Source: a virus (lineage: Duplodnaviria; Caudoviricetes). From it: DNA of 64,000 bases. The notes beneath the pieces are model-generated. The model worked only from the letters and a program-made list of their open reading frames with translations, was not told the origin of the DNA and ran no database searches. The stretch spans positions 1 to 64,000 of the IMG/VR virus record IMGVR_UViG_3300010283_000005. One strand, given 5' to 3'. Of the stretch, positions 1 through 64,000 are shown piece by piece. Positions within the stretch are counted from its first letter, which is position 1. Each line of letters opens with the position of its first letter. The translations under genes were made by a program, and so were the position numbers.

Positions 1-8
1 ATTCAGTA

Positions 9-1004
9 ATGGATGATGCTATAGCTGAGTACGGTAATACATCGTCAATTACTATATATCGAGGATTGAACTTCGATACTAAGGAAGATTATGATAAGTT
101 CATGAAGCTCATCAAAGGTGGTACCTTACGTACTAAGGGTAGTACTTCATGGTCACCTGATAAGAAACAAGCTAAGATATTTGCAATCACTAAGCCTAGC
201 TACATAGAATTCATGGATTCAGCTAGAATGGCTACGATCAGTGCTCAGCGTAAAGCTAGTGAGCGTATCACTGGGTACAGAGGGATCATCCTCAAGACTA
301 GGATAGCTAAAGGTAAGGGAGTAGACTTACGCAGATTCAAGAATCATGCTGAGTCAGAAGTCCTGCTGCCTGCAGGTACTTATAAGATCACTTATGAAGA
401 AGTACTCAGCTATAAGGATACTATGAAGACTAGTAGTCCTGATGCTGAACTAGCTAAGCTGACTAGAAGCTCTTCAGCAGATGATAAGAAGATCATGGAC
501 TACATTCTCAAGAAATATAAGCCTGATCAATTATCAGATGATTCTAAGCATAAGATATTCCAGCTGACTACTCCGACCTTATCTAAGCTAGGTCATCGAG
601 TAGAAGTGCAGGATCCAGGTGACTTCACCTTTGAGAAGCATCGAGTAATATATGCTTATATGAATCAGTTCAATCTGAATATGCTCCCTTACTATCTTGA
701 TTCAGATATCAATAAATTAAGATCAGCATTCCGTAAAGAATACAGTAAGCTGATTAAGGAAGTATTCAGTAAGTGGATCACTGGTGCTGAGATCAAGTGG
801 CAGTTCTACGATCATAATGGATTAGCTAGATTCTGCGGAGTAGATGCTGAGCTGACTAAGGCTGAGAGAGCTACTATCGGAAAGGATTATCATAAGCAAG
901 ATCAGATAGTCAAGGACATCAATAAGATCAAAGATCCTAAGGCTAAGCAAGATGCTATAGATGCTGAGCTAGAACGAGTCAAGAAATTGATTGGTAGTAT
1001 CTAG
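9..1004 (+). CDS. ADP-ribosyltransferase-like protein (R-S-E clade); may begin upstream of the window
   Basis: IYRGL / STSWS / AESEVLLP match the R, STS and ExE motifs of VIP2/Alt/Mod-type ARTs; the frame is open to the window edge. Confidence 0.7.
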   Translation: MDDAIAEYGNTSSITIYRGLNFDTKEDYDKFMKLIKGGTLRTKGSTSWSPDKKQAKIFAITKPSYIEFMDSARMATISAQRKASERITGYRGIILKTRIAKGKGVDLRRFKNHAESEVLLPAGTYKITYEEVLSYKDTMKTSSPDAELAKLTRSSSADDKKIMDYILKKYKPDQLSDDSKHKIFQLTTPTLSKLGHRVEVQDPGDFTFEKHRVIYAYMNQFNLNMLPYYLDSDINKLRSAFRKEYSKLIKEVFSKWITGAEIKWQFYDHNGLARFCGVDAELTKAERATIGKDYHKQDQIVKDINKIKDPKAKQDAIDAELERVKKLIGSI

Positions 1005-1005
1005 C

Positions 1006-1035
1006 CGAGTAAATATAGTGTTACATACGTTTATA
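1006..1035 (+). promoter_or_regulatory. phage promoter, copy 1 of 14 (RGAGYWAAT-N13-CGTTTATA)
   Basis: CGAGTAAAT-N13-CGTTTATA, intergenic, followed by a 5' hairpin and an SD. Confidence 0.75.
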
Positions 1036-1094
1036 GTAATGTGAGGGTTGAATCCCTCCGATTGTTGATAGAATCTAGACTGGAGGTAATTACA

Positions 1095-1370
1095 ATGGAA
1101 GAAATGAGAACTGAGTACAGAATCGTAGGTAGATTTCGTAAGGATACTAAGAAACATGTAGTCGACTGGGATCGTAAGTGGTCTCATGCTGATGCACTTC
1201 AGCGATTAGCTCAGCTCAAGGAGCAGTCAGCTCGTGAAATGAATGCTAAGAAACGAGATACGGAGTACGTAGGCAGCATCGGAATCGGTACTGAATACTA
1301 CAGTGAGTACGACTTGCTTGACCTTGAGATTCAGTCACGTCAGGTGACTAAGTGGTCTAAGGAGGATTGA
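1095..1370 (+). CDS. hypothetical protein, paralog of 8548-8820
   Basis: GGAGG before ATG 1095; EYRIVGRFR...DLLDLEIQSRQVTKW vs EYRVTARYR...DLVDIQLESREISDW. Confidence 0.65.
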   Translation: MEEMRTEYRIVGRFRKDTKKHVVDWDRKWSHADALQRLAQLKEQSAREMNAKKRDTEYVGSIGIGTEYYSEYDLLDLEIQSRQVTKWSKED

Positions 1371-1374
1371 CTCC

Positions 1375-1533
1375 ATGGAAATCAAATGCGATATCTGCAA
1401 GATAGAGGATGCTAAGTATGATGCTAAGCATATAACCTATGGATGCTGGGGATACATGTGTCCTAAATGCTATCAAACTTATGGATCCAAAATCAAGGGA
1501 TTATATACTGTACTTAAGGATAATAGAGACTGA
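1375..1533 (+). CDS. small zinc-ribbon protein (52 aa, not in ORF track)
   Basis: GGAGG SD; MEIKCDIC...MCPKC, two CxxC pairs. Confidence 0.6.
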   Translation: MEIKCDICKIEDAKYDAKHITYGCWGYMCPKCYQTYGSKIKGLYTVLKDNRD

Positions 1534-1599
1534 CTTATAGGATCTAGACAGGTAGGTGCAATTCAAGGCATCATCAGAGTTCCTAGTAGGTGATGTAGA

Positions 1600-1755
1600 A
1601 TGGCTAGCCAAGATACAGATAGCAAGTCAGATGAATCACAATTAATAATTAAGAAGCCTGATGGGGCTGAAGTTATTGTCAGCAGTAGCTGCAGTCCTGT
1701 CATTTCAGGATTAGAATTCACATGTACTTATAAAGGTAGATTGAAGGAGGATTGA
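1600..1755 (+). CDS. small hypothetical protein (51 aa, not in ORF track)
   Basis: AGGTGA SD; initiation region identical to that of ORF 1780. Confidence 0.4.
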   Translation: MASQDTDSKSDESQLIIKKPDGAEVIVSSSCSPVISGLEFTCTYKGRLKED

Positions 1756-1779
1756 TGATTCTTAAGGAGGTGATGTAGA

Positions 1780-2061
1780 ATGGCTATGGATCTACTTACT
1801 ACAATTGATATAGTAAAGTACTTCAGTGACTTGTTCGAGTCATCTCATGAGAGCATAAGGATTGATGATATATCCACTGATCCTCAGATACCTGATCAAG
1901 AAGTTCATATTACTATACATAAAGCTAGAAGATTACGTAAGCTTGATGATTGTGATCTAAAATTCATTGCTGAGCATAAGCTAGCTGCAGTGAAACTCGT
2001 AGTCATACGCAAGATCAGAATCTTCAAGTTCGAATTCAAATTATGGCAGCAGGAGTTATAA
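1780..2061 (+). CDS. hypothetical protein
   Basis: ORF with AAGGAGGTGA SD. Confidence 0.55.
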   Translation: MAMDLLTTIDIVKYFSDLFESSHESIRIDDISTDPQIPDQEVHITIHKARRLRKLDDCDLKFIAEHKLAAVKLVVIRKIRIFKFEFKLWQQEL

Positions 2062-2079
2062 TGCTGCGGAAAGGAGATC

Positions 2080-2973
2080 ATGATGATCAAACCAGTTAAC
2101 TCAACTGCAGTCAATGAGTCTATGGAAGATGCGAATGGTATGACTAACGTAGAAACTACTCCTGCTGCAGAAGATAATAAGCCTGAGTTCACTTACAGTG
2201 ATCCTAAGTATCTTCAGGTATTAAAGGTACTTGATGAACTAGGATTCACTGGTAGTAAATTCTTAGGAGCTCAGGGCTACTATGTTCCATCAGATGATCA
2301 GTACGTTCGACTCGTATGTACTGACCCTGATGATGGATTCAAACTTAATATCTGCGGAGGTATCTACTCGATAGGTCCTGCTGCAGAGATGATCGGTAAG
2401 CTCAATGCTTATACTCCAATGCTCGATCGACTCAACTTCGTACTCTCTGGAGCTACTGATGCTGATACTAAGGATCGACATATCAACGAGTCTATCATTC
2501 AGATGGGTGATGCTGACTTCGGTAAGGCAGGTAGCTACATCCTGTATCGTAACGGAGTAGATCAGACTCAGCGTGGACTGATCTCATTTGCAGATCACTT
2601 CCAGGGAGCTGAGTGCTACAAGAATCCTGAGAATCCACTTCCTACTAAGAAGTACTTAGTGACTCTCAGCAATCCGTTCACAGTATCAGCTCAGAACTCA
2701 TATGAAGCAATGAAGTCAGCTTATCAATCCTTGACTGGTAAGGAGATCTCGATTGATCCTGAGCAGACTAAAGTCAATGATGCTTGGAGAGATATCGATA
2801 AAGAGATGGCTGGAGCATTAGCTGATCAAGGCTATGATGCTCTGATCTACAAGGTACCTAGTTGCAATGAAGTACTTGTGGTAGGTACTGATCTAACTAA
2901 GGTCCCGTCCATCTCTGAATATACTGAGTCCACTAGAAACATTGTGGATCAGAAGTCGAGGGAGCATGAATAA
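2080..2973 (+). CDS. putative internal head protein with C-terminal ART-PolyVal-like domain
   Basis: VNES/INES motifs; C-terminal LYRNG..SFAD..A..Y..YLVTLSNPF..GYDALIY..EVLVV pattern typical of polyvalent-protein ARTs. Confidence 0.5.
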   Translation: MMIKPVNSTAVNESMEDANGMTNVETTPAAEDNKPEFTYSDPKYLQVLKVLDELGFTGSKFLGAQGYYVPSDDQYVRLVCTDPDDGFKLNICGGIYSIGPAAEMIGKLNAYTPMLDRLNFVLSGATDADTKDRHINESIIQMGDADFGKAGSYILYRNGVDQTQRGLISFADHFQGAECYKNPENPLPTKKYLVTLSNPFTVSAQNSYEAMKSAYQSLTGKEISIDPEQTKVNDAWRDIDKEMAGALADQGYDALIYKVPSCNEVLVVGTDLTKVPSISEYTESTRNIVDQKSREHE

Positions 2974-3427
2974 ACGCAAGTCAGTTACTCACCGTATAAT
3001 CGAGTACTTCTATCTTCAGATACCTGGCAATCTAGCTCACTACGATCAGACATTCCATGTTCATAATCGTAACTACTTCTCAGGAGTAATCCGTAAGAAG
3101 TACCATAAAGCTAGTTGCAAGGTTATCTTTGTAGATATCGATAATCTGAAGATAATCAACGACACTAAAGGTCATAACTACGGTAATGCTTTAATCAAGG
3201 TCATTATTGATTCACTTAAGTCTCTACCTGATGTACTAGAAGTAGTACGTTATGGTGGAGATGAGATTATTGTCATTGCAGATACTGATTTCAATGATGA
3301 TCTATTGAGTATGATCCATAATATATCTTATGGAGTTTATCATAAGAATGCTACTGAAAGTATAGACTCAGCTATCATGCATGCTGATAGACTTATGTAT
3401 CAAATGAAATCTACTCACAAAGGGTGA
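2966..3427 (+). CDS. stand-alone GGDEF-domain protein (putative diguanylate cyclase)
   Basis: FVDIDNLKIINDTKGH..G and VRYGGDEI motifs; ADRLMYQMK C-terminal helix. Confidence 0.85.
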   Translation: MNKRKSVTHRIIEYFYLQIPGNLAHYDQTFHVHNRNYFSGVIRKKYHKASCKVIFVDIDNLKIINDTKGHNYGNALIKVIIDSLKSLPDVLEVVRYGGDEIIVIADTDFNDDLLSMIHNISYGVYHKNATESIDSAIMHADRLMYQMKSTHKG

Positions 3428-3494
3428 AATTACCCTCCTTAATATATTATAATAAAGTAATAATTAATAATTAAATAACTATTTATAATTATTA
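3417..3494 (+). repeat. 26-bp conserved box plus AT-rich tract, copy 1 of 3 (origin-like)
   Basis: ACAAAGGGTGAAATTACCCTCCTTAA followed by an almost pure A/T tract. Confidence 0.65.
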
Positions 3495-3517
3495 CTGAAG
3501 AAAGCAGGTGAGGATAT

Positions 3518-3838
3518 ATGCCTAGTATCATAGGATATGCTAACTTAGCTAGGAGTAGTAAAGTGAATAGAGCTTACATATCTACTCCAGAATACAATAG
3601 ACTAAGGCATTTACTGGAAGATAATGCTGAAGAACCTATCAGTAAGATTGCTGATGCAGTTATGATTGAGTTCGATAAGCTAATCAAGAAGACTACTTTC
3701 AGTGAGTCATTAGAACTTATCACTAATGCTATCATCTCCACTGCACCTGATACTAAGTGGTCAGCTGATCTCAGTAAGGAGATATATGATAGATTACTTA
3801 AGTCAATTGAGATACTTAAAACTCCAATCAGGAGCTAG
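3518..3838 (+). CDS. hypothetical protein
   Basis: ORF with GAGG SD. Confidence 0.55.
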   Translation: MPSIIGYANLARSSKVNRAYISTPEYNRLRHLLEDNAEEPISKIADAVMIEFDKLIKKTTFSESLELITNAIISTAPDTKWSADLSKEIYDRLLKSIEILKTPIRS

Positions 3839-3860
3839 AAGATTCTTACATACGTTTATA
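3831..3860 (+). promoter_or_regulatory. phage promoter copy
   Basis: GGAGCTAGA-N13-CGTTTATA. Confidence 0.7.
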
Positions 3861-3886
3861 CTGTAAGGAAAGGAGGTAAGTAATCA

Positions 3887-4513
3887 ATGGCTATAGAAGA
3901 TAATGTAGTGAATAAGCTGCATGAGAATCCTACCAATGAGTACGCTAGTTATAAACCTAATCAGCTACTGGCTAATTCGATTGGTAACTACATAACTGGA
4001 ATGGGATTCTTATACGATGGATATATCTCTGAGCCTAACTCAGATGAGCTAGGAATTCCAGTCAAGCTTGATATCGAGCTGAATGGCGATGACGTTGACG
4101 TGACTATGTCCGATAATGTCATGTACTGCTATGTCAACTCTGATAAGCTGGATCTGATGATCAAGTCTGGACCTGAGCTCTATGATCTAGATAACTTCGG
4201 AGATATCATAAAGAATCATCACTTCGTACCTGTCCATAACAAAGCATGGCGTGATGCTACGAAGCTGTACTTACTGAAGATCAATCTGAATACTGGAATC
4301 ATAGGTCGGTATGATGTCAGAACTGGTCGATTCAAGAATCAGGACATCAACTGGAACTCATCTACACCTGAGGAAGTAGCTAGTCTCCTGCTGCCTAAGG
4401 AGTACTTAGATGAGTATCTGCGTTCTGAGCTGTGTAGCCTAGAGAGCTACGTAAGCTTTGCTAGTGCAGCTGACCTTAAAGCTAAGGTAGAAAATGAGAC
4501 TATCAAAAATTAA
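3887..4513 (+). CDS. hypothetical protein
   Basis: ORF with AGGAGG SD. Confidence 0.6.
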   Translation: MAIEDNVVNKLHENPTNEYASYKPNQLLANSIGNYITGMGFLYDGYISEPNSDELGIPVKLDIELNGDDVDVTMSDNVMYCYVNSDKLDLMIKSGPELYDLDNFGDIIKNHHFVPVHNKAWRDATKLYLLKINLNTGIIGRYDVRTGRFKNQDINWNSSTPEEVASLLLPKEYLDEYLRSELCSLESYVSFASAADLKAKVENETIKN

Positions 4514-4529
4514 ATGGAGGTAATGAATT

Positions 4530-4826
4530 ATGGCAATCAATAATGCAAACCATGAGGGTAATCCTCAGGATGGTTACAATAAGATTCAGAATGGTAACTA
4601 TCCTTATCAGCAGATGGTTGATGAGTCCGAGTACGTGCTTACTCAGCAGGAGGATGTTACTTACAAGGTGACCAAGAAGCCTAAGGATGCTACTATCACT
4701 AAGGTTACTGATCTGCAGGACTTCCTCAAGGATCAGAATAAGGTACTTGTAGTCTATGCTTCAGGTCGCTATGATCGATACAATTTCGATCCGGAGGGTA
4801 CTTCTGAAACTGAGTCTGGCAAGTAA
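4530..4826 (+). CDS. hypothetical protein sharing a domain with the N-terminus of 6534-7310
   Basis: YKVTK..TD..VLVVYASGRYDRYNF vs YKITK..TD..VLFLRYAGGFTRWNY. Confidence 0.6.
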   Translation: MAINNANHEGNPQDGYNKIQNGNYPYQQMVDESEYVLTQQEDVTYKVTKKPKDATITKVTDLQDFLKDQNKVLVVYASGRYDRYNFDPEGTSETESGK

Positions 4827-4842
4827 GTAGGAGGTATCTAAG

Positions 4843-6183
4843 TTGATCACAGTATGTAATTCGAATCAAGCTATGGATAACTTCAAGGCAGTACTTGAGT
4901 CTGCTTATGAAGATTATTATCCTAATGGATTATCGAATGACTTAGCTGCTATCACACTGAGTAAGTTGGAGGAGCATGCTCAATTCAATATCAATGAAAT
5001 GATTGAGTTAGCATGCTCCCTTCCTCAGATACTTAATGAGGATGCAACTAATGTCACTAATCCACATATCGTACAGGAGAAGAAAGGTAAGGGTATCTCA
5101 GTCACTATCAATGGTAAAGAGTATCGTTACGTATCTCCTGATCGTTCCACTGAGGATCTATTCCATTCATTCATGGGGATGTATAAGCATGCTAATGCTG
5201 GATACAAGGCTCTGAACTACTTGAAGAAGAATGCTCTATGCTACTATGGTGCGAAGAATCCTAAGGGTAAGGAGCTAGTCGAGTCCTTCAATCAAGGTAA
5301 GACGATGATCAAGTGGAGTCCTGCTGCCACTACTGAGCAGACTACTGAGCGTATCAATGATGGTAAGCTAAATGAATCTAACTTCTACGAAGATGGTTCT
5401 TATGTAGCTGCTGATGTGAATGACTATCAGCGAGTATGCAGTATCCTCAGTGCTGAGGGGATTCCATTCCACTTATGTGAATCCACTAATCACATCACTG
5501 ATGAACCTAGTAAATTCCAGCCTAATGCTAAGAAGTACTTAATGGGAGAGACTACTCAGCCTTCTGCCATTCCCCCTTCTAATGCAGAGGTAGGAGTTAC
5601 TGAGAAACCTAAGAAGAAATGGACTGATTCAATCCTTCAGGAAGCTATGTCAGGTAATTCAGTCATCAGAACTGATAAGACTGGAATGAGCTACTATGAT
5701 GACTTTCTCAATCCGAAGGATCATGACTACAAGAAGTTAGCTAAGGGACTCAAAGGTGAGATCAAGATGATGTCTCCTGACGAGTACATTGATGCTCTAG
5801 GTAAGGATATCTTCCACTGCTCACGTGAGAGAGTACTTCGAGGAGTCGAATGGAATAATGTCAAGGAGTATGCTGCTAAGATGGCAGCAGGGACTAAGTT
5901 CAATATTCCTATTCTCGACCTAGCTAATGAAACTCAGGAAGGTAGACATCGAGCACTAGCAGCAGCTGAGCTCGGAGTCAAGCAGATTCCTATCCTGGTA
6001 GTCACTAAGTACGATCCCTATAAGGAACTGAAGATGCCTAAGTCATTCCATTTATGGTATGGGCATACACTTCAGTATACTAAGAAGGATGGTACTCCGA
6101 TGGAAGTTCATGTAGGACTCGATGAAGCTGCTATGAAAGCTAAGGTAGCTGAAATTGTCAAGTCTGGAGATTACAAGAAGTAA
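4843..6183 (+). CDS. putative multidomain internal head protein with C-terminal ParB/Srx-like domain
   Basis: QEGRHRALAA ParB-type motif; repeated VLES/LNED/LVES/LNES/LCES/LQEA motifs. Confidence 0.55.
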   Translation: MITVCNSNQAMDNFKAVLESAYEDYYPNGLSNDLAAITLSKLEEHAQFNINEMIELACSLPQILNEDATNVTNPHIVQEKKGKGISVTINGKEYRYVSPDRSTEDLFHSFMGMYKHANAGYKALNYLKKNALCYYGAKNPKGKELVESFNQGKTMIKWSPAATTEQTTERINDGKLNESNFYEDGSYVAADVNDYQRVCSILSAEGIPFHLCESTNHITDEPSKFQPNAKKYLMGETTQPSAIPPSNAEVGVTEKPKKKWTDSILQEAMSGNSVIRTDKTGMSYYDDFLNPKDHDYKKLAKGLKGEIKMMSPDEYIDALGKDIFHCSRERVLRGVEWNNVKEYAAKMAAGTKFNIPILDLANETQEGRHRALAAAELGVKQIPILVVTKYDPYKELKMPKSFHLWYGHTLQYTKKDGTPMEVHVGLDEAAMKAKVAEIVKSGDYKK

Positions 6184-6195
6184 AGGAGAACTAAG

Positions 6196-6528
6196 ATGAT
6201 CAATTCAGGATACTCTTCTATGAAGGAGTCAATGAACCTTGATGGTCAGTCAGGGTTCTTCATTACATTCGTCTATCAAGGTGATGAGTTATCTGACTAC
6301 AGATCTACTGCGATTGTGATTGCAGATTCTGAGTCAGAAGCTATCAAGATTGCTAAGAAGTACATTCCTAGTAAGTATGAGAATGCAAGTCACTTCGAGA
6401 TTGATCACAATCAGAATAACAATCTGGGTGGTAAATCTGGAGAAGTACCTTGCATTGGTACTTATCTGAAGAAGTATCCTCATAGCAATCTGTCAATCTT
6501 AAATTCTAAAGGTTATGTAAGGAGGTAA
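6196..6528 (+). CDS. hypothetical protein with short leader ending MKES (candidate internal protein)
   Basis: AAGGAG SD; N-terminus MINSGYSSMKES. Confidence 0.55.
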   Translation: MINSGYSSMKESMNLDGQSGFFITFVYQGDELSDYRSTAIVIADSESEAIKIAKKYIPSKYENASHFEIDHNQNNNLGGKSGEVPCIGTYLKKYPHSNLSILNSKGYVRR

Positions 6529-6533
6529 GAATA

Positions 6534-7310
6534 ATGTCTTACACAGATGTTTATCGTGCAGACGATCACAAGGAGAACCTTGATGCAGTCAGCATGTACA
6601 AGATGAGAGAAGCAGCTGATGTAGTGATCGAAGAAGATGATCAGGGATTCTATAAGATCACTAAGCCTACTGATGGCTACAATGGTTATAAGTATACCGA
6701 TTCTCCTGCATTATTTGCTCAGAATAATCCTCAGGCTTCAGTTCTGTTCCTGCGTTATGCTGGTGGATTCACTCGCTGGAATTACACAGGTCAGACTACT
6801 AGAGTATCTAAGGTTATGGCTACTGCAGGTAAGGGTAGCACTATTGTAATTGGCGACGCCTTCTACACTCGTGATACTAATACCTTCGAGATCAATGTCT
6901 CAGGTGCAGGAGCAGTAGCTGGTGAAGTTAATGCTGATCTATTCGGCAAGGTCACTAAGTATGCTGAGCTGACTATTCCTGGTATGATTCCAGTCGGCAA
7001 GTCCGTGATCACTCAGATCAATCCTGCATTAGCAGAGTTTGCTGATGATCAGAATGTCTCAGTCACTGCTGATGGCTATACTAAGAAGAAGGAGTACACC
7101 ATCGAGACTAAGGCTGATGATTATGCATTCCTGATCCCTGGAGTGCCTACTGACATTATCCTCAAGGTCGCTCAGGATGGAGTGACTACGAAGTATGTGA
7201 TCCACTCGGATGTGACTTATGCTCCAGTGAAATCAGAATCTGATGCAGCAGGAGCTAACTCTCAGAAACTTGCTGACTTAGGCATGGAGGATAAAGTCCT
7301 CACTCCGTAA
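6534..7310 (+). CDS. hypothetical, possibly virion-associated beta-rich protein
   Basis: AGGAGG SD; Thr/Ala/Gly/Val-rich. Confidence 0.55.
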   Translation: MSYTDVYRADDHKENLDAVSMYKMREAADVVIEEDDQGFYKITKPTDGYNGYKYTDSPALFAQNNPQASVLFLRYAGGFTRWNYTGQTTRVSKVMATAGKGSTIVIGDAFYTRDTNTFEINVSGAGAVAGEVNADLFGKVTKYAELTIPGMIPVGKSVITQINPALAEFADDQNVSVTADGYTKKKEYTIETKADDYAFLIPGVPTDIILKVAQDGVTTKYVIHSDVTYAPVKSESDAAGANSQKLADLGMEDKVLTP

Positions 7311-7439
7311 GGTAGGGTGATCATATGAAGTACTTATTGATTATACTAGGTATCCTAGCTGTAGTAGCATTTGCGATGATGGCAATCGGAATGGCTACTG
7401 CGCCATTGATGCCTGATGACTATGAGGAGGATTTGACTA

Positions 7440-7628
7440 ATGTCGTCAATACTAAAAAGAATGATGAATAAGAAACCACAGAATAATTTCACGAACTGCA
7501 AGCTAGGCAATGCCCATCAGCTTGTATATTGCAAGGGATTTGGATACCGATGCAAGATCTGTGGTAAAGTGAAGACTGACTGCACTGGTAGGATGATTAC
7601 TGTCCTTACTAAGGAGCAGTCAGAGTAA
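7440..7628 (+). CDS. small Cys-rich protein
   Basis: GGAGG SD; CKICG and other Cys residues. Confidence 0.5.
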   Translation: MSSILKRMMNKKPQNNFTNCKLGNAHQLVYCKGFGYRCKICGKVKTDCTGRMITVLTKEQSE

Positions 7629-7652
7629 ATCAATAAGAGGAGATGAATTAGT

Positions 7653-7994
7653 ATGATTATTGCAGATAAGATGAATGAATCTAGAAATCTGAATGAAGCT
7701 CTGAAGCCTTCTAAGATAGGCTGGTACGGAAACTCCAATCCGAAGCTGCCAGATGGATCACCTGAATTATCAGGTGAGAATAAGGCAATTAGTGTAAGTG
7801 TAATCGCTGAGGAGGGTCAGTACGGAGTAGTAGCTCTCATGGGAGATGAAGGAGAGGATTTGATTCAGACTGTCAAGAGGGATAAAGTTTCAGCTACTCA
7901 GCTAGCTGAGAAGCTCCTGAAGGAAGTCACTGATCCTATGTATGATGCTAAGAAGGTAGCTAAGAAGTATAAAATGGATTACTTCAAGCAGTAA
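7653..7994 (+). CDS. hypothetical protein with MNES/LNEA leader (candidate internal protein)
   Basis: MIIADKMNESRNLNEA. Confidence 0.55.
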   Translation: MIIADKMNESRNLNEALKPSKIGWYGNSNPKLPDGSPELSGENKAISVSVIAEEGQYGVVALMGDEGEDLIQTVKRDKVSATQLAEKLLKEVTDPMYDAKKVAKKYKMDYFKQ

Positions 7995-8008
7995 GCTAAA
8001 ACTCAATA

Positions 8009-8039
8009 AGAGCGAATCAACCATACATAGCCGTTTATA
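8009..8039 (+). promoter_or_regulatory. phage promoter copy (14-nt spacer)
   Basis: AGAGCGAAT-N14-CGTTTATA. Confidence 0.6.
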
Positions 8040-8074
8040 GTTGTGTAGGGTTTTCGTTTATTGGAGGTGAGAAT

Positions 8075-8527
8075 ATGATACTGAATGGATACCAAGGTAT
8101 CTCAGAAGCTCAAGTAGCTATTACTAGCATCAGGCAAGGAGAATCATTCAAGGATGTCACTGATGGTAGTATCTATCAGCTACTTAGCATTACACATGAT
8201 GGTAGAAGTTATGTAGTTCAAGTCAGGGATTATGCTGATGGAGAAGTCACTGAGTTGCATTATGATGGATATGATAAATTCATCAGAGTAGCTGATCCTC
8301 CTCAGATGCCTGCTGCCAGGACTACTCATAGAAAGAATCTGGAGTTATTCTGCAGATATACTAAACTGAAATTGAATCCTATCTATAATTCAGATACTTA
8401 TCGAGAGGTAAGTGGAGCTAGTTATAAGGAAGTTACTGCTAAGATCAAATCCTACAATAAGAAGTTCAATCAGCAGGCAGTAGCTACTTATAATCGAGAT
8501 CAGGATTCAATAATTATTAGATTATAG
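8075..8527 (+). CDS. hypothetical protein with short leader ending ISEA
   Basis: GGAGGTGA SD; MILNGYQGISEA resembles the leader of 6196. Confidence 0.55.
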   Translation: MILNGYQGISEAQVAITSIRQGESFKDVTDGSIYQLLSITHDGRSYVVQVRDYADGEVTELHYDGYDKFIRVADPPQMPAARTTHRKNLELFCRYTKLKLNPIYNSDTYREVSGASYKEVTAKIKSYNKKFNQQAVATYNRDQDSIIIRL

Positions 8528-8547
8528 TACTAGGGAGAACATTACTT

Positions 8548-8820
8548 ATGAAAGAATACAGAGTCACTGCAAGGTACCGCTATGATAAGGATCGCCATGA
8601 AGTCGCTAATACTAGACGCACTGACTATGAGAAAGCAGTAGCTAGGTATAAGAGAGTGATTTATGAGAATAATAAGAGAATGAAAATGCAGAGAAGTGGA
8701 CTTAATGATTATGATGTCTACAAGTCGATGAGAACTTATCATCCTGAATTAGATCTAGTAGATATTCAGCTAGAATCTAGGGAGATCTCAGACTGGGAGA
8801 TCAATCTTACTGATAACTAA
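8548..8820 (+). CDS. hypothetical protein, paralog of 1095-1370
   Basis: shared N- and C-terminal motifs. Confidence 0.6.
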   Translation: MKEYRVTARYRYDKDRHEVANTRRTDYEKAVARYKRVIYENNKRMKMQRSGLNDYDVYKSMRTYHPELDLVDIQLESREISDWEINLTDN

Positions 8821-8836
8821 GGAAGGAGGACTCAGC

Positions 8837-9313
8837 TTGAATGTATTCGTATTAGACGAGGATATGATAAAATCTGCAATGTACACTTGCGATAAGCACG
8901 TAGTGAAGATGATCACTGAACATGTGCAATTATTATCTTCAGCTTACTACTATACAGGTCAGGCTGAGTTAGCTCCTTATAAATTATCCCATCAGAATCA
9001 TCCCATAGCGAAATGGGTCAGAGAATCTAGAGATAACTGGACATGGCTGAGAATCTACAACTTAGTGCTCTATGGAGAGTACAAATTCAGGTATTACAAT
9101 CGAACACATCGTGCAGGAGAATATGCTAGATGCATGAAGACTCCTAAGCTACCTAAGCTAGGAATGACTAAGATGGCACTAGCAATGCCTGATGAATATA
9201 AAGTTGATTCAGTAGTTCAGTCGTATAGGAATTACTATATAGGAGCTAAGCTTCCTATCATACATTATACTAGGAGGGAGATACCTTACTGGCTTACAGA
9301 TTATCTGAAATAA
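8837..9313 (+). CDS. pyrimidine dimer DNA glycosylase / endonuclease V-like protein
   Basis: MNVFVLD..A...CDKHVVKM.TE..QLLS, HQNHP..KW and YRNYY family motifs. Confidence 0.8.
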   Translation: MNVFVLDEDMIKSAMYTCDKHVVKMITEHVQLLSSAYYYTGQAELAPYKLSHQNHPIAKWVRESRDNWTWLRIYNLVLYGEYKFRYYNRTHRAGEYARCMKTPKLPKLGMTKMALAMPDEYKVDSVVQSYRNYYIGAKLPIIHYTRREIPYWLTDYLK

Positions 9314-9327
9314 TAGGAGATGATATT

Positions 9328-9573
9328 ATGACTCCAGCTCCATGCTATGATGTAGTCAATAAACAGGATTGTCCTAATCGTAAATGGTGTTTAGCTCATG
9401 GTCGATCGAAATGCGAGAAATGGGCTAAGTATGAACAAATACATAAGGCTGAGAAAGATGCTATCTATCAAGATAAGCTATTATATCAAGCAGATCGAGA
9501 AGCTGTCAAGGCTAGGAGAGATCGATATCTTAAAGCGTATACTCATGGTAGGTATCGGATCGGTAGTAACTAG
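9328..9573 (+). CDS. small Cys-rich hypothetical protein
   Basis: AGGAG SD; PC..DC..C..C pattern. Confidence 0.55.
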   Translation: MTPAPCYDVVNKQDCPNRKWCLAHGRSKCEKWAKYEQIHKAEKDAIYQDKLLYQADREAVKARRDRYLKAYTHGRYRIGSN

Positions 9574-9600
9574 ATGCTTTACTAAATTTGCTAAATATAG

Positions 9601-9630
9601 GGAGCAAATTGAGCTGACTCGACGTTTATA
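9601..9630 (+). promoter_or_regulatory. phage promoter copy
   Basis: GGAGCAAAT-N13-CGTTTATA. Confidence 0.75.
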
Positions 9631-9695
9631 CTTCTGTAAGGGTTCGAAAGTTCCCTTCGGAATTGTTGACAGAATCTAAACGGAGGTTGATCGTT

Positions 9696-10058
9696 ATGAC
9701 AGGATCAGAATTGAGAGCGTCAGTCGGGATGCAGTACTTTAATGTTTACGTTACTACAGAGTTTGAGAGCTATCCTCTCTACACAGGTGATAATGCTAAG
9801 GTAGCTATTGAGACTTGGTTCGAGGAGCAAGCTGCTCATCCGACCTGTGTATCTATCTGTGCTTCTAGTAAAGAAGCAGCTTGCATGCTGATTGACTACG
9901 CTTATTCTCGTAAGGATCTGATCGAGGATTTACATAAGTCTCATAAGAATCCCTACAAGCTTCAATACATGCTGGATTCAATCGATTCTCAGCATGCTAA
10001 TCGTTGCAGAGGATTCTTTGGTTATGGCGATCAGGTATTTCCGTTTGACTTAGCATAA
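9696..10058 (+). CDS. hypothetical protein
   Basis: GGAGG SD before ATG 9696. Confidence 0.6.
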   Translation: MTGSELRASVGMQYFNVYVTTEFESYPLYTGDNAKVAIETWFEEQAAHPTCVSICASSKEAACMLIDYAYSRKDLIEDLHKSHKNPYKLQYMLDSIDSQHANRCRGFFGYGDQVFPFDLA

Positions 10059-10070
10059 GGAGGTGTACTT

Positions 10071-10271
10071 ATGAGACGATATTCAGATCTCGATCAACTC
10101 GACGGATTAATGGCTACAGCTCCTCCTCTGGAGGTAGCTATCGCACTCAATAAGGATCGGAGAAAGTCCGAATCCAGGATGAGAGCTAGGTTATCACTCG
10201 CAGCTAATGAAGTTGCGATTGATGATAGATATTTACTTGAGGAAGGAGGACTTATGGTTGGAACGTATTAG
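10071..10271 (+). CDS. hypothetical protein
   Basis: AAGGAGG SD. Confidence 0.5.
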   Translation: MRRYSDLDQLDGLMATAPPLEVAIALNKDRRKSESRMRARLSLAANEVAIDDRYLLEEGGLMVGTY

Positions 10272-11601
10272 TATCTACCAAGGTGAGCGTATCAGCTTAG
10301 ATAAGTGCGGATCTCAGTTTCGACTCGATCTTACTAGCAACCACTGGGTAGCTTCTAAGGCTGGTAAGAAAGTGATCACTACTTATTCTGAGAAGAATAT
10401 GATTACTCAGCTCGATAAGCTGAAGGGTATCCATCCTATGCTTGATGACGAGCTCTCAGCTGCTAAGGATCGACTCATGGCATACTATATGTACGGAGAT
10501 CCTGACAGTGAGTTTGATGAGCCTGATGATATAGATCCTGCATTTCAGTACGATGATAGTACTTGGAATACAGATCAATCAGATTCTCAAGATGAACTGG
10601 ATCCTGACGAAGCTAGTCAGAGATTAGCTGCAATTGTTGAGCATAAGCCTAAGTGCTACGCTCAGCATGATGGTGACAATCGCAGATCGAGATGCTTGAT
10701 CTGTGAGCATGAAATGGAATGCAAAGCAGCAACTGCTAAGTTGCTAGCTGCTAAGAAATCTAACAAATCTACTGAAACTAGAAAGGAGAACAAATTTATG
10801 AAACAGATGGAGAATTTATTCAAGGATTTTTATCCGAGTGAGGTACCTATTGGTGAAGTTGCACTGACTATGGGAGGTCAGCTCGCAGTAAGTCGTAAGG
10901 ATGGTAGCTATGTCCGTTACAATGCAGCTACTGGTCAGATCGAGAATCAGATGAATCTGGTTATCTCTAGCTCCAAGCTCGATAAGATGTACATCCTGAT
11001 GCCGACTCAGATTGCTCAGCTTCAGGCTGGTGATATCATCAAGGAGAAAGATACCTACTATCAGGTGATCGCAATCGATGCTGCTAAGAATCGCATCAAA
11101 GCAGCTAACCTTTCCACTGGTACTGAATCCAACATCAAGATCGAGACTAACATCTTCACTGGTCAGAAGATGTATCGCAAGTTATTCAGCTTCTTCAATA
11201 TGATTCAGAATCAGCAGGGTACTGCTAATCCGATGATGGGTGGAGCTGCAGGCATGATGAATCCGATGGCTCTTATGATGCTTGACTCCTTCGGTGATTC
11301 TGGCGATGATGCTATGAAGGCTATGGCTATGATGTCCATGATGAATCCTCAGGCAGGTCAGGGCATGATGAATCCTATGATGATGTACTTCATGATGGGT
11401 GATTCTAAGGATGGCGATGGCAATGACTGGATCAAGATGATGGCTATGGGTAGCATGATGCAGCAGATGGGCGGAGCTATGAATCCGTTCAGTGGCATGA
11501 TTGGTAACCAGCAGGTACCTAGTCAGATGAACATGGATCAGTTCAAACAGGATGATGTGACTCCTCAGGATGCAACAGATGAGGATTGGGATGAGAAGTA
11601 A
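10258..11601 (+). CDS. hypothetical protein with Met-rich C-terminus and internal start at 10798
   Basis: GGAGG + TTG at 10258; second in-frame AAAGGAG + ATG at 10798; MMNPMMMYFMM tracts. Confidence 0.6.
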   Translation: MERISIYQGERISLDKCGSQFRLDLTSNHWVASKAGKKVITTYSEKNMITQLDKLKGIHPMLDDELSAAKDRLMAYYMYGDPDSEFDEPDDIDPAFQYDDSTWNTDQSDSQDELDPDEASQRLAAIVEHKPKCYAQHDGDNRRSRCLICEHEMECKAATAKLLAAKKSNKSTETRKENKFMKQMENLFKDFYPSEVPIGEVALTMGGQLAVSRKDGSYVRYNAATGQIENQMNLVISSSKLDKMYILMPTQIAQLQAGDIIKEKDTYYQVIAIDAAKNRIKAANLSTGTESNIKIETNIFTGQKMYRKLFSFFNMIQNQQGTANPMMGGAAGMMNPMALMMLDSFGDSGDDAMKAMAMMSMMNPQAGQGMMNPMMMYFMMGDSKDGDGNDWIKMMAMGSMMQQMGGAMNPFSGMIGNQQVPSQMNMDQFKQDDVTPQDATDEDWDEK

Positions 11602-11673
11602 GTCCTGATTCATCTCTCTATTAAGTAAATAGATCAATAAAGCCTTATTTATTCCTAAATTTAGCAATAAATC

Positions 11674-11703
11674 GGAGTAAATAAGGCTTTTCTTACGTTT
11701 ATA
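11674..11703 (+). promoter_or_regulatory. phage promoter copy, overlapped by an inverted repeat (11639-11690)
   Basis: GGAGTAAAT-N13-CGTTTATA; AAAGCCTTATTTATTCC / GGAGTAAATAAGGCTTT. Confidence 0.75.
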
Positions 11704-11768
11704 TCTGTGTAAGGTCGGGAGTTGGGACCTTGATTGCGATAGAAATTTTACTTAAAGGAGAGATTGAT

Positions 11769-12080
11769 ATGACACGTAAAGTACTTCATCGAATTAACAT
11801 TGCAATTGGAATCACTAGGCTAGTAGGAATGGGTACCATTGCCGTAGGAGCATTTATTTGCATCGGTACTGTAGGAACCTCTGATCTCGAAGCTGAGCTG
11901 ATGACTATCCTTCATCCATACTCCTGGTATGTACTCCATGAAGCAATCGGAATGGGTCTGGTAATGGTAGGTCTCGGAGTCGTCAAGTCCTGCCGCCCAT
12001 TGTGGAGATGGATCAAGCGTACAAATTACATATGGGAGCTTGGTAAGCGTGCATATCATGAAGAAAGAGGTGAGTACTAA
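11769..12080 (+). CDS. membrane protein (2 predicted TM segments)
   Basis: AAAGGAG SD; two hydrophobic segments. Confidence 0.6.
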   Translation: MTRKVLHRINIAIGITRLVGMGTIAVGAFICIGTVGTSDLEAELMTILHPYSWYVLHEAIGMGLVMVGLGVVKSCRPLWRWIKRTNYIWELGKRAYHEERGEY

Positions 12081-12802
12081 TGGCTAAGAAGCGAGACATC
12101 CGAGTGACAATTCAGAATCTGCTGAATCTAGCAAATAACAAGGGAGCTACTGAAGCTGAAGCTCAGGCTGCACTTCTTAAAGCTAAGGAGCTCATGATGA
12201 AGTACAACCTTGATCAGGTCGAAATTGAGAAATCTGCTGAAGGTACTACTCATCGTGATGTCCAGTCTTATAAGACTGATGTCACTTTCAGTAAACAGGT
12301 AGAACCTTGGATTGCTGACCTTGCTGAGCTGATTGCTAAGAATTCCAGGTGTGAGTCCTGCTTCACTCATCGAGGAAATGCGAAACGTAGAACCATCAAG
12401 TTCTACGGATACGATGAAGATCTGCAGATCTGCACCATCATGTTTAACTATGCTCTGTACTGTATCTGGTCCAAGTTTCCTGAGATTCGTAAGAAGTACA
12501 AGGACCAGTATGGCATGAATATCAAGCAGTGCAGACCTTATACTGATAGCTATGCTATCGGATTCATTTATGGAATGAGGGATGCATTCAATCGTCAGTA
12601 TGAGGAGCATAAGGAGGAATTGGGACTAGTAGCGATCACTCCTACCGCAGTCACGGAATATCTTAACCAGCGTTGTACCACCATTGACTTGGATACCAAT
12701 CCTAACTTCATCGATCCAAAGATGTATCGTGATGGAGTAGAAGATGGTAAGAAGTGGGCACCTAATAAAGCGATTTCTACTTCAGAAGTTGCTACTGTAT
12801 AG
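12080..12802 (+). CDS. DUF2786-domain protein
   Basis: IQNLLNLA...TEAEAQAALLKAKELMMKYNL N-terminus; SYAIGF motif. Confidence 0.75.
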   Translation: MAKKRDIRVTIQNLLNLANNKGATEAEAQAALLKAKELMMKYNLDQVEIEKSAEGTTHRDVQSYKTDVTFSKQVEPWIADLAELIAKNSRCESCFTHRGNAKRRTIKFYGYDEDLQICTIMFNYALYCIWSKFPEIRKKYKDQYGMNIKQCRPYTDSYAIGFIYGMRDAFNRQYEEHKEELGLVAITPTAVTEYLNQRCTTIDLDTNPNFIDPKMYRDGVEDGKKWAPNKAISTSEVATV

Positions 12803-12818
12803 AAAGGAGGAGCATAGT

Positions 12819-13628
12819 ATGCTTGTAGAAATTACTTACGCATGCAAGATGAATTGCTCGCATTGTATGTCAGACTGTAAGCCTGACGGTGAGAACATGA
12901 CTCTCGAAGTTCTCGAAGATACCCTTAAATTTATGAGAAGGAATCGAATTCCTACTTGGACTTTCTCAGGAGGGGAGATGTTCGAGCATCCTCAGATTCT
13001 TGATGCACTGAAGCTGATCGAATTCTACTGGAGCACTTCTCTTGATAAGTATCCAATCACCTTCATTACTAATGGTCGTGAACTGGTGAGAAATCGAGAT
13101 ATCTATAATGCTGTATCTGATCTGCAAGGTAGATACAGCAGAAAGCTAGTACTGATTCAGGTCACTGATGATCCTAGGTACTATCCTGATCTGCTCACCT
13201 CTAAGGAGAAGTACTGGCTATCTAAGCTCGGAGCTATCATCGAACCAGTTCCATCTAATCCTAATGATAAAGATAGATGCTTGTATCCTCAGGGCAGAGC
13301 ACTCATCAATCATCCTGATTCTAAATGGAATACAATAGGACCTAAATGCGCTAATTGTATCCTGATCACTAAGCAGCAACCTAGTATCTCATTCTCAGGA
13401 TTAGTTAATACGCTCTTAGCTCATGGCAAGGTCTGTACTCCAGTGATTGCTCCTGATGGCAGTATCAAAATCGGAGAATCTGCATTATGCCCATCAGTAG
13501 CTTCTATCTATGATTCTGATTCAGAAATCATTTCTAAGATTAGCAAGAGTGGATGTCGAGCTTGCAAGATTCCTTGGAAGATTCTTGAAGCATCGAATCC
13601 TGCTGCCTATAATATACTTAACAATTAA
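12819..13628 (+). CDS. radical SAM protein
   Basis: CKMNCSHC (CxxxCxxC), SGGE, ITNG; C-terminal Cys cluster. Confidence 0.85.
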   Translation: MLVEITYACKMNCSHCMSDCKPDGENMTLEVLEDTLKFMRRNRIPTWTFSGGEMFEHPQILDALKLIEFYWSTSLDKYPITFITNGRELVRNRDIYNAVSDLQGRYSRKLVLIQVTDDPRYYPDLLTSKEKYWLSKLGAIIEPVPSNPNDKDRCLYPQGRALINHPDSKWNTIGPKCANCILITKQQPSISFSGLVNTLLAHGKVCTPVIAPDGSIKIGESALCPSVASIYDSDSEIISKISKSGCRACKIPWKILEASNPAAYNILNN

Positions 13629-13642
13629 GGAGGATAACACTT

Positions 13643-14098
13643 ATGAAACTGGATGCTAAACGATTACAGGAACTGATTCTTGATTCTATGGAGCCTAGGA
13701 CTGATCCTTAGAAGACTATCATTGCTGAGGGTGTCGTACATACCTTCGGATTCAATGCGGATAAGTTGGCTACTCATAAGAAGGAAATTATCGATCTCCT
13801 GAATGAACTCCCTGATAATTTCAAGGAAGAAGTAGGTGGCGGATGGAGCTTCATTCAGGCTTGTGTATATAAGAATGGCAATCACTGGGGTGAACATCAT
13901 AGCATGGAAGAACTGCTCTGCTTAGGCATTGCAATCGGTCGAGTCAAGTGCCTTATGCCTAAGGATATGTGGAGCATTCTCCCTGGAGGAGTTCCTTACT
14001 ATGCTATCTGCAAGGAGGATCAGCCTGTTATCAATGAAGTGGAGTATCGAAAGTCTCATACGGATATTGAAGATACCCACTACGAAGATGAATTCTAA
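13643..14098 (+). pseudogene. hypothetical gene interrupted by an in-frame TAG (13709-13711)
   Basis: AAGGAGG SD + ATG 13643 is in frame with ORF 13766-14098 apart from one TAG. Confidence 0.6.
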
Positions 14099-14239
14099 GA
14101 CCTTCTAGAAGCCTCGTAGACGGCTTAATTTCACAGGCGAAGGGGCGGAAGGGGAAGCTGCTAGAAGCCTTCTGAGGGCGAATAAACGCTTATAGAAGGC
14201 GGATTTAACGGGCATGTCCACTTCCGAAACCCTTAGGTT

Positions 14240-14269
14240 GGAGGTAGGTTTATCTCACATACGTTTACA
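14240..14269 (+). promoter_or_regulatory. phage promoter copy (variant)
   Basis: GGAGGTAGG-N13-CGTTTACA. Confidence 0.55.
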
Positions 14270-14292
14270 ATTTAGAAAGGAGGACTTAGCAT

Positions 14293-14541
14293 ATGAAAGT
14301 ATGGATTATTGCTTACATAGTGGTAGCAATTATCGTATTTGTAGCTACATGCGTACTTATCGAGATCAGTGCTAGTGACGTAGATCGAGCATTATCTACT
14401 GCACTCAATAAGCCACTCATCGACTAAAAGAAAGCATTGCTGGTATCAGCTCTATGGATACTTGCACTTGCATACCTGATTCTGCTATTCATCGTGGAAT
14501 TAATTAGCAGAATTATCATCAATCGTATAAAGGATAAATAA
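14293..14541 (+). pseudogene. 2-TM membrane protein gene interrupted by an in-frame TAA (14425-14427)
   Basis: SD + ATG 14293; a second hydrophobic helix continues in frame after the stop. Confidence 0.5.
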
Positions 14542-14543
14542 TT

Positions 14544-15098
14544 ATGAAGAAAGTAAGTTGGAAGATGATACTCATTGTTGTAGGTATCGTCGCAGCAGTA
14601 GCATTGTGTGGAGTAGCAATCGGAATTCATGCAGAAAATCGTTGCTACTCAATGGAAGAACAGATTTCAGAATCTAAGTCTGGAATCGATATTCAGCTGA
14701 AGAATCGTAATGATTCTATCAGACAGCTAGTTCAAGTAGTCGAGCAGTTCAGCTCTCAGGAATCTAAGATTGTGGATTCAGTGACTGAAGCTCGAGCTCA
14801 GCTTAATAGTGGCGATGCTACTGGAGCACTTAAGACTCTGAATGTAGTAGTTGAGAATTACCCTGAGATTACATCAGGAGAGCAGTACTCCAAGTTGTCG
14901 ATTACAATTACTACTTGTGAGCAGCAGATTGCAAACTATCGAGATAACTATAATCAGCAGGTCAAGGCTTATCGAAAGTATGTACGTAATCCTTTGAATA
15001 AGTTCATTCTGGATTTCATAGGTTATGATCCGATCGATGCTCAGTATCTTGAATTTGATCCACTATGGAGGAGGATGAACATTTCATTATGCGAGTAA
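14544..15098 (+). CDS. lemA: LemA family protein
   Basis: N-terminal TM; IDIQLKNR.D.I.QLV, VVENYPEI, EQQIA..R..YN..V..Y motifs. Confidence 0.85.
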   Translation: MKKVSWKMILIVVGIVAAVALCGVAIGIHAENRCYSMEEQISESKSGIDIQLKNRNDSIRQLVQVVEQFSSQESKIVDSVTEARAQLNSGDATGALKTLNVVVENYPEITSGEQYSKLSITITTCEQQIANYRDNYNQQVKAYRKYVRNPLNKFILDFIGYDPIDAQYLEFDPLWRRMNISLCE

Positions 15099-15739
15099 TC
15101 ATATCGAGTGATAATCGAGCAGTATCTAATGAGCTGATCGATTACATCAAATCTCATCGGAAATTATTTCAGCTAGTTACAGGTATGGCTGAGAGCAGTA
15201 CTGAAGTAAGAATGCGACTAATATTCCTGGAAATTGACAATGAGACTGAGAGATTCTTCCAGTCTCATAATCATGGGTACGATTCCTATGAGGATATGGC
15301 TAAGGATTATGATACTCTGATGGAGTACTGGTCAGAATTCTTAGACTACATGGATAATCTACTGAATCGTACTATTGCTAAGAATATAATCTACATCATG
15401 AATAAGGGATTTGCTGATTTCTTAGTAGAATTCACCTTGGAGTACATGAATGGTACTTATGGACAGAGATCTAAGTATCAGCAATTTTATAATAAATCAT
15501 TAGCTAGATTACTTGAATTCATCCCTGAAGGTATCTATTTCAGATCTAATGAATACAGTACTGAGTCTGATTTACCTGAATCCACTTCTAGATCCTGGTT
15601 CCTAATAGCTAATACTCCCATCTTCAGCACAATTACTACTAAATCAGTTATGTTATCAGGAGATACTGAAACTAGATTTGCTAAAGTAATCAATACTATT
15701 AGAGATAATCTAGATAATGGTATGTACTTGTTTAAGTAA
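15065..15739 (+). CDS. hypothetical protein (start uncertain)
   Basis: 224-aa ORF overlapping the end of lemA. Confidence 0.5.
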   Translation: MEEDEHFIMRVIISSDNRAVSNELIDYIKSHRKLFQLVTGMAESSTEVRMRLIFLEIDNETERFFQSHNHGYDSYEDMAKDYDTLMEYWSEFLDYMDNLLNRTIAKNIIYIMNKGFADFLVEFTLEYMNGTYGQRSKYQQFYNKSLARLLEFIPEGIYFRSNEYSTESDLPESTSRSWFLIANTPIFSTITTKSVMLSGDTETRFAKVINTIRDNLDNGMYLFK

Positions 15740-15757
15740 TCTACTTCAGTACTTATT

Positions 15758-15851
15758 ACAAAGGGTGAATTACCTTACCTTAAAAAGTATATAATAAGTA
15801 TATTATAATAATTATAATTATAAATAGATTAGTTATTATATAGATTAATAG
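15758..15851 (+). repeat. 26-bp conserved box plus AT-rich tract, copy 2 of 3
   Basis: ACAAAGGGTGAATTACCTTACCTTAA followed by an A/T tract. Confidence 0.65.
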
Positions 15852-15904
15852 TTCAGTAGTACTAATGAAATATAGAATTGATACATCAGGCAGCTGAATC
15901 ATGA

Positions 15905-15934
15905 GGAGTCATTAGGACTAAATATACGTTTATA
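15905..15934 (+). promoter_or_regulatory. phage promoter copy
   Basis: GGAGTCATT-N13-CGTTTATA. Confidence 0.75.
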
Positions 15935-15994
15935 CTTCTGTAAGGGTTGAAATCCTTACATTGGTGATAGAATCTAGACTGGAGGTTAGATGAA

Positions 15995-17131
15995 ATGAGC
16001 AAATATGAATTAAGCATTAGTGCTGACTACGTTCCTACATGGGGAGTAGTTGAAGGAGCTAGAGAATTCTTTCAGAATGCACTTGATGAGCAGGTAGCTG
16101 ATCCTGAGAATAAGATGTTCTTTGAGTATGACAAGGATGAGGGTACCCTGCGAATCGGTAACAAATTGAGTACGCTTGACATTCAGACTCTCTTATTTGG
16201 TAAGAGTAGTAAGCCTGAGAATTCAGGAATGATCGGTAGATTTGGTGAGGGATATAAGATTGCTACCATAGTCTTCCTGAGAAATGGTAAGGAAGTTACC
16301 TTCTACAATTACTGTTCACGAGAGATCTGGCATACTCGGTTGGTCAAGTCTCGTAGATACCAAGGTGCATTAGTCCCTACGTTCTTCGTTGATAAGGTCA
16401 AGATTTGGGATAAAGTTCCTGAGAATAGCTTGATCATCGAAATTAAGGGGATCACTCCTGAGGAGTACGAATCGATTCAGGAATCTAATCTCTGGCTTCA
16501 GGGATTCTACGATGGTACTCATGAATCTGAATATCATGATACCAGTTATGGTAAGATTCTTCTCAAGGATGAATACAAGCATAAGTTGTTCGTGTCAGGA
16601 TTGTTCGTGTGTGAGCATGATGATCTGAAGTATGGCTATGATGTGCATCCTGATCAGATCAAGCTTGATCGAGATCGAGGTTTGGTCTCTGATATCGACC
16701 TTGCATTCTTGACTTCTCGTATGTGGACTTCCTACTCGTTAGGTAAGCCTGCAGCAGTTGATGCGGATACCCTGTCAGTAGTGGAAGCATTTGATGGCAA
16801 GTACATGCACTACTCGGCTTCTTCTGATTTAAAGAGTCAGGTAGCTAACGACTTCATCAAGGAGAATGGTCCTAAGGCAGTACCTGTAAGTACTCAGGAA
16901 GAAGCAGATCAGATGACTAAGCTGGATCTCAAGCCTGTGTATGTTACTGAGAATAAGAAGAATCTGATCACTACTTCAGAAGAATTCCAGTCCAATCAGA
17001 TTGGATACAAGATTAAGACTCTGTGGGATCGACTCAAGGATTTAGCCGATTCTGTGGATGATCGATTGACTGAAGATGAAAGATCTGAATTCGAGTACAT
17101 CTTGGAGAAATCCAGATGGATCCTCAACTAA
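15995..17131 (+). CDS. GHKL (HATPase/Hsp90-like) ATPase-domain protein
   Basis: REFFQNALD N-box; GKSSK; IGRFGEGYKIA G-box. Confidence 0.8.
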   Translation: MSKYELSISADYVPTWGVVEGAREFFQNALDEQVADPENKMFFEYDKDEGTLRIGNKLSTLDIQTLLFGKSSKPENSGMIGRFGEGYKIATIVFLRNGKEVTFYNYCSREIWHTRLVKSRRYQGALVPTFFVDKVKIWDKVPENSLIIEIKGITPEEYESIQESNLWLQGFYDGTHESEYHDTSYGKILLKDEYKHKLFVSGLFVCEHDDLKYGYDVHPDQIKLDRDRGLVSDIDLAFLTSRMWTSYSLGKPAAVDADTLSVVEAFDGKYMHYSASSDLKSQVANDFIKENGPKAVPVSTQEEADQMTKLDLKPVYVTENKKNLITTSEEFQSNQIGYKIKTLWDRLKDLADSVDDRLTEDERSEFEYILEKSRWILN

Positions 17132-17167
17132 TACTGGATATAGACCTATAAGGAGGTGCTAAGGTTT

Positions 17168-17464
17168 ATGAAGAATTCTACGTGTAAAATATCAGTAGCT
17201 TCCGATGGTAAGCTTCTGAGTACTTCAACTGTGCCAGCTATCAGAGGTTACGAAGCTGTCAAGTCACTGTCCTACAATTATGACAGTGATTCTGATCGAA
17301 CTAGCTTGGAGATTAAGGCTAGTCGACGCATCAAAGATTTAGGAAGGCTAATCGCATCAGTCCTTCGCTATGGTAATCCTGATGGATCCCGCATCGATGT
17401 CACTTTCAAGATAGTTCCTAGAATTGGACTACTTAGCAAACTGACTAGATGTCGCATAGGTTAA
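17168..17464 (+). CDS. hypothetical protein
   Basis: AAGGAGGT SD. Confidence 0.5.
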   Translation: MKNSTCKISVASDGKLLSTSTVPAIRGYEAVKSLSYNYDSDSDRTSLEIKASRRIKDLGRLIASVLRYGNPDGSRIDVTFKIVPRIGLLSKLTRCRIG

Positions 17465-17514
17465 TAAGTAGGAATCACTCCTTCTGCGGTGCGATTAGTA
17501 GGAGGAGTGATTTA

Positions 17515-17826
17515 ATGTCAAATATAAGGTACAATAATTCGATGTACGAGATTAAGTATACTAGGTATCCTAAGAATAGGAGATTTAAGGTTCAGCTGAT
17601 CAAGAATCCAGATATACATACTCATGTCAGATCTCTGAAAGAAGCTATTGATCTAGCTAACTATGCTAAGTACAATCATATTCCTGAGGGAGCTAAGGCT
17701 GATTACCTGTATAGTTTGTATCGTATATCAACTAGTCGTAGAACTCGAGTAGCAATCGAACTTATTATCGATAAGCAACTCACTCAGAAAGGTAAGGTGA
17801 ATGATTATGACTTCAGCCGTACTTAG
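17515..17826 (+). CDS. hypothetical basic protein
   Basis: GGAGGAG SD before ATG 17515. Confidence 0.5.
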   Translation: MSNIRYNNSMYEIKYTRYPKNRRFKVQLIKNPDIHTHVRSLKEAIDLANYAKYNHIPEGAKADYLYSLYRISTSRRTRVAIELIIDKQLTQKGKVNDYDFSRT

Positions 17827-17971
17827 TGCTATCTTGCTGGTGCTAGTATTTATCTTCTTGCTAGGACTGATTGGTGAGAAGGGTATGAGTGGCAAGAAAT
17901 TGTATGCGGTCATGCTGATAGCTACCTTAGCTATCTTAGTATTTGTTGCACTGAAATAATTTCTGCACTCC

Positions 17972-18001
17972 GGAGCAAATCAACCTGAGAAAGCGTTTAT
18001 A
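17972..18001 (+). promoter_or_regulatory. phage promoter upstream of the ncRNA + DUF2828 unit
   Basis: GGAGCAAAT-N13-CGTTTATA followed by a UUCG hairpin. Confidence 0.75.
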
Positions 18002-18026
18002 CTTCTGTAAGGTTGCTTCGGTAACC

Positions 18027-18200
18027 TGGCTTCCTTCAAGTGAATAAATTTCTTAAGCGCATTGGGGAGTACAGTGGCAGTCTGGTTCAAGGTTAATTCC
18101 TACTGCCGACTAGAACTTCGGTTCTGATAATCAAAATGATTGAGATGGGTGCTCAATCAAAACCTTCATGATGGGACTTACCACTCCCCGTAAGTAGCCA
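18027..18200 (+). ncRNA. unassigned structured RNA
   Basis: stems GGGGAGT/ACTCCCC, GGCAGT/ACTGCC, AGAAC-TTCG-GTTCT, TGATTGAG/CTCAATCA; no ORF. Confidence 0.5.
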
Positions 18201-18210
18201 TTCTTGCTAT

Positions 18211-18333
18211 GGAGAAGTAGCTCAGCTGGTAGAGCAACGTATGAGAATGCTTCTAGGTTTAGAAGCTAACTGCAACTACTAAAACAAATGCATTGTAAGC
18301 CGTAGGTCAGAGGTTCGAGTCCTCTCTTCTCCA
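18211..18333 (+). ncRNA. tRNA-like RNA with a 50-nt insert in the anticodon arm (residual UGU loop)
   Basis: acceptor GGAGAAG/CTTCTCC, D-arm GCTC/GAGC, T-arm AGAGG-TTCGAGT-CCTCT; insert = GGTT hairpin + TAACTGCAA. Confidence 0.8.
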
Positions 18334-18339
18334 CTTTAT

Positions 18340-18469
18340 CGGAAGATAGCTCAATAGGGAGAGCATCAGGATTTTAAGTTCATAGTTCCTAGGTTTAGGA
18401 ACTAACAGCAATCGAATTTGAATAAAAATTGGGACCTGAGGGTTATTGGTTCGAGTCCAATTCTTCCGA
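18340..18469 (+). ncRNA. tRNA-Pro(UGG)-like RNA with a 57-nt insert in the anticodon loop
   Basis: acceptor CGGAAGA/TCTTCCG-A (C1-G72, A73), anticodon stem TCAGG/CCTGA, TGG-GA; insert = GGTT hairpin + TAACAGCAA. Confidence 0.8.
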
Positions 18470-18472
18470 CTT

Positions 18473-18528
18473 TAGATGCTCACAGCAACTAAGATCTCGA
18501 CTGTTAATCGAAAAATCAAACGCATCTA
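18473..18528 (+). ncRNA. minimal ACAGCAA RNA presenting an Asn(GUU) anticodon stem-loop
   Basis: TAGATGC/GCATCTA stem, TCACAGCAA, TCGA-CTGTTAA-TCGA. Confidence 0.7.
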
Positions 18529-18552
18529 GTCCAATTGAAAGGAGAAATTACT

Positions 18553-20073
18553 ATGAGTTTTATGAGTGAACTCAAGAATCAACTGGATGACAAGTACAAT
18601 GTCTCAGTCACTGAGAATGGTGCAATCGGATATCGTACTACAACTCATCCGCTACTGGATCTCAACTTTGCAGTAGCATCGTTGCGTTCAGAATCTGAAC
18701 AAAAAATCACTAAGATGTTCCGCTCAGCTTTTGTTGAGAATCCGGAGCTCGCAATCAAGTGGCTATTCTATGCTCGTGATGTAAGAGGTGGTTTAGGAGA
18801 GCGAAGATTATTCCGAGTTATCTTGGAAGATCTGTGCTTTACATATCCTGAGGTAGCTGATAAGATCCTCAGTCTAATCCCTATCTACGGTAGATATGAT
18901 GACCTCGTTCAGCTTGCTACTGGTGAGTGGAGATATCGTGATAAGGTTGTAGATATCCTCAAGACTCAGCTCGAATCTGATCTTGCTCAGATGGAGATTG
19001 GTCGACCTACTTCTCTGCTAGCTAAGTGGATGCCTTCCGTAAATGCAGGTAGAAATGCCCGTGAAGCAGCATTGATGATCGCTGATTCTATGCGACTCAC
19101 TGAGAATCAGTACCGTAGAAAGCTCAGCAAGCTCCGTAAGTACATCGATCTTGTAGAGAGTCACATGTGTGCAGGAGACTGGTCAGGTATCGAGTACTCC
19201 AAGGTACCTTCTAGGGCTGCTTTGATTTACAAGGATGCATTTATGAAGCATGATTCTGATCGATACTCTGAGTATATCGCTCAGGTCGAGGAGGGATCTG
19301 CTAAGATCAATGCTGGTACCTTGTATCCTCATGATATCGTGGCTCGATATAGTCCCTCTGCTCGAGTATCTCGTGCACTTGATTCTACTCTGGAGGCTAT
19401 GTGGAAAGCACTTCCTGAGGTCGATTTATCAGGTAAGCAGATGCTTGTAGTCAGAGATGGTTCAGGCTCAATGTCTTGGCAGAATGCTGGTAAATCCAAT
19501 GTGAACTGCTTGACTGTAGCTACTGCATTGACCATCTACTTTGCAGAACGTACTACTGGTGAGTTCAAGAATAAGTTCATCACGTTCAGTGCTCGTCCTA
19601 AGCTGATCGATTTGCTTGGATGCGATACTCTCCATGATAAGCTCATTAAGACTTATGCTGAAGATGATTGCTCCAATACTGATCTGTACAAAGTATTTAC
19701 CTTAATCCTTGATACAGCAGTCAGTGCTAATATGGATCAATCAGAGATGCCTGAGAATATCCTGATTTTCAGTGATATGGAGTTCGATGGTCATAAATTT
19801 GACTGGGATACTCGTTTATTTGAAGTCATCTCTGATCAGTATGCTCAGCATGGGTATAAGATTCCTAGGCTGATCTTCTGGAATCTGAATAGTCGCACTG
19901 AGACTATTCCTGTGATCAAGAATGAACTTGGACTAGTCCTCACCAGTGGGTACTCAGTTCAGGCTGGCAAAATGATCATGTCAGGTGAACTTGATCCAAT
20001 GAAAGCACTTGAGGATATCCTCAATGCTGATAGATATCAGCCATTATCTGATGCTCTCAATGAGGAGGTGTGA
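18553..20073 (+). CDS. DUF2828-family TROVE/Ro60-like helical domain + vWA protein
   Basis: TENGA, RDVRGGLGER, LAKWMP, INAGTLYP, DGSGSM (MIDAS), SDMEFD, FWNL motifs. Confidence 0.85.
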   Translation: MSFMSELKNQLDDKYNVSVTENGAIGYRTTTHPLLDLNFAVASLRSESEQKITKMFRSAFVENPELAIKWLFYARDVRGGLGERRLFRVILEDLCFTYPEVADKILSLIPIYGRYDDLVQLATGEWRYRDKVVDILKTQLESDLAQMEIGRPTSLLAKWMPSVNAGRNAREAALMIADSMRLTENQYRRKLSKLRKYIDLVESHMCAGDWSGIEYSKVPSRAALIYKDAFMKHDSDRYSEYIAQVEEGSAKINAGTLYPHDIVARYSPSARVSRALDSTLEAMWKALPEVDLSGKQMLVVRDGSGSMSWQNAGKSNVNCLTVATALTIYFAERTTGEFKNKFITFSARPKLIDLLGCDTLHDKLIKTYAEDDCSNTDLYKVFTLILDTAVSANMDQSEMPENILIFSDMEFDGHKFDWDTRLFEVISDQYAQHGYKIPRLIFWNLNSRTETIPVIKNELGLVLTSGYSVQAGKMIMSGELDPMKALEDILNADRYQPLSDALNEEV

Positions 20074-20075
20074 CT

Positions 20076-20318
20076 ATGATTCTATTCTTAGTAATTATCG
20101 CAATTGCTGACGGTATCATAGTTGCTAAGAGACTGGTGACTATCAAGCCTAAGCGTATGACTTTATGGTCGTTGATCGCTGGTATCATTTATGGCATCAT
20201 CGCACTGATGACCATTGAGTCTGGAGCATCACTGATCGGAGGGTCAGTGATCATGTTTCTTCCAGTAGTACTCTGGTTACTACGAGTGATTCTATTCGGC
20301 ACTCGATTATCTGAGTAA
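20076..20318 (+). CDS. small membrane protein (3 TM)
   Basis: hydrophobic segments; SD present. Confidence 0.6.
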   Translation: MILFLVIIAIADGIIVAKRLVTIKPKRMTLWSLIAGIIYGIIALMTIESGASLIGGSVIMFLPVVLWLLRVILFGTRLSE

Positions 20319-20360
20319 TAGTTCTCTGAGTCACTTGAGACCTTAGGTGACTCAATATAA

Positions 20361-20751
20361 GGGGATGTAACGGTATCGATTGGGTTGTGATGCTACGAAT
20401 TCGTCCGAGTGACTACGTAATAGTCAAACTAAAATAAACGCTAAAGTTGTAAACTTTTTCGGAAGTAGAACTGCTGCTTGTGCAGCCTAAGTTCTTCTGA
20501 CGAATTTCAGATGATACTAAGTGCTACAGCCGATGTCTGATCTTATCAAATAAAGTAGTACGGTTTGGTTGGTTATATACATAGAGGAATAACCTGGTGG
20601 ACTAGCAGAAACCTTTCTGCCCCTGATAATCGAAGTGGTTAGAACTTATTGCCATGCTGAAACATTCGATTGAAAATTTGCAGAAAAGTCAACGACGTAA
20701 AGATTTGTAGAGTAGTGATTCAAGACACGGGTTCGACTCCCGTCATCTCCA
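20361..20751 (+). ncRNA. ssrA: tmRNA
   Basis: GGGGATG/CATCTCC-A acceptor with G3:U70; T-arm ACGGG-TTCGACT-CCCGT; ATAAAC then tag frame 20440-20490 AKVVNFFGSRTAACAA*. Confidence 0.93.
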
Positions 20752-20793
20752 TCACTTTTATTAAGTTATCGGAAATAGTCATTAGTCCTATGC

Positions 20794-20823
20794 AGAGGTA
20801 ATTAGGTTTCAGTGGCGTTTATA
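20794..20823 (+). promoter_or_regulatory. phage promoter copy
   Basis: AGAGGTAAT-N13-CGTTTATA. Confidence 0.7.
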
Positions 20824-20879
20824 TCTATGTCAAGGAAACTTGATTGCGATAGAAATTCACTGAAATTAGGAGGTCACCG

Positions 20880-21074
20880 ATGTTCAATTGGGTCGAAGAA
20901 TTCAAGAAAGCTAATGATGCTTATCAACTTGCATTACAGCAGGAATCGAATGCTGAATTCGATTACATAGAGATTGCAATCAGCAACACTAATGCTGCTA
21001 AGATTCGTCTCGATAATGTAATCAAGAGGGCTAAGTTAGGAGAAATCCCTAATGTACCTCGAGTGATTATCTGA
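20880..21074 (+). CDS. small helical hypothetical protein (YaaL/DUF2508-like)
   Basis: AGGAGG SD; short two-helix pattern with DYIEIAI...NAAK.R. Confidence 0.55.
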   Translation: MFNWVEEFKKANDAYQLALQQESNAEFDYIEIAISNTNAAKIRLDNVIKRAKLGEIPNVPRVII

Positions 21075-21091
21075 TAACTTAGTATTGATAG

Positions 21092-21182
21092 GGTAGTGTG
21101 TCAGAGCGGATGAATGAGACGGTCTTGAAAACCGTTGATGGCTAATAACCATCCGTGGGTTCGAATCCCACCACTACCGCCA
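21092..21182 (+). tRNA. tRNA-Ser(UGA)
   Basis: cloverleaf, ACGGT-CTTGAAA-ACCGT, long variable arm, GCCA end. Confidence 0.93.
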
Positions 21183-21185
21183 TAT

Positions 21186-21271
21186 GGTGAGTTCCCATAA
21201 TCGTTATTGGAGCAGATTGCTAATCTGTCGGTCGAGTAATCGGCTTGAGGGTTCGAGTCCCTCACTCACCG
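21186..21271 (+). tRNA. tRNA-Ser(GCU), CCA not encoded
   Basis: GGTGAGT/ACTCACC; GCAGA-TTGCTAA-TCTGT; long variable arm. Confidence 0.88.
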
Positions 21272-21274
21272 TTT

Positions 21275-21467
21275 GATAATTGAGGGATGTAGGATTAGAA
21301 GCGTCCGTCATCTAAGGAGTGAATTCTGACTATCTGAGCGTTAATACCTCATGTAATTCATACGCTAGTGAGGGTAGCACTGATGTCTAGTCAAGTTGTT
21401 ATAAAGTGCTATCAGATAGTTGACTTGACCATGTGATTCTTAGGCGTAGTAGCACACCTCAGTTATC
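21275..21467 (+). ncRNA. 23S rRNA GTPase-associated-centre (H43/H44) mimic RNA with a 123-nt insertion
   Basis: GGATGTAGGATTAGAAGCGTCCGTCATCTAAGGAGT...GCGTAGTAGCACA closed by an 11-bp stem GATAATTGAGG/CCTCAGTTATC. Confidence 0.8.
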
Positions 21468-21473
21468 TTACTT

Positions 21474-21552
21474 CGGGATGTAGTTCAGTTTGGCTAGAAT
21501 GCGTGATTTGGGATCACGAGGTTCGCAGGTTCAAGTCCTGTCATCCCGACCA
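21474..21552 (+). tRNA. tRNA-Pro(UGG)
   Basis: CGGGATG/CATCCCG-ACCA; CGTGA-TTTGGGA-TCACG. Confidence 0.93.
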
Positions 21553-21567
21553 GAAATCAATCGTCAA

Positions 21568-21597
21568 GGAGTTAATTAAAGTTCCTCGACGTTTATA
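21568..21597 (+). promoter_or_regulatory. phage promoter copy
   Basis: GGAGTTAAT-N13-CGTTTATA. Confidence 0.75.
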
Positions 21598-21626
21598 CTT
21601 CTGTAAGGTTCGAAAGCCTTGCAATT

Positions 21627-21695
21627 TAGGTGCTAACAGCAATTAACAAATAACTTTGAATTCTGATAAACTTCAATCCTTATTTAATGCACCTA
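21627..21695 (+). ncRNA. minimal ACAGCAA RNA presenting an Ile(GAU) anticodon loop
   Basis: TAGGTGC/GCACCTA stem, TAACAGCAA, TTGAATT-CTGATAA-ACTTCAA. Confidence 0.7.
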
Positions 21696-21702
21696 GTAAT
21701 TT

Positions 21703-21788
21703 GAATCAAATAGCTCAATTTGGTAGAGTGCTCGATTCTCCCTTATCCCCGAGTCGAGAGGTAGTAGGTTCGAATCCTACTTGATTCG
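21703..21788 (+). ncRNA. tRNA-like RNA with extended anticodon stem and a C/U-rich 12-nt loop
   Basis: GAATCAA/TTGATTC acceptor, D-arm, GTAGG-TTCGAAT-CCTAC T-arm; CTCGATTC-TCCCTTATCCCC-GAGTCGAG. Confidence 0.7.
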
Positions 21789-21790
21789 CT

Positions 21791-22147
21791 AGGGTCTATG
21801 CTATGTCCCGTGCATACGATCCGTAAATACGGGGACGACATGGCTCATGAGGGTAGTGTAACCCTCATCGAAGCTGAGTTGATCGCTCCCGTTTGAGTGG
21901 GACTCAGTCACTCTTTAGCTCTGCTATGAGAGGGTTCTTGGACGAATAACTAAGAAATACACAGCAGTCGATGAGAACTGAGTGGTGCAGGAACTCGTAG
22001 CTAGGAGATAAGTACAAGGTGTATGGGCAATGATGGTCGCGAGTAGGCGATTAGGCATCAAAAGTCCTAATGACGTTCACTCCGAAATTAAAGAATCACC
22101 ATGTGGAGACTGGTAGGAGTCTCGAGTAATCCTATCAGTTATCCACT
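21791..22147 (+). ncRNA. unassigned large structured RNA (about 355 nt)
   Basis: no ORF; several stems (ATGAGGGT/ACCCTCAT, CTGAGT/ACTCAG, CTGGTAGGA/TCCTATCAG); bounded by tRNA(-like) genes. Confidence 0.55.
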
Positions 22148-22153
22148 AAATAT

Positions 22154-22241
22154 GCTGGTATGGTGGAATTAGGCAGACACTGGGGTCTTAAAAACCCTTG
22201 ATGGTAACATCGTACGAGTTCGAGTCTCGTTACCAGCACCA
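22154..22241 (+). tRNA. tRNA-Leu(UAA)
   Basis: GCTGGTA/TACCAGC-ACCA; GGGGT-CTTAAAA-ACCCT; long variable arm. Confidence 0.92.
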
Positions 22242-22246
22242 TATAA

Positions 22247-22319
22247 TGGCTTGTAGCTCAGCGGTAGTAGCGCCTGACTGTTAATCAGGATGTCGTGGGT
22301 TCGAATCCCACCTAGCCAG
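22247..22319 (+). tRNA. tRNA-Asn(GUU), CCA not encoded
   Basis: CCTGA-CTGTTAA-TCAGG; G73; one acceptor mismatch. Confidence 0.88.
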
Positions 22320-22323
22320 CTTA

Positions 22324-22601
22324 TCACTTAATATATCGTGACCGAGGTTCTAGTGCAGTAAAATTCTGCAGTACTCATTGAGTATAACGCTCCTATCACG
22401 ATATAGCTTGGATTGAGACTGCAGAAACTCATTTCAATCCTATAAAGTGACGCAATTCGATCAGCGTAATCGATCGGCAGGGAATGCTACCTGACAGTAA
22501 GTGCAGACCTCGGTAAGTCGGAGTCCAAGTGCACATGGATAGCTAGAGAAGGTACCCTCTAGTGAGGTGAGACTTAGTCCAGTACTAGAAACTTTACTGC
22601 A
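22324..22601 (+). ncRNA. unassigned multiply pseudoknotted RNA (about 280 nt)
   Basis: TATATCGTGA/TCACGATATA stem whose loop pairs with four downstream segments. Confidence 0.6.
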
Positions 22602-22619
22602 ATCGAAAGGAGTTATTCG

Positions 22620-23084
22620 ATGAGAATCTATACTTCGTACTTCTATCAAATTAGATTCTTCACTCCGAATGTGATACCACTTAGCACTGCTGTGTGGGAT
22701 CCGAAATGGTATCATAACCATCAGGATCAAGGTCACATTTATAAGGATAAGAGAGGAGTGCTCAATGGCATAAGATACACACCATTAGCACCAGGTCAGG
22801 AGTGCTCAGGTGATTGTCATGGTAGAGATAACTGCCAGTTCAATCCTGATAACTGTGTATTCCTTAAGCATTATCTTGATCAGCTTAATAAGATGGATTT
22901 TCAGCAGATGCTCAGAGATCTCAAATCTCTAGCTGATAGCTCCGCTAAGGTATTCAATCTGAAAGGTGATGTGAGCATCTGTCTCATTGTTCATGAAGCT
23001 CCAAGTAATCCTTGCAGTGAAAGAGTCGTGATTCAGCAGTGGTTCAAGGATAATAATTTTCCTATCAATGAATGGTCACGATAA
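22620..23084 (+). CDS. DUF488-like protein
   Basis: MRIYTSYF N-terminus; PKWY; LIVHE..CSER..I..WF. Confidence 0.6.
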   Translation: MRIYTSYFYQIRFFTPNVIPLSTAVWDPKWYHNHQDQGHIYKDKRGVLNGIRYTPLAPGQECSGDCHGRDNCQFNPDNCVFLKHYLDQLNKMDFQQMLRDLKSLADSSAKVFNLKGDVSICLIVHEAPSNPCSERVVIQQWFKDNNFPINEWSR

Positions 23085-23113
23085 TCGAAATCTGATAGTA
23101 GGAGTCATAATAG

Positions 23114-23199
23114 GCTCGTGTGGTGAAATTAGGCAGACACGCTAGATTTAGGATCTAGTTCCGTAAGGAGTACGGGTTCGAGTCCCGTCACGAGTACCA
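23114..23199 (+). tRNA. tRNA-Leu(UAG)
   Basis: GCTCGTG/CACGAGT-ACCA; CTAGA-TTTAGGA-TCTAG. Confidence 0.92.
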
Positions 23200-23317
23200 T
23201 CTTCCATAAGTCACTCCTATCATTAGTATACATAAACGATTCTCACTCAAGAATCGTGGTCGCAATGAGGTAACTCCTCAAAGTGATCAAATACTAATAA
23301 TAGGAGTGATTTGTTGT

Positions 23318-23695
23318 ATGGAAGAAAGAAGAACTGAATCGTTTATGGGTAAGAGTATTCCTGATATTGACCTTAATGGTATGATGGAGGAATCAATTCA
23401 ATGTGTCGAACCTCAGGCAATTGCTGATAAGATCAAGAATATGTCAGCTGATGAAAGAGATAACTTGACTATTGATAAGATTCACTATGATACTTGGGGC
23501 AATATCTCAGCAGTAATGCTGACTTCAGGTGATGTGATCTCAACTGAGACTGCAATAGCCTTAGCTGATCAAAATGCTATCAAGGGCTACTGTGCAGGAT
23601 CTAATAGAGAGCATCAGCGTACTCTGAGGAGCAATCCTGGTGATGAAGAACGTCATCTCCATGATCATCAAATCTTAGAAGATTTGAATAGATGA
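23318..23695 (+). CDS. DUF3892-like protein
   Basis: G.ISAVML..G..IS..TAI.LA ... LRSNPG motif. Confidence 0.55.
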   Translation: MEERRTESFMGKSIPDIDLNGMMEESIQCVEPQAIADKIKNMSADERDNLTIDKIHYDTWGNISAVMLTSGDVISTETAIALADQNAIKGYCAGSNREHQRTLRSNPGDEERHLHDHQILEDLNR

Positions 23696-23717
23696 GCTTA
23701 GCTCATCTAGTACATAA

Positions 23718-23793
23718 GGACCGTTAGTTCAGTCGGTAGAACATCCAGCTCATAACTGGGCAGTCACGGGTTCGAGTCCCCTACGGTCCACCA
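23718..23793 (+). tRNA. tRNA with CAU anticodon, likely Ile2 (lysidine type)
   Basis: GGACCGT/ACGGTCC-ACCA; CTCATAA loop; GGACC acceptor resembles Firmicute tRNA-Ile2. Confidence 0.85.
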
Positions 23794-23796
23794 TAT

Positions 23797-23871
23797 GCAG
23801 GTATAGTACATCGGTTAGTGCGCTTGACTTCCAATCAAGATAGACGGGTTCGACTCCCGCTACCTGCTCCA
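23797..23871 (+). tRNA. tRNA-Gly(UCC)
   Basis: GCAGGTA/TACCTGC-TCCA; CTTGA-CTTCCAA-TCAAG. Confidence 0.92.
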
Positions 23872-23874
23872 TAT

Positions 23875-23951
23875 GCGTCATTAGCTCAGTTGGATAGAGC
23901 AAATGCCTTCTAAGCATTAGGTCACTGGTTCAAATCCTGTATGGCGCACCA
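23875..23951 (+). tRNA. tRNA-Arg(UCU)
   Basis: GCGTCAT/ATGGCGC-ACCA; AATGC-CTTCTAA-GCATT. Confidence 0.92.
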
Positions 23952-23982
23952 TTCTAAATACTTACGTAAAGGAGAAATTACA

Positions 23983-24180
23983 TTGGAAAATCACATTGTT
24001 GAGTTGAAGTCACTTCTGAAGGATATGGATATCCCTAGCTTCCGTAAGGATGATATCGATAAGGTCAACCTTAAGTGGTTAGCTAAGAACCTTGCTAAGC
24101 GTAACATGAATCATCCGAATTACGTTAGAGCGATGCAGCTAGTACATACTATCCTTGAGCAGAAGTCCTACTCACATTGA
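23983..24180 (+). CDS. hypothetical protein
   Basis: AAAGGAG SD + TTG at 23983 (the track start lies inside tRNA-Arg). Confidence 0.55.
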   Translation: MENHIVELKSLLKDMDIPSFRKDDIDKVNLKWLAKNLAKRNMNHPNYVRAMQLVHTILEQKSYSH

Positions 24181-24195
24181 TAGGAGGTAGAATAA

Positions 24196-24828
24196 TTGCC
24201 AGTAATTTATAAGATTACTAATAAGATTAATGGCAAGGTCTATATAGGACGTACTCGTGGTACTGCGAAAGATAGATTCGAGAGGCATTGGAGACAACGT
24301 TATGAAGATAAGCCATTTTACCATGATCTGCGAGAGTTAGGTAAAGATGGATTCCGACTAGAAGTCCTGCAAGAGGTATCGGATGATGACTGGACTACTG
24401 AATATAGCATAATTCAGCAGTATGTTCATGATTTAGGAATTGACCAAGTATATAATGTAGAGATAGCTGGTCAAGCTTGCAATAGTCATAAGGCTATTAT
24501 CGAGAAGTATGGATCTCTCGAAGCAGTTGTACATAACGATGCTTGCTGGGATAAATCTAGAAAATCGCAGATCGACAGATACGGTAAGCTGGCAATTCAC
24601 TGGAAATCTTCATACGAGCCTAAAAGTTATCATTTTCAGTATGATGATCAGGAATTCGTAGGATTTACTGATCTATGGAAGTATCTGAGAGAGCATGGCT
24701 ATCCTAAAATAGGCAAGACTACCGTCAAGAGGATAGCTCATAATCCAGATAAAATATTCAGATCTTACCCTGAGCTAAGTGGCAAGATAATAATCCTAGA
24801 AGGATTAGGAAGGAGATCAAATGGATAG
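24196..24828 (+). CDS. free-standing GIY-YIG homing endonuclease (Seg-like)
   Basis: VIYKITNKINGKVYIGRT...RFERH; YN motif. Confidence 0.85.
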   Translation: MPVIYKITNKINGKVYIGRTRGTAKDRFERHWRQRYEDKPFYHDLRELGKDGFRLEVLQEVSDDDWTTEYSIIQQYVHDLGIDQVYNVEIAGQACNSHKAIIEKYGSLEAVVHNDACWDKSRKSQIDRYGKLAIHWKSSYEPKSYHFQYDDQEFVGFTDLWKYLREHGYPKIGKTTVKRIAHNPDKIFRSYPELSGKIIILEGLGRRSNG

Positions 24829-25456
24829 AGATAAGATATCTAAGAATGTACCATTCTTAGAAGTAATCACTGGAGGAATGTATTCAGGAAAATCGCAAGA
24901 GATCAATCGTAGATTGACTTATATAGATCATTACAATCAGTCGAGACAGAACTTCTATGATGGAAGTGGAATGATTAGCTATATTATTATCAGACCCGAT
25001 ACAGATACTCGTTCCTCAGAAGTCAGAACAGTTCCTTATCAGGATCGTAACTGGAAGTATTCTAAGCGAGATGATATCTTCACTTCGACTGATGGTTCTA
25101 AGATCGATCTCTTGCAGTATGACTACATCATACTGGATGAAGCTCAGTTCTTCTCCAGTGAAGTGATTGATCAGGTAGAGTCGTTACTCAACGAGGATAA
25201 GTATGTGATCATATCAGGTCTGGATAAGGACTGCTTCGGGAAGCCATTCTCGAAGTTCATGCAGTGGGCATTATGCTTAGCAGATGACGTGACTAAGCTA
25301 ACTGCAATATGTGCTAAGTGTGGAGCTCCATCAACAATGGCTAAGCTAGTCTCTATGGATCCATCAGAGATTATCGAAGGCAATATCATTATAGAAGATG
25401 AGAACCACAAATACGTTCCGATGTGTCGCAAGTGCATGCAAGAGACGTATTGGTAA
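24821..25456 (+). CDS. tdk: thymidine kinase
   Basis: GGMYSGKS P-loop, LDEAQFF, GLDKD..KPF, CAKCG / CRKC zinc site. Confidence 0.92.
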   Translation: MDRDKISKNVPFLEVITGGMYSGKSQEINRRLTYIDHYNQSRQNFYDGSGMISYIIIRPDTDTRSSEVRTVPYQDRNWKYSKRDDIFTSTDGSKIDLLQYDYIILDEAQFFSSEVIDQVESLLNEDKYVIISGLDKDCFGKPFSKFMQWALCLADDVTKLTAICAKCGAPSTMAKLVSMDPSEIIEGNIIIEDENHKYVPMCRKCMQETYW

Positions 25457-25468
25457 TCAATTAGGAGG

Positions 25469-26290
25469 ATGCGAATGAATAATAAACTAGCAGTCCTGCT
25501 TATTGCAGGAGGACTAGCGATTATTTCAGTAAGTCATCTAGTGATTGAAAACACTAAATATGTGACAGAACCTAGTACTGAAATAGAAATCGCTACTGAG
25601 CAGGTAGCTACTCAGAGTACAATAGTCTCTGAAACAAAAAATTCTGCTCCATTAACTACCATGAGTAATCCGATTGAGGTTACTTATCAATTCGATACGA
25701 TTGAGAAGCAGCCTAAGGCTGAATTCGAAGATCGTGATGAATTAGTATATACTACTTCTCGAGTGAATCTTAGGGTAGAACCTAATACTGATTCAGATAT
25801 CTATAAGACAATTGATTGGAGTACTAATCTGCATCGAGTAGGGTACAGTTCTGATGGCTGGAGCAGGATCGATCTCGATGATAGTGAGTACTATGTATGT
25901 AATGACTACATTGAAGTCGTTACTCAAGATCGACTAGATGATATTGAATTGCTAGCTCGAATCATATGGGCAGAATCAGGCAATCAAAGTCTAGAAGGTA
26001 AGAGAGCAGTAGGTTCTGTAGTGTATAATAGATGGCATTACGATGGTTATGGTGGGTCTGATACAATACTGGGAGTGATCTCGTTTCCAGGTCAGTTCTG
26101 CGGATACCAATCTAAGAACTGGTACGAGGATTACTCAGAAGATACTTACAAGATAGCTTGTGAGGTCTATGACGGACATACTAATGCACCTAGTGGTGTC
26201 AGAAACTTTAAGACTAATAGTTGCCATGCTAACTGGGATCTGAAGGTCTGGAAAGTAATTGGTGACCATACATTCTACTATGGCGAATAA
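25469..26290 (+). CDS. membrane-anchored SH3b + Hydrolase_2 (SleB-like) cell wall hydrolase
   Basis: N-terminal TM; VNLR..P SH3b; LARIIWAES..GKRAVG.VV.NR; GQF; IGDHTFY. Confidence 0.85.
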   Translation: MRMNNKLAVLLIAGGLAIISVSHLVIENTKYVTEPSTEIEIATEQVATQSTIVSETKNSAPLTTMSNPIEVTYQFDTIEKQPKAEFEDRDELVYTTSRVNLRVEPNTDSDIYKTIDWSTNLHRVGYSSDGWSRIDLDDSEYYVCNDYIEVVTQDRLDDIELLARIIWAESGNQSLEGKRAVGSVVYNRWHYDGYGGSDTILGVISFPGQFCGYQSKNWYEDYSEDTYKIACEVYDGHTNAPSGVRNFKTNSCHANWDLKVWKVIGDHTFYYGE

Positions 26291-26303
26291 GGAGGACAAT
26301 GCT

Positions 26304-26765
26304 ATGTCTATGAGAGGATTTAGAATCCTGCCAGAGTTCACTGATAAGATCGCTAGCTTATCTGAGGAACTCAATCTAAGTTTCATTCCTCAGCGAGGAA
26401 CTAAGAAATCAGCTGGATATGATTTCAGATGCATCGAAGATGTGACGATTTATCCAGGTGAAATTAAGCTCATCCCTACTGGACTGACTGCGTACATGCA
26501 GGATGACGAAGAGTTGCAGCTTCGTTGCAGAAGTAGCTTAGCACTCAAGGGCTTGAGTGTAGCTAATGGCGTAGGTACGGTCGATGCTGACTATGAGGGT
26601 AAGCATATCCAGTTCATCTATGCTAACCGAGGTCATGAGGATATCCAGTTCAAGGCTGGAGATAAGATCGGTCAGGGTATCTTCAGTAAGTACCTGATTA
26701 CTGATGAGGACTATCCTTTATCTGAGGAACGTACCGGAGGATTCGGATCTACTGGGACTAAATAA
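26304..26765 (+). CDS. dut: dUTPase (trimeric)
   Basis: SAGYDF, RSSL, GTVDADYEG, IGQ, RTGGFGSTG. Confidence 0.95.
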   Translation: MSMRGFRILPEFTDKIASLSEELNLSFIPQRGTKKSAGYDFRCIEDVTIYPGEIKLIPTGLTAYMQDDEELQLRCRSSLALKGLSVANGVGTVDADYEGKHIQFIYANRGHEDIQFKAGDKIGQGIFSKYLITDEDYPLSEERTGGFGSTGTK

Positions 26766-26776
26766 CCTGAGATACA

Positions 26777-26806
26777 GGAGTAAATTTAGCTTAGAATACG
26801 TTTATA
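26777..26806 (+). promoter_or_regulatory. phage promoter copy
   Basis: GGAGTAAAT-N13-CGTTTATA followed by a UUCG hairpin. Confidence 0.75.
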
Positions 26807-26872
26807 CTTAAGTAAAGGGAAGTGCTTCGGTGCTTCCCTTTCTTGCTACAAAGGCTTTAAGGAGGAGATTCG

Positions 26873-27157
26873 ATGGCTAATCGAGAACATCGTACTAAGA
26901 AACCTCGTTGGCAATTAGGAGATCAGACTAAGCTTCAGGATCGAAATGGAAATCTCCTGCATATAGGAGATCAGATCAGTTATCGATCTGAAGTAGGCAG
27001 ACTCCTGGTTATTGATAATCGGATGATGCTACTTCCAGCTTACTCGATGTGGTATGGAGATGATGAATTTTTAGTCTCATCCTATGGAAAGTGCATTAGC
27101 ATCCCTGAAGATAATGGTGGAAAGCTCAATCTTGAACTTCTTGAGCCTTATAATTGA
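26873..27157 (+). CDS. hypothetical protein (YopX-like motif)
   Basis: LQDRNGNLLHIGDQI. Confidence 0.5.
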   Translation: MANREHRTKKPRWQLGDQTKLQDRNGNLLHIGDQISYRSEVGRLLVIDNRMMLLPAYSMWYGDDEFLVSSYGKCISIPEDNGGKLNLELLEPYN

Positions 27158-27182
27158 TAGAATCTATACTGGAGGTAGAATT

Positions 27183-27551
27183 ATGAAGAACTTGCATATT
27201 TTGGATGAATATCGAGTACCTCACCTTGGAGTGATGGGCAATGAAAGCAATGGTAAATTTATCATCCCTACAGAGAATGGTCGTCAGAACTTCCTAATCA
27301 TTGCATCTGCAGAGATGGGGTGGGATCACGTATCTGTATCCTTAATCACAGGCGACCGTTCAGCTGAAGTCGATCGCTGTCCTAAGTGGAATGAGATGTG
27401 TTACGTCAAGGACTTATTCTTTGATGAAGATGAGGTAGTAATGCAGCTGCATCCTGCTAAGAAGGACTATGTCAACTGCCACAATTATACTCTGCATCTG
27501 TGGAGACCTCAGGAACAGGAGATTCCTTGCCCTCCTACATATATGGTCTAA
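27183..27551 (+). CDS. conserved phage hypothetical protein
   Basis: GWDHVSVS..RCP.W.EMC.VKDLFF..HP...YVN.H...LHLWRP motif common in phages. Confidence 0.7.
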   Translation: MKNLHILDEYRVPHLGVMGNESNGKFIIPTENGRQNFLIIASAEMGWDHVSVSLITGDRSAEVDRCPKWNEMCYVKDLFFDEDEVVMQLHPAKKDYVNCHNYTLHLWRPQEQEIPCPPTYMV

Positions 27552-27564
27552 GGAGGTAGGTATT

Positions 27565-28119
27565 ATGGGTACGATTGGAATTAAGCTTGATTATGAAGTA
27601 GCGAGTAGAGCAGCACTGAATATGATCGATGAACTCAAGAGAGTCTGCTGTGATTACAATATCGACAATGCAGTAGTAGCAGGTTCAATTCGTAGGTATA
27701 AGAAGTATGATATTGGAGATATCGATATCATACTGGTGACTACTGATGGTCTGATTCATCCTAAATTCTGTGATTATCTGAAGAATGAATTAGGATTCCA
27801 GATTGATGCAGGTGGATCTAAACTAGTAAGATCACTGAGTCATGCTGATGTTCAATTCGATTTCTACTCATGTACTGAATCTGAACTAGTTCCAATGCTA
27901 GTATATCTCACAGGTCCATCGAATTTTAATATAGGTATGAGGAGTACTGCTAGAACTCTAGGTTATAAACTCAATCAGAAAGCATTGATTAATCTATCTG
28001 ATGATTCTGAATTCTACTTACCTAATGAGGAATCTATCTTTCAGATACTAGGTTGTAAATATATCAATCCTGAAGATAGAATCAATTGGTATTCTAGTTA
28101 TAGAAATAATAAGTTATAA
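27565..28119 (+). CDS. minimal family X DNA polymerase (palm + thumb only)
   Basis: AGSIRR, GDIDI, QFDF, YLTG..NF N..MR..A...GYKLN, EE.IF..LG..YI.PE.R. Confidence 0.85.
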   Translation: MGTIGIKLDYEVASRAALNMIDELKRVCCDYNIDNAVVAGSIRRYKKYDIGDIDIILVTTDGLIHPKFCDYLKNELGFQIDAGGSKLVRSLSHADVQFDFYSCTESELVPMLVYLTGPSNFNIGMRSTARTLGYKLNQKALINLSDDSEFYLPNEESIFQILGCKYINPEDRINWYSSYRNNKL

Positions 28120-28178
28120 ATAAGTAATAATTATTTATAATTATATAATATATTAAGGAAGGGTAATTCACCCTTTGT
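28100..28178 (-). repeat. 26-bp conserved box plus AT-rich tract, copy 3 of 3 (inverted)
   Basis: minus strand ACAAAGGGTGAATTACCCTTCCTTAA (28178-28153) followed by an A/T tract. Confidence 0.65.
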
Positions 28179-28199
28179 AATAAGATAGGAGATGATAAT

Positions 28200-28496
28200 A
28201 TGAGAAGTATCGTAGAAGTAATAGATAAGATTCTGAAGAAGTTACCTTCAGATAAGGATAAAGATCCTAGTGTAGTAATTATGAGAACTAAGATGACTAG
28301 GATTCAGAATGAATGCTTATATAAAGCTCCTGAGGTAGTAGTTGAGGATCATTATTGGTATGAGTTATCTTCAGCTATTCTCGATTACAAGGATGACTAC
28401 CATGATGTAATGTGGTACTGCGAGATAGTAGCTATCCTCAGCAATCGTACTTATGATGAGATTGTAAGAGCATTTAAGTCAGAATACAAGAGCTGA
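28200..28496 (+). CDS. hypothetical protein
   Basis: AGGAG SD. Confidence 0.55.
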   Translation: MRSIVEVIDKILKKLPSDKDKDPSVVIMRTKMTRIQNECLYKAPEVVVEDHYWYELSSAILDYKDDYHDVMWYCEIVAILSNRTYDEIVRAFKSEYKS

Positions 28497-28518
28497 TTTC
28501 ACTAAATATACGTTTATA
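28489..28518 (+). promoter_or_regulatory. phage promoter copy
   Basis: AGAGCTGAT-N13-CGTTTATA. Confidence 0.7.
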
Positions 28519-28528
28519 GTTAAGGAGG

Positions 28529-28759
28529 GTGCTTGACATGAAAGCTTATGGTCTCGATGCAATGCGATCTAAGGGTTGCAAATATGCAGAAGATGATGTC
28601 TGCACTAAGGGATGGTTTCATGGTACTGGCAAGCATCAGAGCAAGCGTCGTAGAAACCATCAGAGAATTTATAAGAAGATTCAGAGAGCTCATAATAAGC
28701 AGGAGCTCAGAACTGAATCAAGAACCTATACTGAACAGGAGGATCAATCACATGAATGA
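28529..28759 (+). CDS. small basic hypothetical protein
   Basis: AAGGAGG SD; K/R-rich. Confidence 0.5.
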   Translation: MLDMKAYGLDAMRSKGCKYAEDDVCTKGWFHGTGKHQSKRRRNHQRIYKKIQRAHNKQELRTESRTYTEQEDQSHE

Positions 28760-30128
28760 ATTTCAGAAGAGTATCGCTAGTGGTATCGAAGCTATGGTTC
28801 ACAATGAATCTGCTACGATTATCACACCTAATGTCCCTGAGAAAGTGATCACCCTTTCCGATGAGCAGAGAGCTATTGTAGAGAGTGATGCTAATAATAT
28901 CATCGTAGCAGCAGGAGCAGGGTCAGGTAAGACTCGAGTCCTTATCGAGCGTATCAAGTATCTGCTCGACGTAAAGCAGGTCGATGCAAGTAATATTGTA
29001 GCCATTACTTTCACTAATATGGCTGCAGATGAGATGCGTGAGAGACTCTGTGATGTCAGAGGAATCGGTGATGCATTCATTGGTACGATTCACGCATTTG
29101 CTAATCGTATCTTTCGTAATGCTGACTTGTCCTACGAGATCTACAGTGATGCAAAGGATAGTGAACTGCATAAGGAACTCATCGATAAGTATTGCAAGTT
29201 CTTGACTTATTTCAAGTATCTTCAGTACAAGGATTTGCGTAGTAAGGCAGAGATGGGGATTATCCCTGAGGATCGAGTTAAGTCCTTCTTGATGCCTAGT
29301 GAGAAAGCTGAGTTGTCTGAATTACATAAGGCTACTTCTAAGCAGTTCCCTGAGACTATTATGAGTCTCTGTAGAAAGCGTAATATCATTACTTTTGATC
29401 AGTTACTTGACCATGCTTCTAAGTACTTCAAATCGATTGGAGCAGAGATTGAGTATGTGCTGGTAGATGAATTCCAGGATGTAGGTACTCTGGAGTACAA
29501 TTTCATTAAATCTCTCAATGCTAAGAACTATTTCTTTGTAGGAGATGATTGGCAGAGTATATATGGATTCAAAGGCGGTAATGTCAATATCTTCAAGAGT
29601 CTCATTTCGGATAAGAGATTCACTAAGTACTATCTTCAGGATAACTATCGTAGTGGTTCTGAAATTCTCAAGGTAGCTAAGCAGATCATTCATCAGGTTC
29701 CTGGTATCATCGAGAAGAAGGTAGTCAATAAATCTGGTAAGACTGGTTCTGTGAAACTTGATAATAAGTATCATCTGCATTCTTATCTGGAGAACATTCG
29801 ATTGAATGGTAAGTATGGAGATTGGTTCATCCTTGTTCGATCCAATCGAGAAGTTTATCAGTACTCTGAGTTGATGACTAAGCTTCATCTGCCGTTCTCG
29901 ACATTCAAACGAGCTGATCTATCTCTAGCTGAGATGCGAGCAGAGATGGCTAAAGATACAGTGAAACTTCTGACTATCCATACTGCTAAGGGACTTGAGT
30001 CTCCTAATGTATTGGTAGTTGGTAACTTCCCATTGAAGCAGCCTAATTATCAGAGAAATTCTGATGAGCGTAAGGTCTTCTATGTTGCTATCACTCGTGC
30101 GATGAATCAGCTGATTATTCTGAATTAA
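28752..30128 (+). CDS. UvrD/PcrA-family SF1 helicase (compact)
   Basis: AGAGSGKT, ITFTN, GTIH, VDEFQD, VGDDWQSIYGF, NYRS, TIHTAKGLE, YVAITRA. Confidence 0.92.
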   Translation: MNEFQKSIASGIEAMVHNESATIITPNVPEKVITLSDEQRAIVESDANNIIVAAGAGSGKTRVLIERIKYLLDVKQVDASNIVAITFTNMAADEMRERLCDVRGIGDAFIGTIHAFANRIFRNADLSYEIYSDAKDSELHKELIDKYCKFLTYFKYLQYKDLRSKAEMGIIPEDRVKSFLMPSEKAELSELHKATSKQFPETIMSLCRKRNIITFDQLLDHASKYFKSIGAEIEYVLVDEFQDVGTLEYNFIKSLNAKNYFFVGDDWQSIYGFKGGNVNIFKSLISDKRFTKYYLQDNYRSGSEILKVAKQIIHQVPGIIEKKVVNKSGKTGSVKLDNKYHLHSYLENIRLNGKYGDWFILVRSNREVYQYSELMTKLHLPFSTFKRADLSLAEMRAEMAKDTVKLLTIHTAKGLESPNVLVVGNFPLKQPNYQRNSDERKVFYVAITRAMNQLIILN

Positions 30129-30141
30129 GGAGGAATGCTTA

Positions 30142-31032
30142 ATGAAAGGAATTATCCTAGCAGCTGGAAAAGGTACTCGGATGCGTCCTATGACTTACGA
30201 GACTCCTAAGCCGCTGCTCCCTATCTACGATAAGCCTATGATTTACTATCCGTTCTCCACCTTGATTGGATTAGGGATCAAGGATATCCTGATTATCGTA
30301 GATTCTCAAAACAAACTCAGATATCGTGATCTGCTGTCTAGATATGAATCCTTAGGAATCAAAGTGAGCGTCGAGGTTCAGCATGAAGCTCGAGGGATCG
30401 CTGATGCTTTCATCATCGGTGAGGAATTCATCGGAGAAGATGATGTCTGCTTGATCCTTGGAGATAACCTATTCTGTGCTAAGGATCCAGCTCAGCGTTG
30501 GAGGACTAATCTGACTGCAGATAAATTTCAATCTGGAGCTAAGATCCTAGCATATCAGGTTAGTGATCCTAGTCGATTCGGAGTGATCGAATTTGACAAA
30601 GATGGTAATGCGATCTCGCTTGAGGAGAAACCTACACATCCTAAGTCTGACTTCATCGTACCTGGATTGTATCAGTACGATAATCAGGTAATTGAGATTG
30701 CTAAGTCAATCAAGCCTTCTGCCAGAGGTGAGCTCGAAATTACTGATGTCAATCAGGAGTATCTCAATCGAGGTCAGCTCAAGGTGGAGAAGGTACAAGA
30801 TGTTCGTTGGTACGATACTGGCACAGCAGATAGTATGCTGCTTGCTAGTATCCATGTAAGTCAGGCTAGCCATGATAATGATCCTAAAGGATATATTGGT
30901 ATGCCTGAAGTTGAAGCTCATCGATCTGGTTTAATCAGCGATCAAGAATTCACTGAATTCTTGAGAGATGCTGGTGATACTAGATACACAGAACTCATGA
31001 CTAGCTATGCTAGTACAAATCACTTAATTTAA
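30142..31032 (+). CDS. rmlA: glucose-1-phosphate thymidylyltransferase
   Basis: KGIILAAGKGTRM.P, KPLLPIYDKPMIYYP, LILGDN, EEKP, SARGELEITD, W.DTGT. Confidence 0.9.
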   Translation: MKGIILAAGKGTRMRPMTYETPKPLLPIYDKPMIYYPFSTLIGLGIKDILIIVDSQNKLRYRDLLSRYESLGIKVSVEVQHEARGIADAFIIGEEFIGEDDVCLILGDNLFCAKDPAQRWRTNLTADKFQSGAKILAYQVSDPSRFGVIEFDKDGNAISLEEKPTHPKSDFIVPGLYQYDNQVIEIAKSIKPSARGELEITDVNQEYLNRGQLKVEKVQDVRWYDTGTADSMLLASIHVSQASHDNDPKGYIGMPEVEAHRSGLISDQEFTEFLRDAGDTRYTELMTSYASTNHLI

Positions 31033-31043
31033 GGAGGTCAATT

Positions 31044-33281
31044 ATGGCAAAATTCTACTCATCAATTCTTGACTTAGGTAACTTAGGTCATCGCAAGGTA
31101 GCAGTCTGCAATGTGAATCAGGAAGATCTGCAGCAGTCCAATAATGTATCTGTGGATCGGATGCATCATATTCAGGTTCTTGATCTATCTGGATCAATGT
31201 ATCGAGATATCAATGATTTGATCGAGAATGTCAAGGATACTATCCGTTTCATCCCTGATGGGGATTATGTGAGTATCATTTGGTTCTCAGGTGCTGATGA
31301 ATGCAAAGTTCTGATCAAGGGTGCTCAGAAAAATGATTCTCTGTTTGCACTGCTCGATAATCTCAAATCGGTGCTCGGAGTGACTTGCTTTAGTGCACCT
31401 ATGGTTGAGGTAGGCAATATTATCAATGATCTGAAACCTATCTGCCCTAATTTCTCAGTGACAGTATTCACTGATGGTCAGCCTGTAGTAGCATGGTGTA
31501 CTGAGGAGGAGATTCGTCTTACTCTGGAGGCTATTGATACTTGGAAGGATGATGTGCTTGCACTCAATACCATCGGTTATGGTAACTACTACGATCAGGA
31601 TTTCTTGAAGCAGATGTCTGCTAAGACTATCTTCGGTCAGTTTATCCATTCTGCTGATATTAATGAGTACAAGGATATCTTCTCTCACAACTATGAGATC
31701 ACTTCTGATCTGATCATGACTAGTGTTGAGGTAGTAGCTCCAGGTTCTGAAGTTATGTATCTGACTAGCAAGCTGGCAGTTAAAGGTGATGCTAATCTCA
31801 AGACTCGAGCTATCGACAAGCTTAAGAATCAGTTCGTGGTAGTAGGTCAGGATGAGAATGACTTCAATTTCTTATTCGGAGAAGATTCTGTAGGTACTTC
31901 CAATATGAAAGAGATTCCTACTGCTTCTATCACTCCTATCATGTATGCCTATGCTTACACTTCTTACTATGAGGGTAATCGTAAGCAGGCTATGGACATC
32001 ATGGCTAAGGTGCTTCACGATAAGCATGGAGTCGATGTCATGCGCAATGCATTCACCTATGACGAGACTGCTGCAGTAACTAGGTTTTTACGTCAGGCTA
32101 TGCTGTCTACTAAGTATCGTATGATCGATGGCGAGTGTGCTAGTGACTATGTAGCTTCTGATAATGCTCCTTGCTTGATGGATGTACTTGGCATCATTCT
32201 AAAAGGGGAGGATTCCCAGTACAAGTATACTTCAGATTATTCTCGAATTGGTAAGAAAGTCGAAGATACCTTCAATCTGTTCCATCGTGATACTTCTAAG
32301 GAAGTACTGACTCCTGTCAGTGAGCTGGTATTCAATAAGTCTAGACTGAATATCTCGATCAAGTCTGTCATCGAAGGTACTGTATCTCTGAATCCTAAGC
32401 AGGCAGCTAAGGTGGGACTTCCAAACGAACTTCCTTCTAAAATCTATCGTAATCAGACTTTGATCAAGGATGGAGCTCCTAATATGAGTGAGGTGCAGTT
32501 CTTAGTCAATGCTGATACTTATGCTGAACTGAAAGCTCTCAATCTTGATAATGCTATCATTGGCAAGATGAGTGATGCTGCAACTCAGACCTATACAGTA
32601 GTAATCAAAATGCATGAGCTTCCGATTATCAATTACTCCTACGTAGGCGATTGTACTGATGTGGATAATCTACTCAAGTTAGTAGTCTGCCAGAATTATC
32701 TTCAGGCTGCTCAGAAAGTTCTTGGATTTATCCGTGATGAGGTGTATGATTATCGCAAGGCTCATGGTATCTTCGATACTTCTAAGCAGTTTGCTCAGTA
32801 CACTCCTGAGCAGATCGAAGTTCTGAAGGAGCATGGTCTCAATGATCGAGCTGAGTATGTTGGAGTCAATAATGTAGCTAAGAAGTCTGGAGACAGCTAC
32901 GTGACTCGAGAACTTGAGTTCCAGCTCAAAGGCTACTCTACTCTGCCTACTAAGGAGAAGTTCTATGATAAGATCAGCAAGGGTGGTAAACTCAATTGTC
33001 CTGAGACTATGATGAATACTGCTAAGTCTGATTTTGAACAGCTCACTGCTGGGATCGATTATGGTAGCAATGAATATCTTGCTAAGGTCAATGCTTCTCT
33101 CCTCAAGGTTAAATCGCAGTTAGCTGCTATCAGAATGGTTTTAGCTTCTCAGAAGATTGCACTGGTGCTGACTGGTGAATGGTTTACTGGACTTGAGGTC
33201 GATAAGAAGGGTAATTATCTGTACTCTGATGGTGAGAATACCTTAGTTATCAAAGCTAACCGTACAGTGATCGAATTGTAA
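31044..33281 (+). CDS. large vWA-domain protein
   Basis: DLSGSM, FTDGQP, NTIGYG MIDAS motifs. Confidence 0.8.
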   Translation: MAKFYSSILDLGNLGHRKVAVCNVNQEDLQQSNNVSVDRMHHIQVLDLSGSMYRDINDLIENVKDTIRFIPDGDYVSIIWFSGADECKVLIKGAQKNDSLFALLDNLKSVLGVTCFSAPMVEVGNIINDLKPICPNFSVTVFTDGQPVVAWCTEEEIRLTLEAIDTWKDDVLALNTIGYGNYYDQDFLKQMSAKTIFGQFIHSADINEYKDIFSHNYEITSDLIMTSVEVVAPGSEVMYLTSKLAVKGDANLKTRAIDKLKNQFVVVGQDENDFNFLFGEDSVGTSNMKEIPTASITPIMYAYAYTSYYEGNRKQAMDIMAKVLHDKHGVDVMRNAFTYDETAAVTRFLRQAMLSTKYRMIDGECASDYVASDNAPCLMDVLGIILKGEDSQYKYTSDYSRIGKKVEDTFNLFHRDTSKEVLTPVSELVFNKSRLNISIKSVIEGTVSLNPKQAAKVGLPNELPSKIYRNQTLIKDGAPNMSEVQFLVNADTYAELKALNLDNAIIGKMSDAATQTYTVVIKMHELPIINYSYVGDCTDVDNLLKLVVCQNYLQAAQKVLGFIRDEVYDYRKAHGIFDTSKQFAQYTPEQIEVLKEHGLNDRAEYVGVNNVAKKSGDSYVTRELEFQLKGYSTLPTKEKFYDKISKGGKLNCPETMMNTAKSDFEQLTAGIDYGSNEYLAKVNASLLKVKSQLAAIRMVLASQKIALVLTGEWFTGLEVDKKGNYLYSDGENTLVIKANRTVIEL

Positions 33282-33296
33282 TCAGGAGGTGAATTT

Positions 33297-33590
33297 ATGC
33301 TAGTCAGGGGAACTCGTACTGATCAGGTGCAGGTAGATATCTCGGATTCTGAATTATTCCGAGCATTAGCTACCAAGCTTGAAATGTCTAATGTATTCTT
33401 CCCTAGTAGAGATACTTATTGGGAGAAGAAGTATGATGAATCAGGATCGTTAGTAGCGTTAGTCGAGCAGACTGATATTAGCTATCATGGTAGTCCTTGC
33501 TATCGTGATACAGGTCGTAAGATCGATGATTCTCAGAAAATCAGAGAGTATCAGCTTCTGCATGAGTTGAAAGACTCAATTCTTCACTAA
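33297..33590 (+). CDS. hypothetical protein
   Basis: AGGAGGTGA SD. Confidence 0.55.
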   Translation: MLVRGTRTDQVQVDISDSELFRALATKLEMSNVFFPSRDTYWEKKYDESGSLVALVEQTDISYHGSPCYRDTGRKIDDSQKIREYQLLHELKDSILH

Positions 33591-33615
33591 ATTTACGAAA
33601 ATTTAGTTGAATAGC

Positions 33616-33645
33616 GGAGCAAATTTAGTTCGCTATCCGTTTATA
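33616..33645 (+). promoter_or_regulatory. phage promoter copy
   Basis: GGAGCAAAT-N13-CGTTTATA. Confidence 0.75.
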
Positions 33646-33730
33646 ATTGTGTAAGGGTCGAAAGCGAAAGGCTTTCCTCCCCTACATAACAAATAAAATT
33701 TAAGAAATTCACTGCAAGGAGGATTTAACA

Positions 33731-34270
33731 ATGGCAAAATTGGATCGTGATTTGACTGAGGCTATGTTCAAGTGTGAGAGTGATGAGGATGTTAAGGCTC
33801 TGCTCGCTAAGGGAGCTGACCTGAATATGGTGGCTCGATTGGCACTCGATGAGGTTCTCAAGAAGGTATACAATAAGCGTTGCACTGGTGTCAAGGAGCA
33901 TGCTATCGAGATGCTCAAGGGTGCTGCAAATGGTGTGGATGTGCCTGATGTGGCAGTCACTCCGAATCTCAATGCTCCTAAGAAGCCTGAGATTCCTGCA
34001 ATCGATCCTGAGGAGCGTATGGCTCGTATCAAGACTCGTGCTGAGGAGCTGGTGTTCAATGCTAAGGATCACTTCATCCGCATTGGTCAGATCAATCGTG
34101 ATGCTGAGATGAAGATGCTGGGGTTTGGTGATGAGGATTGCAAACTCGTTGCCAAAGATAATGAGAAGATTGTCTGCGGTGCAGATAGCTCTGGTAAGCT
34201 CTATCTGATGGAGCGTAATCAGGCTACGATGGATGAGCTGTCTAGCAAGTGGGGAGACAAGTTCTTCTAA
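33731..34270 (+). CDS. hypothetical protein
   Basis: AAGGAGG SD, own promoter. Confidence 0.6.
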   Translation: MAKLDRDLTEAMFKCESDEDVKALLAKGADLNMVARLALDEVLKKVYNKRCTGVKEHAIEMLKGAANGVDVPDVAVTPNLNAPKKPEIPAIDPEERMARIKTRAEELVFNAKDHFIRIGQINRDAEMKMLGFGDEDCKLVAKDNEKIVCGADSSGKLYLMERNQATMDELSSKWGDKFF

Positions 34271-34287
34271 GAGAAGAGGTCGAAAGA

Positions 34288-34524
34288 ATGATAGTTAACC
34301 TATATGTTAAAGAAGGTAGGGTGATCGCAAGCCACGCTGATGAATCCACTAAGCATCAGCGTGGCGATGCTTTAGTACTGGATAATGCAAGATATGTCCT
34401 GACAGACATCCAGGAATTTGAGCATCTCGATTACCTATCAGTAGTTCGAGTGAACTACTTGGTGGAGAAGCCACCTGAAATCGATATAGATAAGGAGGGA
34501 TTGGATCATGTTTACACTGGATAA
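34288..34524 (+). CDS. hypothetical protein
   Basis: GAGGT SD before ATG 34288. Confidence 0.45.
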   Translation: MIVNLYVKEGRVIASHADESTKHQRGDALVLDNARYVLTDIQEFEHLDYLSVVRVNYLVEKPPEIDIDKEGLDHVYTG

Positions 34525-34861
34525 GTTCACTCCGATGAACAATCGAGTCCTCATCAAGATCGATGAGGCTACTGAAGCAGATATCCAGAAGACTGAGTCT
34601 GGATTGTTGATCGTTAATAAAAATAAGCCTAAGGGAAGAAATTCACTTGCTACAATCGTGAAGCTCGGATCTCATATGATGAGTCCTGATGGCAAACATC
34701 AGATTCCACTTGATAGCTTTCTTCACGTAGGAGATAAGATCATGTATTACAATCCTTCAGGTGAGGGTATGCATTTCGAGATTGATGGAGAAGATTATAT
34801 TCTGATCCGAGCTGAGGATATCGATTGTATTGTTGAGGATGATAAGGAGGTGAAATCCTGA
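34508..34861 (+). CDS. groES: co-chaperonin GroES
   Basis: PMNNRVLIK, KTESGLLI mobile loop, VGDKI, IDGEDYILIRAEDI. Confidence 0.85.
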   Translation: MFTLDKFTPMNNRVLIKIDEATEADIQKTESGLLIVNKNKPKGRNSLATIVKLGSHMMSPDGKHQIPLDSFLHVGDKIMYYNPSGEGMHFEIDGEDYILIRAEDIDCIVEDDKEVKS

Positions 34862-35055
34862 TGGATAAGATTAGAATTGGTACTCGAGTTCGTCATAATA
34901 ATCTCGTATGTATCGTGACTAAGGTCAAGGGTAGTGACTGCGAGCTTCAGCCTGTAGGCTCGAACTCACGTTATTATGCTCCTCTTAAGCAGGTTACCGT
35001 CATCATGAATGAGGGTACTACTGAGGCTGGAACTGAGTCCGCATTGTACGATTAA
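34861..35055 (+). CDS. small SH3-like hypothetical protein
   Basis: IRIGTRVRH..VCIVTKV; SD present. Confidence 0.5.
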   Translation: MDKIRIGTRVRHNNLVCIVTKVKGSDCELQPVGSNSRYYAPLKQVTVIMNEGTTEAGTESALYD

Positions 35056-35069
35056 GGAGAATATCACTT

Positions 35070-35666
35070 ATGGATCCGATAACTTATTTTGAATTTGAGT
35101 TAAATCAGATCAAGCATAGTAGTATCAGGGATCTAGTAAAACGAGTATTCCGTGAGAAGGTACCTAAGTGGTTCATGGATGCTGATGTGTCTACTTCGAT
35201 TTTTTATTCTAGTACTAAGACTGGAGATAGAATCAAATTGTGCGAGAGAACTAAGCAGTCAGTAAGGTTGTTTCTGCTTTATATTAATAATCCACTAGTT
35301 AGAGCTCAGTTCACTCCAGTGCAATCAGACTACATTATTGCAGCATTATTACTGCATGATTGTGCTATGAAGGGGATCAGTGATACTCCTTCTGTGTACA
35401 ATATCTTCGAGCATCCTCTGGTATTTGCTTATCTGAAACCTGATAACTGCGATAAAGTAGAATCGAGTCATTTCGATGAAATCTATCGATTAGTTTCTAC
35501 TCATCATGGACCTTGGAGGACTAATTCCAATTCGCAGTATCAGTTACCTGAGATTACTGATAATTCGCAGTGGTATGTACACATGTGTGATTATCTGGCA
35601 TCTAAACCTATGGTATGGATCGATCCGAGTGACGATTCTACCATAACTAAGAGATTCTTGAATTAA
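35070..35666 (+). CDS. HD-domain phosphohydrolase-like protein
   Basis: AALLLHD..K, EHP, THHGPW, VHMCDYLAS. Confidence 0.8.
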   Translation: MDPITYFEFELNQIKHSSIRDLVKRVFREKVPKWFMDADVSTSIFYSSTKTGDRIKLCERTKQSVRLFLLYINNPLVRAQFTPVQSDYIIAALLLHDCAMKGISDTPSVYNIFEHPLVFAYLKPDNCDKVESSHFDEIYRLVSTHHGPWRTNSNSQYQLPEITDNSQWYVHMCDYLASKPMVWIDPSDDSTITKRFLN

Positions 35667-35677
35667 GGAGGAATGCT

Positions 35678-36145
35678 ATGGGACGCTATCTAGCATACTA
35701 CAAACGAGTCCTCCATCATAAGTATCTGTACTTCAAGTACGGTAAGAAGTTCGGAGTCAGTTTCCTTGAGAGACTGACTCATAACTTTGGAATGCTAGCT
35801 CCTAGCTTTGCCGTCAAGATGGCTAAGGTTATTTATGATGAGGATGGTAATAACTTCAGATATGTGACAGTTGATCAGAATAGTGAGTATCAGCGACTAG
35901 TTGATACTTACAAGAAGTCTCATCCGTACTATGTTGAGTATTGGATTGAGCATCAACTCACTATCATTCCTGAGAAGTATCTTCGTCAGTTTATTACTGA
36001 TAGGTATGTCGATTGCGAGATGAACCTAGATGCATTCTTAGTTAGCAATCGTGACTTGTTCTTCGTAAGTGACTCGATTACTGAGCCTACTTACAGTAAT
36101 CAAGTCAATAAGATGCTTACTGAATTTATTCTTAATAAGGAGTAA
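35678..36145 (+). CDS. hypothetical protein
   Basis: AAGGAGG SD. Confidence 0.55.
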   Translation: MGRYLAYYKRVLHHKYLYFKYGKKFGVSFLERLTHNFGMLAPSFAVKMAKVIYDEDGNNFRYVTVDQNSEYQRLVDTYKKSHPYYVEYWIEHQLTIIPEKYLRQFITDRYVDCEMNLDAFLVSNRDLFFVSDSITEPTYSNQVNKMLTEFILNKE

Positions 36146-36168
36146 ATGAGAAACTGCTAACGTTTATA
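36139..36168 (+). promoter_or_regulatory. phage promoter copy 14 of 14
   Basis: GGAGTAAAT-N13-CGTTTATA. Confidence 0.75.
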
Positions 36169-36216
36169 TCTATAGGTGGTAAATGTGCCACCTAACTTTG
36201 ATAAGGAGGATTACTT

Positions 36217-36498
36217 ATGAATGATCCACAATTAGTAGAAGATGGCTTCTACGAGGATTGTCTAGAACTCTCCAAAGCAGAGAATCATCGTCAGAATCTT
36301 CGGATTGCCTTGGTAGCAAAAGGAGGGCAAAAAGGCTTAGATATCCGTAAGTTCCGAGCAGATGGTAGACCTACTACAGGAGTGCTCCTTGATCAGGAGC
36401 AGGTAACTACTCTGATTGAGCTAGCTCAGAATTCTGAAGTTCTGAAGCAGTTTGCTCAGTCAGGAGAAATCAACTTTGATAACTTTAAGGAGGATTAA
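36217..36498 (+). CDS. PC4/YdbC-like ssDNA-binding protein
   Basis: LDIRKF..P.TGVLL..EQ..L pattern. Confidence 0.65.
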   Translation: MNDPQLVEDGFYEDCLELSKAENHRQNLRIALVAKGGQKGLDIRKFRADGRPTTGVLLDQEQVTTLIELAQNSEVLKQFAQSGEINFDNFKED

Positions 36499-36502
36499 TA
36501 CT

Positions 36503-37651
36503 ATGGGTAGAAGTGAAAGACTTAAACAGTCCAGTAAAACTGGCAAGATTCGTCCGATTATCGAGATGGTCTCTATGACTAATAATCCAATCGGCACCTT
36601 GTTCGCAGTATGGCATGGTTCTCGCCATGATTATACAGTATCAGCTGAAGATATTCAGGAAATCTACGATTCTGATGCAGCTTATCTGAGTGATAAGGTC
36701 ACTGCAGTAGATGCTAACTGGAAGCGTAGAGCTGAGATTGCGGATAAGATTTGCAAGGATTATCCGGAGCACGCAGGTGCTGATGGTACTGATGTGAAGA
36801 ACGTCATTAAGATGATCGTCAATCAGTGCATCCAGTCTGATGTTCCTGCTGCTGAAGCAGTCAACTTCGTTATCGAGATCGATCATGCTAATGTGGCATG
36901 GAGAGAACAGCTGGTAAGATCGAAGATTGCTAGCTACTGGACTCAGTCTACACGTACTATTGACATGACAACTATGGATGTTAATATGAGTGATAGCGTT
37001 GAGCTTATCGGTGGTGAGAAAGCTGTGAAGATCTACAATGATACAGTGGAATACATCCGAGAAGCTTATCGTCAGCTCGAAGCAATGGGAGTGCCGATTG
37101 AGGATATCAGATTACAGCCTCAGCAGCATGTTCATCGTGTCTATTGGATGATCAGTATCCGAGCTCTGATTAAGATTCTGAATAAGAGAAGTGATTGGAT
37201 TGCTCAGGCTAGTCTCTGGACTCCAGTAATCGCTGGTGTGTGCCAGAAACTGCGTGAGCTCAGCCTGTTTGATATCATTCAGGATTTCGTAGGTAAGCCA
37301 CCAGTCACTGTTTCTTACGAGACGGATTGGGATCATTACTATGTGTCTGAATACATGATGAACGCTGATAACGAAGATCGGTACTATGGCAGGGACAAAT
37401 TACCTTGTGATCCTCTGTGGTTGGCAAGTAAGGGTATTACCATGCCTGAGAATACTGATATCGCATTCTATGATTACATGAAATCCATGTATATTCAGAT
37501 CTGGGATGATCGTTATCTTAAGGTTCTCAAATGGGATCGAAATGATCCTACTAAGATCGGACCGTACGATAGACCGTACTCTTGGTTCGAAGAGCATGGT
37601 CGTACTTCTGAAGTTGCTAGCCTTTCTAAGATGATCAAGGAGGACAAATAA
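36503..37651 (+). CDS. divergent ThyX-like (flavin-dependent thymidylate synthase fold) protein
   Basis: EAVNFVIEI..., EQLVRSKIASYWTQSTR (degenerate QxxRHR..S..QS.R), AY.QL...GVP.ED.R, SIRAL..IL.KR. Confidence 0.65.
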   Translation: MGRSERLKQSSKTGKIRPIIEMVSMTNNPIGTLFAVWHGSRHDYTVSAEDIQEIYDSDAAYLSDKVTAVDANWKRRAEIADKICKDYPEHAGADGTDVKNVIKMIVNQCIQSDVPAAEAVNFVIEIDHANVAWREQLVRSKIASYWTQSTRTIDMTTMDVNMSDSVELIGGEKAVKIYNDTVEYIREAYRQLEAMGVPIEDIRLQPQQHVHRVYWMISIRALIKILNKRSDWIAQASLWTPVIAGVCQKLRELSLFDIIQDFVGKPPVTVSYETDWDHYYVSEYMMNADNEDRYYGRDKLPCDPLWLASKGITMPENTDIAFYDYMKSMYIQIWDDRYLKVLKWDRNDPTKIGPYDRPYSWFEEHGRTSEVASLSKMIKEDK

Positions 37652-37674
37652 TCAGATAGAAAGGACTGCTAACC

Positions 37675-38364
37675 ATGCATAATGCAAGAAATACGATTAA
37701 CCAATCAGACATTAAGGAAACTACTAACCGAGTGATTTTAGCTGGAGCATTAGATACTGCTCCTTGCTACAGTCACGAGTATGATAACATCAAGTACTAT
37801 ACTATCAGACTTAAGGTGTACCGTAAGAATGGTAGCAAGTATGATGTGTTACATATCTTCATCCCTGAGAGTAGCTTGATCATCAATGATATCCTGCTTG
37901 ATGTAGGAGTCAGAGTCAGAGTTCAGGGTAAGGCAGTGCAGTCAGAACTGAGAGGTATGAGCGATGTATCTGTAGTAGCTGACACTGTCGAGCTCATCGA
38001 TGCTAATGCTAAGGATGAGAACATCTTATATATCGGTGGAGTGATTCACCGTATCTTTGAGATTCTTCCAGTAGGTGAGGGTCAGGAGCTTGATCTGAAT
38101 TCCAATCAGAAAGTGGTCAAGCCTATGATTCTGAAGCATACTTACGATCAGGGTGATGGTAAGTCACGCAGCTTGACTATCAAAGTCTCCAGCTGGAATA
38201 GCACTGCTAAGCTGGTAGATAGCAAGTTCAGTGCTAATGACAAGGTATTTGTCAGAGGTCAGCTGGAGAGCAAGGTCGTTAAGATCGATAAGGCTAAGGA
38301 TAAGAAAGCTAGCGTAGTGCTTCACGAGGCATCAGCTGCTACTGTCCTTCCGATCAAGGCTTGA
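37675..38364 (+). CDS. tandem OB-fold ssDNA-binding protein
   Basis: two repeats of N.V.L.G ... V.V.G.(L/A).S. Confidence 0.65.
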   Translation: MHNARNTINQSDIKETTNRVILAGALDTAPCYSHEYDNIKYYTIRLKVYRKNGSKYDVLHIFIPESSLIINDILLDVGVRVRVQGKAVQSELRGMSDVSVVADTVELIDANAKDENILYIGGVIHRIFEILPVGEGQELDLNSNQKVVKPMILKHTYDQGDGKSRSLTIKVSSWNSTAKLVDSKFSANDKVFVRGQLESKVVKIDKAKDKKASVVLHEASAATVLPIKA

Positions 38365-38383
38365 TTAAAGGAGGAGATATCTT

Positions 38384-40276
38384 ATGGCTAATTTGGACAT
38401 AGATATCTCCGACATTGAGAATGCTTTGACTCCTGAGGAGATGAATGCAGTACGTCAGATACTGACTGAAATCTCTGATAAGGGAGAATCAACTACTCTA
38501 AATGACTTATGGCAAGCTGATTATGAGGAGGTACCAGTAGATATCTACACCTTCATTACTGATAGAAGATACCTAGGAGATTCTTTCGTTAGTGAAGATG
38601 GTACCTTGCTCATATATAGTTTCTGGGTAGAAGTGCTTAAGAAGATATTTGCTCCTGATAGTCAGATCTTCGAGGTAGGATTGTCAGGTGCTATCGGATT
38701 AGGTAAATCTACCATTGCTACTGTAGGACTAGCCTACGTACTGCATCGATTATTATGCTTGAAGGATCCAGCAGCTTACTACAAGTTGACTAGAGGATCC
38801 AAAGTAGCAATAGCTATATTCAATATCTCACTGGATCAAGGTTTCGGAGTAGGCTTCAGTAAGCTACAAAGTATGCTGATGAAGTCTCCATGGTTCTTAG
38901 AGCATGGTACTGTGTCAGGCTTGAAGAATCAGACTTATTATCCAGGTAAGGATATAGAGATCCTAGTTGGTTCTAAGATGGAGCATTTCTTAGGTCGAGA
39001 TATCTTCGCAGGATTCTTGGATGAGATGGAGTTCGCTCCTGGTTCTAATCCTAAGATGGAACAATCTAAGATCATGAAATTGTATACTACGATCAAGCGA
39101 CGTATGGAATCTCGATACATGAAGCTAGGCAAGTTGCCTGGTATTCTATTCCTTGTATCTTCTAAGAAATCTGAATCAGACTTCCTGGAGCAGTATCTGA
39201 AGAAGAATAAGGATAAGGATTATCTGTACGTAGTTGATGAACCAATCTGGGTAGTTAAAGCTGATCAAAGCAGATACAGTGGAAAGTACTTCCATGTAGC
39301 AGTAGGTAACAAATACTTGAAATCTAAGATACTGACTGATGATGAGGATCCAGCTCCTTATCGAGCTAATGGTCAGGAAGTCATCGCAGTACCAGTGGAA
39401 CATCGAGAAGCTTTCGAACTAGATATCAATTCAGCGTTGATGGATATCGCAGGTAAGGCATTGTCTTCTAGCTTGAAGTACATTTATTACGATAAGTTGA
39501 AGTTATGCTACAGAGATTATCTAAAGAATCCATTCACTATGGATGAGCTAGTTCTTGGATTTGATGATGATAGTCGAATTCAGGACTTCTTGGTTATGGA
39601 GAGGTTATCTAGACTCGATCGATCGAAACCTCATTTTATCCACTGGGATGCTTCTAAGTCAGGAGATGCTACTGGTCTAGCTATGGCTACTATAGCTGGT
39701 CACCGAGATGTCAAGAAGCTAATCGCTGGAGAAGTGTACCAAGCTGAGGATATCGTTCACAAGGTTGTATTCGCTATCAATATCAGACCTGATCCTGGTA
39801 GCGAAATCCCATTCTACAAGATACGTAATTTCATTTACTATTTGAAGTTTGAATTAGGGTACAACATCGTGTCAGTAACTTGTGACTCGTATCAATCAGT
39901 AGATACCCTTCAGCAGATGAGCTTAAGAGGGTTCAATACTAAGACCTTATCAATGGATAGATCAAGAGTACCTTATGATACCTTGAAGAATGCCATCAAT
40001 GAGGGTCGACTTATTATGCCTTACATTCCTCATCTTGAGAAGGAGCTTCTTGAGCTAGAGGATGATAAGATGGTAGGTAAGATTGATCATCCCCTTGATG
40101 GATCCAAGGATACTGCTGATGCAGTTGCAGGAGCAGTATTCAGATCGCTTGACTATAAGGAGCTATTAGCAGCTCAGAATGCTCAGAAGGATGCTGAGAC
40201 TCTGATTCATGTCAATGATGGCTCTCTCAATAATCAAGGTGATTGGCTACTTGGAGCTAATAAGCGAGTATATTAA
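38384..40276 (+). CDS. terminase large subunit
   Basis: GAIGLGKS Walker A, FLDE Walker B, HWD..SGDATG nuclease, KIDHP..SKD.ADA. Confidence 0.88.
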   Translation: MANLDIDISDIENALTPEEMNAVRQILTEISDKGESTTLNDLWQADYEEVPVDIYTFITDRRYLGDSFVSEDGTLLIYSFWVEVLKKIFAPDSQIFEVGLSGAIGLGKSTIATVGLAYVLHRLLCLKDPAAYYKLTRGSKVAIAIFNISLDQGFGVGFSKLQSMLMKSPWFLEHGTVSGLKNQTYYPGKDIEILVGSKMEHFLGRDIFAGFLDEMEFAPGSNPKMEQSKIMKLYTTIKRRMESRYMKLGKLPGILFLVSSKKSESDFLEQYLKKNKDKDYLYVVDEPIWVVKADQSRYSGKYFHVAVGNKYLKSKILTDDEDPAPYRANGQEVIAVPVEHREAFELDINSALMDIAGKALSSSLKYIYYDKLKLCYRDYLKNPFTMDELVLGFDDDSRIQDFLVMERLSRLDRSKPHFIHWDASKSGDATGLAMATIAGHRDVKKLIAGEVYQAEDIVHKVVFAINIRPDPGSEIPFYKIRNFIYYLKFELGYNIVSVTCDSYQSVDTLQQMSLRGFNTKTLSMDRSRVPYDTLKNAINEGRLIMPYIPHLEKELLELEDDKMVGKIDHPLDGSKDTADAVAGAVFRSLDYKELLAAQNAQKDAETLIHVNDGSLNNQGDWLLGANKRVY

Positions 40277-40295
40277 ACTGAATATCTCAGCAAGA

Positions 40296-40330
40296 AAGGT
40301 AAGTGGAGTAATCTGCTTACCTTTTTTTTT
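40296..40330 (+). terminator. intrinsic terminator
   Basis: AAGGTAAGTGGA-GTAA-TCTGCTTACCTT followed by a T run. Confidence 0.85.
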
Positions 40331-40457
40331 ATTATTTTAGAATAAAAGGGGGGAATAAAACATTTATTTCATATATAGAAGCACAAGTGCACGCTTACCC
40401 GTTAGAGAGCTCCAAAGGTTGTGAAGTTCTCTTTATACGAAAAGGTAGGTGATAAGG

Positions 40458-40949
40458 TTGATTACAGCAAATTGGAAAACCCCTAATAAAGCTAGTGCTA
40501 ATGAATCCCATGGAGGACTTGATGCACTGGTAGAATCTGTATGTGAATCGTATCATATTCCTGCTTCTTCAGTACCTGAGATGAAATCCGGATTAGAAAA
40601 TGCTCTATACGAGTACTTATCCAAGTTCATCTCGGATCACAATATAAAGATGAATGAATCTACTGGAGTAGTTATTCCAGTTGATGATATGCTTGAGAAT
40701 CTAGATGAGTCTGTCAATCAGATTCTAGAGTCCACTCGAGTGAATGGCTTAGTTAGTCTGACTCATGCTGGGAAGCATATCTTAAGCTTAGTGAATATCT
40801 CTGAGTCTATTACTTATCAGGTAGGCAATTCAGTTGATATCGATAAGTTAGATTCTGACTCTCTATTAGAAGCATGGAAATGCGATGATATTGATCACTT
40901 AAGACCTCTAGTTACTGGAGTGCTTAGCCAGATCGCTAGAAAGGAGTAG
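40458..40949 (+). CDS. putative prohead core protein
   Basis: many xxES motifs; precedes portal. Confidence 0.5.
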   Translation: MITANWKTPNKASANESHGGLDALVESVCESYHIPASSVPEMKSGLENALYEYLSKFISDHNIKMNESTGVVIPVDDMLENLDESVNQILESTRVNGLVSLTHAGKHILSLVNISESITYQVGNSVDIDKLDSDSLLEAWKCDDIDHLRPLVTGVLSQIARKE

Positions 40950-40955
40950 TGAGTA

Positions 40956-42683
40956 ATGGGATTATTTGGATTTCTAGGTGAATCTAGGAATAATCGCAAG
41001 ACTGCTAGATACCAGAGTAATTCCAATGATTCTTCTCCTAATAGCAATCGTTCAGGTGATTATGGTGCTAATGTAGTCGGAGTCGATAAGTACAATGTAT
41101 GGCAGTTGATATCCAAGTTGAGAGACTTGAATAACAACTATAAGTACAAGTACGCTGAGTATGAAGCAATGGCGGACGATGTCATCATTCAGTCTGCACT
41201 TGAGCTTTATGCCGATGATTCCACTCAGGTAGATACTAAGACTGAACGAATCGTAATGATTGAATCTGAAGATAAGACTTTAGCTGCTGACTTAAATGCA
41301 TTTCTTGAGTCTATCGAGATTGAGTCAAGAATCTGGAACTGGGCTTATTCAGTATCACAGTACGGTGATTATTTCTTGAAGTTATATGTGGATCCTGATA
41401 CTCATGACATCCGCATTGACGATAATACTGATCCATCCTTGATTATGGATTTGTACGAGGATGGCATTAGAGTAGGATATGCTGAGGAGGATACTTCTGA
41501 GTATCGTAATCTGAAGCATCGTTCAAATCCTAATGGACTTGACCTGATCATATCAAGTCCAGATAACTTTGTTCATTTCATGATCCGTAAATCTGCTAAG
41601 TATGATATCCTTGAGCTTCCGATTCAAGATGAAACTGACGAGAATGGAGATCCATTGATTCGTAAGTTCACAGTAGTTCGAGGAGTCTCAATGGTTGAAG
41701 GAGTCCGATCAATCTTCAGAATTCTTCAGCTTCTTGAGGATTCATTGCTAGCAGCAAGGATTGCTAAGGCTGAGTTCATTCGAGTGTTCAATGTCGAGGT
41801 AGGTGATTCTACTCCTGCTCAGACTACTGATACTATCAATAGTGTCAAGAACCTATTCGATTCGAAAGCTACTTTCGATGTGAACTCAGGACGTTACGTA
41901 TCCACTAAGGCTTACCGTCCTATTGGTGATCCAATCTTCAACCCTACTAGAAATGGTAAGGGTTCAGTAACCCATGAGAATATTGGTGGTGACTTCCAAG
42001 TAAGAGATATCGTTGATATCGATTACTTCAAGAATAAGCTATTCTCTGGATTGAAGATCCCTAAGGCACTCCTTGGATTCGAGGAATCACTTCCTGGAGG
42101 ACTTGGTGATAATACTTTGACTCGACTTGATATTCGTTACTCAAGATCAGTCAAGAGGGTACAGAATAGCTTGATTGTTGGAATCAAGGATCTGTGTAAG
42201 ATCTGGCTTAGAGTCAATAATTACAGTAATGATGCTGATTTCAAGGTAGTACTTCAAGCTCCATCTACTGCTGAAGAGCTAGGTCGATTGACTGAGATGG
42301 ATCAGAAAATGTCTACTATCAGTAGTTCAGTTCGTACCTTATCTGAGGCATTCGGAGAGTACTTGAACTTGCCTAAGGTATTCAAGGTATTCTTTGATCA
42401 ATATATTAATTATCCTGAGCTGAAGGAGAAACTCAATCCTGAGCTTGATGAGGCTATCAAGCGTTATGAGAAACATCTAGAAGAGCAGGAGCAGCAGCGT
42501 AAGGCTGAGTTAGAATTGACTCAAAATGCTGCTGATAATACTGATCCTGATAATGAGGACGATGAGGATGGAGTTGGTGATTACCAAGGTACAAGTAACC
42601 GAGGTAGGACTGCTCGACCTGACCTGAATCCTAAGAAACTTACTGAAATTAATAAGGAGGATGATACTGATGAAAAGAGCTGA
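40956..42683 (+). CDS. portal protein (T4 gp20-like)
   Basis: YGDYF, LQLLEDSLL..RI, FNVEVG, DIDYFKNKLF.GLKIP..LG. Confidence 0.9.
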   Translation: MGLFGFLGESRNNRKTARYQSNSNDSSPNSNRSGDYGANVVGVDKYNVWQLISKLRDLNNNYKYKYAEYEAMADDVIIQSALELYADDSTQVDTKTERIVMIESEDKTLAADLNAFLESIEIESRIWNWAYSVSQYGDYFLKLYVDPDTHDIRIDDNTDPSLIMDLYEDGIRVGYAEEDTSEYRNLKHRSNPNGLDLIISSPDNFVHFMIRKSAKYDILELPIQDETDENGDPLIRKFTVVRGVSMVEGVRSIFRILQLLEDSLLAARIAKAEFIRVFNVEVGDSTPAQTTDTINSVKNLFDSKATFDVNSGRYVSTKAYRPIGDPIFNPTRNGKGSVTHENIGGDFQVRDIVDIDYFKNKLFSGLKIPKALLGFEESLPGGLGDNTLTRLDIRYSRSVKRVQNSLIVGIKDLCKIWLRVNNYSNDADFKVVLQAPSTAEELGRLTEMDQKMSTISSSVRTLSEAFGEYLNLPKVFKVFFDQYINYPELKEKLNPELDEAIKRYEKHLEEQEQQRKAELELTQNAADNTDPDNEDDEDGVGDYQGTSNRGRTARPDLNPKKLTEINKEDDTDEKS

Positions 42684-43116
42684 TCTCATCAAGCAGATTT
42701 GTTCTCTAGCACTCGATACTGAGAAATACACTAAACAGCAGAACCAATCTGCTACTAAACTTCTTGAAGAGGTCACTCGTGGTCGTATCTCTGAGGAAGT
42801 CGCACACCAACGTTATCAATCCATACTTGATGAAGCTTCGAGTTATTGGTCTGATAAATATAAATCTAAGGTAGTATATGAGTCACTTCAGAAATATCAG
42901 AAAGGTGAGCTCGACAATGTAGGTACTGCTAAGATGGTATCTTCATTGATCACTCATTCTCTGATTGAGAAAGAACTCAATGAATCAGCTACTTTAGAAC
43001 AAATGGGTACTCTAGAACTTATGCAAGTCCTCGAGAATATGCTGAGTTCAGGACTCAATGAATCATGCTCAGATATGCTGGATTCTATCTTACATAGATA
43101 CGGATATCTAAACTAA
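42670..43116 (+). CDS. hypothetical head-module protein
   Basis: SD; LNES motifs. Confidence 0.55.
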   Translation: MKRADLIKQICSLALDTEKYTKQQNQSATKLLEEVTRGRISEEVAHQRYQSILDEASSYWSDKYKSKVVYESLQKYQKGELDNVGTAKMVSSLITHSLIEKELNESATLEQMGTLELMQVLENMLSSGLNESCSDMLDSILHRYGYLN

Positions 43117-43138
43117 AAGAAGGAAGGTGATTGATGCT

Positions 43139-44683
43139 ATGGCACAGAATACTGATCTAGAGCAAGAGCTTATAATTGATCCATGCTCTAGTCCTGAACC
43201 ACTTCAATTACTTGAGTCTGTAGATACTCCTACTGGTAGCTACAGTGGAGTAGTTCTTGCTACGTTAGATGGTCCTGTAATGGATTACGTCAATCCTACT
43301 CGTAACATTCGTTTGTATGAGGAGGACTTGTGTGATCAGATCCATGACAGCGAGTATGTGAAGGAGCTAGAAGATACTAAGAACTTCTTAGGAGAACCTG
43401 ATCACCCAATGCGATATCAGAATCGCTTGGATATTCATTATCCTGAAGTATCTCATGCAATTCGTAACTTCCGTAAGGTTCCTGAGAAAGGATGCTATTA
43501 CGCTACTTTTGATATACTCGATACACCTAACGGTAGAATCCTCAAGACTCTAATTGATTATGGTGTCAAGTTAGGAGTCTCCAGTCGAGGATCAGGTCGT
43601 ACTGTTACTCGCAATGGTAGAATCGTGGTCGATAAGAATACTTATCGATTTATTACATTCGACATTGTATGTATGCCTGGTAATAAGATTGCTAGACTTC
43701 CTGTCGCAAATGAGTCAATCGACTCATCTAAGACATTAACTGAGCAGGTAATGTCACTGCTCGAATCTCATGACTTGGAACAGCTCAAGTCAATCAAACC
43801 TGTATTGAACTTCCTAAGCGAAAATGCTGAGGTAGGATCACTGCTAGATAGAGTAAACGAAGCACTGGAAGCTGATGATGGTAACACTATTGCCGAGTCT
43901 GCTACTAATGATCTTCTTGAAGCTTATTCAACTATCAGGGATCTCGAGGATCAGCTCAAAGCTAAGGATTCAATAATAAATAGCCTTTCAACTGAAAATG
44001 CTAATCTGAATGAGTCAATCCAGGCTCTGCAGAACACTAATTCTGAGATGACTAAGGAATTGGATCGTAGTAAGGATTTAGCAGTAACTCAGCTGAAGAA
44101 AGAGCAGGATGCTCGAAGATTACTCGAGTCTACTCAGCTCGAGCTTGAGGAAGCTCAGGCTTCTAATCAAAGCTTGCAAGAAAAGTTGAGTCAGTCCACT
44201 CGACATGGTTCCATGAACGAGTCTGTAGTAACTCAGCTACGTAAGACTATCGAAGATGAATCGGAGCAGCATGCTACGCAGATTGGTCGTCTGCAAGAAT
44301 CTCTCGATCAAGCTAATGCTGATTTGGATTACATGACTGATCAGCTGAAGTACAAAGAGGGATGCTACAATGGTTTACTTTCTAAGTACTTCTCGATTAG
44401 ATGCAATCAGCTAGGTCTGAATGAGAGTTTAGTTCGAGAATCCCTAACTGAAAGTCAACTCAGTAGCTTGTCTGCCGATGACATCGATGCTAAGTTAAGG
44501 AAGATGGTAGCTTCTAAGCAGCCTAAGGGTCCAGCTCCTTTAACTGAGTCAATGTCTAGGAAAATCAAGGTAGAGGGGACTTCAGTTCAATCTATACCGA
44601 AACGTAATCTGCTCAATGAATCGATGTGTACCACTGATACTGGTATCGTTGATGCAGTAAGAGCAGTTCGTATGCAAGGATAA
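43139..44683 (+). CDS. prohead protease (T4 gp21-like) fused to a coiled-coil scaffold
   Basis: RN.R.Y, LGEPDHP, VSH, ILDTPNG.IL, LGVSSRGSG, TFD.V..P; long coiled coil with NES sites. Confidence 0.9.
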   Translation: MAQNTDLEQELIIDPCSSPEPLQLLESVDTPTGSYSGVVLATLDGPVMDYVNPTRNIRLYEEDLCDQIHDSEYVKELEDTKNFLGEPDHPMRYQNRLDIHYPEVSHAIRNFRKVPEKGCYYATFDILDTPNGRILKTLIDYGVKLGVSSRGSGRTVTRNGRIVVDKNTYRFITFDIVCMPGNKIARLPVANESIDSSKTLTEQVMSLLESHDLEQLKSIKPVLNFLSENAEVGSLLDRVNEALEADDGNTIAESATNDLLEAYSTIRDLEDQLKAKDSIINSLSTENANLNESIQALQNTNSEMTKELDRSKDLAVTQLKKEQDARRLLESTQLELEEAQASNQSLQEKLSQSTRHGSMNESVVTQLRKTIEDESEQHATQIGRLQESLDQANADLDYMTDQLKYKEGCYNGLLSKYFSIRCNQLGLNESLVRESLTESQLSSLSADDIDAKLRKMVASKQPKGPAPLTESMSRKIKVEGTSVQSIPKRNLLNESMCTTDTGIVDAVRAVRMQG

Positions 44684-44706
44684 ATACAGAAATGGAGGAA
44701 ATTCAA

Positions 44707-46113
44707 ATGCCTAATTTTAATGATGCAAACATTATGAACGAAATGGCTCAGGTCCATTCCAACGCTCCTGCAATCATGCAGAAGTGGGCTCCTGAATTAG
44801 GAGCAATCAATGAAGCATTCGATGGTAAGCTTGACTACATGCGTCAGGTGAGTACCGCAATCCTGTTAGAGAGTGCTTCTAATCACCTTGATCGTGTTAG
44901 TGCACTTTCTCAGAGTCCGATGAATGAGGCTACTCAGCCTTCTGACGTTGGCTACTTCAAGAAGTATGCTATCAACCTTCTGTCTGCTGCAATTCCGAAC
45001 CTGATCGCTCCGGAAATCGTTTCCATGCAGCCTATGCTCAGCCGTGTTGGTGAGATGAGATTCCTTAAGGTTCTCTATGGTTCCAACAAGGGTTCTGTTA
45101 AGGCTGGAGATACTATGTTCAGTATGTTCCAGGGCGGTAACGGTGAGACTTCTTATTCTTCTGATGAGATCGACTCCGAGTACGTTGCTGCATCTGGTAA
45201 TTCTATCAAGGGCAACTTAGCTTGGTTACCTGTAGTTCCAGGTTCCGTTAAGCTTATGGTTGGTGTGAATGAGGCTGTCGATGATGGTGCTGGTCACATC
45301 AAGGGTACTGGTATCACTTCTGGTACTATTGATTACAACACTGGTGCTTTCGATATCACTCTGAGTGCACCACATAATACTTCTGACGATGTGTACTTCA
45401 ACTATCGTTACAATAACATGGATGTTCCTGTTCAGGCTCCTGAAGTTAACCTTAAGATCGAGGTCGCTCCTATCATCGCTAAGAGCCGTAAGCTAAAAAC
45501 TCTCTACTCTTTCGATGCTGCTTTCGACATGACTAAGGATTACGGTATGCAGATCAACAACGAGCTGGTTGCTTACACTGCTGCTAACATCAAGCATGAG
45601 ATCGATGGTGAGATCATGGGTGATCTGCTTCGTATCGCATCTGCTAAGTCTGTTACTTGGGATGCTACTCCTCGTGACGGTATCTCTCTCCGTGACCACA
45701 ACGAGTCCTTCTACAACAAGATCGTTGAGGCTGGTAACAACATCTTCGATGCTACTAAGTTAGCGAATGGTTCTTACATCATCGTTGGCATGAATGCATC
45801 CAATGTTGTTGAGACTTTACCGAGATTCCGCTCCGCTGGTGTGGTTAATCCTGTTGGTCCTCACCTGGTTGGTTACCTTGGTAACATGCCTGTCTACAAG
45901 GATCCGTTCTACCCTGCAGATACCTTCCTGGTTGGTTGGAGAGGTACTGGTCTGTTCGATGCAGGTTATCTGTACTGCCCGTACATGCCGATCATGACCA
46001 CTCAGCTCATCATGGATGCAAACTTCGAGGGTCAGCGTGGTTTCGCTACCAGCTATGGTAAGAAGCCTGTTAACTCTAAGATGTATGCTAAGGGTACTAT
46101 CACTCATTCCTAA
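44707..46113 (+). CDS. major capsid protein (T4 gp23-like)
   Basis: PNLIA..IVSMQPM, AKSRKLK, EID.EI, DAGYLYCPY.P, GF.T.YG. Confidence 0.93.
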   Translation: MPNFNDANIMNEMAQVHSNAPAIMQKWAPELGAINEAFDGKLDYMRQVSTAILLESASNHLDRVSALSQSPMNEATQPSDVGYFKKYAINLLSAAIPNLIAPEIVSMQPMLSRVGEMRFLKVLYGSNKGSVKAGDTMFSMFQGGNGETSYSSDEIDSEYVAASGNSIKGNLAWLPVVPGSVKLMVGVNEAVDDGAGHIKGTGITSGTIDYNTGAFDITLSAPHNTSDDVYFNYRYNNMDVPVQAPEVNLKIEVAPIIAKSRKLKTLYSFDAAFDMTKDYGMQINNELVAYTAANIKHEIDGEIMGDLLRIASAKSVTWDATPRDGISLRDHNESFYNKIVEAGNNIFDATKLANGSYIIVGMNASNVVETLPRFRSAGVVNPVGPHLVGYLGNMPVYKDPFYPADTFLVGWRGTGLFDAGYLYCPYMPIMTTQLIMDANFEGQRGFATSYGKKPVNSKMYAKGTITHS

Positions 46114-46242
46114 TTGAGTGAGTGACTAACTTTGCCCTCCTTATCAAAGTTGTCATAAATAGCTCTAAGTCAAACCCTCCTCCCTCCCTTGTGCCATGGG
46201 GAGGAGGGTTTGCTATTAGAGAGCAGAATGGAGGTAGAAACA

Positions 46243-46812
46243 ATGCTAGGGTTAAAATATATCGGTAATAGAGAAGAAGGCATTAGCCTGGTGCTCTATC
46301 GATCATACAAGACAGTTTCAGTGACTCCTAGAAAACCTTATCGGTTCACTCCTAAGGATAATGTGTCTGAGGAAGCTCGGCACTATTATCAGGGTCTGAG
46401 TCATCTAGGAATTGCAATCCTGGACAATCCAGCTGATGCAGGTATCACTTCTGATAGTGCTACTCGTACTCAGAAACTGGAAGTAGAATCTGATACTCAG
46501 GTTGATGTTCAGGCTCCTGCTAAGTCTGAAGCTGAAGCTCCCGTAGCTGCAGAAACTGAAGCTACTCAGCCTGAAGTGACTGCAGATGAATCCCAGGATG
46601 TGGATGCTCCTGTGGATAAGAGCTTATTCGCAGAAATGTCTGATGCCGAGCTCAGTGAGTATCTTGAGATGAATTACAATCGTGATCAGCTCAAGTCATT
46701 AATCTCTGACTTAGGTGTCGATATCAACGTAGGTAGAAAGTCTGAATCTACTCTGATCGGTGATCTTGTGAATAATCACAAAGCTGAACTGGTAGCTCAT
46801 CTCTCTAAGTAA
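46243..46812 (+). CDS. hypothetical virion-module protein
   Basis: GGAGG SD; acidic linker. Confidence 0.55.
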   Translation: MLGLKYIGNREEGISLVLYRSYKTVSVTPRKPYRFTPKDNVSEEARHYYQGLSHLGIAILDNPADAGITSDSATRTQKLEVESDTQVDVQAPAKSEAEAPVAAETEATQPEVTADESQDVDAPVDKSLFAEMSDAELSEYLEMNYNRDQLKSLISDLGVDINVGRKSESTLIGDLVNNHKAELVAHLSK

Positions 46813-46826
46813 GGAGGTGAGATGTC

Positions 46827-47522
46827 ATGGCTGATAAGAAATTCACGAGAGAAGCCATAAGTGCTTGGATTAAGGCTAAGCTAGGATATCCTACTGTGGA
46901 GATCGAGCTAACCGATGAGCAACTCGACATCTGCATCGATGATGCCCTTGATGAGATTGCTCCGTGGGTAGTTCAGCGTCAGTACGTGACACTTCCAGTA
47001 CAAGAATGTATCGATTTGTCTGAGTACAATGTATCCTATGTTATTGCAGTTCATAAAGCTAATGGAGCTGCTAATTCCAGTGATAATCAGCTGGATGTAT
47101 TCAGTCCATATACTTACATGGAAGTTCGAGGTAGTTATCAAGGGATTACTTATAGTCGAATTGAAAGTCAGCTATTCGATAATCTTCAGCAAGCTACTAA
47201 GGATAATATTTCTTGGAAGTATATCAAGCCTAAGCTGTACTTAGACATAGGTGTACCAGTGGCTACTCAAGTAACTATCGAGTACTCACCTAACATCGAT
47301 GATCTGGATTCCTTGACTGATCCTATGTACAAGAAATTCGTCAAAAGATTCGCATTAGCATTCGCTAGAGCAATTCTATCTGATATCCGAGGTAAGTTCT
47401 CAGTCTCAGGCTCTCCTGTAGAAATTGATGGATCTACTCAGGATAGTAAGTCAGAACGTGAGCTCGAAGAGTTACGTCAAGAGCTTAGAGATACAGTAAA
47501 TACACATTTCATGGTAGATTAA
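46827..47522 (+). CDS. neck / head-tail adaptor (gp13-like)
   Basis: LGYPTVEIELT.EQL..CID.AL; RGKFS. Confidence 0.8.
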   Translation: MADKKFTREAISAWIKAKLGYPTVEIELTDEQLDICIDDALDEIAPWVVQRQYVTLPVQECIDLSEYNVSYVIAVHKANGAANSSDNQLDVFSPYTYMEVRGSYQGITYSRIESQLFDNLQQATKDNISWKYIKPKLYLDIGVPVATQVTIEYSPNIDDLDSLTDPMYKKFVKRFALAFARAILSDIRGKFSVSGSPVEIDGSTQDSKSERELEELRQELRDTVNTHFMVD

Positions 47523-47536
47523 GGAGGTTATCTAAA

Positions 47537-49000
47537 ATGAGTAATCTTAATGAAGGTTTTAAGGTGCCTGATATGAGTAAGGTCGGAGTTCATCAGACTT
47601 CTGAATTAGGCATCATCAATAGACTCAATGAGAGTCACAATCGAGCTGGTGCTCAGGGCACTAAGCCGATGAATGAGTCCGCAGGTGAGGCTACCTGCCC
47701 GCACTGCGGTGCAACTTGGACTCCGAGCGTGACTACTGAGGATGGAGCTAGTCAGCTTTGCCCTGTATGCGGTAGTGCACTTACGGATCCTAATCAGCCT
47801 GGAGTTCAGGATTCTGCTGTTGAAGATGAGCAGCATACTGAGGAGATGGAGCAGGCTAAGCTTGAGTCCACTCTGCAGGAGTACATCGATCTAGTTGATG
47901 CTGGTTCTATGAATGAGGCTAAGCAGCTGATCGAATCTGCTGAGGCTAAGGTTATCTGCGAAGCTTGCGAGGATGGTACTTCTGACATCATGCTTGAGAA
48001 GTTCGTCATCAAGGTTGATTCTAATGGTCATAAGACTAAGAAGAAAGTTCGTACCAAGAAGATGAAGCGTACTGCTGCTCAGAAAGCTGCACTTCGTAAG
48101 GCTCGTAAGTCTGCTAATAAGAGTGCTGCTAAGAAGAAGCGTAAGAAAGCTATGAAAGCTCGTGCTCGCTTAGGTCTCAATGAGAGCATCCGTAAGACTC
48201 AGATTAGCCATGCAATTATGGAGATGCTTGAGTCTCAGGGAGTTACTTCTGTGAGTGCTAAGGCAGTTAATCGTGCGATCAATGAAGCTTACCATATGAA
48301 TGAAGCTGAGGTTCAGCTTCCTGAGGAAAAGGCTCTGAGTACTCTAGAGACTATCCTTGGCAATCATGGTCTGGAAGTTACTGACTCCGAGACTAAGGTG
48401 ACTGATGGTGTCCTGATCGCTAGTGTATCTGTTAAGGATACGGATGCTGAGGTTTACTTAGGTGACATTGCTGATGAGGTCGAGGATTCTCTCGATGGTT
48501 ATGCTGTCGACTATGATGAGCCTGATGATCCGGATGAGAACGGCATCGTTGATATTGACTTCTACTTTGTTCCTCAGCTTCAGGTCAATGAGTCAGAGGA
48601 TAACTCCGATGGTGATGGCAAGACGGATCCTGAGAATAAGGATGATGGCAAGAAGGAGCCTACTAACGAGTGCGATGATCCTAAAGCTAAGAAGATGAAT
48701 GAGGGCATGCAGGTAGGTAACTACGATGCTCTATTCGAGTCTATGGCTGGAGGAGTTGAGAACATTCGTTGCAAGATGAATCCTGCTTTCATCAAGCCTA
48801 ATCAGGTGATTCTCGATGCTGGTGAAGGTACTGTCTTTAAGGCACTGACTGAGTCAGTTGCAGTTGATGGTGGCTTCAAGATGGCAGTTGAAATCTGCAA
48901 TTCCAAGAATGCTGAGCTTGCTGGCTTAGTTCCTGGTGCAGAGGTGAACTTAAGTTCTGATGGAGATTACTTCTTAATGAGAAGCAATCCGATGGCTTAA
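47537..49000 (+). CDS. prohead core protein-like (gp68-type basic tract, zinc ribbon)
   Basis: RTAAQKAALRKARK..KKKRKKAMKAR; many xNE motifs; CPHCG/CPVCG. Confidence 0.6.
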   Translation: MSNLNEGFKVPDMSKVGVHQTSELGIINRLNESHNRAGAQGTKPMNESAGEATCPHCGATWTPSVTTEDGASQLCPVCGSALTDPNQPGVQDSAVEDEQHTEEMEQAKLESTLQEYIDLVDAGSMNEAKQLIESAEAKVICEACEDGTSDIMLEKFVIKVDSNGHKTKKKVRTKKMKRTAAQKAALRKARKSANKSAAKKKRKKAMKARARLGLNESIRKTQISHAIMEMLESQGVTSVSAKAVNRAINEAYHMNEAEVQLPEEKALSTLETILGNHGLEVTDSETKVTDGVLIASVSVKDTDAEVYLGDIADEVEDSLDGYAVDYDEPDDPDENGIVDIDFYFVPQLQVNESEDNSDGDGKTDPENKDDGKKEPTNECDDPKAKKMNEGMQVGNYDALFESMAGGVENIRCKMNPAFIKPNQVILDAGEGTVFKALTESVAVDGGFKMAVEICNSKNAELAGLVPGAEVNLSSDGDYFLMRSNPMA

Positions 49001-49023
49001 GTTCAGGAAGTGAGGTGATTAGC

Positions 49024-49551
49024 TTGATAACTAGTTGCCTTAATGAATATACTCGTAAACGTCTGTTGGATAGAGCTAAGAAGGATACTCCTGATAAGTT
49101 CAAGCGACGTACTGATGCTGGTGATAACTGGAAGCTCGAGCGAGTAGGATTGCTCGAGCTCTCCACCACTGGTGATCTCTACCTTTATTTTAAGGTGAAG
49201 AATTACAAGGTATCTCTGAGAATCATAGCTTATCGACCTGTGCTGGAACAGTACATTAATGGTAAGTTCCGTAATGATCCTAATAAAGCTATCAAGAAAT
49301 CTCTTGATTATGCTCTCAGAAGGAATCATATTCAGATAGCTTGTGAGTGCGATGACTTCCGTTATCGATATGCTTACATGGCTACTCAGAAAGGCTACGG
49401 ATTAGATACTCATGAAGATCGACCTGCTAAGATTACTAATCCTAAGAACAAAGGTGGACTGTGCAAGCATCAGATCCGAGTTCTTAATTCACCTTCAGTT
49501 TGGCTACCTAAGGTAGTGACTGCACTGAAGAGGTATATCAAGCAGAAGTAG
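49024..49551 (+). CDS. SWIM zinc-finger-like protein
   Basis: CECDDF...LCKH. Confidence 0.65.
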   Translation: MITSCLNEYTRKRLLDRAKKDTPDKFKRRTDAGDNWKLERVGLLELSTTGDLYLYFKVKNYKVSLRIIAYRPVLEQYINGKFRNDPNKAIKKSLDYALRRNHIQIACECDDFRYRYAYMATQKGYGLDTHEDRPAKITNPKNKGGLCKHQIRVLNSPSVWLPKVVTALKRYIKQK

Positions 49552-49568
49552 TAGAAAGGAGGATAAGG

Positions 49569-50075
49569 ATGGGATTACTTTATATGGCTGATGTAGAGCA
49601 TGACCTACACATTAAGTATCTAGCTGAAGCTGCTAAGCTACTAGGTCAGGAAGCTCTGCTGTACCAAGTCGATAAGAAATCTTGTGATTTGCATCACGAT
49701 AAGGATGTAGTCTATAAAGAACCAGTGAAATTCAATTTCTTACTGGAGCAGAATCCTACTCCAATCCTCAAGAAACTTAACTGGTTTTCAGAAGATAGTG
49801 AACTGCCGTATATAGGGTACCTTACTAAGCTTGATAATGACTACCAGGAGGTACGCATCGATACTGATGCAATCCTCGAGATAGTCACAACTCAGGTGAG
49901 TGAGCCTAATGCGAATAAGTTTATTATCACATCAGTGAGAGGTTCAAAGCTTAATCCTCTATTTTGGATATGTAAGCTAGTCCCTTATCGTGAGAAGACT
50001 GAGATGACTCCGGTTAAGGATCCTGAAGCTCCTCATGATACGAGCTTGGGATATAGCTATATCCAGAGGAAGTGA
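49569..50075 (+). CDS. neck/head-closure protein (gp14-like)
   Basis: position and size; LKKLNWF motif. Confidence 0.5.
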   Translation: MGLLYMADVEHDLHIKYLAEAAKLLGQEALLYQVDKKSCDLHHDKDVVYKEPVKFNFLLEQNPTPILKKLNWFSEDSELPYIGYLTKLDNDYQEVRIDTDAILEIVTTQVSEPNANKFIITSVRGSKLNPLFWICKLVPYREKTEMTPVKDPEAPHDTSLGYSYIQRK

Positions 50076-50079
50076 TTAG

Positions 50080-50553
50080 ATGATATACATTCAGACATTA
50101 GATAGGTACTGGGATGCTGGTTCAAAACTTCTCAAAGATCAGTCATCTGATGTACTAAGGGGATTTCAAGTTTATTTAGCTCGAGAGTACGTGAGATTAG
50201 TCAAGTTATCGATTGATCAGCAACGTTATCGAGCTAGGTGGAAAGACTTGACTCCAGGCTACCTTGAGTATAAGCGTAAGCATGGCTTATCGCTGAATAT
50301 ATGGGAAGCTACTGGAGAACTTAAGAAATCCCTCAAGGTCATGAGTCCTAATGGTAGGACCATTGTAATTGGATTCGATAAGAGACGTACTCATAAGTGG
50401 TCATCAGCTAAGCTATATAAGCTAGCTCGATGGCTTGAGTATGGTACCTTACGGATACCTCCTAGACCATTGTTCCGAATGGTGTATATCTACATGTCAT
50501 CTAATATCAACTACTTTTGGAGTAAGTATCAGAAAGAGGAGGGACTATCATGA
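50080..50553 (+). CDS. tail completion / HK97-gp10-like protein
   Basis: TGELKKSL ... LEYGT..IPPRPLF. Confidence 0.7.
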   Translation: MIYIQTLDRYWDAGSKLLKDQSSDVLRGFQVYLAREYVRLVKLSIDQQRYRARWKDLTPGYLEYKRKHGLSLNIWEATGELKKSLKVMSPNGRTIVIGFDKRRTHKWSSAKLYKLARWLEYGTLRIPPRPLFRMVYIYMSSNINYFWSKYQKEEGLS

Positions 50554-51152
50554 GCCTAGCAGCCTATGATGAAGGAGTTCTTAAGTATCTGAAAGATGCT
50601 ATGAACTTTGATAATATAATCAATTCAGCTGAGTCCCGAGCATTTGGTGATGTAGCTGAGCACACTGATAAAGTCAAAGTCAAATTTCCACTTATCTCAT
50701 TTTGGAGGATAGCTAATCCAGTTGACTTTCCAGGAGGTAATTTTGCCATGAGGCATCGTGGTAAGATTGTCCAGACTGATTATACTGATCAGAAAGGAGT
50801 ACGGTGGAGAGCTTTACCAGTGAAGTTGACTTATCAGATCACAATCTGGTCTGATAGGAGACGAGAAGTCGATGATATCTATCGTGAACTTATGATGTAC
50901 CTGATGACTGACAATCCTCACATTGAAGTGATGATGGAAGGTATGGAGGTACCTGAGAAGTTTGTACTTGAAGTTACTGATACTGATACAACTACTGATG
51001 TGGATTCCTTTGCTGATAGGGGAAGGATTTACACTCAGAATATCTTAGTTGATGTGCCTGAAGCTCAGTTACTGTTCAGCAAAGAATTCCCTATCGCATC
51101 TAAAATAGAGCCAAGATTTGTTATTATCGATGGTCTAGACTCTGAATTATAA
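50550..51152 (+). CDS. tail terminator (gp15-like)
   Basis: FPLISF.R; PVKLTYQI.IW; precedes sheath. Confidence 0.6.
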   Translation: MSLAAYDEGVLKYLKDAMNFDNIINSAESRAFGDVAEHTDKVKVKFPLISFWRIANPVDFPGGNFAMRHRGKIVQTDYTDQKGVRWRALPVKLTYQITIWSDRRREVDDIYRELMMYLMTDNPHIEVMMEGMEVPEKFVLEVTDTDTTTDVDSFADRGRIYTQNILVDVPEAQLLFSKEFPIASKIEPRFVIIDGLDSEL

Positions 51153-51169
51153 CCAAGGAGGTTTTAAGC

Positions 51170-52990
51170 ATGGCATATGAAATGTTAAGTCCTGGTGTGT
51201 CAGTTAATGAGATCGACTATAGTGACTACGTTGCTGCTGCTGCTACCTGTATCATTGGTATGGTAGGTGGTGCTCGTAGAGGTCCAGTAGTCCCTACTCT
51301 AGTGACTTCTCAGGAAGAATTCGTGAAACTGTATGGCATTCCTTCCACGAAGGAGTATGGTGCTTATAGTGCATTGCAGGCACTGACTCAGGCATCTCAG
51401 CTGTATTATCAGCGTGCTGTACACATGTCTACTGCAGCTAAGGCTGGTGCGTCTGGCACTGATAAGCTGCTATTTACTCTCAAGAAGCTCGGTACTGCTT
51501 ATAATGGCTATACCGTGAAGATCGATTATACTTCTGATACTGACTTCAATGTGACTGTATTCAGACCACATATTCAGTCAGATGGTGAAGGTACTGATCC
51601 AGTGCAGCTTGAGAAGTTTGAGCAATGCAGTCTGAATACTACTGACGAGGCTAACTTCGTCAATAATAAGATCAATAGTGCTTCTGAGTATGTGATCGTA
51701 GCTCTTATGGATAGTGGTACTCTTGCTACTAAGACTCTCACTTTTGCTAATGCAACTGATGGTGCTGCTTATGGTACTGCAGGTGGTAGCGATCAGGTCT
51801 TCTCTATCAAGACTAAGTACTATGATTCCACTCTGAACTATGACATCGTGAAGTTTACTAAGCCTGATCTGGCTGGTTACTTCAGTATGATCCTGATGTC
51901 TGAGGATCGTAATACGATTGTTGAACAGATCGACAATCTGTCACTTGATCCTTCTGATGAGCGTTATGTCGATAACATCATCGCAAGCACTTCTATCAAT
52001 GTAGAGGTTACTTACAATAAGGATCACTTTGAAGATGATAATGATATCAGTACTGTCGAGTATGTTATCAAGGGTGGCAATGATGGTATCACAGGTCTTA
52101 CTGAGAAAGATATCATTGGTACTACCAGTGATGGTCTGAAAGCTTTCAGCAATCCTGAGGTTATCGACATCAATCTATTATGTGCTCCTGGTTGGTATCA
52201 GGCTGAGGTCGCTTCTGAAGGTATCTCAATCTGTGAAGGTCGTGGTGATGCAATCTACATTGCTGAGACTCCATTCGGACTGACTGCTCAGGAAGCTAAT
52301 GCATGGGCAAATGGTTCTGATGAATTCGCTGCTGATCATAAAGCATTCGATAGTTCCTACGGTGCTATGTACTGGCCATGGGTTCAGGTATCTGATCCTT
52401 ATACTCGTCAGAACATCTGGTTACCGCCTACGGGTACCATCTGTGCTCAGTATGCTTATTCAGATAACGTAGGTCAGCCTTGGTTCGCTCCTGCTGGTCT
52501 GAATCGTGGTATCCTACAGAATGTTCTTGCAGTTGAGTACTCTGCTACTAAGGGTGAGCGTGATACCATCTATGGTGGTAGAAACGTTGTTAACCCGATC
52601 ATCAACTACAGAGGTCAGGGAATCGTTATCTGGGGTCAGAAGACCATGCAGCGTAAGGCTAATTCTCTGGATAGAGTCAATGCCAGACGTTTGATGAACT
52701 ATCTGAAGAAGATCATCTCTGCTTCCACTGCTTACTATGTATTCGAGCCTAATGACGAGTACAACTGGAATAAGTGGATCGACATGGTTGAGCCTAAGCT
52801 CGAGAATATCAAGCATTTACGTGGTGTCTATGAGTACAAGGTTGAAATGCAGCCTACTACTTCAGAGATCGAGAATAACGTAATGCCTGGTACGATCTAC
52901 GTTAAGCCTACTAAGGCTGCTGAGTATATCCCGTTGAACTTCATGATTGCTCCTTATGGTGCATCTTTTGATGAAGAGCTCAACGGCTAA
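51170..52990 (+). CDS. contractile tail sheath protein
   Basis: SPGVSVNEID, RGP, YWPW, WFAPAG.NRG, WGQKT, R.N.RRL, FEPND. Confidence 0.95.
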   Translation: MAYEMLSPGVSVNEIDYSDYVAAAATCIIGMVGGARRGPVVPTLVTSQEEFVKLYGIPSTKEYGAYSALQALTQASQLYYQRAVHMSTAAKAGASGTDKLLFTLKKLGTAYNGYTVKIDYTSDTDFNVTVFRPHIQSDGEGTDPVQLEKFEQCSLNTTDEANFVNNKINSASEYVIVALMDSGTLATKTLTFANATDGAAYGTAGGSDQVFSIKTKYYDSTLNYDIVKFTKPDLAGYFSMILMSEDRNTIVEQIDNLSLDPSDERYVDNIIASTSINVEVTYNKDHFEDDNDISTVEYVIKGGNDGITGLTEKDIIGTTSDGLKAFSNPEVIDINLLCAPGWYQAEVASEGISICEGRGDAIYIAETPFGLTAQEANAWANGSDEFAADHKAFDSSYGAMYWPWVQVSDPYTRQNIWLPPTGTICAQYAYSDNVGQPWFAPAGLNRGILQNVLAVEYSATKGERDTIYGGRNVVNPIINYRGQGIVIWGQKTMQRKANSLDRVNARRLMNYLKKIISASTAYYVFEPNDEYNWNKWIDMVEPKLENIKHLRGVYEYKVEMQPTTSEIENNVMPGTIYVKPTKAAEYIPLNFMIAPYGASFDEELNG

Positions 52991-53011
52991 TTGAGAAAGG
53001 AGTGAATCGTT

Positions 53012-53512
53012 ATGCCATTAACAGTCGGACCTATGCACTTATCGAATAATCGTAATTTCGAGGTGCAGAGAACTAATAACTTCGAGGTGGTATTTGAAGG
53101 ATTATCTGAAGATATCACCTTGTCAGTGGCTTCCTTCTCTCTAGCAAACATCACTAATGACCCTATCGAAATTCCTTATGGTAACTCCAAGGTTAAGGTA
53201 GCTGGTCAGGCTTCCTTCGATGATGCAAGCCTTGTGGTTAATGACTACATCGTTGCTGATATCGAGAAGCAGTTATGGGCATGGAGAAAGAAGGTCTTTG
53301 ATCCTGAGACCATGAAAGTTGGTTGGGCTGAGGACTACAAGCGTAATGGTCGTCTCTATCAGTATGGTCCTGATGGTACTGTACAGCGTGTATGGAGACT
53401 GATCGGATGCTGGCCTACGGGTCTTGAGTCTTCTGAGTTCAACTACGATGGATCTGATAAGAAGCAGATTACTATGCCGATGGCAATCGATCAAGCTTAT
53501 CCAGAGCGATAA
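53012..53512 (+). CDS. tail tube protein (gp19-like)
   Basis: follows sheath; R.N.FEV, KVAG, W.L.GCWP. Confidence 0.88.
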   Translation: MPLTVGPMHLSNNRNFEVQRTNNFEVVFEGLSEDITLSVASFSLANITNDPIEIPYGNSKVKVAGQASFDDASLVVNDYIVADIEKQLWAWRKKVFDPETMKVGWAEDYKRNGRLYQYGPDGTVQRVWRLIGCWPTGLESSEFNYDGSDKKQITMPMAIDQAYPER

Positions 53513-53565
53513 GCCTGAGCCATCAGGCTCATCAAACTATACTTAGATATGGAGGAATGTAAACT

Positions 53566-54306
53566 ATGAGTGCAAGTAAATATGAAACTACAGTAAGTCT
53601 ACCATCAAAGGGATTGCTCTATGAGGATATCCCTGAGGAAATTACCTTAAGAGCCATCACTACCAATGATGAGAAAATGCTATATGGATCAACTTCAGGA
53701 AATGCCTTCTCTAAGGTTATCAAGAGTTGTATCGTATCTCCTGAGAATGTGGATGTAGGTGACCTGCTCCCGTTTGATGAGCAGTTCCTGATGCTGAAGC
53801 TTCGTACTCATACTTATGGTTCCAACTACGATGTTCAGGGTGTATGCCCTAACTGTGGTCATAAGCATGTATTCGAAGTCAATCTGGATGAATTTCCAGT
53901 GTTTACTCTGGATGATAACTTCAAGGAACCTCTTGAGTTCACTCTTCCTCAGTGTGGTCAGAAAGTATCAGTTCGATTACTTCGTAACCGTGATTATGAT
54001 TCAATTCGTAATCAGGCTAAGAAGATCGCTAAGCATACTGGTGCGAATGCTAAGGAACTTGAGTACATGTATCGTATGGCTCGATATATCAAGGCTATCG
54101 ATGATAAGGCTGTAGATGAAGGAGCAGCTCAGCATTTCGTAGAGACGCTGACTGGTCGTGACTCAGCCTACTTCTGGTGGAAGCTTGATGAGGAGGTCAA
54201 GTGTGGCGTAGATACTACATCCGAGGTTGTATGCCCTGAGTGTGGTGAGGAGTACGAAGCTCCGTTCGCTATCACTTCAGAATTCTTTCGTCCCAAATTT
54301 AAATAA
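53566..54306 (+). CDS. tail/baseplate hub assembly chaperone (gp26-like)
   Basis: LPSKG..Y, LR..TYG..Y, CPNCG, CPECG, EFFRP end. Confidence 0.75.
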   Translation: MSASKYETTVSLPSKGLLYEDIPEEITLRAITTNDEKMLYGSTSGNAFSKVIKSCIVSPENVDVGDLLPFDEQFLMLKLRTHTYGSNYDVQGVCPNCGHKHVFEVNLDEFPVFTLDDNFKEPLEFTLPQCGQKVSVRLLRNRDYDSIRNQAKKIAKHTGANAKELEYMYRMARYIKAIDDKAVDEGAAQHFVETLTGRDSAYFWWKLDEEVKCGVDTTSEVVCPECGEEYEAPFAITSEFFRPKFK

Positions 54307-54550
54307 TGAGGACGATAGTCCTGAGGACATCGCTCGCAAGTGGCAATATCGAAGTAAGCACTGGGAGGATGTTGTAAAGCAGCAATTCCAGCTAGCTTAC
54401 TTTGGTAAAGTCACCTATGAAGAATCTCAAGATATGCCTATCCATGAACGTGAGTACATGTTCGGACTGCTATTAGAGCAGAAAGATGCTGAAGTCAAGG
54501 CTAGGGAGGAAGCAATCAAACAAGCTGAGGCTAAGGCTAAAGCTAAGTAG
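54290..54550 (+). CDS. gp51-like chaperone segment, possibly expressed by a +1 frameshift
   Basis: +1 frame overlapping the end of 53566-54306, no SD-linked start; MP..ER..F..LL motif. Confidence 0.5.
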   Translation, partial: VPNLNNEDDSPEDIARKWQYRSKHWEDVVKQQFQLAYFGKVTYEESQDMPIHEREYMFGLLLEQKDAEVKAREEAIKQAEAKAKAK

Positions 54551-54572
54551 TCAGGAAAGGTGGTGAGATAGC

Positions 54573-57500
54573 ATGGCTCTAAATAATCAGAATGGAGATA
54601 CTAATGGTGGAGATCAGAATAATGGCAGTCGGATACGTAGACGATTATTGAGTATCAATGATCAGATCGATAGTATCCAGGATGCTTCATTCCGTAATTA
54701 CACTAGAAGTATCGAAAGGAGATTCCAAAGATTAGCTGATCAGCAAGCTCGTATGATCAGTCAGACTTACGATCAGCTAGATCGTGAGGAGAGAGCTAGA
54801 GCTAGAGACTCACTGAGAGACCAGACTGAATCTATGAAGCGTTCTCTGGAGAACTGGAAACGTTATAATAGTAGAGTCAATGATGACCTGACTGTCACTG
54901 AGAAATTTGCTACCAAACTATTCTACTGGAATAGACGTAGAGATCTTCGTAACCTCGAGCGTGAAGCTAGATATCGATTTAAGGATATTGAGGAAGATGC
55001 TGAGGAGATGGGAGAGTCTATGTCTGATACTTTCAGTAAGGTATCAGAATCTCTCAGAGACTGGGGTACTGCTCTCAATGTCAATTCTCTAGTGTCTGGA
55101 CTAGAAGATACTACTCAGTCGACTAGAGAGATTCGAGTGGAACTGCAGAAATATACTAAGCTGTCTGATAAACAGTGGAAGGAAATGAAGCAGAATGCCA
55201 TCGATTTCTCTAAGTCTACTGATTATGCTATATCTAACATCGATTACCTAAGTGATACATCTGATATCATTATCAAGCTGGGGATCGATGATACTGACTT
55301 AGCTCAGGATATGGCTAAGATCACTACTAAGTTCACTAATATGACTGGAGTCTCACTCGATGATCAGTCGAAGATGCTCGAAGTGTCTCAGATGGATGGA
55401 ATGGGTGGACTTGATTATCAGAAATTGCTTTCTAGTCAGATGATGGCTATTCAGCAAGCTGATGGCTTGTGGACTAGTGGTGAAGACTTGATGAAAGTCT
55501 ATAACGATAACATCGATATGTTTCGTGACTTATCGAATGGTAATCGTGACCTACTGAAGAACTACACTGAAAGTTCAATGGCATTAACTGCTGCAGGTAA
55601 CTCAGGTTACATCGATGGATTGAATGATCAGTTGTACGAGATCATGAATATGAGTCTGTCAGATATTGCTGATAAGATGGAAGGTGGTCAGTTCTACCTC
55701 AAGGATGTTCATGACTTGATGCAATCAGGTTCATTCGATCAAGCTGCTAAAGCATTCATCGAAGGCTATAATCAGATGAGAACGCAGATGATTCAGACCT
55801 CAGGTATGGATGGCTGGAAAGAGATGGCTAAAGAGATGGATCTTGATGGCATCAATGAGTCACAAATCATTGAAGCTAGCAATGTCAAGGACTACTTTGA
55901 TGCTTATCAGAAAGCTATGGATACCATCAATGAGCAGACAGTAGCTCAGACTAAGTTTGTCGATGAATGGAAGCCTGATGTCACCTTTGGTACTAAGCTA
56001 TCTAACTGGTGGAAATCATCTAAGCTAGGTAGTGGACTTGATGACTTGCTGAGTGACCTAGATCTATCCTTATCAGAAGTATTCTTAGGGATCAGTGCTA
56101 TCAGTCAGGTAGTCGGACTATTTGGTAAGGGATTAGGTAAAGCAGGTGGATTACTAGGTAAGCTTCTAGGTGGAGGAGGTTCTGCTAGTGGAGGTGCTGG
56201 ATTAGGTAGCTTGCTATCTGTTGCAGGATCAGCTATCGGTGGAAACTTATTCGCATTAGGAGGTAACTTAGTAGAACTAGGAGGAGCTGAGCTAGGAGTT
56301 GGAGCTTCATCAACAGTAGCAGGCACTGCTGCTCTAGGAGCTGGATCAGTAGCTGGCGGACTTCTAGGTGGTGCTGGAATCATCTCAGGTGGTATTGATA
56401 TCTATCATGCTATCAGAGGTAAGAATAAAGATGGATCCGAGATGACTGGCAAGGAACGTCAGGATAAAGGATTCGCAGGTGGTACTAAGATTGGTATGGT
56501 TGGCGGAGGAGCTGCTGCTGGTGCTGCAATCGGATCAGTAGTACCTGGATTAGGTAATGCAATAGGTGCCTTGCTAGGCGCTGGTGTAGGTGGTATCGGA
56601 GCTCTGCTGACTGGTACTAAAGTAGGTAAGGCTCTAAGTGATGCCTGGGATTGGACTAAGGAGAAGGCTAGTGACCTATGGGATAATGTATCCGATTGGG
56701 GTAGCAAGACCTGGACCAACATCAAGACTTGGGCAGGTAACACATGGGATAATGTCAAGACTAAAGCAGGAGATATGTGGGATGGTGCCAAGCAATTTGG
56801 TATCGATGCCTTCAATACTGCAGTAGGTACTGGCGATATCTTGATGGAGAACTTATTCAGTGCGATGGGACTTGATTGGGATGGCTTCAAATCCAAGGTA
56901 TCTGAGGGTTGGGAGAACATCAAAGAATGGGGTTCTAATGCATGGGATTCTATCTCTAGCTGGGCTAGTGAGAAATGGAATGGATTAACTTCGACTATTT
57001 CAGAAGGATGGAATAGTATAAAGGAGTGGGGTACTAATGCCTGGACTTCCATTTCTGATTGGGCAGGTGAGAAGTGGGATGGAATCAAAGAGAAAGCTAC
57101 TACAGTCTGGACTGATGTGAAGGACTGGGCAGGTAAGAAGTGGGATGACATCAAGAATAAAGCTACTGGAGTATGGGATGATATCTCTACTAAAGCTAAT
57201 AAGGTCTGGGATGGAGTCAAGTCAGGTGCTACTAAGGCATTCGATGCTGTCAAGGATAAAGCTAGTGACATCTGGGGAGGAATCAAGGACTTCTTCACTG
57301 GAGCTAAGAGCCGAGGTGAGGAGATCACTGGTATCGATGGTTCTCATAAGAATGGACTTGATACAGTTCCTAAGGATGGATACATTGCTGAGTTGCATAA
57401 GAACGAAGCAGTCCTAACTTCAGGTCAGGCTGATCAGCTACGTGCAATGAGCAATGGTGGCTCAGTCAGTGGATTCTTCCACAATGTATGGAAGAATGCT

Positions 57501-58403
57501 AAGCTCGATCGTAATGCTCTGATTGAAAGCTACAAGAATTCCATGAGTTCAAGTAATGGATCGACTTCATCAGGCGGAGGAGCTTCTCAAGGTACTGGTG
57601 GTACTGAGAACTACTCAACTGGCGGTAGTCAGAATGATTATCTGTATGAGGACTTAGGTTCGTGGTCAGATACTACCGCTGAGAAGATCAACCAATGGGT
57701 TAAGAGTAATCGTTCTGACTCTCCTTTCGTAGGTAATGGTAACATCTTCATGGATGCTGCTAAGAAGTCAGGACTTGATCCTCGATACATTCTAGCTCAT
57801 GCTGCTCTAGAGTCAGCTTGGGGTACTTCTAGAATTGCCAAGGATAAGAATAACTACTTTGGTATCGGAGCATTTGATAGCTCTCCTTATCAGTCAGCTT
57901 ATTCCTTTGGATCAGGACTAGCTGCTGGTATCATCGGTGGTGCTGATTGGATTGCTAAGCATTACTACAATGGTCAGTACAATCAGAAATCCATCTATAA
58001 GATGCGTCACAATAATGGTGTGCATGAGTATGCCACTAGTGGCACTTGGGATACCAGCATTGCTTCAATCATGACTCATGGTCCTGCTAATACTAAGCTG
58101 AAGAAGCTACCTGCTTATGCTTCAGGTACTCCTTGGGTACCTAATGATCAGGTCGCTTTGATCCACAAGGGTGAGATGATCGTACCTGCTGATTCTAACC
58201 CATACAATCAGCCTGCTCCTTCTGCTTCAAGTGGATCTGATGATGGTACTATCGATGAATTAATTCAAGTAGTTAAATGGGGAGTATCTCGTATTGAGAA
58301 AGCTATCAATAATAGTGGCAATCAGATGAGCTACAACCTAGCAAATGCTACTAGAGTAAAGAAAGGCAGTACTGCTTCAGACGAGTTATTCAGTTACACG
58401 TAA
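54573..58403 (+). CDS. tape measure protein with GH73 glucosaminidase domain
   Basis: 1276 aa; 11-residue Trp repeats; AHAALESAWG, NNYFGIGA, YAT; LH.GE.V motifs. Confidence 0.88.
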   Translation: MALNNQNGDTNGGDQNNGSRIRRRLLSINDQIDSIQDASFRNYTRSIERRFQRLADQQARMISQTYDQLDREERARARDSLRDQTESMKRSLENWKRYNSRVNDDLTVTEKFATKLFYWNRRRDLRNLEREARYRFKDIEEDAEEMGESMSDTFSKVSESLRDWGTALNVNSLVSGLEDTTQSTREIRVELQKYTKLSDKQWKEMKQNAIDFSKSTDYAISNIDYLSDTSDIIIKLGIDDTDLAQDMAKITTKFTNMTGVSLDDQSKMLEVSQMDGMGGLDYQKLLSSQMMAIQQADGLWTSGEDLMKVYNDNIDMFRDLSNGNRDLLKNYTESSMALTAAGNSGYIDGLNDQLYEIMNMSLSDIADKMEGGQFYLKDVHDLMQSGSFDQAAKAFIEGYNQMRTQMIQTSGMDGWKEMAKEMDLDGINESQIIEASNVKDYFDAYQKAMDTINEQTVAQTKFVDEWKPDVTFGTKLSNWWKSSKLGSGLDDLLSDLDLSLSEVFLGISAISQVVGLFGKGLGKAGGLLGKLLGGGGSASGGAGLGSLLSVAGSAIGGNLFALGGNLVELGGAELGVGASSTVAGTAALGAGSVAGGLLGGAGIISGGIDIYHAIRGKNKDGSEMTGKERQDKGFAGGTKIGMVGGGAAAGAAIGSVVPGLGNAIGALLGAGVGGIGALLTGTKVGKALSDAWDWTKEKASDLWDNVSDWGSKTWTNIKTWAGNTWDNVKTKAGDMWDGAKQFGIDAFNTAVGTGDILMENLFSAMGLDWDGFKSKVSEGWENIKEWGSNAWDSISSWASEKWNGLTSTISEGWNSIKEWGTNAWTSISDWAGEKWDGIKEKATTVWTDVKDWAGKKWDDIKNKATGVWDDISTKANKVWDGVKSGATKAFDAVKDKASDIWGGIKDFFTGAKSRGEEITGIDGSHKNGLDTVPKDGYIAELHKNEAVLTSGQADQLRAMSNGGSVSGFFHNVWKNAKLDRNALIESYKNSMSSSNGSTSSGGGASQGTGGTENYSTGGSQNDYLYEDLGSWSDTTAEKINQWVKSNRSDSPFVGNGNIFMDAAKKSGLDPRYILAHAALESAWGTSRIAKDKNNYFGIGAFDSSPYQSAYSFGSGLAAGIIGGADWIAKHYYNGQYNQKSIYKMRHNNGVHEYATSGTWDTSIASIMTHGPANTKLKKLPAYASGTPWVPNDQVALIHKGEMIVPADSNPYNQPAPSASSGSDDGTIDELIQVVKWGVSRIEKAINNSGNQMSYNLANATRVKKGSTASDELFSYT

Positions 58404-58408
58404 CAATG

Positions 58409-58447
58409 AGGTAGGGTGAGTAACTAAGTTGCTTATCCTACCTTTTC
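58409..58447 (+). terminator. intrinsic terminator
   Basis: AGGTAGGGTGAGTAAC-TAA-GTTGCTTATCCTACCT followed by TTTCT. Confidence 0.7.
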
Positions 58448-58474
58448 TATTATATAGATTAGGAGGTGAATTCA

Positions 58475-59287
58475 TTGGCTAAGACTTACAAAGTAGTAAC
58501 ATCTGTACCTGGTTATTATACTAGTATGGATGCTAAGAAGAAACGAGATAAGAGAAATACAGTCAAACCAGCTACTTATTACGTCTATAATGAGGCTAAT
58601 GGCATGATCAATGTGACTTCTAAGCAAGGTAATCCTGGATCATGGATTAATCCTGATGACAATAAGAAGTCTGATAATGCTGTCACTTCTAAGAAATCTA
58701 CTGAGAAGACTTCAACTAAAACGAAGACTACTACAACTAAGACGACTACTACCACTAAGGATACTAGTGCTAATAAGACTGGATCAAGTGGTACCAATAA
58801 GAAAGTGTATCGAATCACTAAGGATTATATTCCGTGCTACATAATCAATACCTTGACTGGTAATACGATAGAGTTCGATGTAGAACCTGATGAGATCACT
58901 GAGTCTAATACGGCTAGCTTCGATCCTCAAGACATTCGAGGTCGATCATCTCCGTATCAAGGCTACAATAGTTCAGGTCCTAGAAACATTAGCTTTGAGC
59001 TAGTGCTTCATCAGGATCTATGCAAGGATGGTATCCTAAATACTGTCAATCATCTGAAATCTCTAGCATACCCTGGTTATGGTGGTGTGCTTAGAGCACC
59101 TGAGTGCATGATTCGCTTAGGTAATATGATTCATTGCAAGGCTATAGTCACTGACGTAGGAGTCACCTGGCAGAAGCCTTATCGTGACAATGTGTACTTA
59201 GCAGCTTCGGTGAGTTTATCATTCAATGAAATTACCGATAATCCGCAGTCATCTGCTGATATCTGGTCGAAAGGAGGATTCATCTAA
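58475..59287 (+). CDS. baseplate tail-tube initiator-like protein with N-terminal SH3-like domain
   Basis: P.EITES..A.F...DIRGRSSP..Y..SGPR.ISF.L; L.YP.Y; Thr/Lys linker. Confidence 0.65.
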   Translation: MAKTYKVVTSVPGYYTSMDAKKKRDKRNTVKPATYYVYNEANGMINVTSKQGNPGSWINPDDNKKSDNAVTSKKSTEKTSTKTKTTTTKTTTTTKDTSANKTGSSGTNKKVYRITKDYIPCYIINTLTGNTIEFDVEPDEITESNTASFDPQDIRGRSSPYQGYNSSGPRNISFELVLHQDLCKDGILNTVNHLKSLAYPGYGGVLRAPECMIRLGNMIHCKAIVTDVGVTWQKPYRDNVYLAASVSLSFNEITDNPQSSADIWSKGGFI

Positions 59288-59643
59288 TGGCTAATAAATA
59301 CTTCGATGATATCGTAAGTTCATATCCTGATCAGAAAGATGGTTACTCCGTATCTAGGTATCATAACATGCGAAGAATCAAGGATACTGAAGGTGATGAG
59401 TATCTAGAGACTTACGAGAATATTGAATTTCCTGAGAGATCTGATGATCAGTATCATCTAGTAGAACCTAGTGAGGAGAATCGGCTGGATCTGATATCCT
59501 ACAAGTACTATGGTACTCCTCTCCTATACTGGGCTATTGCAGAAGCTAGTGGATTGACTGATCCAGAGATAGTGCCTTCAGGAACTACTCTCAGAATTCC
59601 TTCTCGTCAAGCATTATATGGATTCAAGGGGGTGCTTAGATAA
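59287..59643 (+). CDS. baseplate wedge LysM-like protein (gp53/gpX-like)
   Basis: RLDLISYKYYG.P.LYW.IA..., G..LRIP. Confidence 0.8.
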   Translation: MANKYFDDIVSSYPDQKDGYSVSRYHNMRRIKDTEGDEYLETYENIEFPERSDDQYHLVEPSEENRLDLISYKYYGTPLLYWAIAEASGLTDPEIVPSGTTLRIPSRQALYGFKGVLR

Positions 59644-61343
59644 TGAGTAACATGCCTCCTAATCCCTATTACGCATTTGTTGAGCTCACCATCGGTGACT
59701 TCAATATGACTTTGCTACCTCCTGAGCATATAGCTCAGTTCACTTATACTCGTAAGCCTTTGAATGCATCAAATAAGTTCATCATATCTCTATTCGATGA
59801 GACTGCGATGTTAGTAGAATATCAGCTACTTAAAGGCTACAAGGAAGTCAAGTTCAGATATGGCTATGTCGGAGGAGTTACTAGTCCAGTGTATTCAGGA
59901 ATGGTTACTGAATACGATGTCGACTTCACTCCTGCTGGTGCATTACTGAATATTGAAGGCTTATCTTCATCGATATCATCATTCTCGAATCCTGCTACTA
60001 AGACTTACAAGGGCATGAAGATCCATGAGATTGTTAAGGCTATAGCTAAGGAAGAGAAGTGGATCGAAGGTAAGATAGTCCCTTGCCAATCAGTATCAGA
60101 TGGTGATAATAAGGATAAGACATTCACTCGTAACAATCAAGCAGCTCAGGTGTTCATTACAAATGAGTTAATTCCTTATGCTAAGAGTGCTAAGAATGGC
60201 GATTCTAATTATGTGCTCAGCTTCGAGGATACTGCTGATGGTACTAAAGTGAACTTCTACCCTATTCTTCAAGCTGGTAATAATACTAAAGAAGCTACGA
60301 CTAACTATGAATTCCAATGGGGATCAGGTGATCGTAATTCTCGAGTAATCAGCTTCAATCCTGATTATAGTGGTACCCTGAGCCTCATGGCTGGTGGTGG
60401 TACTGTAGAAGCTGATACAGTAAGTAAGATAGCTAATGAAATGTTCTCAGTCAAGTATGATAATAATACTGATTCTGATAGAACTACCTTAGCTAAGAAG
60501 TCTACTTATGATTATAAGGCTGCTAAGCGTAAGATTGGTGGTTCTTCTTATTCGATGGAAGAAATGCAGAACATAGCTGCTTATATGTGGGCTAGTCATG
60601 CTACCTTCCCTGTCACTGCTGAGCTAGTAGTTATCGGTGATCCTACTCTGAATGCATTCGATATGGTATCAGTAGTTATGCTGAATAAAGATGGTCTACC
60701 TCATCATAGTTCAGGTGTCTACTTGATCAAGGAAATTGAAGATGACATTGCAGGTGGATCATTCCAATCCAAGATGAGCTTATTCCGTAACGCTATGGAG
60801 ATTGGTGTAGATGAATCAGGTGGTATCAATGTCACTATGAGCTCTACTTATCCTGCTAGTACGACTACGGGAAGTACTGGTACTGATGCTTCTTCTAGTA
60901 CATCAGCAGTAGCAGGTACAAGTACTAGTCAGATCGTTAATGTAGCAATGGCTCAGAAAGGTAATAAAGGTGGTCAGAAATTCTGGTCATGGTGGGGATA
61001 CAGCTATCGAGTAGCATGGTGTGCTATCTTTGTTAGCTGGTGTGCTGAACAAGCTGGTATTCCTAAGTCAGTTATTCCTAAGTACCAGGGATGTACTGAT
61101 GGAGTATCTCAGTTCAAGAAACTAGGTAGGTGGAAAGATTCATCATATACTCCTCAAGCTGGAGATATCATTTTCTTTGACTCACCTAGTAATTCAGGTC
61201 ATACTGGAATCGTAGTAAGATGCGATGGTACTACAGTATACACAATTGAGGGTAATACTTCAGATCAGGTTGCTGAACGTACTTACAATAAAGCTAATCC
61301 TAGTCGAGCAATCGCTGGCTATGGATATACTGGACAATTATAA
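59643..61343 (+). CDS. baseplate hub protein fused to a CHAP amidase
   Basis: IGDP.L, SG.Y.I hub motifs; WCAIFVSW, GHTGIV, IEGN CHAP motifs. Confidence 0.8.
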   Translation: MSNMPPNPYYAFVELTIGDFNMTLLPPEHIAQFTYTRKPLNASNKFIISLFDETAMLVEYQLLKGYKEVKFRYGYVGGVTSPVYSGMVTEYDVDFTPAGALLNIEGLSSSISSFSNPATKTYKGMKIHEIVKAIAKEEKWIEGKIVPCQSVSDGDNKDKTFTRNNQAAQVFITNELIPYAKSAKNGDSNYVLSFEDTADGTKVNFYPILQAGNNTKEATTNYEFQWGSGDRNSRVISFNPDYSGTLSLMAGGGTVEADTVSKIANEMFSVKYDNNTDSDRTTLAKKSTYDYKAAKRKIGGSSYSMEEMQNIAAYMWASHATFPVTAELVVIGDPTLNAFDMVSVVMLNKDGLPHHSSGVYLIKEIEDDIAGGSFQSKMSLFRNAMEIGVDESGGINVTMSSTYPASTTTGSTGTDASSSTSAVAGTSTSQIVNVAMAQKGNKGGQKFWSWWGYSYRVAWCAIFVSWCAEQAGIPKSVIPKYQGCTDGVSQFKKLGRWKDSSYTPQAGDIIFFDSPSNSGHTGIVVRCDGTTVYTIEGNTSDQVAERTYNKANPSRAIAGYGYTGQL

Positions 61344-61357
61344 GGAGGTGTGATAAG

Positions 61358-62263
61358 ATGCCTAATGTAGATAATCTAAAAGCTGATCAGGATAATGGTA
61401 GGGATCCGATTAATGGTATCTATCGAGCTAGAGTCGAATCCAATCTTGATCCGCTGCATCTAGGTAGAGTCAAGTGCAGAGTTCCTCAACTGCATGGAAT
61501 TCCAGGAGGTGATTCTGCACTTGATAATGATGGATTGCCTTGGGCATATCCGATAACTCTCACTGGTACTGGATACAATCATGGTAGTTGCGTAGTCCCT
61601 GAAACTGGAGATTATGTCTTCGTTATGTTTGAGAATGGAGATAGAAATAGTCCAGTATATATGGGAGGATGCTATGGTATTCCTACTCAAGGTAAGGACT
61701 ACGGTAACGTAGGTGATGATGCTTCATCCAAATCAATGCATGGTGGCAAAGGATGGACTTCTGCCCCAGATACTAATGAGACTCCTCAGGAAGTCTATCC
61801 AGTCGGAGATGCTCCTAATGGTAAAGTCATTTATAAGAGTCCTAAGGGATTCATTATTATGACCCATGAGACTGATAATGAAGAGAGCTTGATTATTGCT
61901 GATAATGATAATCAGCAGATCATGATATCTAATCCAGCTGATAATAGTGTAAGTGAGATTTCTATCGATGGTAGAGATGGTCAAGGCATTCATGTGAGAT
62001 CTACTTCAGATGGTATTGCAGAAGTGACTATCTTATCTCCTGCTCAAACTACTATGATTCAGGTTACTGATGAAAAGGTCCTAGTAAAATCCAAAGCAAT
62101 CGAGATTGAAGCTGAAGAATCTATAAGCATCAAGGCTAAAAACCTCAACGTTGAGGTCGAAGAAGGTCATAGTACTAAGACTGATACTTATAATATCGAA
62201 GCTAGTTCTAGTACTTTCAAGGGTGATCTTACTGTCACTGACGGTAACGTTAACTTGAATTAA
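61358..62263 (+). CDS. baseplate central spike (gp5/gpV OB-fold)
   Basis: DPL.LGRVK.RVP, LPWA, P..GD.V.V.FENGD..P. Confidence 0.88.
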   Translation: MPNVDNLKADQDNGRDPINGIYRARVESNLDPLHLGRVKCRVPQLHGIPGGDSALDNDGLPWAYPITLTGTGYNHGSCVVPETGDYVFVMFENGDRNSPVYMGGCYGIPTQGKDYGNVGDDASSKSMHGGKGWTSAPDTNETPQEVYPVGDAPNGKVIYKSPKGFIIMTHETDNEESLIIADNDNQQIMISNPADNSVSEISIDGRDGQGIHVRSTSDGIAEVTILSPAQTTMIQVTDEKVLVKSKAIEIEAEESISIKAKNLNVEVEEGHSTKTDTYNIEASSSTFKGDLTVTDGNVNLN

Positions 62264-62276
62264 TGGAGGTGAGATT

Positions 62277-62597
62277 ATGCCAGCTGCAGCTAGATTAGGA
62301 GATAGATCCAATTGCCCCTCAGATTCTCATGGTAATAAGTGCTGTCCTCATAATGTAACTGGTCCAGCCACTGAAGGGTCACCTAATGTCTTCATCAATG
62401 GTAAGCCTGCACTGCGGGTAGGTGACTCTGGAGTTCATTCTCAATGCTGCGGATCTAATACTTGGAGATGTACTCAAGGTAGCTCTCGAGTATTCATCAA
62501 TGGTAAACCAGCAGTGAGATTAGGCGATCAGACTCAGCATTGTGGCGGAGTAGGTAAGATTATTGATGGGAGTGATAACGTATTCATCGGAGGATAA
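62277..62597 (+). CDS. PAAR-domain spike tip protein
   Basis: PAAARLGD, GKPALRVGD, GKPAVRLGD. Confidence 0.92.
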   Translation: MPAAARLGDRSNCPSDSHGNKCCPHNVTGPATEGSPNVFINGKPALRVGDSGVHSQCCGSNTWRCTQGSSRVFINGKPAVRLGDQTQHCGGVGKIIDGSDNVFIGG

Positions 62598-62610
62598 GGA
62601 GGTGTGATAT

Positions 62611-63045
62611 ATGAATCAAAATGAGTTCGATAATAAATGGATAGGCAATGGAATGCAGATGCCTCAACCATTTAATTCAACTACTGGCGATATCAATATT
62701 AATACTGGTACTGATAGACTACACCAGAGTATCTACTACATTCTATCTACAATTCCTGGAGAAAGATTCTTCGTACCTGAATTCGGATCTAAGCTATACC
62801 TAGTCCTATTCGAGCCTAATGATTACATCACTAGTGACTTGATTAAGACCTATGTTAAGGAAGCACTTGATCGATGGGAACCCAGGATAGAAGTGATTTC
62901 AGTAGATCCTCAGAATATCGGTGAGGATAATGTCATACCAGTTATGATTACATTCAGAATTAAAGCTACTAATATGATAGATAACTATGTATATCCTTTT
63001 AAGAAGGAAGCAGAAAGATTAGGAGGTGACATCAGCTATGAGTAA
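62611..63045 (+). CDS. baseplate wedge gp25-like protein
   Basis: ILST.PGER...PEFGS.L..LFEP; WEPRI. Confidence 0.9.
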   Translation: MNQNEFDNKWIGNGMQMPQPFNSTTGDININTGTDRLHQSIYYILSTIPGERFFVPEFGSKLYLVLFEPNDYITSDLIKTYVKEALDRWEPRIEVISVDPQNIGEDNVIPVMITFRIKATNMIDNYVYPFKKEAERLGGDISYE

Positions 63046-64000
63046 TTTCTTCAGTGCTGATCAGGTAGAGAATATGCTACGTAAGGTAGTCACTAAAGAA
63101 TTTGAAGTGATGACTCAAGATGAGATCCTAGATACTCTAATCAATGGAGTAGAAGATCTGAAAGGTGAGGAACTTGATAAGCGTACTCTCTACACTGGAA
63201 GGGATATCTCTGATGCAAGAGATTATCTAGTAACTAAGATAATGGAGCTTACCGATAAATGGACTGATTTTAACGAATCCGATACTGGTATGGTTCTAAT
63301 TGAGCTAGTCTCAGGATTAGCTGATATGCTAGGATTCTATTTGGATAAGAATACGCTAGAGTGCTTCATCACAGATGTGAAGCAGCGTAAGAATGGAGCA
63401 GGTATCCTAAGCTTAATCGGGTACAAGATGTTCATGACTAATTCATGCGTGACTACTGGTCGATTCGTACTTAATGAGACTTATACTGATGACATCACAA
63501 TTCCTCGATACACTCAGCTGACTGCAATTTTAGCAGATAAGAGTGAGATCAAGTATGCTACTCAGTATGAAGTGATGATTCCAGCTGGCTCAGAAGTAGC
63601 TACTGTACCATTGATTCAAGGTCTTGTTACTAAGTCTGAAATTCCAGTATCTGATCTTCGCAATAATCAGAAAATCAAGATTCTAGCTGAGAATATAGCT
63701 AATGGATCTATGATTTTGACAATTGATGGTCAGGAATGGACTGAGATTCCTGATGTATTAGTGGATGATGTACCTGGTAGGAAGTACTCCCTATATGAGG
63801 ATAAGAATTGTGAACCGTACATCTTATTCCATAATAGTTATAAGGATTATCTTCCATCTGATGATTCTCAGAAAGCTACTCTGACTTTCTTGACTAGCCT
63901 AGGTCCTGCTGGCAAGATCAAGGAGGGCATGATCACTAGAATCGATAGTCAGATCTTCGCAGGTAGAGATGATATTAGTTCTGCAATTGAGGTCACTAAT
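63038..64000 (+). CDS. baseplate wedge gp6/gpJ-like protein (truncated by window end, not in ORF track)
   Basis: AGGAGGTGA SD + ATG 63038; YTGRD...WTDFNESDTGMVLIEL..LADMLGFYLD. Confidence 0.85.
   Translation, partial: MSNFFSADQVENMLRKVVTKEFEVMTQDEILDTLINGVEDLKGEELDKRTLYTGRDISDARDYLVTKIMELTDKWTDFNESDTGMVLIELVSGLADMLGFYLDKNTLECFITDVKQRKNGAGILSLIGYKMFMTNSCVTTGRFVLNETYTDDITIPRYTQLTAILADKSEIKYATQYEVMIPAGSEVATVPLIQGLVTKSEIPVSDLRNNQKIKILAENIANGSMILTIDGQEWTEIPDVLVDDVPGRKYSLYEDKNCEPYILFHNSYKDYLPSDDSQKATLTFLTSLGPAGKIKEGMITRIDSQIFAGRDDISSAIEVTN

What the first reader, a model, noticed from the sequence alone, without database searches (positions are those of the whole stretch)
18211..18469. Two tandem tRNA bodies with a permuted ACAGCAA module grafted into the anticodon arm
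Seen: both RNAs have intact acceptor, D and T arms. Removing 18240-18289 (50 nt) from the first gives a perfect anticodon arm ACGGC-ATTGTAA-GCCGT. Removing 57 nt from the second gives TCAGG-ATTGGGA-CCTGA on a C1-G72/A73 proline-type acceptor. Each insert holds a hairpin closed by the same GGTT loop (GCTTCTA-GGTT-TAGAAGC; AGTTCCTA-GGTT-TAGGAACT). The stem that encloses the free-standing elements is therefore permuted and capped here. The inserts are far too short for group I introns. Inference: either unspliced tRNA mimics that use host tRNA processing, or protein-spliced micro-introns yielding functional tRNAs. A normal tRNA-Pro(UGG) exists at 21474, which favours a mimic role.
Basis: seen in the sequence. 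Interest (0 to 1): 0.85.

Follow-up and report, generated by a model that had tools for sequence, protein, structure and literature searches.

The report
tRNA-shaped partner RNAs of phage Ro60-like protein
Two tRNA-shaped genes in this phage carry, inside the anticodon arm, the short RNA "handle" that accompanies a Ro60-like ring protein gene in hundreds of phages, so they are most likely unspliced tRNA mimics that dock this protein (an inside-out form of bacterial Y RNAs), not tRNAs with introns.

Summary
Window 18211-18333 and 18340-18469 are complete tRNA bodies. Each carries a 50-57 nt insert: a perfect hairpin with a GGUU loop, then ACUGCAA or ACAGCAA. Excision in silico gives tRNA-Thr(UGU) and tRNA-Pro(UGG).

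The insert is a capped, circularly permuted copy of a "handle": a covarying 7-8 bp helix followed by ACAGCAA. The handle stands free at 18472-18529, in the leader of the next gene, and at 21626-21696. That gene (18553-20073, Pfam DUF2828+DUF7788) is predicted to fold like Ro60.

- Handles gave 93 model matches in 32 related loci, all on the gene's strand.
- Of the near-complete phage records found by a handle pattern whose fetched stretch lacked the gene, 16 of 17 encode it elsewhere.
- The tRNA-with-handle design recurs in at least 13 other phage loci with strong covariation.
- It is the circular permutation of a YrlA-like RNA beside the "Ro-like" gene of mycobacteriophage Faith1.

Splicing is unlikely. 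Insertion points vary, about half of the relatives cannot be restored to a canonical tRNA, none encodes CCA although neighbouring tRNAs do, and the phage has no RtcB, Rnl2-type ligase or splicing endonuclease.

Binding, processing and function are inferred, not shown. This scan has noted the system before on other DNA. I found no published description of the handle or the chimeras.

The parts
17994..18014 (+). Promoter-like 21-nt phage motif (CGTTTATACTTCTGTAAGGTT) heading the RNA cluster and the DUF2828 gene; probable start of the transcription unit (inferred).
   Evidence: Six copies in the window, all on the + strand, none expected by chance. A second exact copy at 21590 precedes the free handle at 21626.
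18211..18333 (+). tRNA-shaped RNA 1. Acceptor 18211-17/18326-32, A73 at 18333. D arm 18220-35. Anticodon stem split as ACG (18237-39) | GC (18290-91), pairing with GCCGT (18299-303). Loop AUUGUAA (18292-98, anticodon UGU). T arm 18309-25. No CCA encoded.
   Evidence: Model R2 113 bits (in the seed). Homologous chimeras in eight other loci: 97.6% of cells paired, 22 of 28 pairs covary.
18240..18289 (+). Insert 1. Linker UAUGAGAAU, capped handle helix GCUUCUA-GGUU-UAGAAGC (18249-66), UA, ACUGCAA (18269-75), A-rich linker (18276-89).
   Evidence: In alignment A4 the hairpin is paired in 100% of cells and 5 of 7 pairs covary. RNAalifold predicts it independently.
18340..18469 (+). tRNA-shaped RNA 2. 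C1-G72 acceptor 18340-46/18462-68, A73 at 18469. D arm 18349-64. Intact 5-bp anticodon stem UCAGG (18366-70)/CCUGA (18435-39) enclosing 64 nt. The 3' end of that stretch reads AUUGGGA (anticodon UGG, G37). T arm 18445-61. No CCA encoded.
   Evidence: Rfam tRNA 53 bits. R2 68.4 bits, not in the seed..
18383..18411 (+). Capped handle of RNA 2: UAGUUCCUA-GGUU-UAGGAACUA followed directly by ACAGCAA (18405-11).
   Evidence: (insert folds at z = -4.2).
18472..18529 (+). Free-standing handle RNA E1, also the leader of the DUF2828 gene. Helix UUAGAUGC/GCAUCUAG, UC, ACAGCAA. The loop holds an anticodon-arm look-alike UCGA-CUGUUAA-UCGA (Asn GUU).
   Evidence: Model R1 45.3 bits, E 1e-8. An element at the same position occurs in about 27 of 32 related loci.
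18553..20073 (+). Gene for the Ro60-like protein (DUF2828 + DUF7788; helical-repeat ring plus vWA domain with an intact MIDAS motif), the presumed handle-binding partner.
   Evidence: Pfam E 2e-40 and 5e-38. AlphaFold pLDDT 88.9. The 12 best Foldseek PDB hits are all Ro60/TROVE, best E 1e-8, TM up to 0.60. Invariant D302-x-S304-x-S306, T376, D408.
21626..21696 (+). Second free-standing handle RNA E2. Helix UUAGGUGC/GCACCUAG, UA, ACAGCAA. The loop holds a CUGAUAA (Ile GAU-like) hairpin with one mismatch. It lies just upstream of an aberrant tRNA-like gene.
   Evidence: Model R1 46.1 bits, E 8e-9. E1 and E2 are the only two significant R1 hits in the 142-kb genome; the next best is 15.7 bits, E 0.88.

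Best explanation
The two genes encode stable, unspliced, tRNA-shaped non-coding RNAs. They are the tRNA-topology form of a Y-RNA-like family that partners the phage's Ro60-like DUF2828 protein.

Each RNA has two modules:
1. A handle: a short helix followed by single-stranded ACWGCAA. Here the helix is capped by GGUU and branches from the 5' side of the anticodon stem or loop. It is the presumed docking site for the ring protein.
2. A tRNA body with free acceptor ends and an anticodon-loop look-alike (Thr UGU, Pro UGG) just 3' of the handle.

Proposed mechanism:
- The cluster is transcribed from the phage promoter-like motif at 17994 together with the DUF2828 mRNA.
- Host RNase P and 3'-end enzymes cut the tRNA-shaped units out.
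- The protein binds the handle.
- The tRNA-like part then tethers or presents the particle to a tRNA-recognising factor, as the tRNA-like domain of YrlA is thought to do for bacterial Ro60.
- The likely arena is the phage-host conflict over tRNAs, or RNA quality control.

Shown here: the anatomy, conservation and covariation, the genomic coupling to the protein gene, the Ro60 fold, and the permutation relationship.

Inferred: transcription, processing, protein binding and biological role.
For: 1. Handle family. In 34 free-standing copies, 7 of 8 helix pairs covary: 64 double-change cells against 17+-5 in shuffles, 0 of 500 shuffles as high. Model R1 finds 93 copies in 32 DUF2828 loci, all on the gene's strand.

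2. Coupling to the protein, tested from the RNA side. A handle pattern found at least 111 phage stretches. Of these, 39 hold a DUF2828 gene inside the small stretch. Of 49 others, 27 hold it elsewhere in the record, including 16 of 17 records that are at least 90% complete.

3. The protein is predicted to fold as full-length Ro60.

4. The chimera is a conserved design. Nine class-A chimeras from eight loci show 97.6% paired cells, 22 of 28 pairs covarying, 0 of 500 shuffles as high. R2 gives 21 hits above 60 bits that are 104-136 nt long, including the window's two, against 58 bits or less for ordinary tRNAs.

5. The same parts occur in the other topology. Faith1 has a YrlA-like RNA with an open handle, a closed acceptor and a mini anticodon arm. 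Rotated, it aligns with RNA 1 at score 78, against 45.5 unrotated and 44.6+-7 shuffled. E. coli phage HY02 has three handle motifs just downstream of the gene, one matched by model R1, and the third looks YrlA-like.

6. No CCA. In phages whose ordinary tRNAs encode CCA (19 of 21), none of 11 chimeras does.

7. Anticodon-arm-like hairpins are enriched in free handles: 12 of 43 against 2.2+-1.3.

8. Published data. In the Felixounavirus Bas63, the Ro60-like gp130 lies upstream of the tRNA genes and counters the Ppl defence. The authors guessed that some of the tRNAs are Y RNAs (PMC11482910).
Against: - There is no expression, end-mapping, binding or aminoacylation data for this phage.
- Both window RNAs restore perfectly to canonical anticodon arms with matching identity features (C1-G72, A73 and G37 for Pro). 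That is also what a spliced tRNA would show.
- The phage has no other tRNA-Thr(UGU), so a decoding role for RNA 1 is not redundant.
- In the Bas63 study, gp130 alone, expressed with T7, countered Ppl. The protein can therefore act without phage handle RNAs (PMC11482910).
- That Bas63 gp130 belongs to the DUF2828 family is inferred from another Felixounavirus (HY02). It was not checked on Bas63 itself.
Confidence: 0.6

Rival explanations
1. Protein-spliced micro-introns. The handle marks an intron that a host or phage endonuclease and ligase remove, perhaps guided by the DUF2828 protein. The products would be functional tRNA-Thr(UGU) and tRNA-Pro(UGG).
For: Single excisions restore perfect 5-bp stems and 7-nt loops with U33 and R37, and ARAGORN then calls Thr and Pro. 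About half of the handle-bearing relatives can also be restored. The phage has no other tRNA-Thr.
Against: - Insertion points differ: 26/27, 28/29, 29/30 and within the loop.
- About half of the relatives have no canonical restoration.
- The same internal parts occur in permuted, closed-acceptor RNAs, where splicing makes no sense.
- The handle also stands alone and in an mRNA leader.
- The 142-kb phage has no RtcB, Rnl2-type ligase or tRNA splicing endonuclease; the Rnl1 search had no working control.
- From established knowledge, bacteria are not known to splice tRNAs with proteins.
- The inserts are far too short for group I introns, and no Rfam intron or ribozyme family matches.
- None encodes CCA.
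Confidence: 0.1
2. Working tRNAs that keep the handle. The insert bulges out of a continuously stacked anticodon stem as an extra arm. The bound ring protein shields or regulates the anticodon loop, for instance against host anticodon nucleases, while the tRNA is still charged and used.
For: In class A the split stem can stack (ACG+GC against GCCGU) and leaves an intact loop. U33 and U36 are invariant in the nine aligned chimeras. The acceptor, D and T arms are canonical.
Against: - A 50-nt branch at positions 29/30 would probably clash with the ribosomal A and P sites (inference from known ribosome-tRNA contacts).
- None encodes CCA although neighbouring tRNAs do.
- Acceptor sequences of the 'Thr' members share no identity pairs.
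- Closed-acceptor permuted forms cannot be charged, yet they keep the same design.
Confidence: 0.1
3. Cis-acting elements of one polycistronic transcript. The tRNA bodies are only punctuation for RNase P and RNase Z. The handles are operators through which the DUF2828 protein controls its own mRNA. No separate function in trans exists.
For: A handle sits 24 nt upstream of the start codon here, and in the same place in most relatives. All copies lie on the gene's strand.
Against: - Many handles lie kilobases from the gene, inside tRNA arrays or after their own promoter-like motif (21590/21626).
- The cargo is elaborately tRNA-like and covaries.
- Anticodon-arm-like hairpins are enriched.
Confidence: 0.1
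4. Decaying tRNA pseudogenes disrupted by a small mobile or repeated element.
For: A repeated module occurs four times in the genome. A 3-nt repeat (ATT) flanks insert 2.
Against: - Every arm is intact.
- Compensatory changes keep the arms and the insert hairpin paired in nine chimeras from eight loci.
- Helix sequences differ between copies while staying paired, so this is not copy-paste.
- Strand bias is absolute.
Confidence: 0.02

Closest known systems
YrlA-type Y RNAs with Ro60/Rsr in bacteria and mycobacteriophages (Rfam RF02553; Chen et al. 2014, PMC4201824; Wang et al. 2018, bioRxiv 10.1101/312249)
   Same: A Ro60-fold ring protein gene lies next to small RNAs that combine a protein-binding helix with a tRNA-like D/T/acceptor domain. 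The protein contacts are expected on the strand 5' of a helix. The 'GAGC-NCG-UAUG' junction after the D arm resembles the YrlA consensus.
   Different: - The topology is reversed. Here the acceptor ends are free and the binding helix is capped inside the anticodon arm. YrlA has a closed acceptor and its ends lie in the Ro-binding helix.
- The motif is helix + ACWGCAA, not GNCGAAN0-1G.
- A real 7-nt anticodon-like loop is kept.
- The protein matches Pfam DUF2828/DUF7788, not TROVE.
- Rfam YrlA scores only 24 bits here (gathering 69), and that match is an artefact spanning two adjacent tRNA halves.
Free-standing ACAGCAA-handle RNAs of DUF2828 phages
   Same: The helix sequence class is the same (UUUAGRNNC ... 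GNNYCUAG). The spacing to ACWGCAA is the same. An A/U-rich linker leads to an anticodon-arm look-alike. The gene neighbourhood and strand are the same.
   Different: In the two window RNAs the helix is circularly permuted and capped by GGUU, and a complete tRNA encloses it. In the free form the handle encloses the cargo.
Class I (type-I) non-coding RNAs of dictyostelid social amoebae (Aspegren 2004; Kjellin 2021, PMC7919456; search pattern in PMC5054030)
   Same: A short covarying stem joins the ends. An unpaired conserved motif ending in ACAGCAA (CCTTACAGCAA) follows directly after the 5' strand. The rest is variable. Length is about 60 nt. The free handles E1 and E2 have this design, and the U at motif position 3 is also kept.
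   Different: These are eukaryotic, with their own promoter (DUSE). The known binder is an RRM protein. No link to DUF2828 or to tRNA-like cargo has been reported. The resemblance may be homology or chance, and I did not test whether dictyostelids encode DUF2828.
Intron-containing tRNAs (bacterial group I introns; archaeal/eukaryal bulge-helix-bulge introns)
   Same: An insert lies in the anticodon arm, and its removal restores a canonical tRNA.
   Different: The inserts are 50-57 nt and show no group I or ribozyme signature. Positions vary among relatives and include the stem. No splicing endonuclease, RtcB or Rnl2-type ligase is encoded. The same module exists outside tRNAs.
Bas63 gp130, a Ro60-like counter-defence protein of an E. 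coli Felixounavirus (PhageMaP preprint, PMC11482910)
   Same: A Ro60-like protein gene lies directly upstream of a phage tRNA array. Felixounaviruses carry a DUF2828 homologue about 33% identical to the window protein in that position, with handle RNAs behind it.
   Different: The preprint describes no RNA motif and only guesses that some tRNAs are Y RNAs. gp130 alone rescued T7 from Ppl. I did not verify on the Bas63 sequence that gp130 belongs to DUF2828.

Membership tests
Canonical tRNA (Rfam RF00005) | Cloverleaf with acceptor, D and T arms and conserved tertiary nucleotides | tested here: met
   Both RNAs have 7-bp acceptors, 4-bp D stems with GG in the D loop, and 5-bp T stems with a TTCGAGT loop. 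These arms covary in relatives.
Canonical tRNA (Rfam RF00005) | Continuous 5-bp anticodon stem closing a 7-nt loop; score above the gathering threshold | tested here: not met
   The stem or loop is interrupted by 50-57 nt. RNA 2 reaches 53 bits only by treating 59 nt as an insertion. RNA 1 gets no RF00005 hit. ARAGORN in default mode finds neither.
YrlA Y RNA (Rfam RF02553) | Match above the gathering score (69 bits) | tested here: not met
   The matches are 24.4 bits at 18281-18392, spanning the 3' half of RNA 1 and the 5' half of RNA 2, and 14.4 bits at 18174-18263. Cross-pairing of those halves is imperfect, whereas pairing within each tRNA is perfect.
YrlA Y RNA (Rfam RF02553) | 5' and 3' ends in the Ro-binding helix, acceptor closed by a loop, GNCGAAN0-1G motif near the 5' end (PMC4201824) | tested here: not met
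   The topology is the reverse: free acceptor, capped helix. The motif is ACWGCAA, and I saw no GNCGAA word when reading the sequence.
YrlA Y RNA (Rfam RF02553) | tRNA-like D/T domain joined to a protein-binding helix, encoded beside a Ro60-type gene | tested here: met
   The RNAs lie 84-342 nt upstream of the Ro60-like gene on the same strand.
Ro60/TROVE proteins (for the neighbouring gene) | Ring of helical repeats plus a C-terminal vWA domain with MIDAS | tested here: met
   The model has pLDDT 88.9. The 12 best Foldseek PDB hits are all Ro60/TROVE over the full length. DxSxS, T and D are invariant in 26 homologues.
Ro60/TROVE proteins (for the neighbouring gene) | Significant sequence match to the TROVE family | tested here: not met
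   Pfam gives DUF2828 and DUF7788 only. A profile search against PDB finds Ro60 only at E 0.07-0.3.
   Both inserts have it with perfect 7- and 9-bp helices. Helix covariation is seen in free copies and in capped copies.
   R1 matches only 18472-18529 and 21626-21696 in the window. In the two tRNA-shaped RNAs the helix is permuted and capped.
Group I intron in tRNA | Catalytic core of roughly 200 nt or more (P3-P9); Rfam match | tested here: not met
   The inserts are 50 and 57 nt. No intron or ribozyme family matched even at E up to 10.
Bulge-helix-bulge (protein-spliced) tRNA intron | Splicing endonuclease and ligase available; fixed BHB geometry at the junctions | tested here: not met
   The phage genome has no tRNA_int_endo, RtcB or Rnl2-type ligase; the Rnl1 search had no working control. 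Junction positions vary among homologues. The predicted folds show no BHB. Host enzymes could not be tested.
Dictyostelid Class I RNAs | Terminal stem plus an adjacent unpaired 11-nt motif ending in ACAGCAA | tested here: inconclusive
   The free handles E1 and E2 fit the published design and pattern (PMC7919456, PMC5054030). The two tRNA-shaped RNAs do not, because their stem is capped. Homology was not tested.

The most novel reading that the evidence does not exclude
The phage makes a set of 'addressable' ribonucleoprotein decoys or sensors. One Ro60-like ring binds a common handle. Each RNA presents a different anticodon loop right beside the bound protein: here Thr UGU, Pro UGG, Asn GUU and Ile GAU. 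The tRNA-topology members are matured by the host's own RNase P. The particles would trap, block or report host nucleases that cut tRNA anticodon arms, or clear their products. That would make this a programmable counter-defence built from tRNA mimics.
Probability: 0.25. Interest if true: 0.9.

Novelty: new variant of a known kind. Interest (0 to 1): 0.78.

Why it matters
Ro60 and its Y RNAs are conserved from bacteria to humans, yet what the tRNA-like part of bacterial Y RNAs does is still open.

This locus shows a large family that appears to be unpublished. A Ro60-fold protein travels with RNAs that carry a different handle. The same RNA has been built in two topologies: tRNA outside with the handle inside, and the reverse.

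The protein family occurs in 710 GenBank phage records. These include workhorse phages: Felix O1-like coliphages, Vibrio KVP40, Listeria P100/A511-like phages, Staphylococcus, Campylobacter and Enterococcus phages, and cluster L mycobacteriophages. The question is therefore directly testable at the bench.

One member (Bas63 gp130) already has a counter-defence phenotype.

There is also a practical point. Standard tRNA finders either miss these genes or, with introns allowed, call them as intron-containing tRNAs of the wrong identity. Phage tRNA inventories and codon-supply arguments may be distorted as a result.

Tried and rejected
- blastn of 17900-18560 against GenBank phages found no match.
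- Rfam at E up to 10 has no family for the handle. The only non-tRNA leads were a 24-bit YrlA match, which is an artefact of two neighbouring tRNA halves, and meaningless nuoG and tmRNA fragments.
- I rejected reading 18281-18392 as one permuted YrlA gene. The anticodon and acceptor strands pair perfectly within each tRNA but poorly across them.
I rejected this. In all relatives the displayed loop lies 3' of the handle, and the acceptor of RNA 2 is Pro-type.
- ACAGCAA as a bare word is not enriched in the window. Only the helix plus word is informative.
- Searches of the phage genome for RtcB, RNA_ligase (Rnl2 type), tRNA splicing endonuclease and CCA-adding enzyme found none, with working controls. 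The RNA_lig_T4_1 search also found none, but its controls did not ring, so that result is uninformative.
- My first scan for capped copies found only one other chimera (L010), because it used the narrow protein-anchored loci. The wider pattern-anchored loci showed that the design is common.
- A guessed accession for Bas63 was a different phage. That gp130 belongs to the DUF2828 family therefore rests on another Felixounavirus (HY02).
- Literature searches for DUF2828, and for Ro60 with phage and tRNA, found no description of the handle or the chimeras.
Full report
**What is there.**
- Window 18211-18333 and 18340-18469 are two head-to-tail tRNA-shaped genes on the + strand. Both have perfect 7-bp acceptors, canonical D and T arms and an A discriminator.
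- In the first, the 5' strand of the anticodon stem is split as ACG | GC by 50 nt (18240-18289).
- In the second, an intact stem UCAGG/CCUGA encloses 64 nt.
- Each insert holds a perfect hairpin with a GGUU loop, followed by ACUGCAA (18269) or ACAGCAA (18405) and an A/U-rich linker that runs into an anticodon-like loop.
- ARAGORN misses both genes. Rfam's tRNA model finds only the second, at 53 bits.
- After excision in silico, ARAGORN calls tRNA-Thr(tgt) and tRNA-Pro(tgg). The junction of the second is ambiguous over four registers.

**The module.**
- The same helix plus ACAGCAA stands free at 18472-18529 and 21626-21696.
- In all four copies the strand next to the 7-mer reads UUUAGRNNC and its partner GNNYCUAG. 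The tRNA-borne copies are literally the free helix closed at its open end: ...CUAG + G + UUUAG....
- A covariance model of 34 free copies from relatives (R1) hits only these two places in the whole 142-kb phage genome, at 45-46 bits.
- In that alignment 7 of 8 helix pairs show compensatory changes: 64 double-change cells against 17+-5 in shuffles. Cells are 92% paired, against 31-47% when partners are slid.

**The neighbour.**
- The ORF 18553-20073 matches Pfam DUF2828 and DUF7788.
- With 25 homologues it folds confidently (pLDDT 88.9).
- Its 12 best Foldseek matches in the PDB are all Ro60/TROVE structures over the full length, best E 1e-8, including the Thermus phage phiLo Ro60.
- The vWA MIDAS residues are invariant.
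- By sequence alone, Ro60 appears only at E 0.07-0.3.

**Coupling of RNA and protein.**
- Homologues at 31-48% identity occur in 32 IMG/VR loci. About 27 of them have a handle in the leader of the gene.
- R1 finds 93 copies in these loci, all on the gene's strand.
- Starting from the RNA instead, a handle pattern found at least 111 phage stretches. Of these, 39 contain a DUF2828 gene within the short stretch.
- Of 49 others, 27 have the gene elsewhere in the record, including 16 of 17 records that are at least 90% complete.
- tblastn finds the protein in 710 GenBank phage records: Felixounavirus, KVP40-like Vibrio phages, Listeria P100-like phages, Staphylococcus, Campylobacter and Enterococcus phages, and mycobacteriophages. 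There it is annotated 'Ro-like RNA binding protein', 'RNA-binding protein' or DUF2828.

**The chimeras are a conserved design.**
- Scanning the pattern-anchored loci for capped handles flanked by tRNA halves gave about two dozen further cases in 13 loci.
- Class A, like RNA 1, has the body UAGCUCAG..GGUAGAGC-(A/G)CG-UA.., a capped handle, and then a mini anticodon arm. The stem is split at 28/29 or 29/30. The displayed loops are GUU, UGU, GGU, UUU and UUG.
- Nine such RNAs from eight loci align. On the cloverleaf-plus-hairpin structure, 97.6% of cells pair and 22 of 28 pairs covary, with 0 of 500 shuffles as high. RNAalifold recovers the acceptor, D, T and handle helices by itself.
- Class B, like RNA 2, keeps an intact 5-bp stem around the insert. 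Five different stem sequences all pair perfectly.
- Model R2 scores RNA 2 at 68.4 bits although it was not in the seed. It gives 21 hits above 60 bits that are 104-136 nt long, including the window's two. Ordinary tRNAs score 58 bits or less.

**Relation to Y RNAs.**
- In mycobacteriophage Faith1, three handles follow the 'Ro-like RNA binding protein' gene.
- The middle one runs in this order: handle 5' strand, ACAGCAA, linker, CCA-CUGUUAA-UGG, variable loop, T arm, acceptor closed by a loop, D arm, GCG-UAUG, A-rich linker, handle 3' strand. That is the YrlA layout.
- Rotated to start at the acceptor, it aligns colinearly with RNA 1: 79 identical columns, score 78 against 45.5 unrotated and 44.6+-7 shuffled.
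- E. coli phage HY02 has three handle motifs right after the gene. Model R1 matches the second of them. The third again looks YrlA-like by eye.
- The window RNAs are thus the tRNA-topology isoform of a YrlA-like family.
- They are not members of Rfam YrlA. The score is 24 bits against 69, the topology is reversed and the motif differs (PMC4201824). Rfam YrlA also fails on the Faith1 RNA at E 0.01 or better.

**Spliced or not.**
Arguments against splicing:
- Insertion points vary.
- Under strict criteria only about half of the handle-bearing relatives can be restored to a canonical arm.
- The permuted forms cannot be tRNAs at all.
- The handle also occurs alone and in an mRNA leader.
- In phages whose ordinary tRNAs encode CCA (19 of 21), none of 11 chimeras does.
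- The complete phage genome lacks RtcB, Rnl2-type ligase, splicing endonuclease and CCA-adding enzyme, with working controls. An Rnl1 search was uninformative.
- The inserts are too short for group I introns, and no ribozyme family matches.

Arguments for splicing:
- Both window RNAs restore perfectly.
- There is no other tRNA-Thr in the phage.

I put splicing at about 0.1.

**How it probably works (inference).**
- A 21-nt phage motif with six + strand copies lies at 17994 and again at 21590, before the second free handle. The cluster and the DUF2828 mRNA are probably one transcription unit.
- The tRNA shape would let host RNase P and 3' enzymes release the RNAs.
- The ring protein would dock on the handle, next to the displayed anticodon loop.
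- The tRNA-like body would engage a tRNA-recognising factor.
- Anticodon-arm-like hairpins are enriched in free handles as well: 12 of 43 against 2.2+-1.3 in shuffles.
- In the Felixounavirus Bas63, the Ro60-like gp130, upstream of the tRNA genes, counters the Ppl defence. The authors guessed that some tRNAs are Y RNAs. However, gp130 alone also rescued T7 (PMC11482910).
- A role in the conflict over tRNAs is plausible but untested.

**Other resemblance.** The free handle has the design and the 7-mer of dictyostelid Class I RNAs (pattern GTTGRCCTTACAGCAA ... GTCAACTG in PMC5054030; PMC7919456). I did not test homology.

**Prior notes.** This scan has already noted the DUF2828/ACAGCAA system, and handles grafted into tRNAs, on other DNA in at least 159 genomes. 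My conclusions rest on the tests above, not on those notes. I found no published description of the handle or of the chimeric tRNAs.

Noticed in passing
window 17994-18014, 21590-21610, 9623, 15927, 8032, 33638: A 21-nt motif (CGTTTATACTTCTGTAAGGTT) occurs six times, always on the + strand, with none expected by chance. It looks like a phage-specific promoter. Two copies head the RNA clusters.
   Followed up: partly
window 18064-18190: A roughly 127-nt stretch closed by GGGGAGU/ACUCCCC lies between the promoter-like motif and RNA 1. It has no ACAGCAA. Its fold is only weakly better than shuffles (z = -1.8).
   Followed up: no
window 20361-20754: The phage encodes a full-length tmRNA (Rfam 88.5 bits) with tag AKVVNFFGSRTAACAA, just downstream of the DUF2828 gene.
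   Followed up: no
window 21703-21789: A tRNA-like gene with normal acceptor, D and T arms but an aberrant long anticodon arm (ARAGORN 'tRNA-???'). It follows the second free handle directly and encodes no CCA.
   Followed up: no
L007 6850-6982; L009 6821-6953; L011 6781-6913; L012 6792-6924: 133-nt tRNA-like genes (Rfam tRNA 39-42 bits) carry a different insert of about 50 nt without the ACAGCAA word. This may be a second kind of grafted arm.
   Followed up: no
L118 1455-1578: A handle-bearing tRNA-shaped RNA has a self-contained anticodon arm that reads UCAGA-CUCUAAA-UCUGA (anticodon CUA, amber-suppressor-like). A second UCAGA copy lies next to the D arm.
   Followed up: no
L071 4840-4957, L074 4088-4208 (-), L093 7805-7921, L080 1139-1242 and others: Long (104-137 nt) tRNA-shaped matches to model R2 lack a recognisable ACWGCAA word. 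They may carry divergent handles or other inserts.
   Followed up: no
L148 (Escherichia phage HY02) 7722, 8194, 8280: Three handle motifs behind the 'RNA-binding protein' gene carry no RNA annotation. A short annotated hypothetical CDS (7619-7834, opposite strand) overlaps the 7722 motif and tRNA genes that ARAGORN calls there, and another (8561-8740) overlaps tRNA genes. These CDS calls are probably spurious.
   Followed up: partly
L149 (Mycobacterium phage Faith1) 3960-4240: Three handle RNAs follow the Ro-like gene. The middle, YrlA-like one is not detected by Rfam's YrlA model at E 0.01 or better.
   Followed up: partly
alignment A4 (class A chimeras): At least eight of the nine displayed loops have U36-A37-A38 (anticodons GUU, UGU, GGU, UUU), the loop class of ANN-decoding tRNAs, which normally carry t6A37. 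The window's free handles show Asn- and Ile-type loops of the same class.
   Followed up: no

Follow-up and report, generated by a model that had tools for sequence, protein, structure and literature searches.

[quoted passage not shown] The locus is predicted to be a noncoding RNA of roughly 195 nucleotides (nt), the ends of which would fold into a near copy of the uL11-binding region of 23S rRNA. We infer its expression, its processing, its ligand, and its benefit to the phage from sequence, and we see the chances as evenly balanced that, away from the ribosome, it acts as a decoy of the domain that uL11 binds, the likeliest direct ligand being host uL11.

RESULTS

Location and parts of the GAC-mimic RNA

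The phage record is that of a complete virus of 142,407 bp with direct terminal repeats, and the window, i.e., the whole stretch that was analyzed, is its first 64 kb (64,000 nt). Portal, head protease, major head, tail sheath, and tape-measure proteins are encoded in the window, and these structural genes indicate that the phage is contractile-tailed. The GAC-mimic RNA is present in a single copy across the 142-kb genome. Its parts, all on the plus strand and with 23S positions in E. coli numbering, are the following.

21274-21468, plus strand: whole GAC-mimic RNA (match to covariance model R2 with 86.7 bits and an E value of 9e-27, model positions 1-168 of 168)
21275-21285, plus strand: closing stem, 5' strand (equivalent of the top of H42, 23S 1045-1055), pairing with 21457-21467
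21286-21311, plus strand: H43 mimic (1056-1081) with the UUAGAAGCG loop (U1060 is 21290 and A1067 is 21297); 6 of 6 pairs form
21312-21316, plus strand: 1082-1086 turn, CUAAG, with the tertiary pair C1082:G1086, which covaries in the family
21317-21320, plus strand: lower H44, 5' strand (G1087, A1088, G1089, U1090), supported by family pair counts
21321-21439, plus strand: lineage-specific insert, in which GAAU (21321-21324) pairs with AUUC (21436-21439), with a predicted interior 10-bp helix
21440-21443, plus strand: linker UUAG (family consensus UUUG), its four positions 92-96% conserved
21444-21456, plus strand: upper H44 with the GUAGUA loop (A1095 is 21448), followed by A1101, C1102, and A1103, supported by family conservation
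21457-21467, plus strand: closing stem, 3' strand, supported by the pairing list and family covariation

The E. coli reference sequence was confirmed against rrlH of NC_000913 (positions 1044-1115). In the mapping from E. coli to the window, 1056 corresponds to 21286, 1067 to 21297 (A), the pair 1082:1086 to 21312 (C) and 21316 (G), 1090 to 21320 (U), 1091 to 21444, 1095 to 21448 (A), and 1101 to 21454 (A), and 25 of the 25 pairs of the family structure can form in the window element, including U1090-A1101. A sequence-only reading of this stretch had described an 11-bp closing stem, a position between two tRNA genes, and a 123-nt insertion, and the sequence that it quoted matches the letters of the window. 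The stem is formed by 21275-21285 with 21457-21467 and includes one G-U pair, the flanking genes encode tRNA-Ser(gct) and tRNA-Pro(tgg), and the insertion (21321-21443) sits between the equivalents of 1090 and 1091. The differences from E. coli that had been read as preserving structure (A1064-U1074, A1061, C1082:G1086, and U1090-A1101) are all present. The claim that A1067 and A1095 are retained is correct for the window, and A1095 is invariant in the family, but A1067 is not strict family-wide (A in 88% and G in 9%).

A family of GAC-mimic RNAs in phages of diverse hosts

Members were found by scanning IMG/VR with degenerate GAC patterns, which returned dozens of contigs; the only true 23S rRNA among the matches, L025, scored 2,214 bits as the LSU control. 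Over 110 distinct relatives were gathered from IMG/VR phage contigs. Inserts range from 22 to 396 nt (median, 127) in the 114 distinct members that have no indels in H43, and a few members carry a second insertion, in the H43 3' strand. Thirty additional members were found in bacterial assemblies, including cultured Clostridia (e.g., Flintibacter muris) and assemblies with the MAG labels Acidimicrobiales, Chloroflexota, Nitrospirota, Bdellovibrio, Patescibacteria, Pedobacter, and Methylobacillus. Four cultured phages (Pseudomonas phage pf16, Cronobacter phage GAP32, Xanthomonas phage XacN1, and Aeromonas phage 4_4572) contain unannotated members scoring 86-116 bits; the member of pf16 lies between tRNA-Asn and tRNA-Pro, and that of XacN1 adjoins a 2'-5' RNA ligase gene. 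About 25 more GenBank records of related large phages match the 5' half and are candidate members. The family is found in strictly lytic large phages.

The members have a common layout. A variable closing stem is followed by a copy of H43 and by the stretch 1082-1090, which ends in GAGU; next come the insert, whose length varies, and then a UUUG linker, the H44 loop, and GCACAC. The insertion site lies between 1090 and 1091 in all relatives; the inserts themselves differ between members and fall into recognizable classes, the shortest being a hairpin of about 22 nt. The window copy is an ordinary, slightly divergent family member with a unique insert. Its core is atypical in having G1077 (an A in 98% of the family), G1073 and A1064-U1074 (rarer variants), and the linker UUAG, with a third base A that is found in 3% of members.

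Rfam 15 gave no match over the region at gathering score, nor over 21150-21720 at E values of up to 10, and blastn and megablast searches of the element and the surrounding 6 kb against GenBank phages gave no match. A viral scan for the H43 variant of the window returned other insert classes only, two metagenome scans returned no close relatives or only relatives of L035, and no relatives of the 123-nt insert were found among the collected loci or in the two metagenome scans.

The GAC fold is maintained by selection

Covariation was tested on 44 members aligned with MAFFT, row 1 being the window element. In the GAC structure, 88% of cells were paired, compared to 66% in 500 shuffles and 34-52% with slid partners. 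The GAC covariation score was 0.56, compared to 0.15 in shuffles (0 of 500 reached 0.56) and 0.10-0.18 with slid partners. All 12 columns of the closing stem covary; in H43, covariation is seen at four of six pairs, and pairing extends to 100% of cells. At the tertiary pair 1082:1086, 19 of the 44 members have U:A, 18 have C:G, and 4 have A:U; G1087-C1102 is invariant, and U1090-A1101 is present in 42 of 44. The conservation of the H43 and H44 pairings that the earlier reading had made decisive was thus found among these 44 relatives, together with covariation of the GAC helices and of the pair 1082:1086.

The unpaired and tertiary nucleotides are conserved as well, at percentages that are upper estimates because the members came from motif scans; however, the scans with 5'-half patterns placed no constraint on A1101 or the linker. 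In H44, no member departs from the pairs G1091-C1100 and C1092-G1099, conservation is 100% for G1093, U1094, and A1095, and the base at 1101 is an A throughout. Like A1095, A1098 is invariant across the family, and 1096 and 1097 vary freely. Conservation is 99-100% for U1060, A1088, G1071, C1072, and the pairs of 1091-1092 with 1099-1100, which we take to form the base triples and cross-strand contacts of the GAC. The same degree of conservation (99-100%) is seen for A1084 and A1085. A1085 forms an A-minor triple with G1055=C1104 (PMC1919483), and A1084 would contact 1054=1105 likewise, by offset from H. marismortui numbering. Accordingly, the two receiving stem pairs, which lie next to the core, are kept G-C (42 of 44 and 43 of 44 members; >90% of members overall), and the remaining stem varies freely.

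The family is defined by two covariance models, R1 and R2, of which R2 was built from 30 members, with the window excluded. R2 matched the window element at full length and E. coli 23S rRNA with 51.4 bits at exactly 1044-1115, the insert being deleted between A1090 and G1091; an Infernal alignment to H43-H44 of LSU rRNA is the check that had been put forward in the sequence-only reading. Several derived features of the family are absent from E. coli rRNA, namely, the pair of A1101 with U1090, a G at 1089, the linker UUUG, and an insertion site that is fixed. These features recur in phages of unrelated hosts, which indicates that the family evolves independently and is not recaptured from each host. 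The window element itself gave no LSU match and has tRNA genes as flanks, which sets it apart from bacterial 23S rRNA (RF02541). Together, covariation and derived family features strongly support the proposal that the element is a selected fold mimic and not a captured scrap of rRNA.

Thermodynamic folding was calculated for comparison. The fold of the whole element gave a z score of -1.25 relative to shuffles, and by nearest-neighbor energies another fold (-53.4 kcal/mol) is favored over the GAC-constrained fold (-34.6 kcal/mol) in a model that ignores tertiary contacts, ions, and protein; where tertiary contacts are needed for a fold, as here, nearest-neighbor calculations carry no information on it. 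The atypical G1077 and UUAG linker of the window, and the preference of the nearest-neighbor model for another fold, are observations that speak against a decoy reading.

The insert leaves H44 through a three-way junction

In the family layout, nothing interrupts H44 on its 3' strand (1099-1102). Immediately after U1090 the extra helix begins, and the chain returns through the four-base linker to G1091, a layout that amounts to a three-way junction that can leave the native H44 stacked. In the family, four of four pairs of the insert's closing helix covary. The complementary words that had been quoted for the insert are all present in the sequence (21328-21337 with 21412-21421, 21375-21381 with 21405-21411, and 21390-21395 with 21424-21429). 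With the core constrained, the predicted fold of the insert comprises the closing helix, a helix of 21328-21337 with 21412-21421 that is continued by 21375-21381 with 21405-21411, and a side hairpin of 21347-21351 with 21369-21373; the insert does not fold better than its shuffles (z = +0.40).

Other accounts of the insert region were tried and were not supported. Pairing between 1083-1090 and the segment made up of the insert's 3' end and the linker is compatible in 74% of cells, which equals the shuffled expectation, with zero compensatory changes, and the alternative helix of 1083-1087 with the linker is broken without repair in members with U1086. The insert did not emerge as a copy of other parts of rRNA either: that of the window has no common stretch of ≥8 nt with E. 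coli 23S rRNA, none with 5S rRNA, and scattered words of ≤10 nt with 16S rRNA, and the family inserts have 256 9-mers in common with E. coli 16S, 23S, and 5S rRNAs, compared to 182-224 in shuffles, so that 9-mer sharing is at chance level. Likewise, an SRL-like motif is absent from the window element. Finally, group I and group II intron models gave 0 matches in 21150-21720 at E values of up to 10. The missing intron match, the range of inserts from 22 to about 400 nt that are unrelated in sequence, and their own covarying closing helices argue against excision of the insert.

The RNA lies in a putative transcription unit with tRNAs

All tRNA genes of the window lie within 18.3-24 kb. The features surrounding the GAC-mimic RNA are the following.

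20361-20751: tmRNA
20795-20823, plus strand: promoter-like motif GAGG-N17-CGTTTATA, with one mismatch to the phage-specific GAGY-N17-CGTTTATA
21092-21182, plus strand: tRNA-Ser(tga) (ARAGORN and Rfam tRNA)
21185-21272, plus strand: tRNA-Ser(gct) (ARAGORN and Rfam tRNA)
21474-21552, plus strand: tRNA-Pro(tgg) (ARAGORN and Rfam tRNA)
21569-21597: next copy of the promoter-like motif, just after tRNA-Pro

The motif GAGY-N17-CGTTTATA occurs in 12 copies in the window, compared to 0.45 expected, and its copies bracket a unit consisting of a 64-codon open reading frame (ORF), the two tRNA-Ser genes, the GAC-mimic RNA, and tRNA-Pro. The copy at 20795-20823, a putative promoter, is the likely start of the transcription unit of the RNA. 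A scan for sigma-70 promoters and terminators gave no result beyond chance. The gaps are 1-2 nt from the 3' end of tRNA-Ser to the element and 5 nt from the element to the 5' end of tRNA-Pro; with gaps this short, tRNA processing would release an RNA of about 200 nt, the mature ends of which are probably at about 21273 and 21473.

In the family, 48 of 106 loci have a tRNA or tmRNA on the same strand at a distance of ≤150 nt. Among the same 106 loci there is no conserved protein neighbor, the commonest being present at 9. Recurrent neighbors belong to RNA repair and translation; they are a CCA-adding enzyme, an RF-1-domain protein, a Pnkp-like kinase-phosphatase-ligase, a 2'-5' RNA ligase, and DUF2828/DUF7788 proteins. 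In the window, a Ro60-like DUF2828/DUF7788 gene (18535-20073) lies 1.2 kb upstream of the RNA; genes of this type are nearby at 6 of 106 family loci, and 0 of 32 loci fetched via the protein carry the RNA within 5 kb, and DUF2828/DUF7788 was rejected as an obligate partner. The lack of a conserved partner gene beside the family is a further observation that speaks against a decoy reading. The phage genome encodes no uL11 or bL12, so any ribosomal-protein ligand would be that of the host.

DISCUSSION

A possible decoy of the uL11-binding domain

In the mechanism that we propose, the RNA would be transcribed with the neighboring tRNAs from a phage promoter at about 20800 and released by RNase P acting at the 5' end of tRNA-Pro and by 3' processing of tRNA-Ser. 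Its ends would reconstitute the autonomous uL11/thiostrepton domain (23S 1051-1108, comprising the top of H42, H43, the 1082-1086 turn, and H44), with the 123-nt arm exiting H44 between 1090 and 1091 through the three-way junction and the 3' strand of H44 uninterrupted. In the infected cell, the RNA would adopt the GAC tertiary structure and serve as a decoy off the ribosome, and host uL11, for which precisely this minimal domain is the recognition site, or whatever recognizes the uL11-GAC surface, would be drawn off ribosomes.

The boundaries of the copy bear on the choice of ligand. H42 below the domain carries much of the uL10 site. The copy ends at the limit of the autonomous folding unit, and H42 below 1051, including the kink-turn, is replaced by a generic helix. 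uL11 binding needs the GAC tertiary fold, and the domain is compact and folds autonomously (PMC6239185). The copied boundaries thus match the uL11-binding unit, which makes a decoy of the uL11 domain the best-supported reading.

Two more points speak against such a decoy. uL11 sits on assembled ribosomes, and a free RNA might not be able to deplete it within the time of an infection. In addition, the obligatory extra helix and the conserved linker would serve no role in a simple uL11 sponge.

The roles suggested in the sequence-only reading were uL11 titration and a decoy for ribosome-targeting enzymes or thiopeptides. uL11 is needed for RelA activation, and titration of uL11 that blunts RelA is plausible but speculative. 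More broadly, large phages of many bacterial phyla might make a miniature factor-binding platform, with a GAC copy in all members and a sarcin-ricin-like hairpin added in some, that sequesters uL11 or decoys a ribosome-directed effector and thereby protects phage translation, for example by blunting alarmone synthesis through RelA or a putative defense against the L11 stalk, a tentative proposal that we think has the balance somewhat against it. If it is true, these RNAs would represent a new class of RNA-based counter-defense that works by rRNA mimicry.

Alternative explanations

A rather unlikely alternative to a uL11 decoy, although the most credible one, is that a GAC-attacking host enzyme (an ADP-ribosyltransferase, methyltransferase, or nuclease used in antiphage defense or bacterial warfare) takes up the RNA as a decoy or competitive substrate, so that ribosomes are spared. 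Phage tRNAs substitute for cleaved host tRNAs, and the GAC-mimic RNA is found in tRNA arrays and near genes for a Pnkp-like kinase-phosphatase-ligase, a CCA-adding enzyme, and a 2'-5' RNA ligase, a setting that would suit such a role. There is a precedent for a GAC-directed toxin in Tre23, which ADP-ribosylates H44 of 23S rRNA within 1095-1098, blocks the GTPase of EF-G, and has the isolated L11 stalk RNA region as a target (PMC8661411). The targeted loop is conserved in the phage RNA, with A1095 and A1098 invariant in the family, and a few long-insert members add a sarcin-ricin-like hairpin, another classic toxin target. However, Tre23 is a secreted interbacterial toxin and not a phage defense effector, and we know of no defense system that targets the GAC, which counts against a GAC-directed enzyme, as do the free variation of 1096 and 1097 and the G at A1067 in 9% of members. 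Moreover, such an effector would have to be as widespread as the hosts of the family, the range of which is very broad, from Clostridia and Actinomycetota to Proteobacteria and Patescibacteria.

It is improbable, in our view, that the RNA mimics the factor-binding site and captures EF-G, RelA, or a defense GTPase or nuclease, with the variable arm adding contacts. A1067 and A1095, which contact factors, are mostly kept, and the long-insert members L081, L090, L148, and L229 have an SRL-like hairpin (AGUAC-NNNN-GGAA within a stem), a motif that is about 18-fold enriched over the surrounding DNA. Yet this motif is absent from the window insert and from most members (3 of 114 have it), the similarity of the inserts to rRNA is at chance level, and GAC RNA in isolation from the remaining ribosome is not known to hold translation factors.

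Equally slim is the prospect that the GAC module with bound uL11 is a stable, nuclease-resistant chassis and the variable insert its working part. Such a design would agree with inserts that vary from 22 to about 400 nt in recognizable classes and with a core that is a compact, autonomously folding domain (PMC6239185), but the shortest members have only a hairpin of about 22 nt, so that the core alone seems sufficient, and the retention of the factor-facing loop nucleotides is hard to explain.

A nonfunctional origin (a captured or decaying piece of a host 23S gene, an intron-interrupted rRNA fragment, or a duplicated attachment site), for which the high identity to 23S 1056-1103 could be cited, is contradicted and deserves almost no credence, given compensatory changes in every helix, a closing stem unrelated to rRNA, derived features absent from rRNA, no rRNA or intron match in Rfam even at E values of up to 10, the presence of the family in strictly lytic large phages, and two halves that flank the insert, the opposite of the attP layout.

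Relation to known RNAs

The bacterial 23S GAC (E. coli 1051-1108, a domain of 58-60 nt) has the same secondary structure as the phage RNA, the covarying pair 1082:1086, the A1067 and A1095 loop sequences, and, in its base triples and A-minor contacts, the same invariant nucleotides. Unlike the 23S GAC, the phage RNA is free-standing, lies between tRNA genes, is closed by a helix unrelated to H42, and always has an extra helix and a UUUG linker between 1090 and 1091. At 1101 it has an A paired with U1090 where E. coli has a U, and A1067 is not strict in the family.

The leaders of ribosomal protein (r-protein) genes, such as the L10 leader (RF00557), are likewise off-ribosome RNAs that copy a protein site of rRNA and are able to compete with it; the L10 leader competes with the H42-H44 region for L10(L12)4. 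They are cis-regulatory, stand before cellular r-protein genes, and are partial mimics, whereas the phage RNA would act in trans, lies in a tRNA array without a nearby r-protein gene, and copies a whole domain including its tertiary contacts. The window element has no Rfam match to an r-protein leader, and the next feature downstream of it is a tRNA, so that it does not group with these leaders.

Pseudo-ToxI antitoxin mimics (PMC3475682) and phage tRNA arrays are likewise structured phage RNAs that imitate a host or defense RNA, and the tRNA arrays are also the genomic neighborhood of the GAC-mimic RNA. In contrast to both, the thing imitated here is an rRNA domain that is not swappable into the ribosome and could be a decoy or platform only.

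No description of a stand-alone RNA of this kind was found in the searchable literature, and it is absent from Rfam 15; we know of none described that reproduces a functional center of rRNA with its tertiary contacts included. As far as we have found, a phage gene that stands alone and encodes a complete copy of such a center is a new type of element. For the GAC fold, the family amounts to a natural experiment, with >100 independent sequence solutions that tolerate a three-way junction in H44, and should be useful for work on RNA structure, and the cultured carriers pf16, GAP32, XacN1, and 4_4572 make the GAC-mimic RNA testable now. A family of this size, spread over phages of many bacterial phyla and located among tRNA and RNA repair genes, would imply that the uL11 stalk of the host is manipulated or shielded by phages, either to control the stringent response or in answer to host effectors directed at the GAC.

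The GAC-mimic RNA is carried by cultured phages

Four phages that have been cultured and sequenced carry full-length members of the GAC-mimic family, the phage RNAs that copy the GTPase-associated center of 23S rRNA, with scores of 86 to 116 bits against the family covariance model and no annotated feature at the RNA stretch in any of the four records.

Full-length family members in cultured phages (locus and positions, phage)
L274:1192-1390, Pseudomonas phage pf16
L272:1190-1443, Cronobacter phage GAP32
L273:1193-1434, Xanthomonas phage XacN1
L275:1192-1485, Aeromonas phage 4_4572

A match to the 5' half was also seen in about 25 more GenBank records of related large phages, whose hosts are Erwinia, Serratia, Yersinia, Pectobacterium, Vibrio, and Pseudomonas.

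Genes and motifs around the RNA in the window

The following features were found.

18340-18469, Rfam tRNA model match
18535-20073, gene for a 512-amino-acid protein (domains DUF2828 and DUF7788), immediately 5' of the tmRNA and tRNA array
20361-20751, phage-encoded tmRNA (88.5 bits), predicted tag AKVVNFFGSRTAACAA
20795-20823, 21569-21597, and ten other sites, + strand, bipartite motif GAGY-N17-CGTTTATA
21703-21789, tRNA called by ARAGORN

The motif occurs 12 times on the + strand (0.45 copies expected), with copies lying upstream of genes and two of them bracketing the tRNA/RNA unit, and is probably a phage-specific promoter. The first tRNA match spans 130 nt, well beyond tRNA length, pointing to a tRNA body whose anticodon arm holds, or lies close to, a large insertion; ARAGORN called no tRNA there. 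The tRNA that ARAGORN called at 21703-21789 (Rfam score, 44 bits), without assigning it an identity, has an aberrant anticodon loop ("cc") and may contain a small anticodon-loop insertion. Of 106 loci with the GAC-mimic RNA, 6 have a member of the DUF2828/DUF7788 gene family nearby, and the RNA was absent from the 32 loci retrieved via the protein.

Variation in the family core and insert

The four-base linker UUUG preceding the equivalent of 23S position 1091 (21440-21443 in the window) is 92 to 96% conserved across the family. It is complementary to 1083-1086, and no compensatory change in this pairing was seen family-wide. In some family members (L109, L141, L142, L110, L083, and L074) the 3' strand of helix H43 contains another inserted hairpin, past the A1077 equivalent, indicating that the core accepts expansion at a second fixed site. 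A compact group with a very short insert (L220, L221, L226, and L230-L235) has an altered H44 loop region, in which …UUGGUCCAGUAGACACAC replaces the usual GCGUAAUAGCACAC.

The sarcin-ricin-like motif was not found in the window's element. It is present in the inserts of L081, L090, L148, and L229, long members with inserts of 300 to 400 nt, as a hairpin with AGUAC-NNNN-GGAA between complementary strands. These members mimic the ribosomal factor-binding site in both of its halves.

Follow-up and report, generated by a model that had tools for sequence, protein, structure and literature searches.

A conserved structured RNA in the tRNA gene array of a clade of animal-gut phages, probably of a family not yet described

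The spacer between a tRNA-Asn gene and a DUF488-like open reading frame in the tRNA array of an uncultured gut phage encodes a conserved, non-coding, structured RNA of about 260 to 300 nt on the + strand, several of whose helices covary among homologs. A sequence-only reading of this DNA had proposed a structured RNA inside the tRNA array at this place, and the relatives that we collected bear this out. The structural part of this conclusion is well supported. Taken as a whole, the explanation that we prefer, and in which we have reasonable confidence, is that of a real structured RNA belonging to a hitherto undescribed family, which in our preferred reading would act as a stand-alone stable RNA. 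As to the mode of action, action in trans is a guess that we would put at about even, and action in cis as a leader, taken overall, is a possibility that we lean against.

The window, that is the whole stretch of 64,000 nucleotides that was analysed, comprises the first 64 kb of an IMG/VR virus record that is 142,407 bp long and has direct terminal repeats. PHROG matches to a portal, a prohead protease, a major head protein and a tail sheath mark the phage as myovirus-type. Between 18.3 and 24 kb the + strand carries an array of RNA genes, made up of a tmRNA and eleven or twelve tRNA genes as called by ARAGORN and Rfam, and the element lies within this array (Table 1). ARAGORN and the Rfam tRNA model (RF00005) with the other Rfam models found no tRNA, tRNA-like gene or tmRNA inside the element, with 11-12 such genes around it, and the list of open reading frames contains none of at least 30 aa on the + strand inside 22321-22619. 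The alignment of homologs contains indels of 1, 2, 4 and 12 nt, which together with the lack of a + strand reading frame rules out that the spacer is coding. The same tRNA-Asn(GTT) stands 5' of the element in the L078, L080, L085 and L09x loci. The proposal that the stretch stops just before a Shine-Dalgarno sequence (SD) was confirmed.

Table 1. Positions of the element, its helices and inverted repeats, and neighbouring genes in the window. Paired strands are separated by a slash; cells are alignment cells.
Feature	Position	Strand	Sequence	Remark
DUF2828+DUF7788 protein, Ro60-related	18535-20073			matches phrog_850 'RNA-binding protein'; 2.2 kb upstream of element
tmRNA	20361-20754	+	tag peptide AKVVNFFGSRTAACAA	88.5 bits
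tRNA-Asn(GTT)	22247-22319	+		no encoded CCA; ARAGORN; Rfam tRNA 63.7 bits
Complete non-coding spacer (element, variable 3' tail, SD)	22321-22619	+		299 nt; full-length homology in 12 distinct copies
Conserved structured core	22324-22583	+		~260 nt; alignment A4, RNAalifold, pair counts
P0	22324-29 / 22445-50	+	UCACUU / AAGUGA	closes three-way junction with P1, P2
P1	22332-41 / 22396-405	+	UAUAUCGUGA / UCACGAUAUA	10 bp; 99.1% of cells paired
PK-a	22342-49 / 22506-13	+	CCGAGGUU / GACCUCGG	the ACCGAGGT/ACCTCGGT pairing; crosses P0, P1; chosen by RNAalifold
P1a hairpin	22354-58 / 22366-70	+	UGCAG / CUGCA, loop UAAAAUU	invariant, hence untestable
P1b hairpin	22371-76 / 22380-85	+	GUACUC / GAGUAU	compensatory changes in two pairs
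P2 hairpin	22410-18 / 22432-40	+	GGAUUGAGA / UUUCAAUCC	apical CUGCAGA(A)
P3 short hairpin	22458-62 / 22472-76	+	CGAUC / GAUCG	same place in all lineages
P4	22478-81 / 22490-93	+	CAGG / CCUG, loop GAAUGCUA	loop invariant; 100% of cells paired
X	22514-19 / 22571-76	+	UAAGUC / GACUUA	encloses H1, H2; 98.7% of cells paired
H1 hairpin	22524-27 / 22536-39	+	UCCA / UGGA	UCCCU/AGGGA in other lineages
H2 hairpin	22543-48 / 22557-62	+	CUAGAG / CUCUAG	variable arm
Y		+	AUGGAG / CUCCAU	closes 3' domain, except in the window's own lineage
Repeat	22332-41 / 22396-405		TATATCGTGA / TCACGATATA	
Repeat	22341-48 / 22507-14		ACCGAGGT / ACCTCGGT	
Repeat	22348-54 / 22584-90		TTCTAGT / ACTAGAA	
Repeat	22354-62 / 22593-601		TGCAGTAAA / TTTACTGCA	
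Repeat	22364-72 / 22418-26		TTCTGCAGT / ACTGCAGAA	
Variable 3' tail	22584-22606	+	contains ACTAGAA and TTTACTGCA	poorly conserved; lengths differ by up to 50 nt
SD and DUF488-like ORF	22608-23084	+	SD AGGAG 22608-12	ORF 22620-23084, ATG 22620, 154 aa; ORF list

Several other features of the array were recorded alongside the element. In the related locus L078 the tmRNA differs by one change in the tag (GRRTAACAA). Homologs of the DUF2828+DUF7788 protein likewise lie within tRNA arrays in about 30 IMG/VR phages. At 18340-18469 the Rfam tRNA model aligns end to end (53 bits) over 130 nt without an ARAGORN call, and this locus looks like a tRNA body carrying an insertion of about 55 nt. A further tRNA-shaped gene at 21703-21789 (Rfam tRNA, 44 bits) is listed by ARAGORN as 'tRNA-???' (cc), with its anticodon unnamed. 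It is followed at 21790-22153 by another non-coding gap, about 360 nt long, where L078 has an open reading frame and a tRNA-Tyr. Searches by blastn, nhmmer and covariance model gave no match between this gap and the element, and the gap is less conserved across samples (about 17 differences in 394 nt). Genes of homing-endonuclease type also occur in these arrays, namely a GIY-YIG gene at 24196-24828 of the window and a DUF559/MTES_1575 and a GIY-YIG gene in L092 (533-1153 and 2005-2610). Since such insertions occupy differing array sites among relatives, they account for part of the variation in gene order.

The cmscan that the sequence-only reading had put forward as a check returned no family for the element. 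With Rfam 15, neither the complete window at gathering thresholds nor the interval 20000-24500 at E up to 10 gave a match overlapping 22321-22619 on either strand. The families without a match there include GOLLD and ROOL, to which no likeness of the element was found, as well as RNase P, 6S, Y RNA/YrlA, the group I intron, T-box, riboswitches and small ribozymes. Some resemblances were picked out by eye, to the CR-I/P4 region of RNase P, the B12 box of cobalamin riboswitches, the sarcin-ricin loop and the group I R/S elements (GAUAUAGUCC in L085), and all were rejected because order and context do not fit and no model matches.

Searches by sequence gave the same picture. Using blastn against 50,697 phage records we obtained matches confined to the flanking tRNAs, exact-word scans of IMG/VR gave chance matches or none, and a scan of JGI metagenomes gave two matches, both by chance. 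Neither blastn nor nhmmer found the element at the loci of distant DUF488-like homologs (34-53% identity) or of DUF2828 homologs (30-48% identity), and covariance model R1, run over distant loci from 61 sources (665 kb), did not find it either. Short matches in L051, L052 and L056 were discarded as chance, their positions falling within a dUTPase gene. The 142-kb genome itself holds no paralog or antisense target of the element. There appears to be no second copy in IMG/VR, so a comparative screen of that collection would be unlikely to have caught the element; a large one, with 8,495 structured-RNA candidates, has been described (PMC10690425).

Copies were reached instead through the downstream protein. 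The proteins closest to it, at 62-92% identity, are encoded on ENA and Logan contigs that share its gene order and carry the element, and further copies came from members of two 90% protein clusters. This yielded 12 distinct full-length and three partial copies of the element in six lineages, which are the window group, L080, L083, L085, the L092-L100 group and L086. Every copy stems from an animal-gut or wastewater assembly, and sequencing runs from pig, bovine and chicken gut, from faeces and from wastewater contain near-identical DNA. The element is missing from three close relatives, L082, L084 and L087, in which 20-36 nt separate the same ORF from the tRNA directly before it. As far as these copies go, the element is conserved in one clade of myovirus-type animal-gut phages of about 140 kb, a narrow distribution.

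The copies allowed the fold to be examined by comparison. We derived it from folds of each lineage and from RNAalifold runs with 5 and with 14 sequences, and took pair statistics from the comparable columns of alignment A4, 561 cells in all. Paired cells made up 98.2% of these. Eight pairs had changed on both sides, a number equalled by 1 of 500 shuffles and drawn from six lineages alone, so that covariation events are few and partly reflect one split between the window lineage and the rest. The covariation score was 0.124 against 0.071, and none of the 500 shuffles reached it. In controls with slid strands, 33-44% of cells were paired and zero or one pair covaried. At least 11 helices are kept among the homologs, and the two-sided changes lie in P1b, P4, X and Y. 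Covariation among homologs, the second check proposed from the sequence, is thus present. Many of the changes produce G.U pairs, which on the opposite strand would read as A.C, and the functional strand is therefore the + strand.

These data describe a fold of two domains, which we regard as well supported. The 5' domain is a three-way junction of P0, P1 and P2 with P1a and P1b inside P1; P3 and P4 follow; and the 3' domain consists of X around H1 and H2. P1 is the minimum free energy (MFE) choice in every lineage and varies by A-U to G.U at two positions, with one terminal mismatch in L105. P0 lacks covariation, has UCAC and GUGA in all lineages at a variable spacing from P1, and appears in the MFE structures of the window, L105, L080 and L083. 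The pair types found in P1b are A-U to G-C, and C-G, G-C, U-A and G.U, with G.U becoming A-U in L100. In P4, three of the four pairs show compensatory changes, one position occurring with four pair types, and X has two compensatory pairs, A-U to G-C and C-G to U-A.

The remaining hairpins vary more freely. P2 and H2 could not be scored on a sequence alignment, as the hairpin is kept and the stem sequences are unrelated between lineages. The P2 stem is entirely different in L080 (UCAAUUUG/CAAGUUGA) and reads GGCUG..CAG(A)CUAGCC in L083, L085, L09x and L086, with the apical CUGCAGA invariant throughout. The place of H2 holds a hairpin of 6 to about 18 bp in every lineage, with a U.G to G.U swap in L100. 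P3 is represented in other lineages by (G)AUCC/GGAU in a shifted register, and a natural variant, 22471 C>U, lengthens it. Helix Y covaries (ACGGAG/CUCCGU in L085 and L086), and the window lineage lacks both of its strands. X, H1, the covariation of P4 and, in the other lineages, Y are all backed by relatives and had escaped the sequence-only reading.

That reading had called the RNA multiply pseudoknotted, a description that finds no support in this form. One of the four long-range pairings persists in relatives, leaving one plausible pseudoknot together with loop complementarities that are untestable. The survivor is PK-a, in which 100% of cells are paired and the sole changes are from C to U opposite G, at two positions. 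P1, P1a and PK-a are all without two-sided covariation, P1 and PK-a varying on one side through G.U pairs. The 3' segment of PK-a, 22506-13, has two rival partners, each with 96.2% of cells paired, namely a local hairpin that clashes with the covarying X, and UGAGGU at 22563-68. P1 in turn has an alternative, P1', which joins 22396-406 to 22440-50, so that the middle strand UCACGAUAUAG pairs with CUAUAAAGUGA instead of UAUAUCGUGA, and which is as compatible with the alignment as P1 itself. PK-a crosses P1 and makes a pseudoknot if P1 forms; under P1' it would be nested and no pseudoknot would arise. As judged from the alignment, it is plausible that PK-a is the one long-range helix tying the interior of P1 to the 3' domain in a pseudoknot.

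As for the other three, TTCTGCAGT/ACTGCAGAA is 97% paired, but its two sides are invariant and so offer no test; P1a, UGCAGA at 22502-07 and the closing pair of P1b, which goes from G.U to A-U in L100, are its rivals. L083 and L086 lack the TTTACTGCA site of TGCAGTAAA/TTTACTGCA, and in L085 this site is degenerate. TTCTAGT/ACTAGAA, with 27% of cells paired, is not conserved.

The repeats from which the proposal had started were all found where it had placed them, and GGATTGA/TCAATCC, CGATC/GATCG and CTAGAG/CTCTAG are likewise present. The argument that they are unlikely by chance held against 2000 dinucleotide shuffles, with four perfect repeats of at least 8 bp against a shuffle mean of 0.57 (P 0.0025) and three of at least 9 bp against 0.13 (P 0.001). 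It is weakened by the phage's own genome, in which at least four such repeats occur in 3.5% of 299-nt windows and at least 36 repeat bp in 1.6%, and by the MFE z-score, which relative to shuffles was -0.98 on the + strand and -1.9 on the - strand. Part of the excess is accounted for by the palindrome CTGCAG/TGCA (UGCA/CUGCAG in RNA), present in four copies. Since the genome-window frequency is appreciable and the z-score weak, the number of repeats is by itself insufficient to establish an RNA.

The pattern of conservation provides a separate line of evidence. Between the window and the other lineages, the element as a whole is 67-73% identical and the DNA of the neighbouring ORF 70-74%. Within the element, identity rises to 92-97% in a 71-nt 5' block that runs from UCGUGACC to CACGAUAUAG, and the differences in this block all fall in the P1b hairpin. 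A block so conserved beside an ORF at 70-74% is, judged from these identities, a mark of strong purifying selection. Conservation is mosaic, the best-kept portion being the one farthest from the ORF and the most variable being the junction with the ORF, where the distance from element to start codon ranges from about 23 to 85 nt and the tail sequence varies across lineages. Metatranscriptome and metagenome contigs of other samples show 2-3 differences per 299 nt of element. Over their whole length, two contigs with tRNAs, element and part or all of the ORF differ more: X15 at 22 positions in 704 nt and X16 at 44 in about 1030 nt, with the majority of the listed differences falling in the ORF.

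The product of that ORF is supported as DUF488-like by its predicted fold. The 154-aa protein itself gave no match to Pfam or PHROGs, and 3 of 30 homologs matched Pfam DUF488 weakly (best E 0.018). An AF2 model (pLDDT 92.3) matched ESM-Atlas clusters of DUF488-N3a/DUF488 with TM 0.67-0.71, which upholds the label given from the sequence, and a profile search and Foldseek found no match in the PDB. DUF488-like ORFs recur in or at the edge of the tRNA arrays of many otherwise unrelated large phages (loci L002-L035), which suggests a tRNA-related role for the protein. In one distant phage (L020:2743-3000) the slot between tRNA-Asn and the DUF488-like ORF is 258 nt long and contains two T-arm-like motifs, GGTTCAAGTCC and GGTTCGACTCC, that ARAGORN did not call and that may be decayed or unusual tRNA-like genes. 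Three loci from phages with the ORF contain tRNAs with a CTA anticodon, amber-reading and labelled 'tRNA-Pyl' by ARAGORN (L024:5271-5426, L026:4256-4330 and L035:910-999), a hint of TAG recoding there.

How the element might act can be framed as follows. No promoter-like or terminator-like site was seen in or beside it, so the simplest arrangement is that it would be made as part of the tRNA-array transcript. Its 5' end would then be set by 3' processing of the CCA-less tRNA-Asn. Once freed, the element would be a stand-alone stable RNA, predicted to bind a protein or other partner through the invariant 5' domain and the four UGCAG motifs, a parallel to the stable orphan RNAs encoded in the tRNA cluster of T4. 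Speaking for such a stand-alone RNA are the three close relatives that keep the ORF without the element, the many other phages in which the ORF directly follows tRNAs, and the poor conservation of the part nearest the ORF. Contigs from RNA libraries (bovine and other gut) span tRNA, element and ORF; being contigs, with DNA carry-over possible, they cannot be read for ends, levels or transcription.

The chief alternative, which we consider possible but rather doubtful, is that the element is a cis-acting 5' leader of the DUF488-like gene. Excision of tRNA-Asn and of the next tRNA, a tRNA-Leu (23114), would leave a monocistronic mRNA of about 795 nt, on which the element could be a riboswitch-like switch of ribosome access or a 5' structure shielding a 5'-monophosphate mRNA from decay. 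In all six lineages the element does immediately precede the ORF, in the same orientation and with no terminator-like site separating the two. Every copy was retrieved through the ORF, however, which biases the adjacency, so that its constancy counts neither for nor against a role in cis, and L082, L084 and L087 have the same ORF and no element. Three segments with two exclusive pairings, UAUAUCGUGA or CUAUAAAGUGA with UCACGAUAUAG, are typical of switches, and such alternatives would account for the invariance of even the stems. The structure also begins 4 nt from the predicted processed 5' end. Possible partners for the SD region exist, in that CCUCC in the 3' strand of Y is present in five of six lineages and pairs with the SD in folds of L080, L094 and L100, and in four lineages the invariant UGCAGUA could pair with its complement UACUGCA, a motif of the tail lying 6-8 nt before the SD. 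In partition-function folding, however, the predicted SD partner is inconsistent between lineages, and the window's own lineage lacks both Y and CCUCC. Start distance and tail vary, no conserved expression platform (terminator or SD-sequestering helix) is seen, and no known riboswitch model in Rfam matches at E up to 10.

A bolder reading, which we regard as unlikely, is that the element represents a novel class of functional RNA that performs a demanding task, for example as a ribozyme or in sensing a ligand or a tRNA. PK-a would then clamp an active or binding site formed by the invariant 5' domain, and the element would serve the phages to control or process the RNA output of the array. In our judgement improbable, too, is a ribozyme or processing element, for instance a self-cleaving RNA that parts the tRNA precursor from the downstream mRNA. 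The large multi-helix core, the almost invariant block of more than 70 nt, the likely long-range tertiary helix and the position at a processing boundary would suit such a role. Among large structured bacterial RNAs, such complexity is often linked to catalysis or comparably demanding tasks. No Rfam ribozyme family matched even at E up to 10, a recognisable catalytic core motif was not seen, and the contigs, which cannot show ends, give no sign of a cut.

The absence of any dedicated function, that is a transcribed spacer with chance hairpins, a recombination site, homing-endonuclease target or other element acting as DNA, or the remnant of a tRNA or small ORF, fits the repeat count and z-score given above and the presence or absence of the element among relatives whose arrays are populated by homing-endonuclease genes, but it is largely refuted and very improbable in view of the 5' block that far exceeds the ORF in identity, compensatory and G.U-only changes that are strand-specific and fit RNA rather than DNA, the lack of a tRNA model match, and indels that break every frame.

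Judged by the model and homology searches, we regard the element as a new family of an already known kind, the orphan structured RNAs embedded in phage tRNA arrays, and as set apart from the curated Rfam families. Few orphan structured RNAs both exceed 200 nt and have a well-conserved core, and earlier examples opened the way to ribozymes, riboswitches and RNA assemblies that were new. The element adds an alignment-backed case to the old puzzle of non-tRNA stable RNAs among phage tRNA genes, such as T4 RNAC, RNAD and GOLLD. Its reach is limited to one clade of uncultured gut phages. Its assets are a testable fold, the existence of phages that are otherwise syntenic but naturally have or lack it, and a 5' domain of unusual invariance, which should ease pull-downs, probing and structure work.

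Four known systems invite comparison. With riboswitch and T-box leaders the element shares a structured 5' region before an ORF, alternative pairings, and covarying stems around conserved junctions and loops; it differs in the lack of a model match, of a conserved terminator or SD-sequestering platform, and of a constant association, as relatives have the gene without the element. A likeness to Y RNAs (YrlA) and their partner Ro60/Rsr is suggested by the gene for a Ro60-related protein in the same cluster. Bacterial Y RNAs are modular and partly tRNA-like. YrlA (RF02553) does not match in 22321-22619, the element is about twice the size of a Y RNA, and its conserved model, unlike Y RNAs, has no Ro-binding terminal stem formed by the 5' and 3' ends.

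GOLLD and ROOL are about 500-800 nt long. Like the element they are large structured RNAs, often borne by phages or prophages and often beside tRNA genes, with many helices and pseudoknots. They are 2-3 times longer, their Rfam models do not match the element, and the oligomer cages that they form are a property on which nothing here bears; the cryo-EM structures of these large ornate RNAs have been reported (PMC12286853).

The closest parallel in genomic logic is given by RNAC and RNAD (species 1 and 2) of phage T4, which are non-tRNA stable RNAs encoded among phage tRNA genes, as here. They belong to the T4 tRNA cluster, are processed from the same precursor transcripts as the tRNAs, and are about 120-140 nt long. 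Their functions are described as still unknown (PMC9697503). RNAC and RNAD are about half the size of the element, which in addition directly precedes an ORF.
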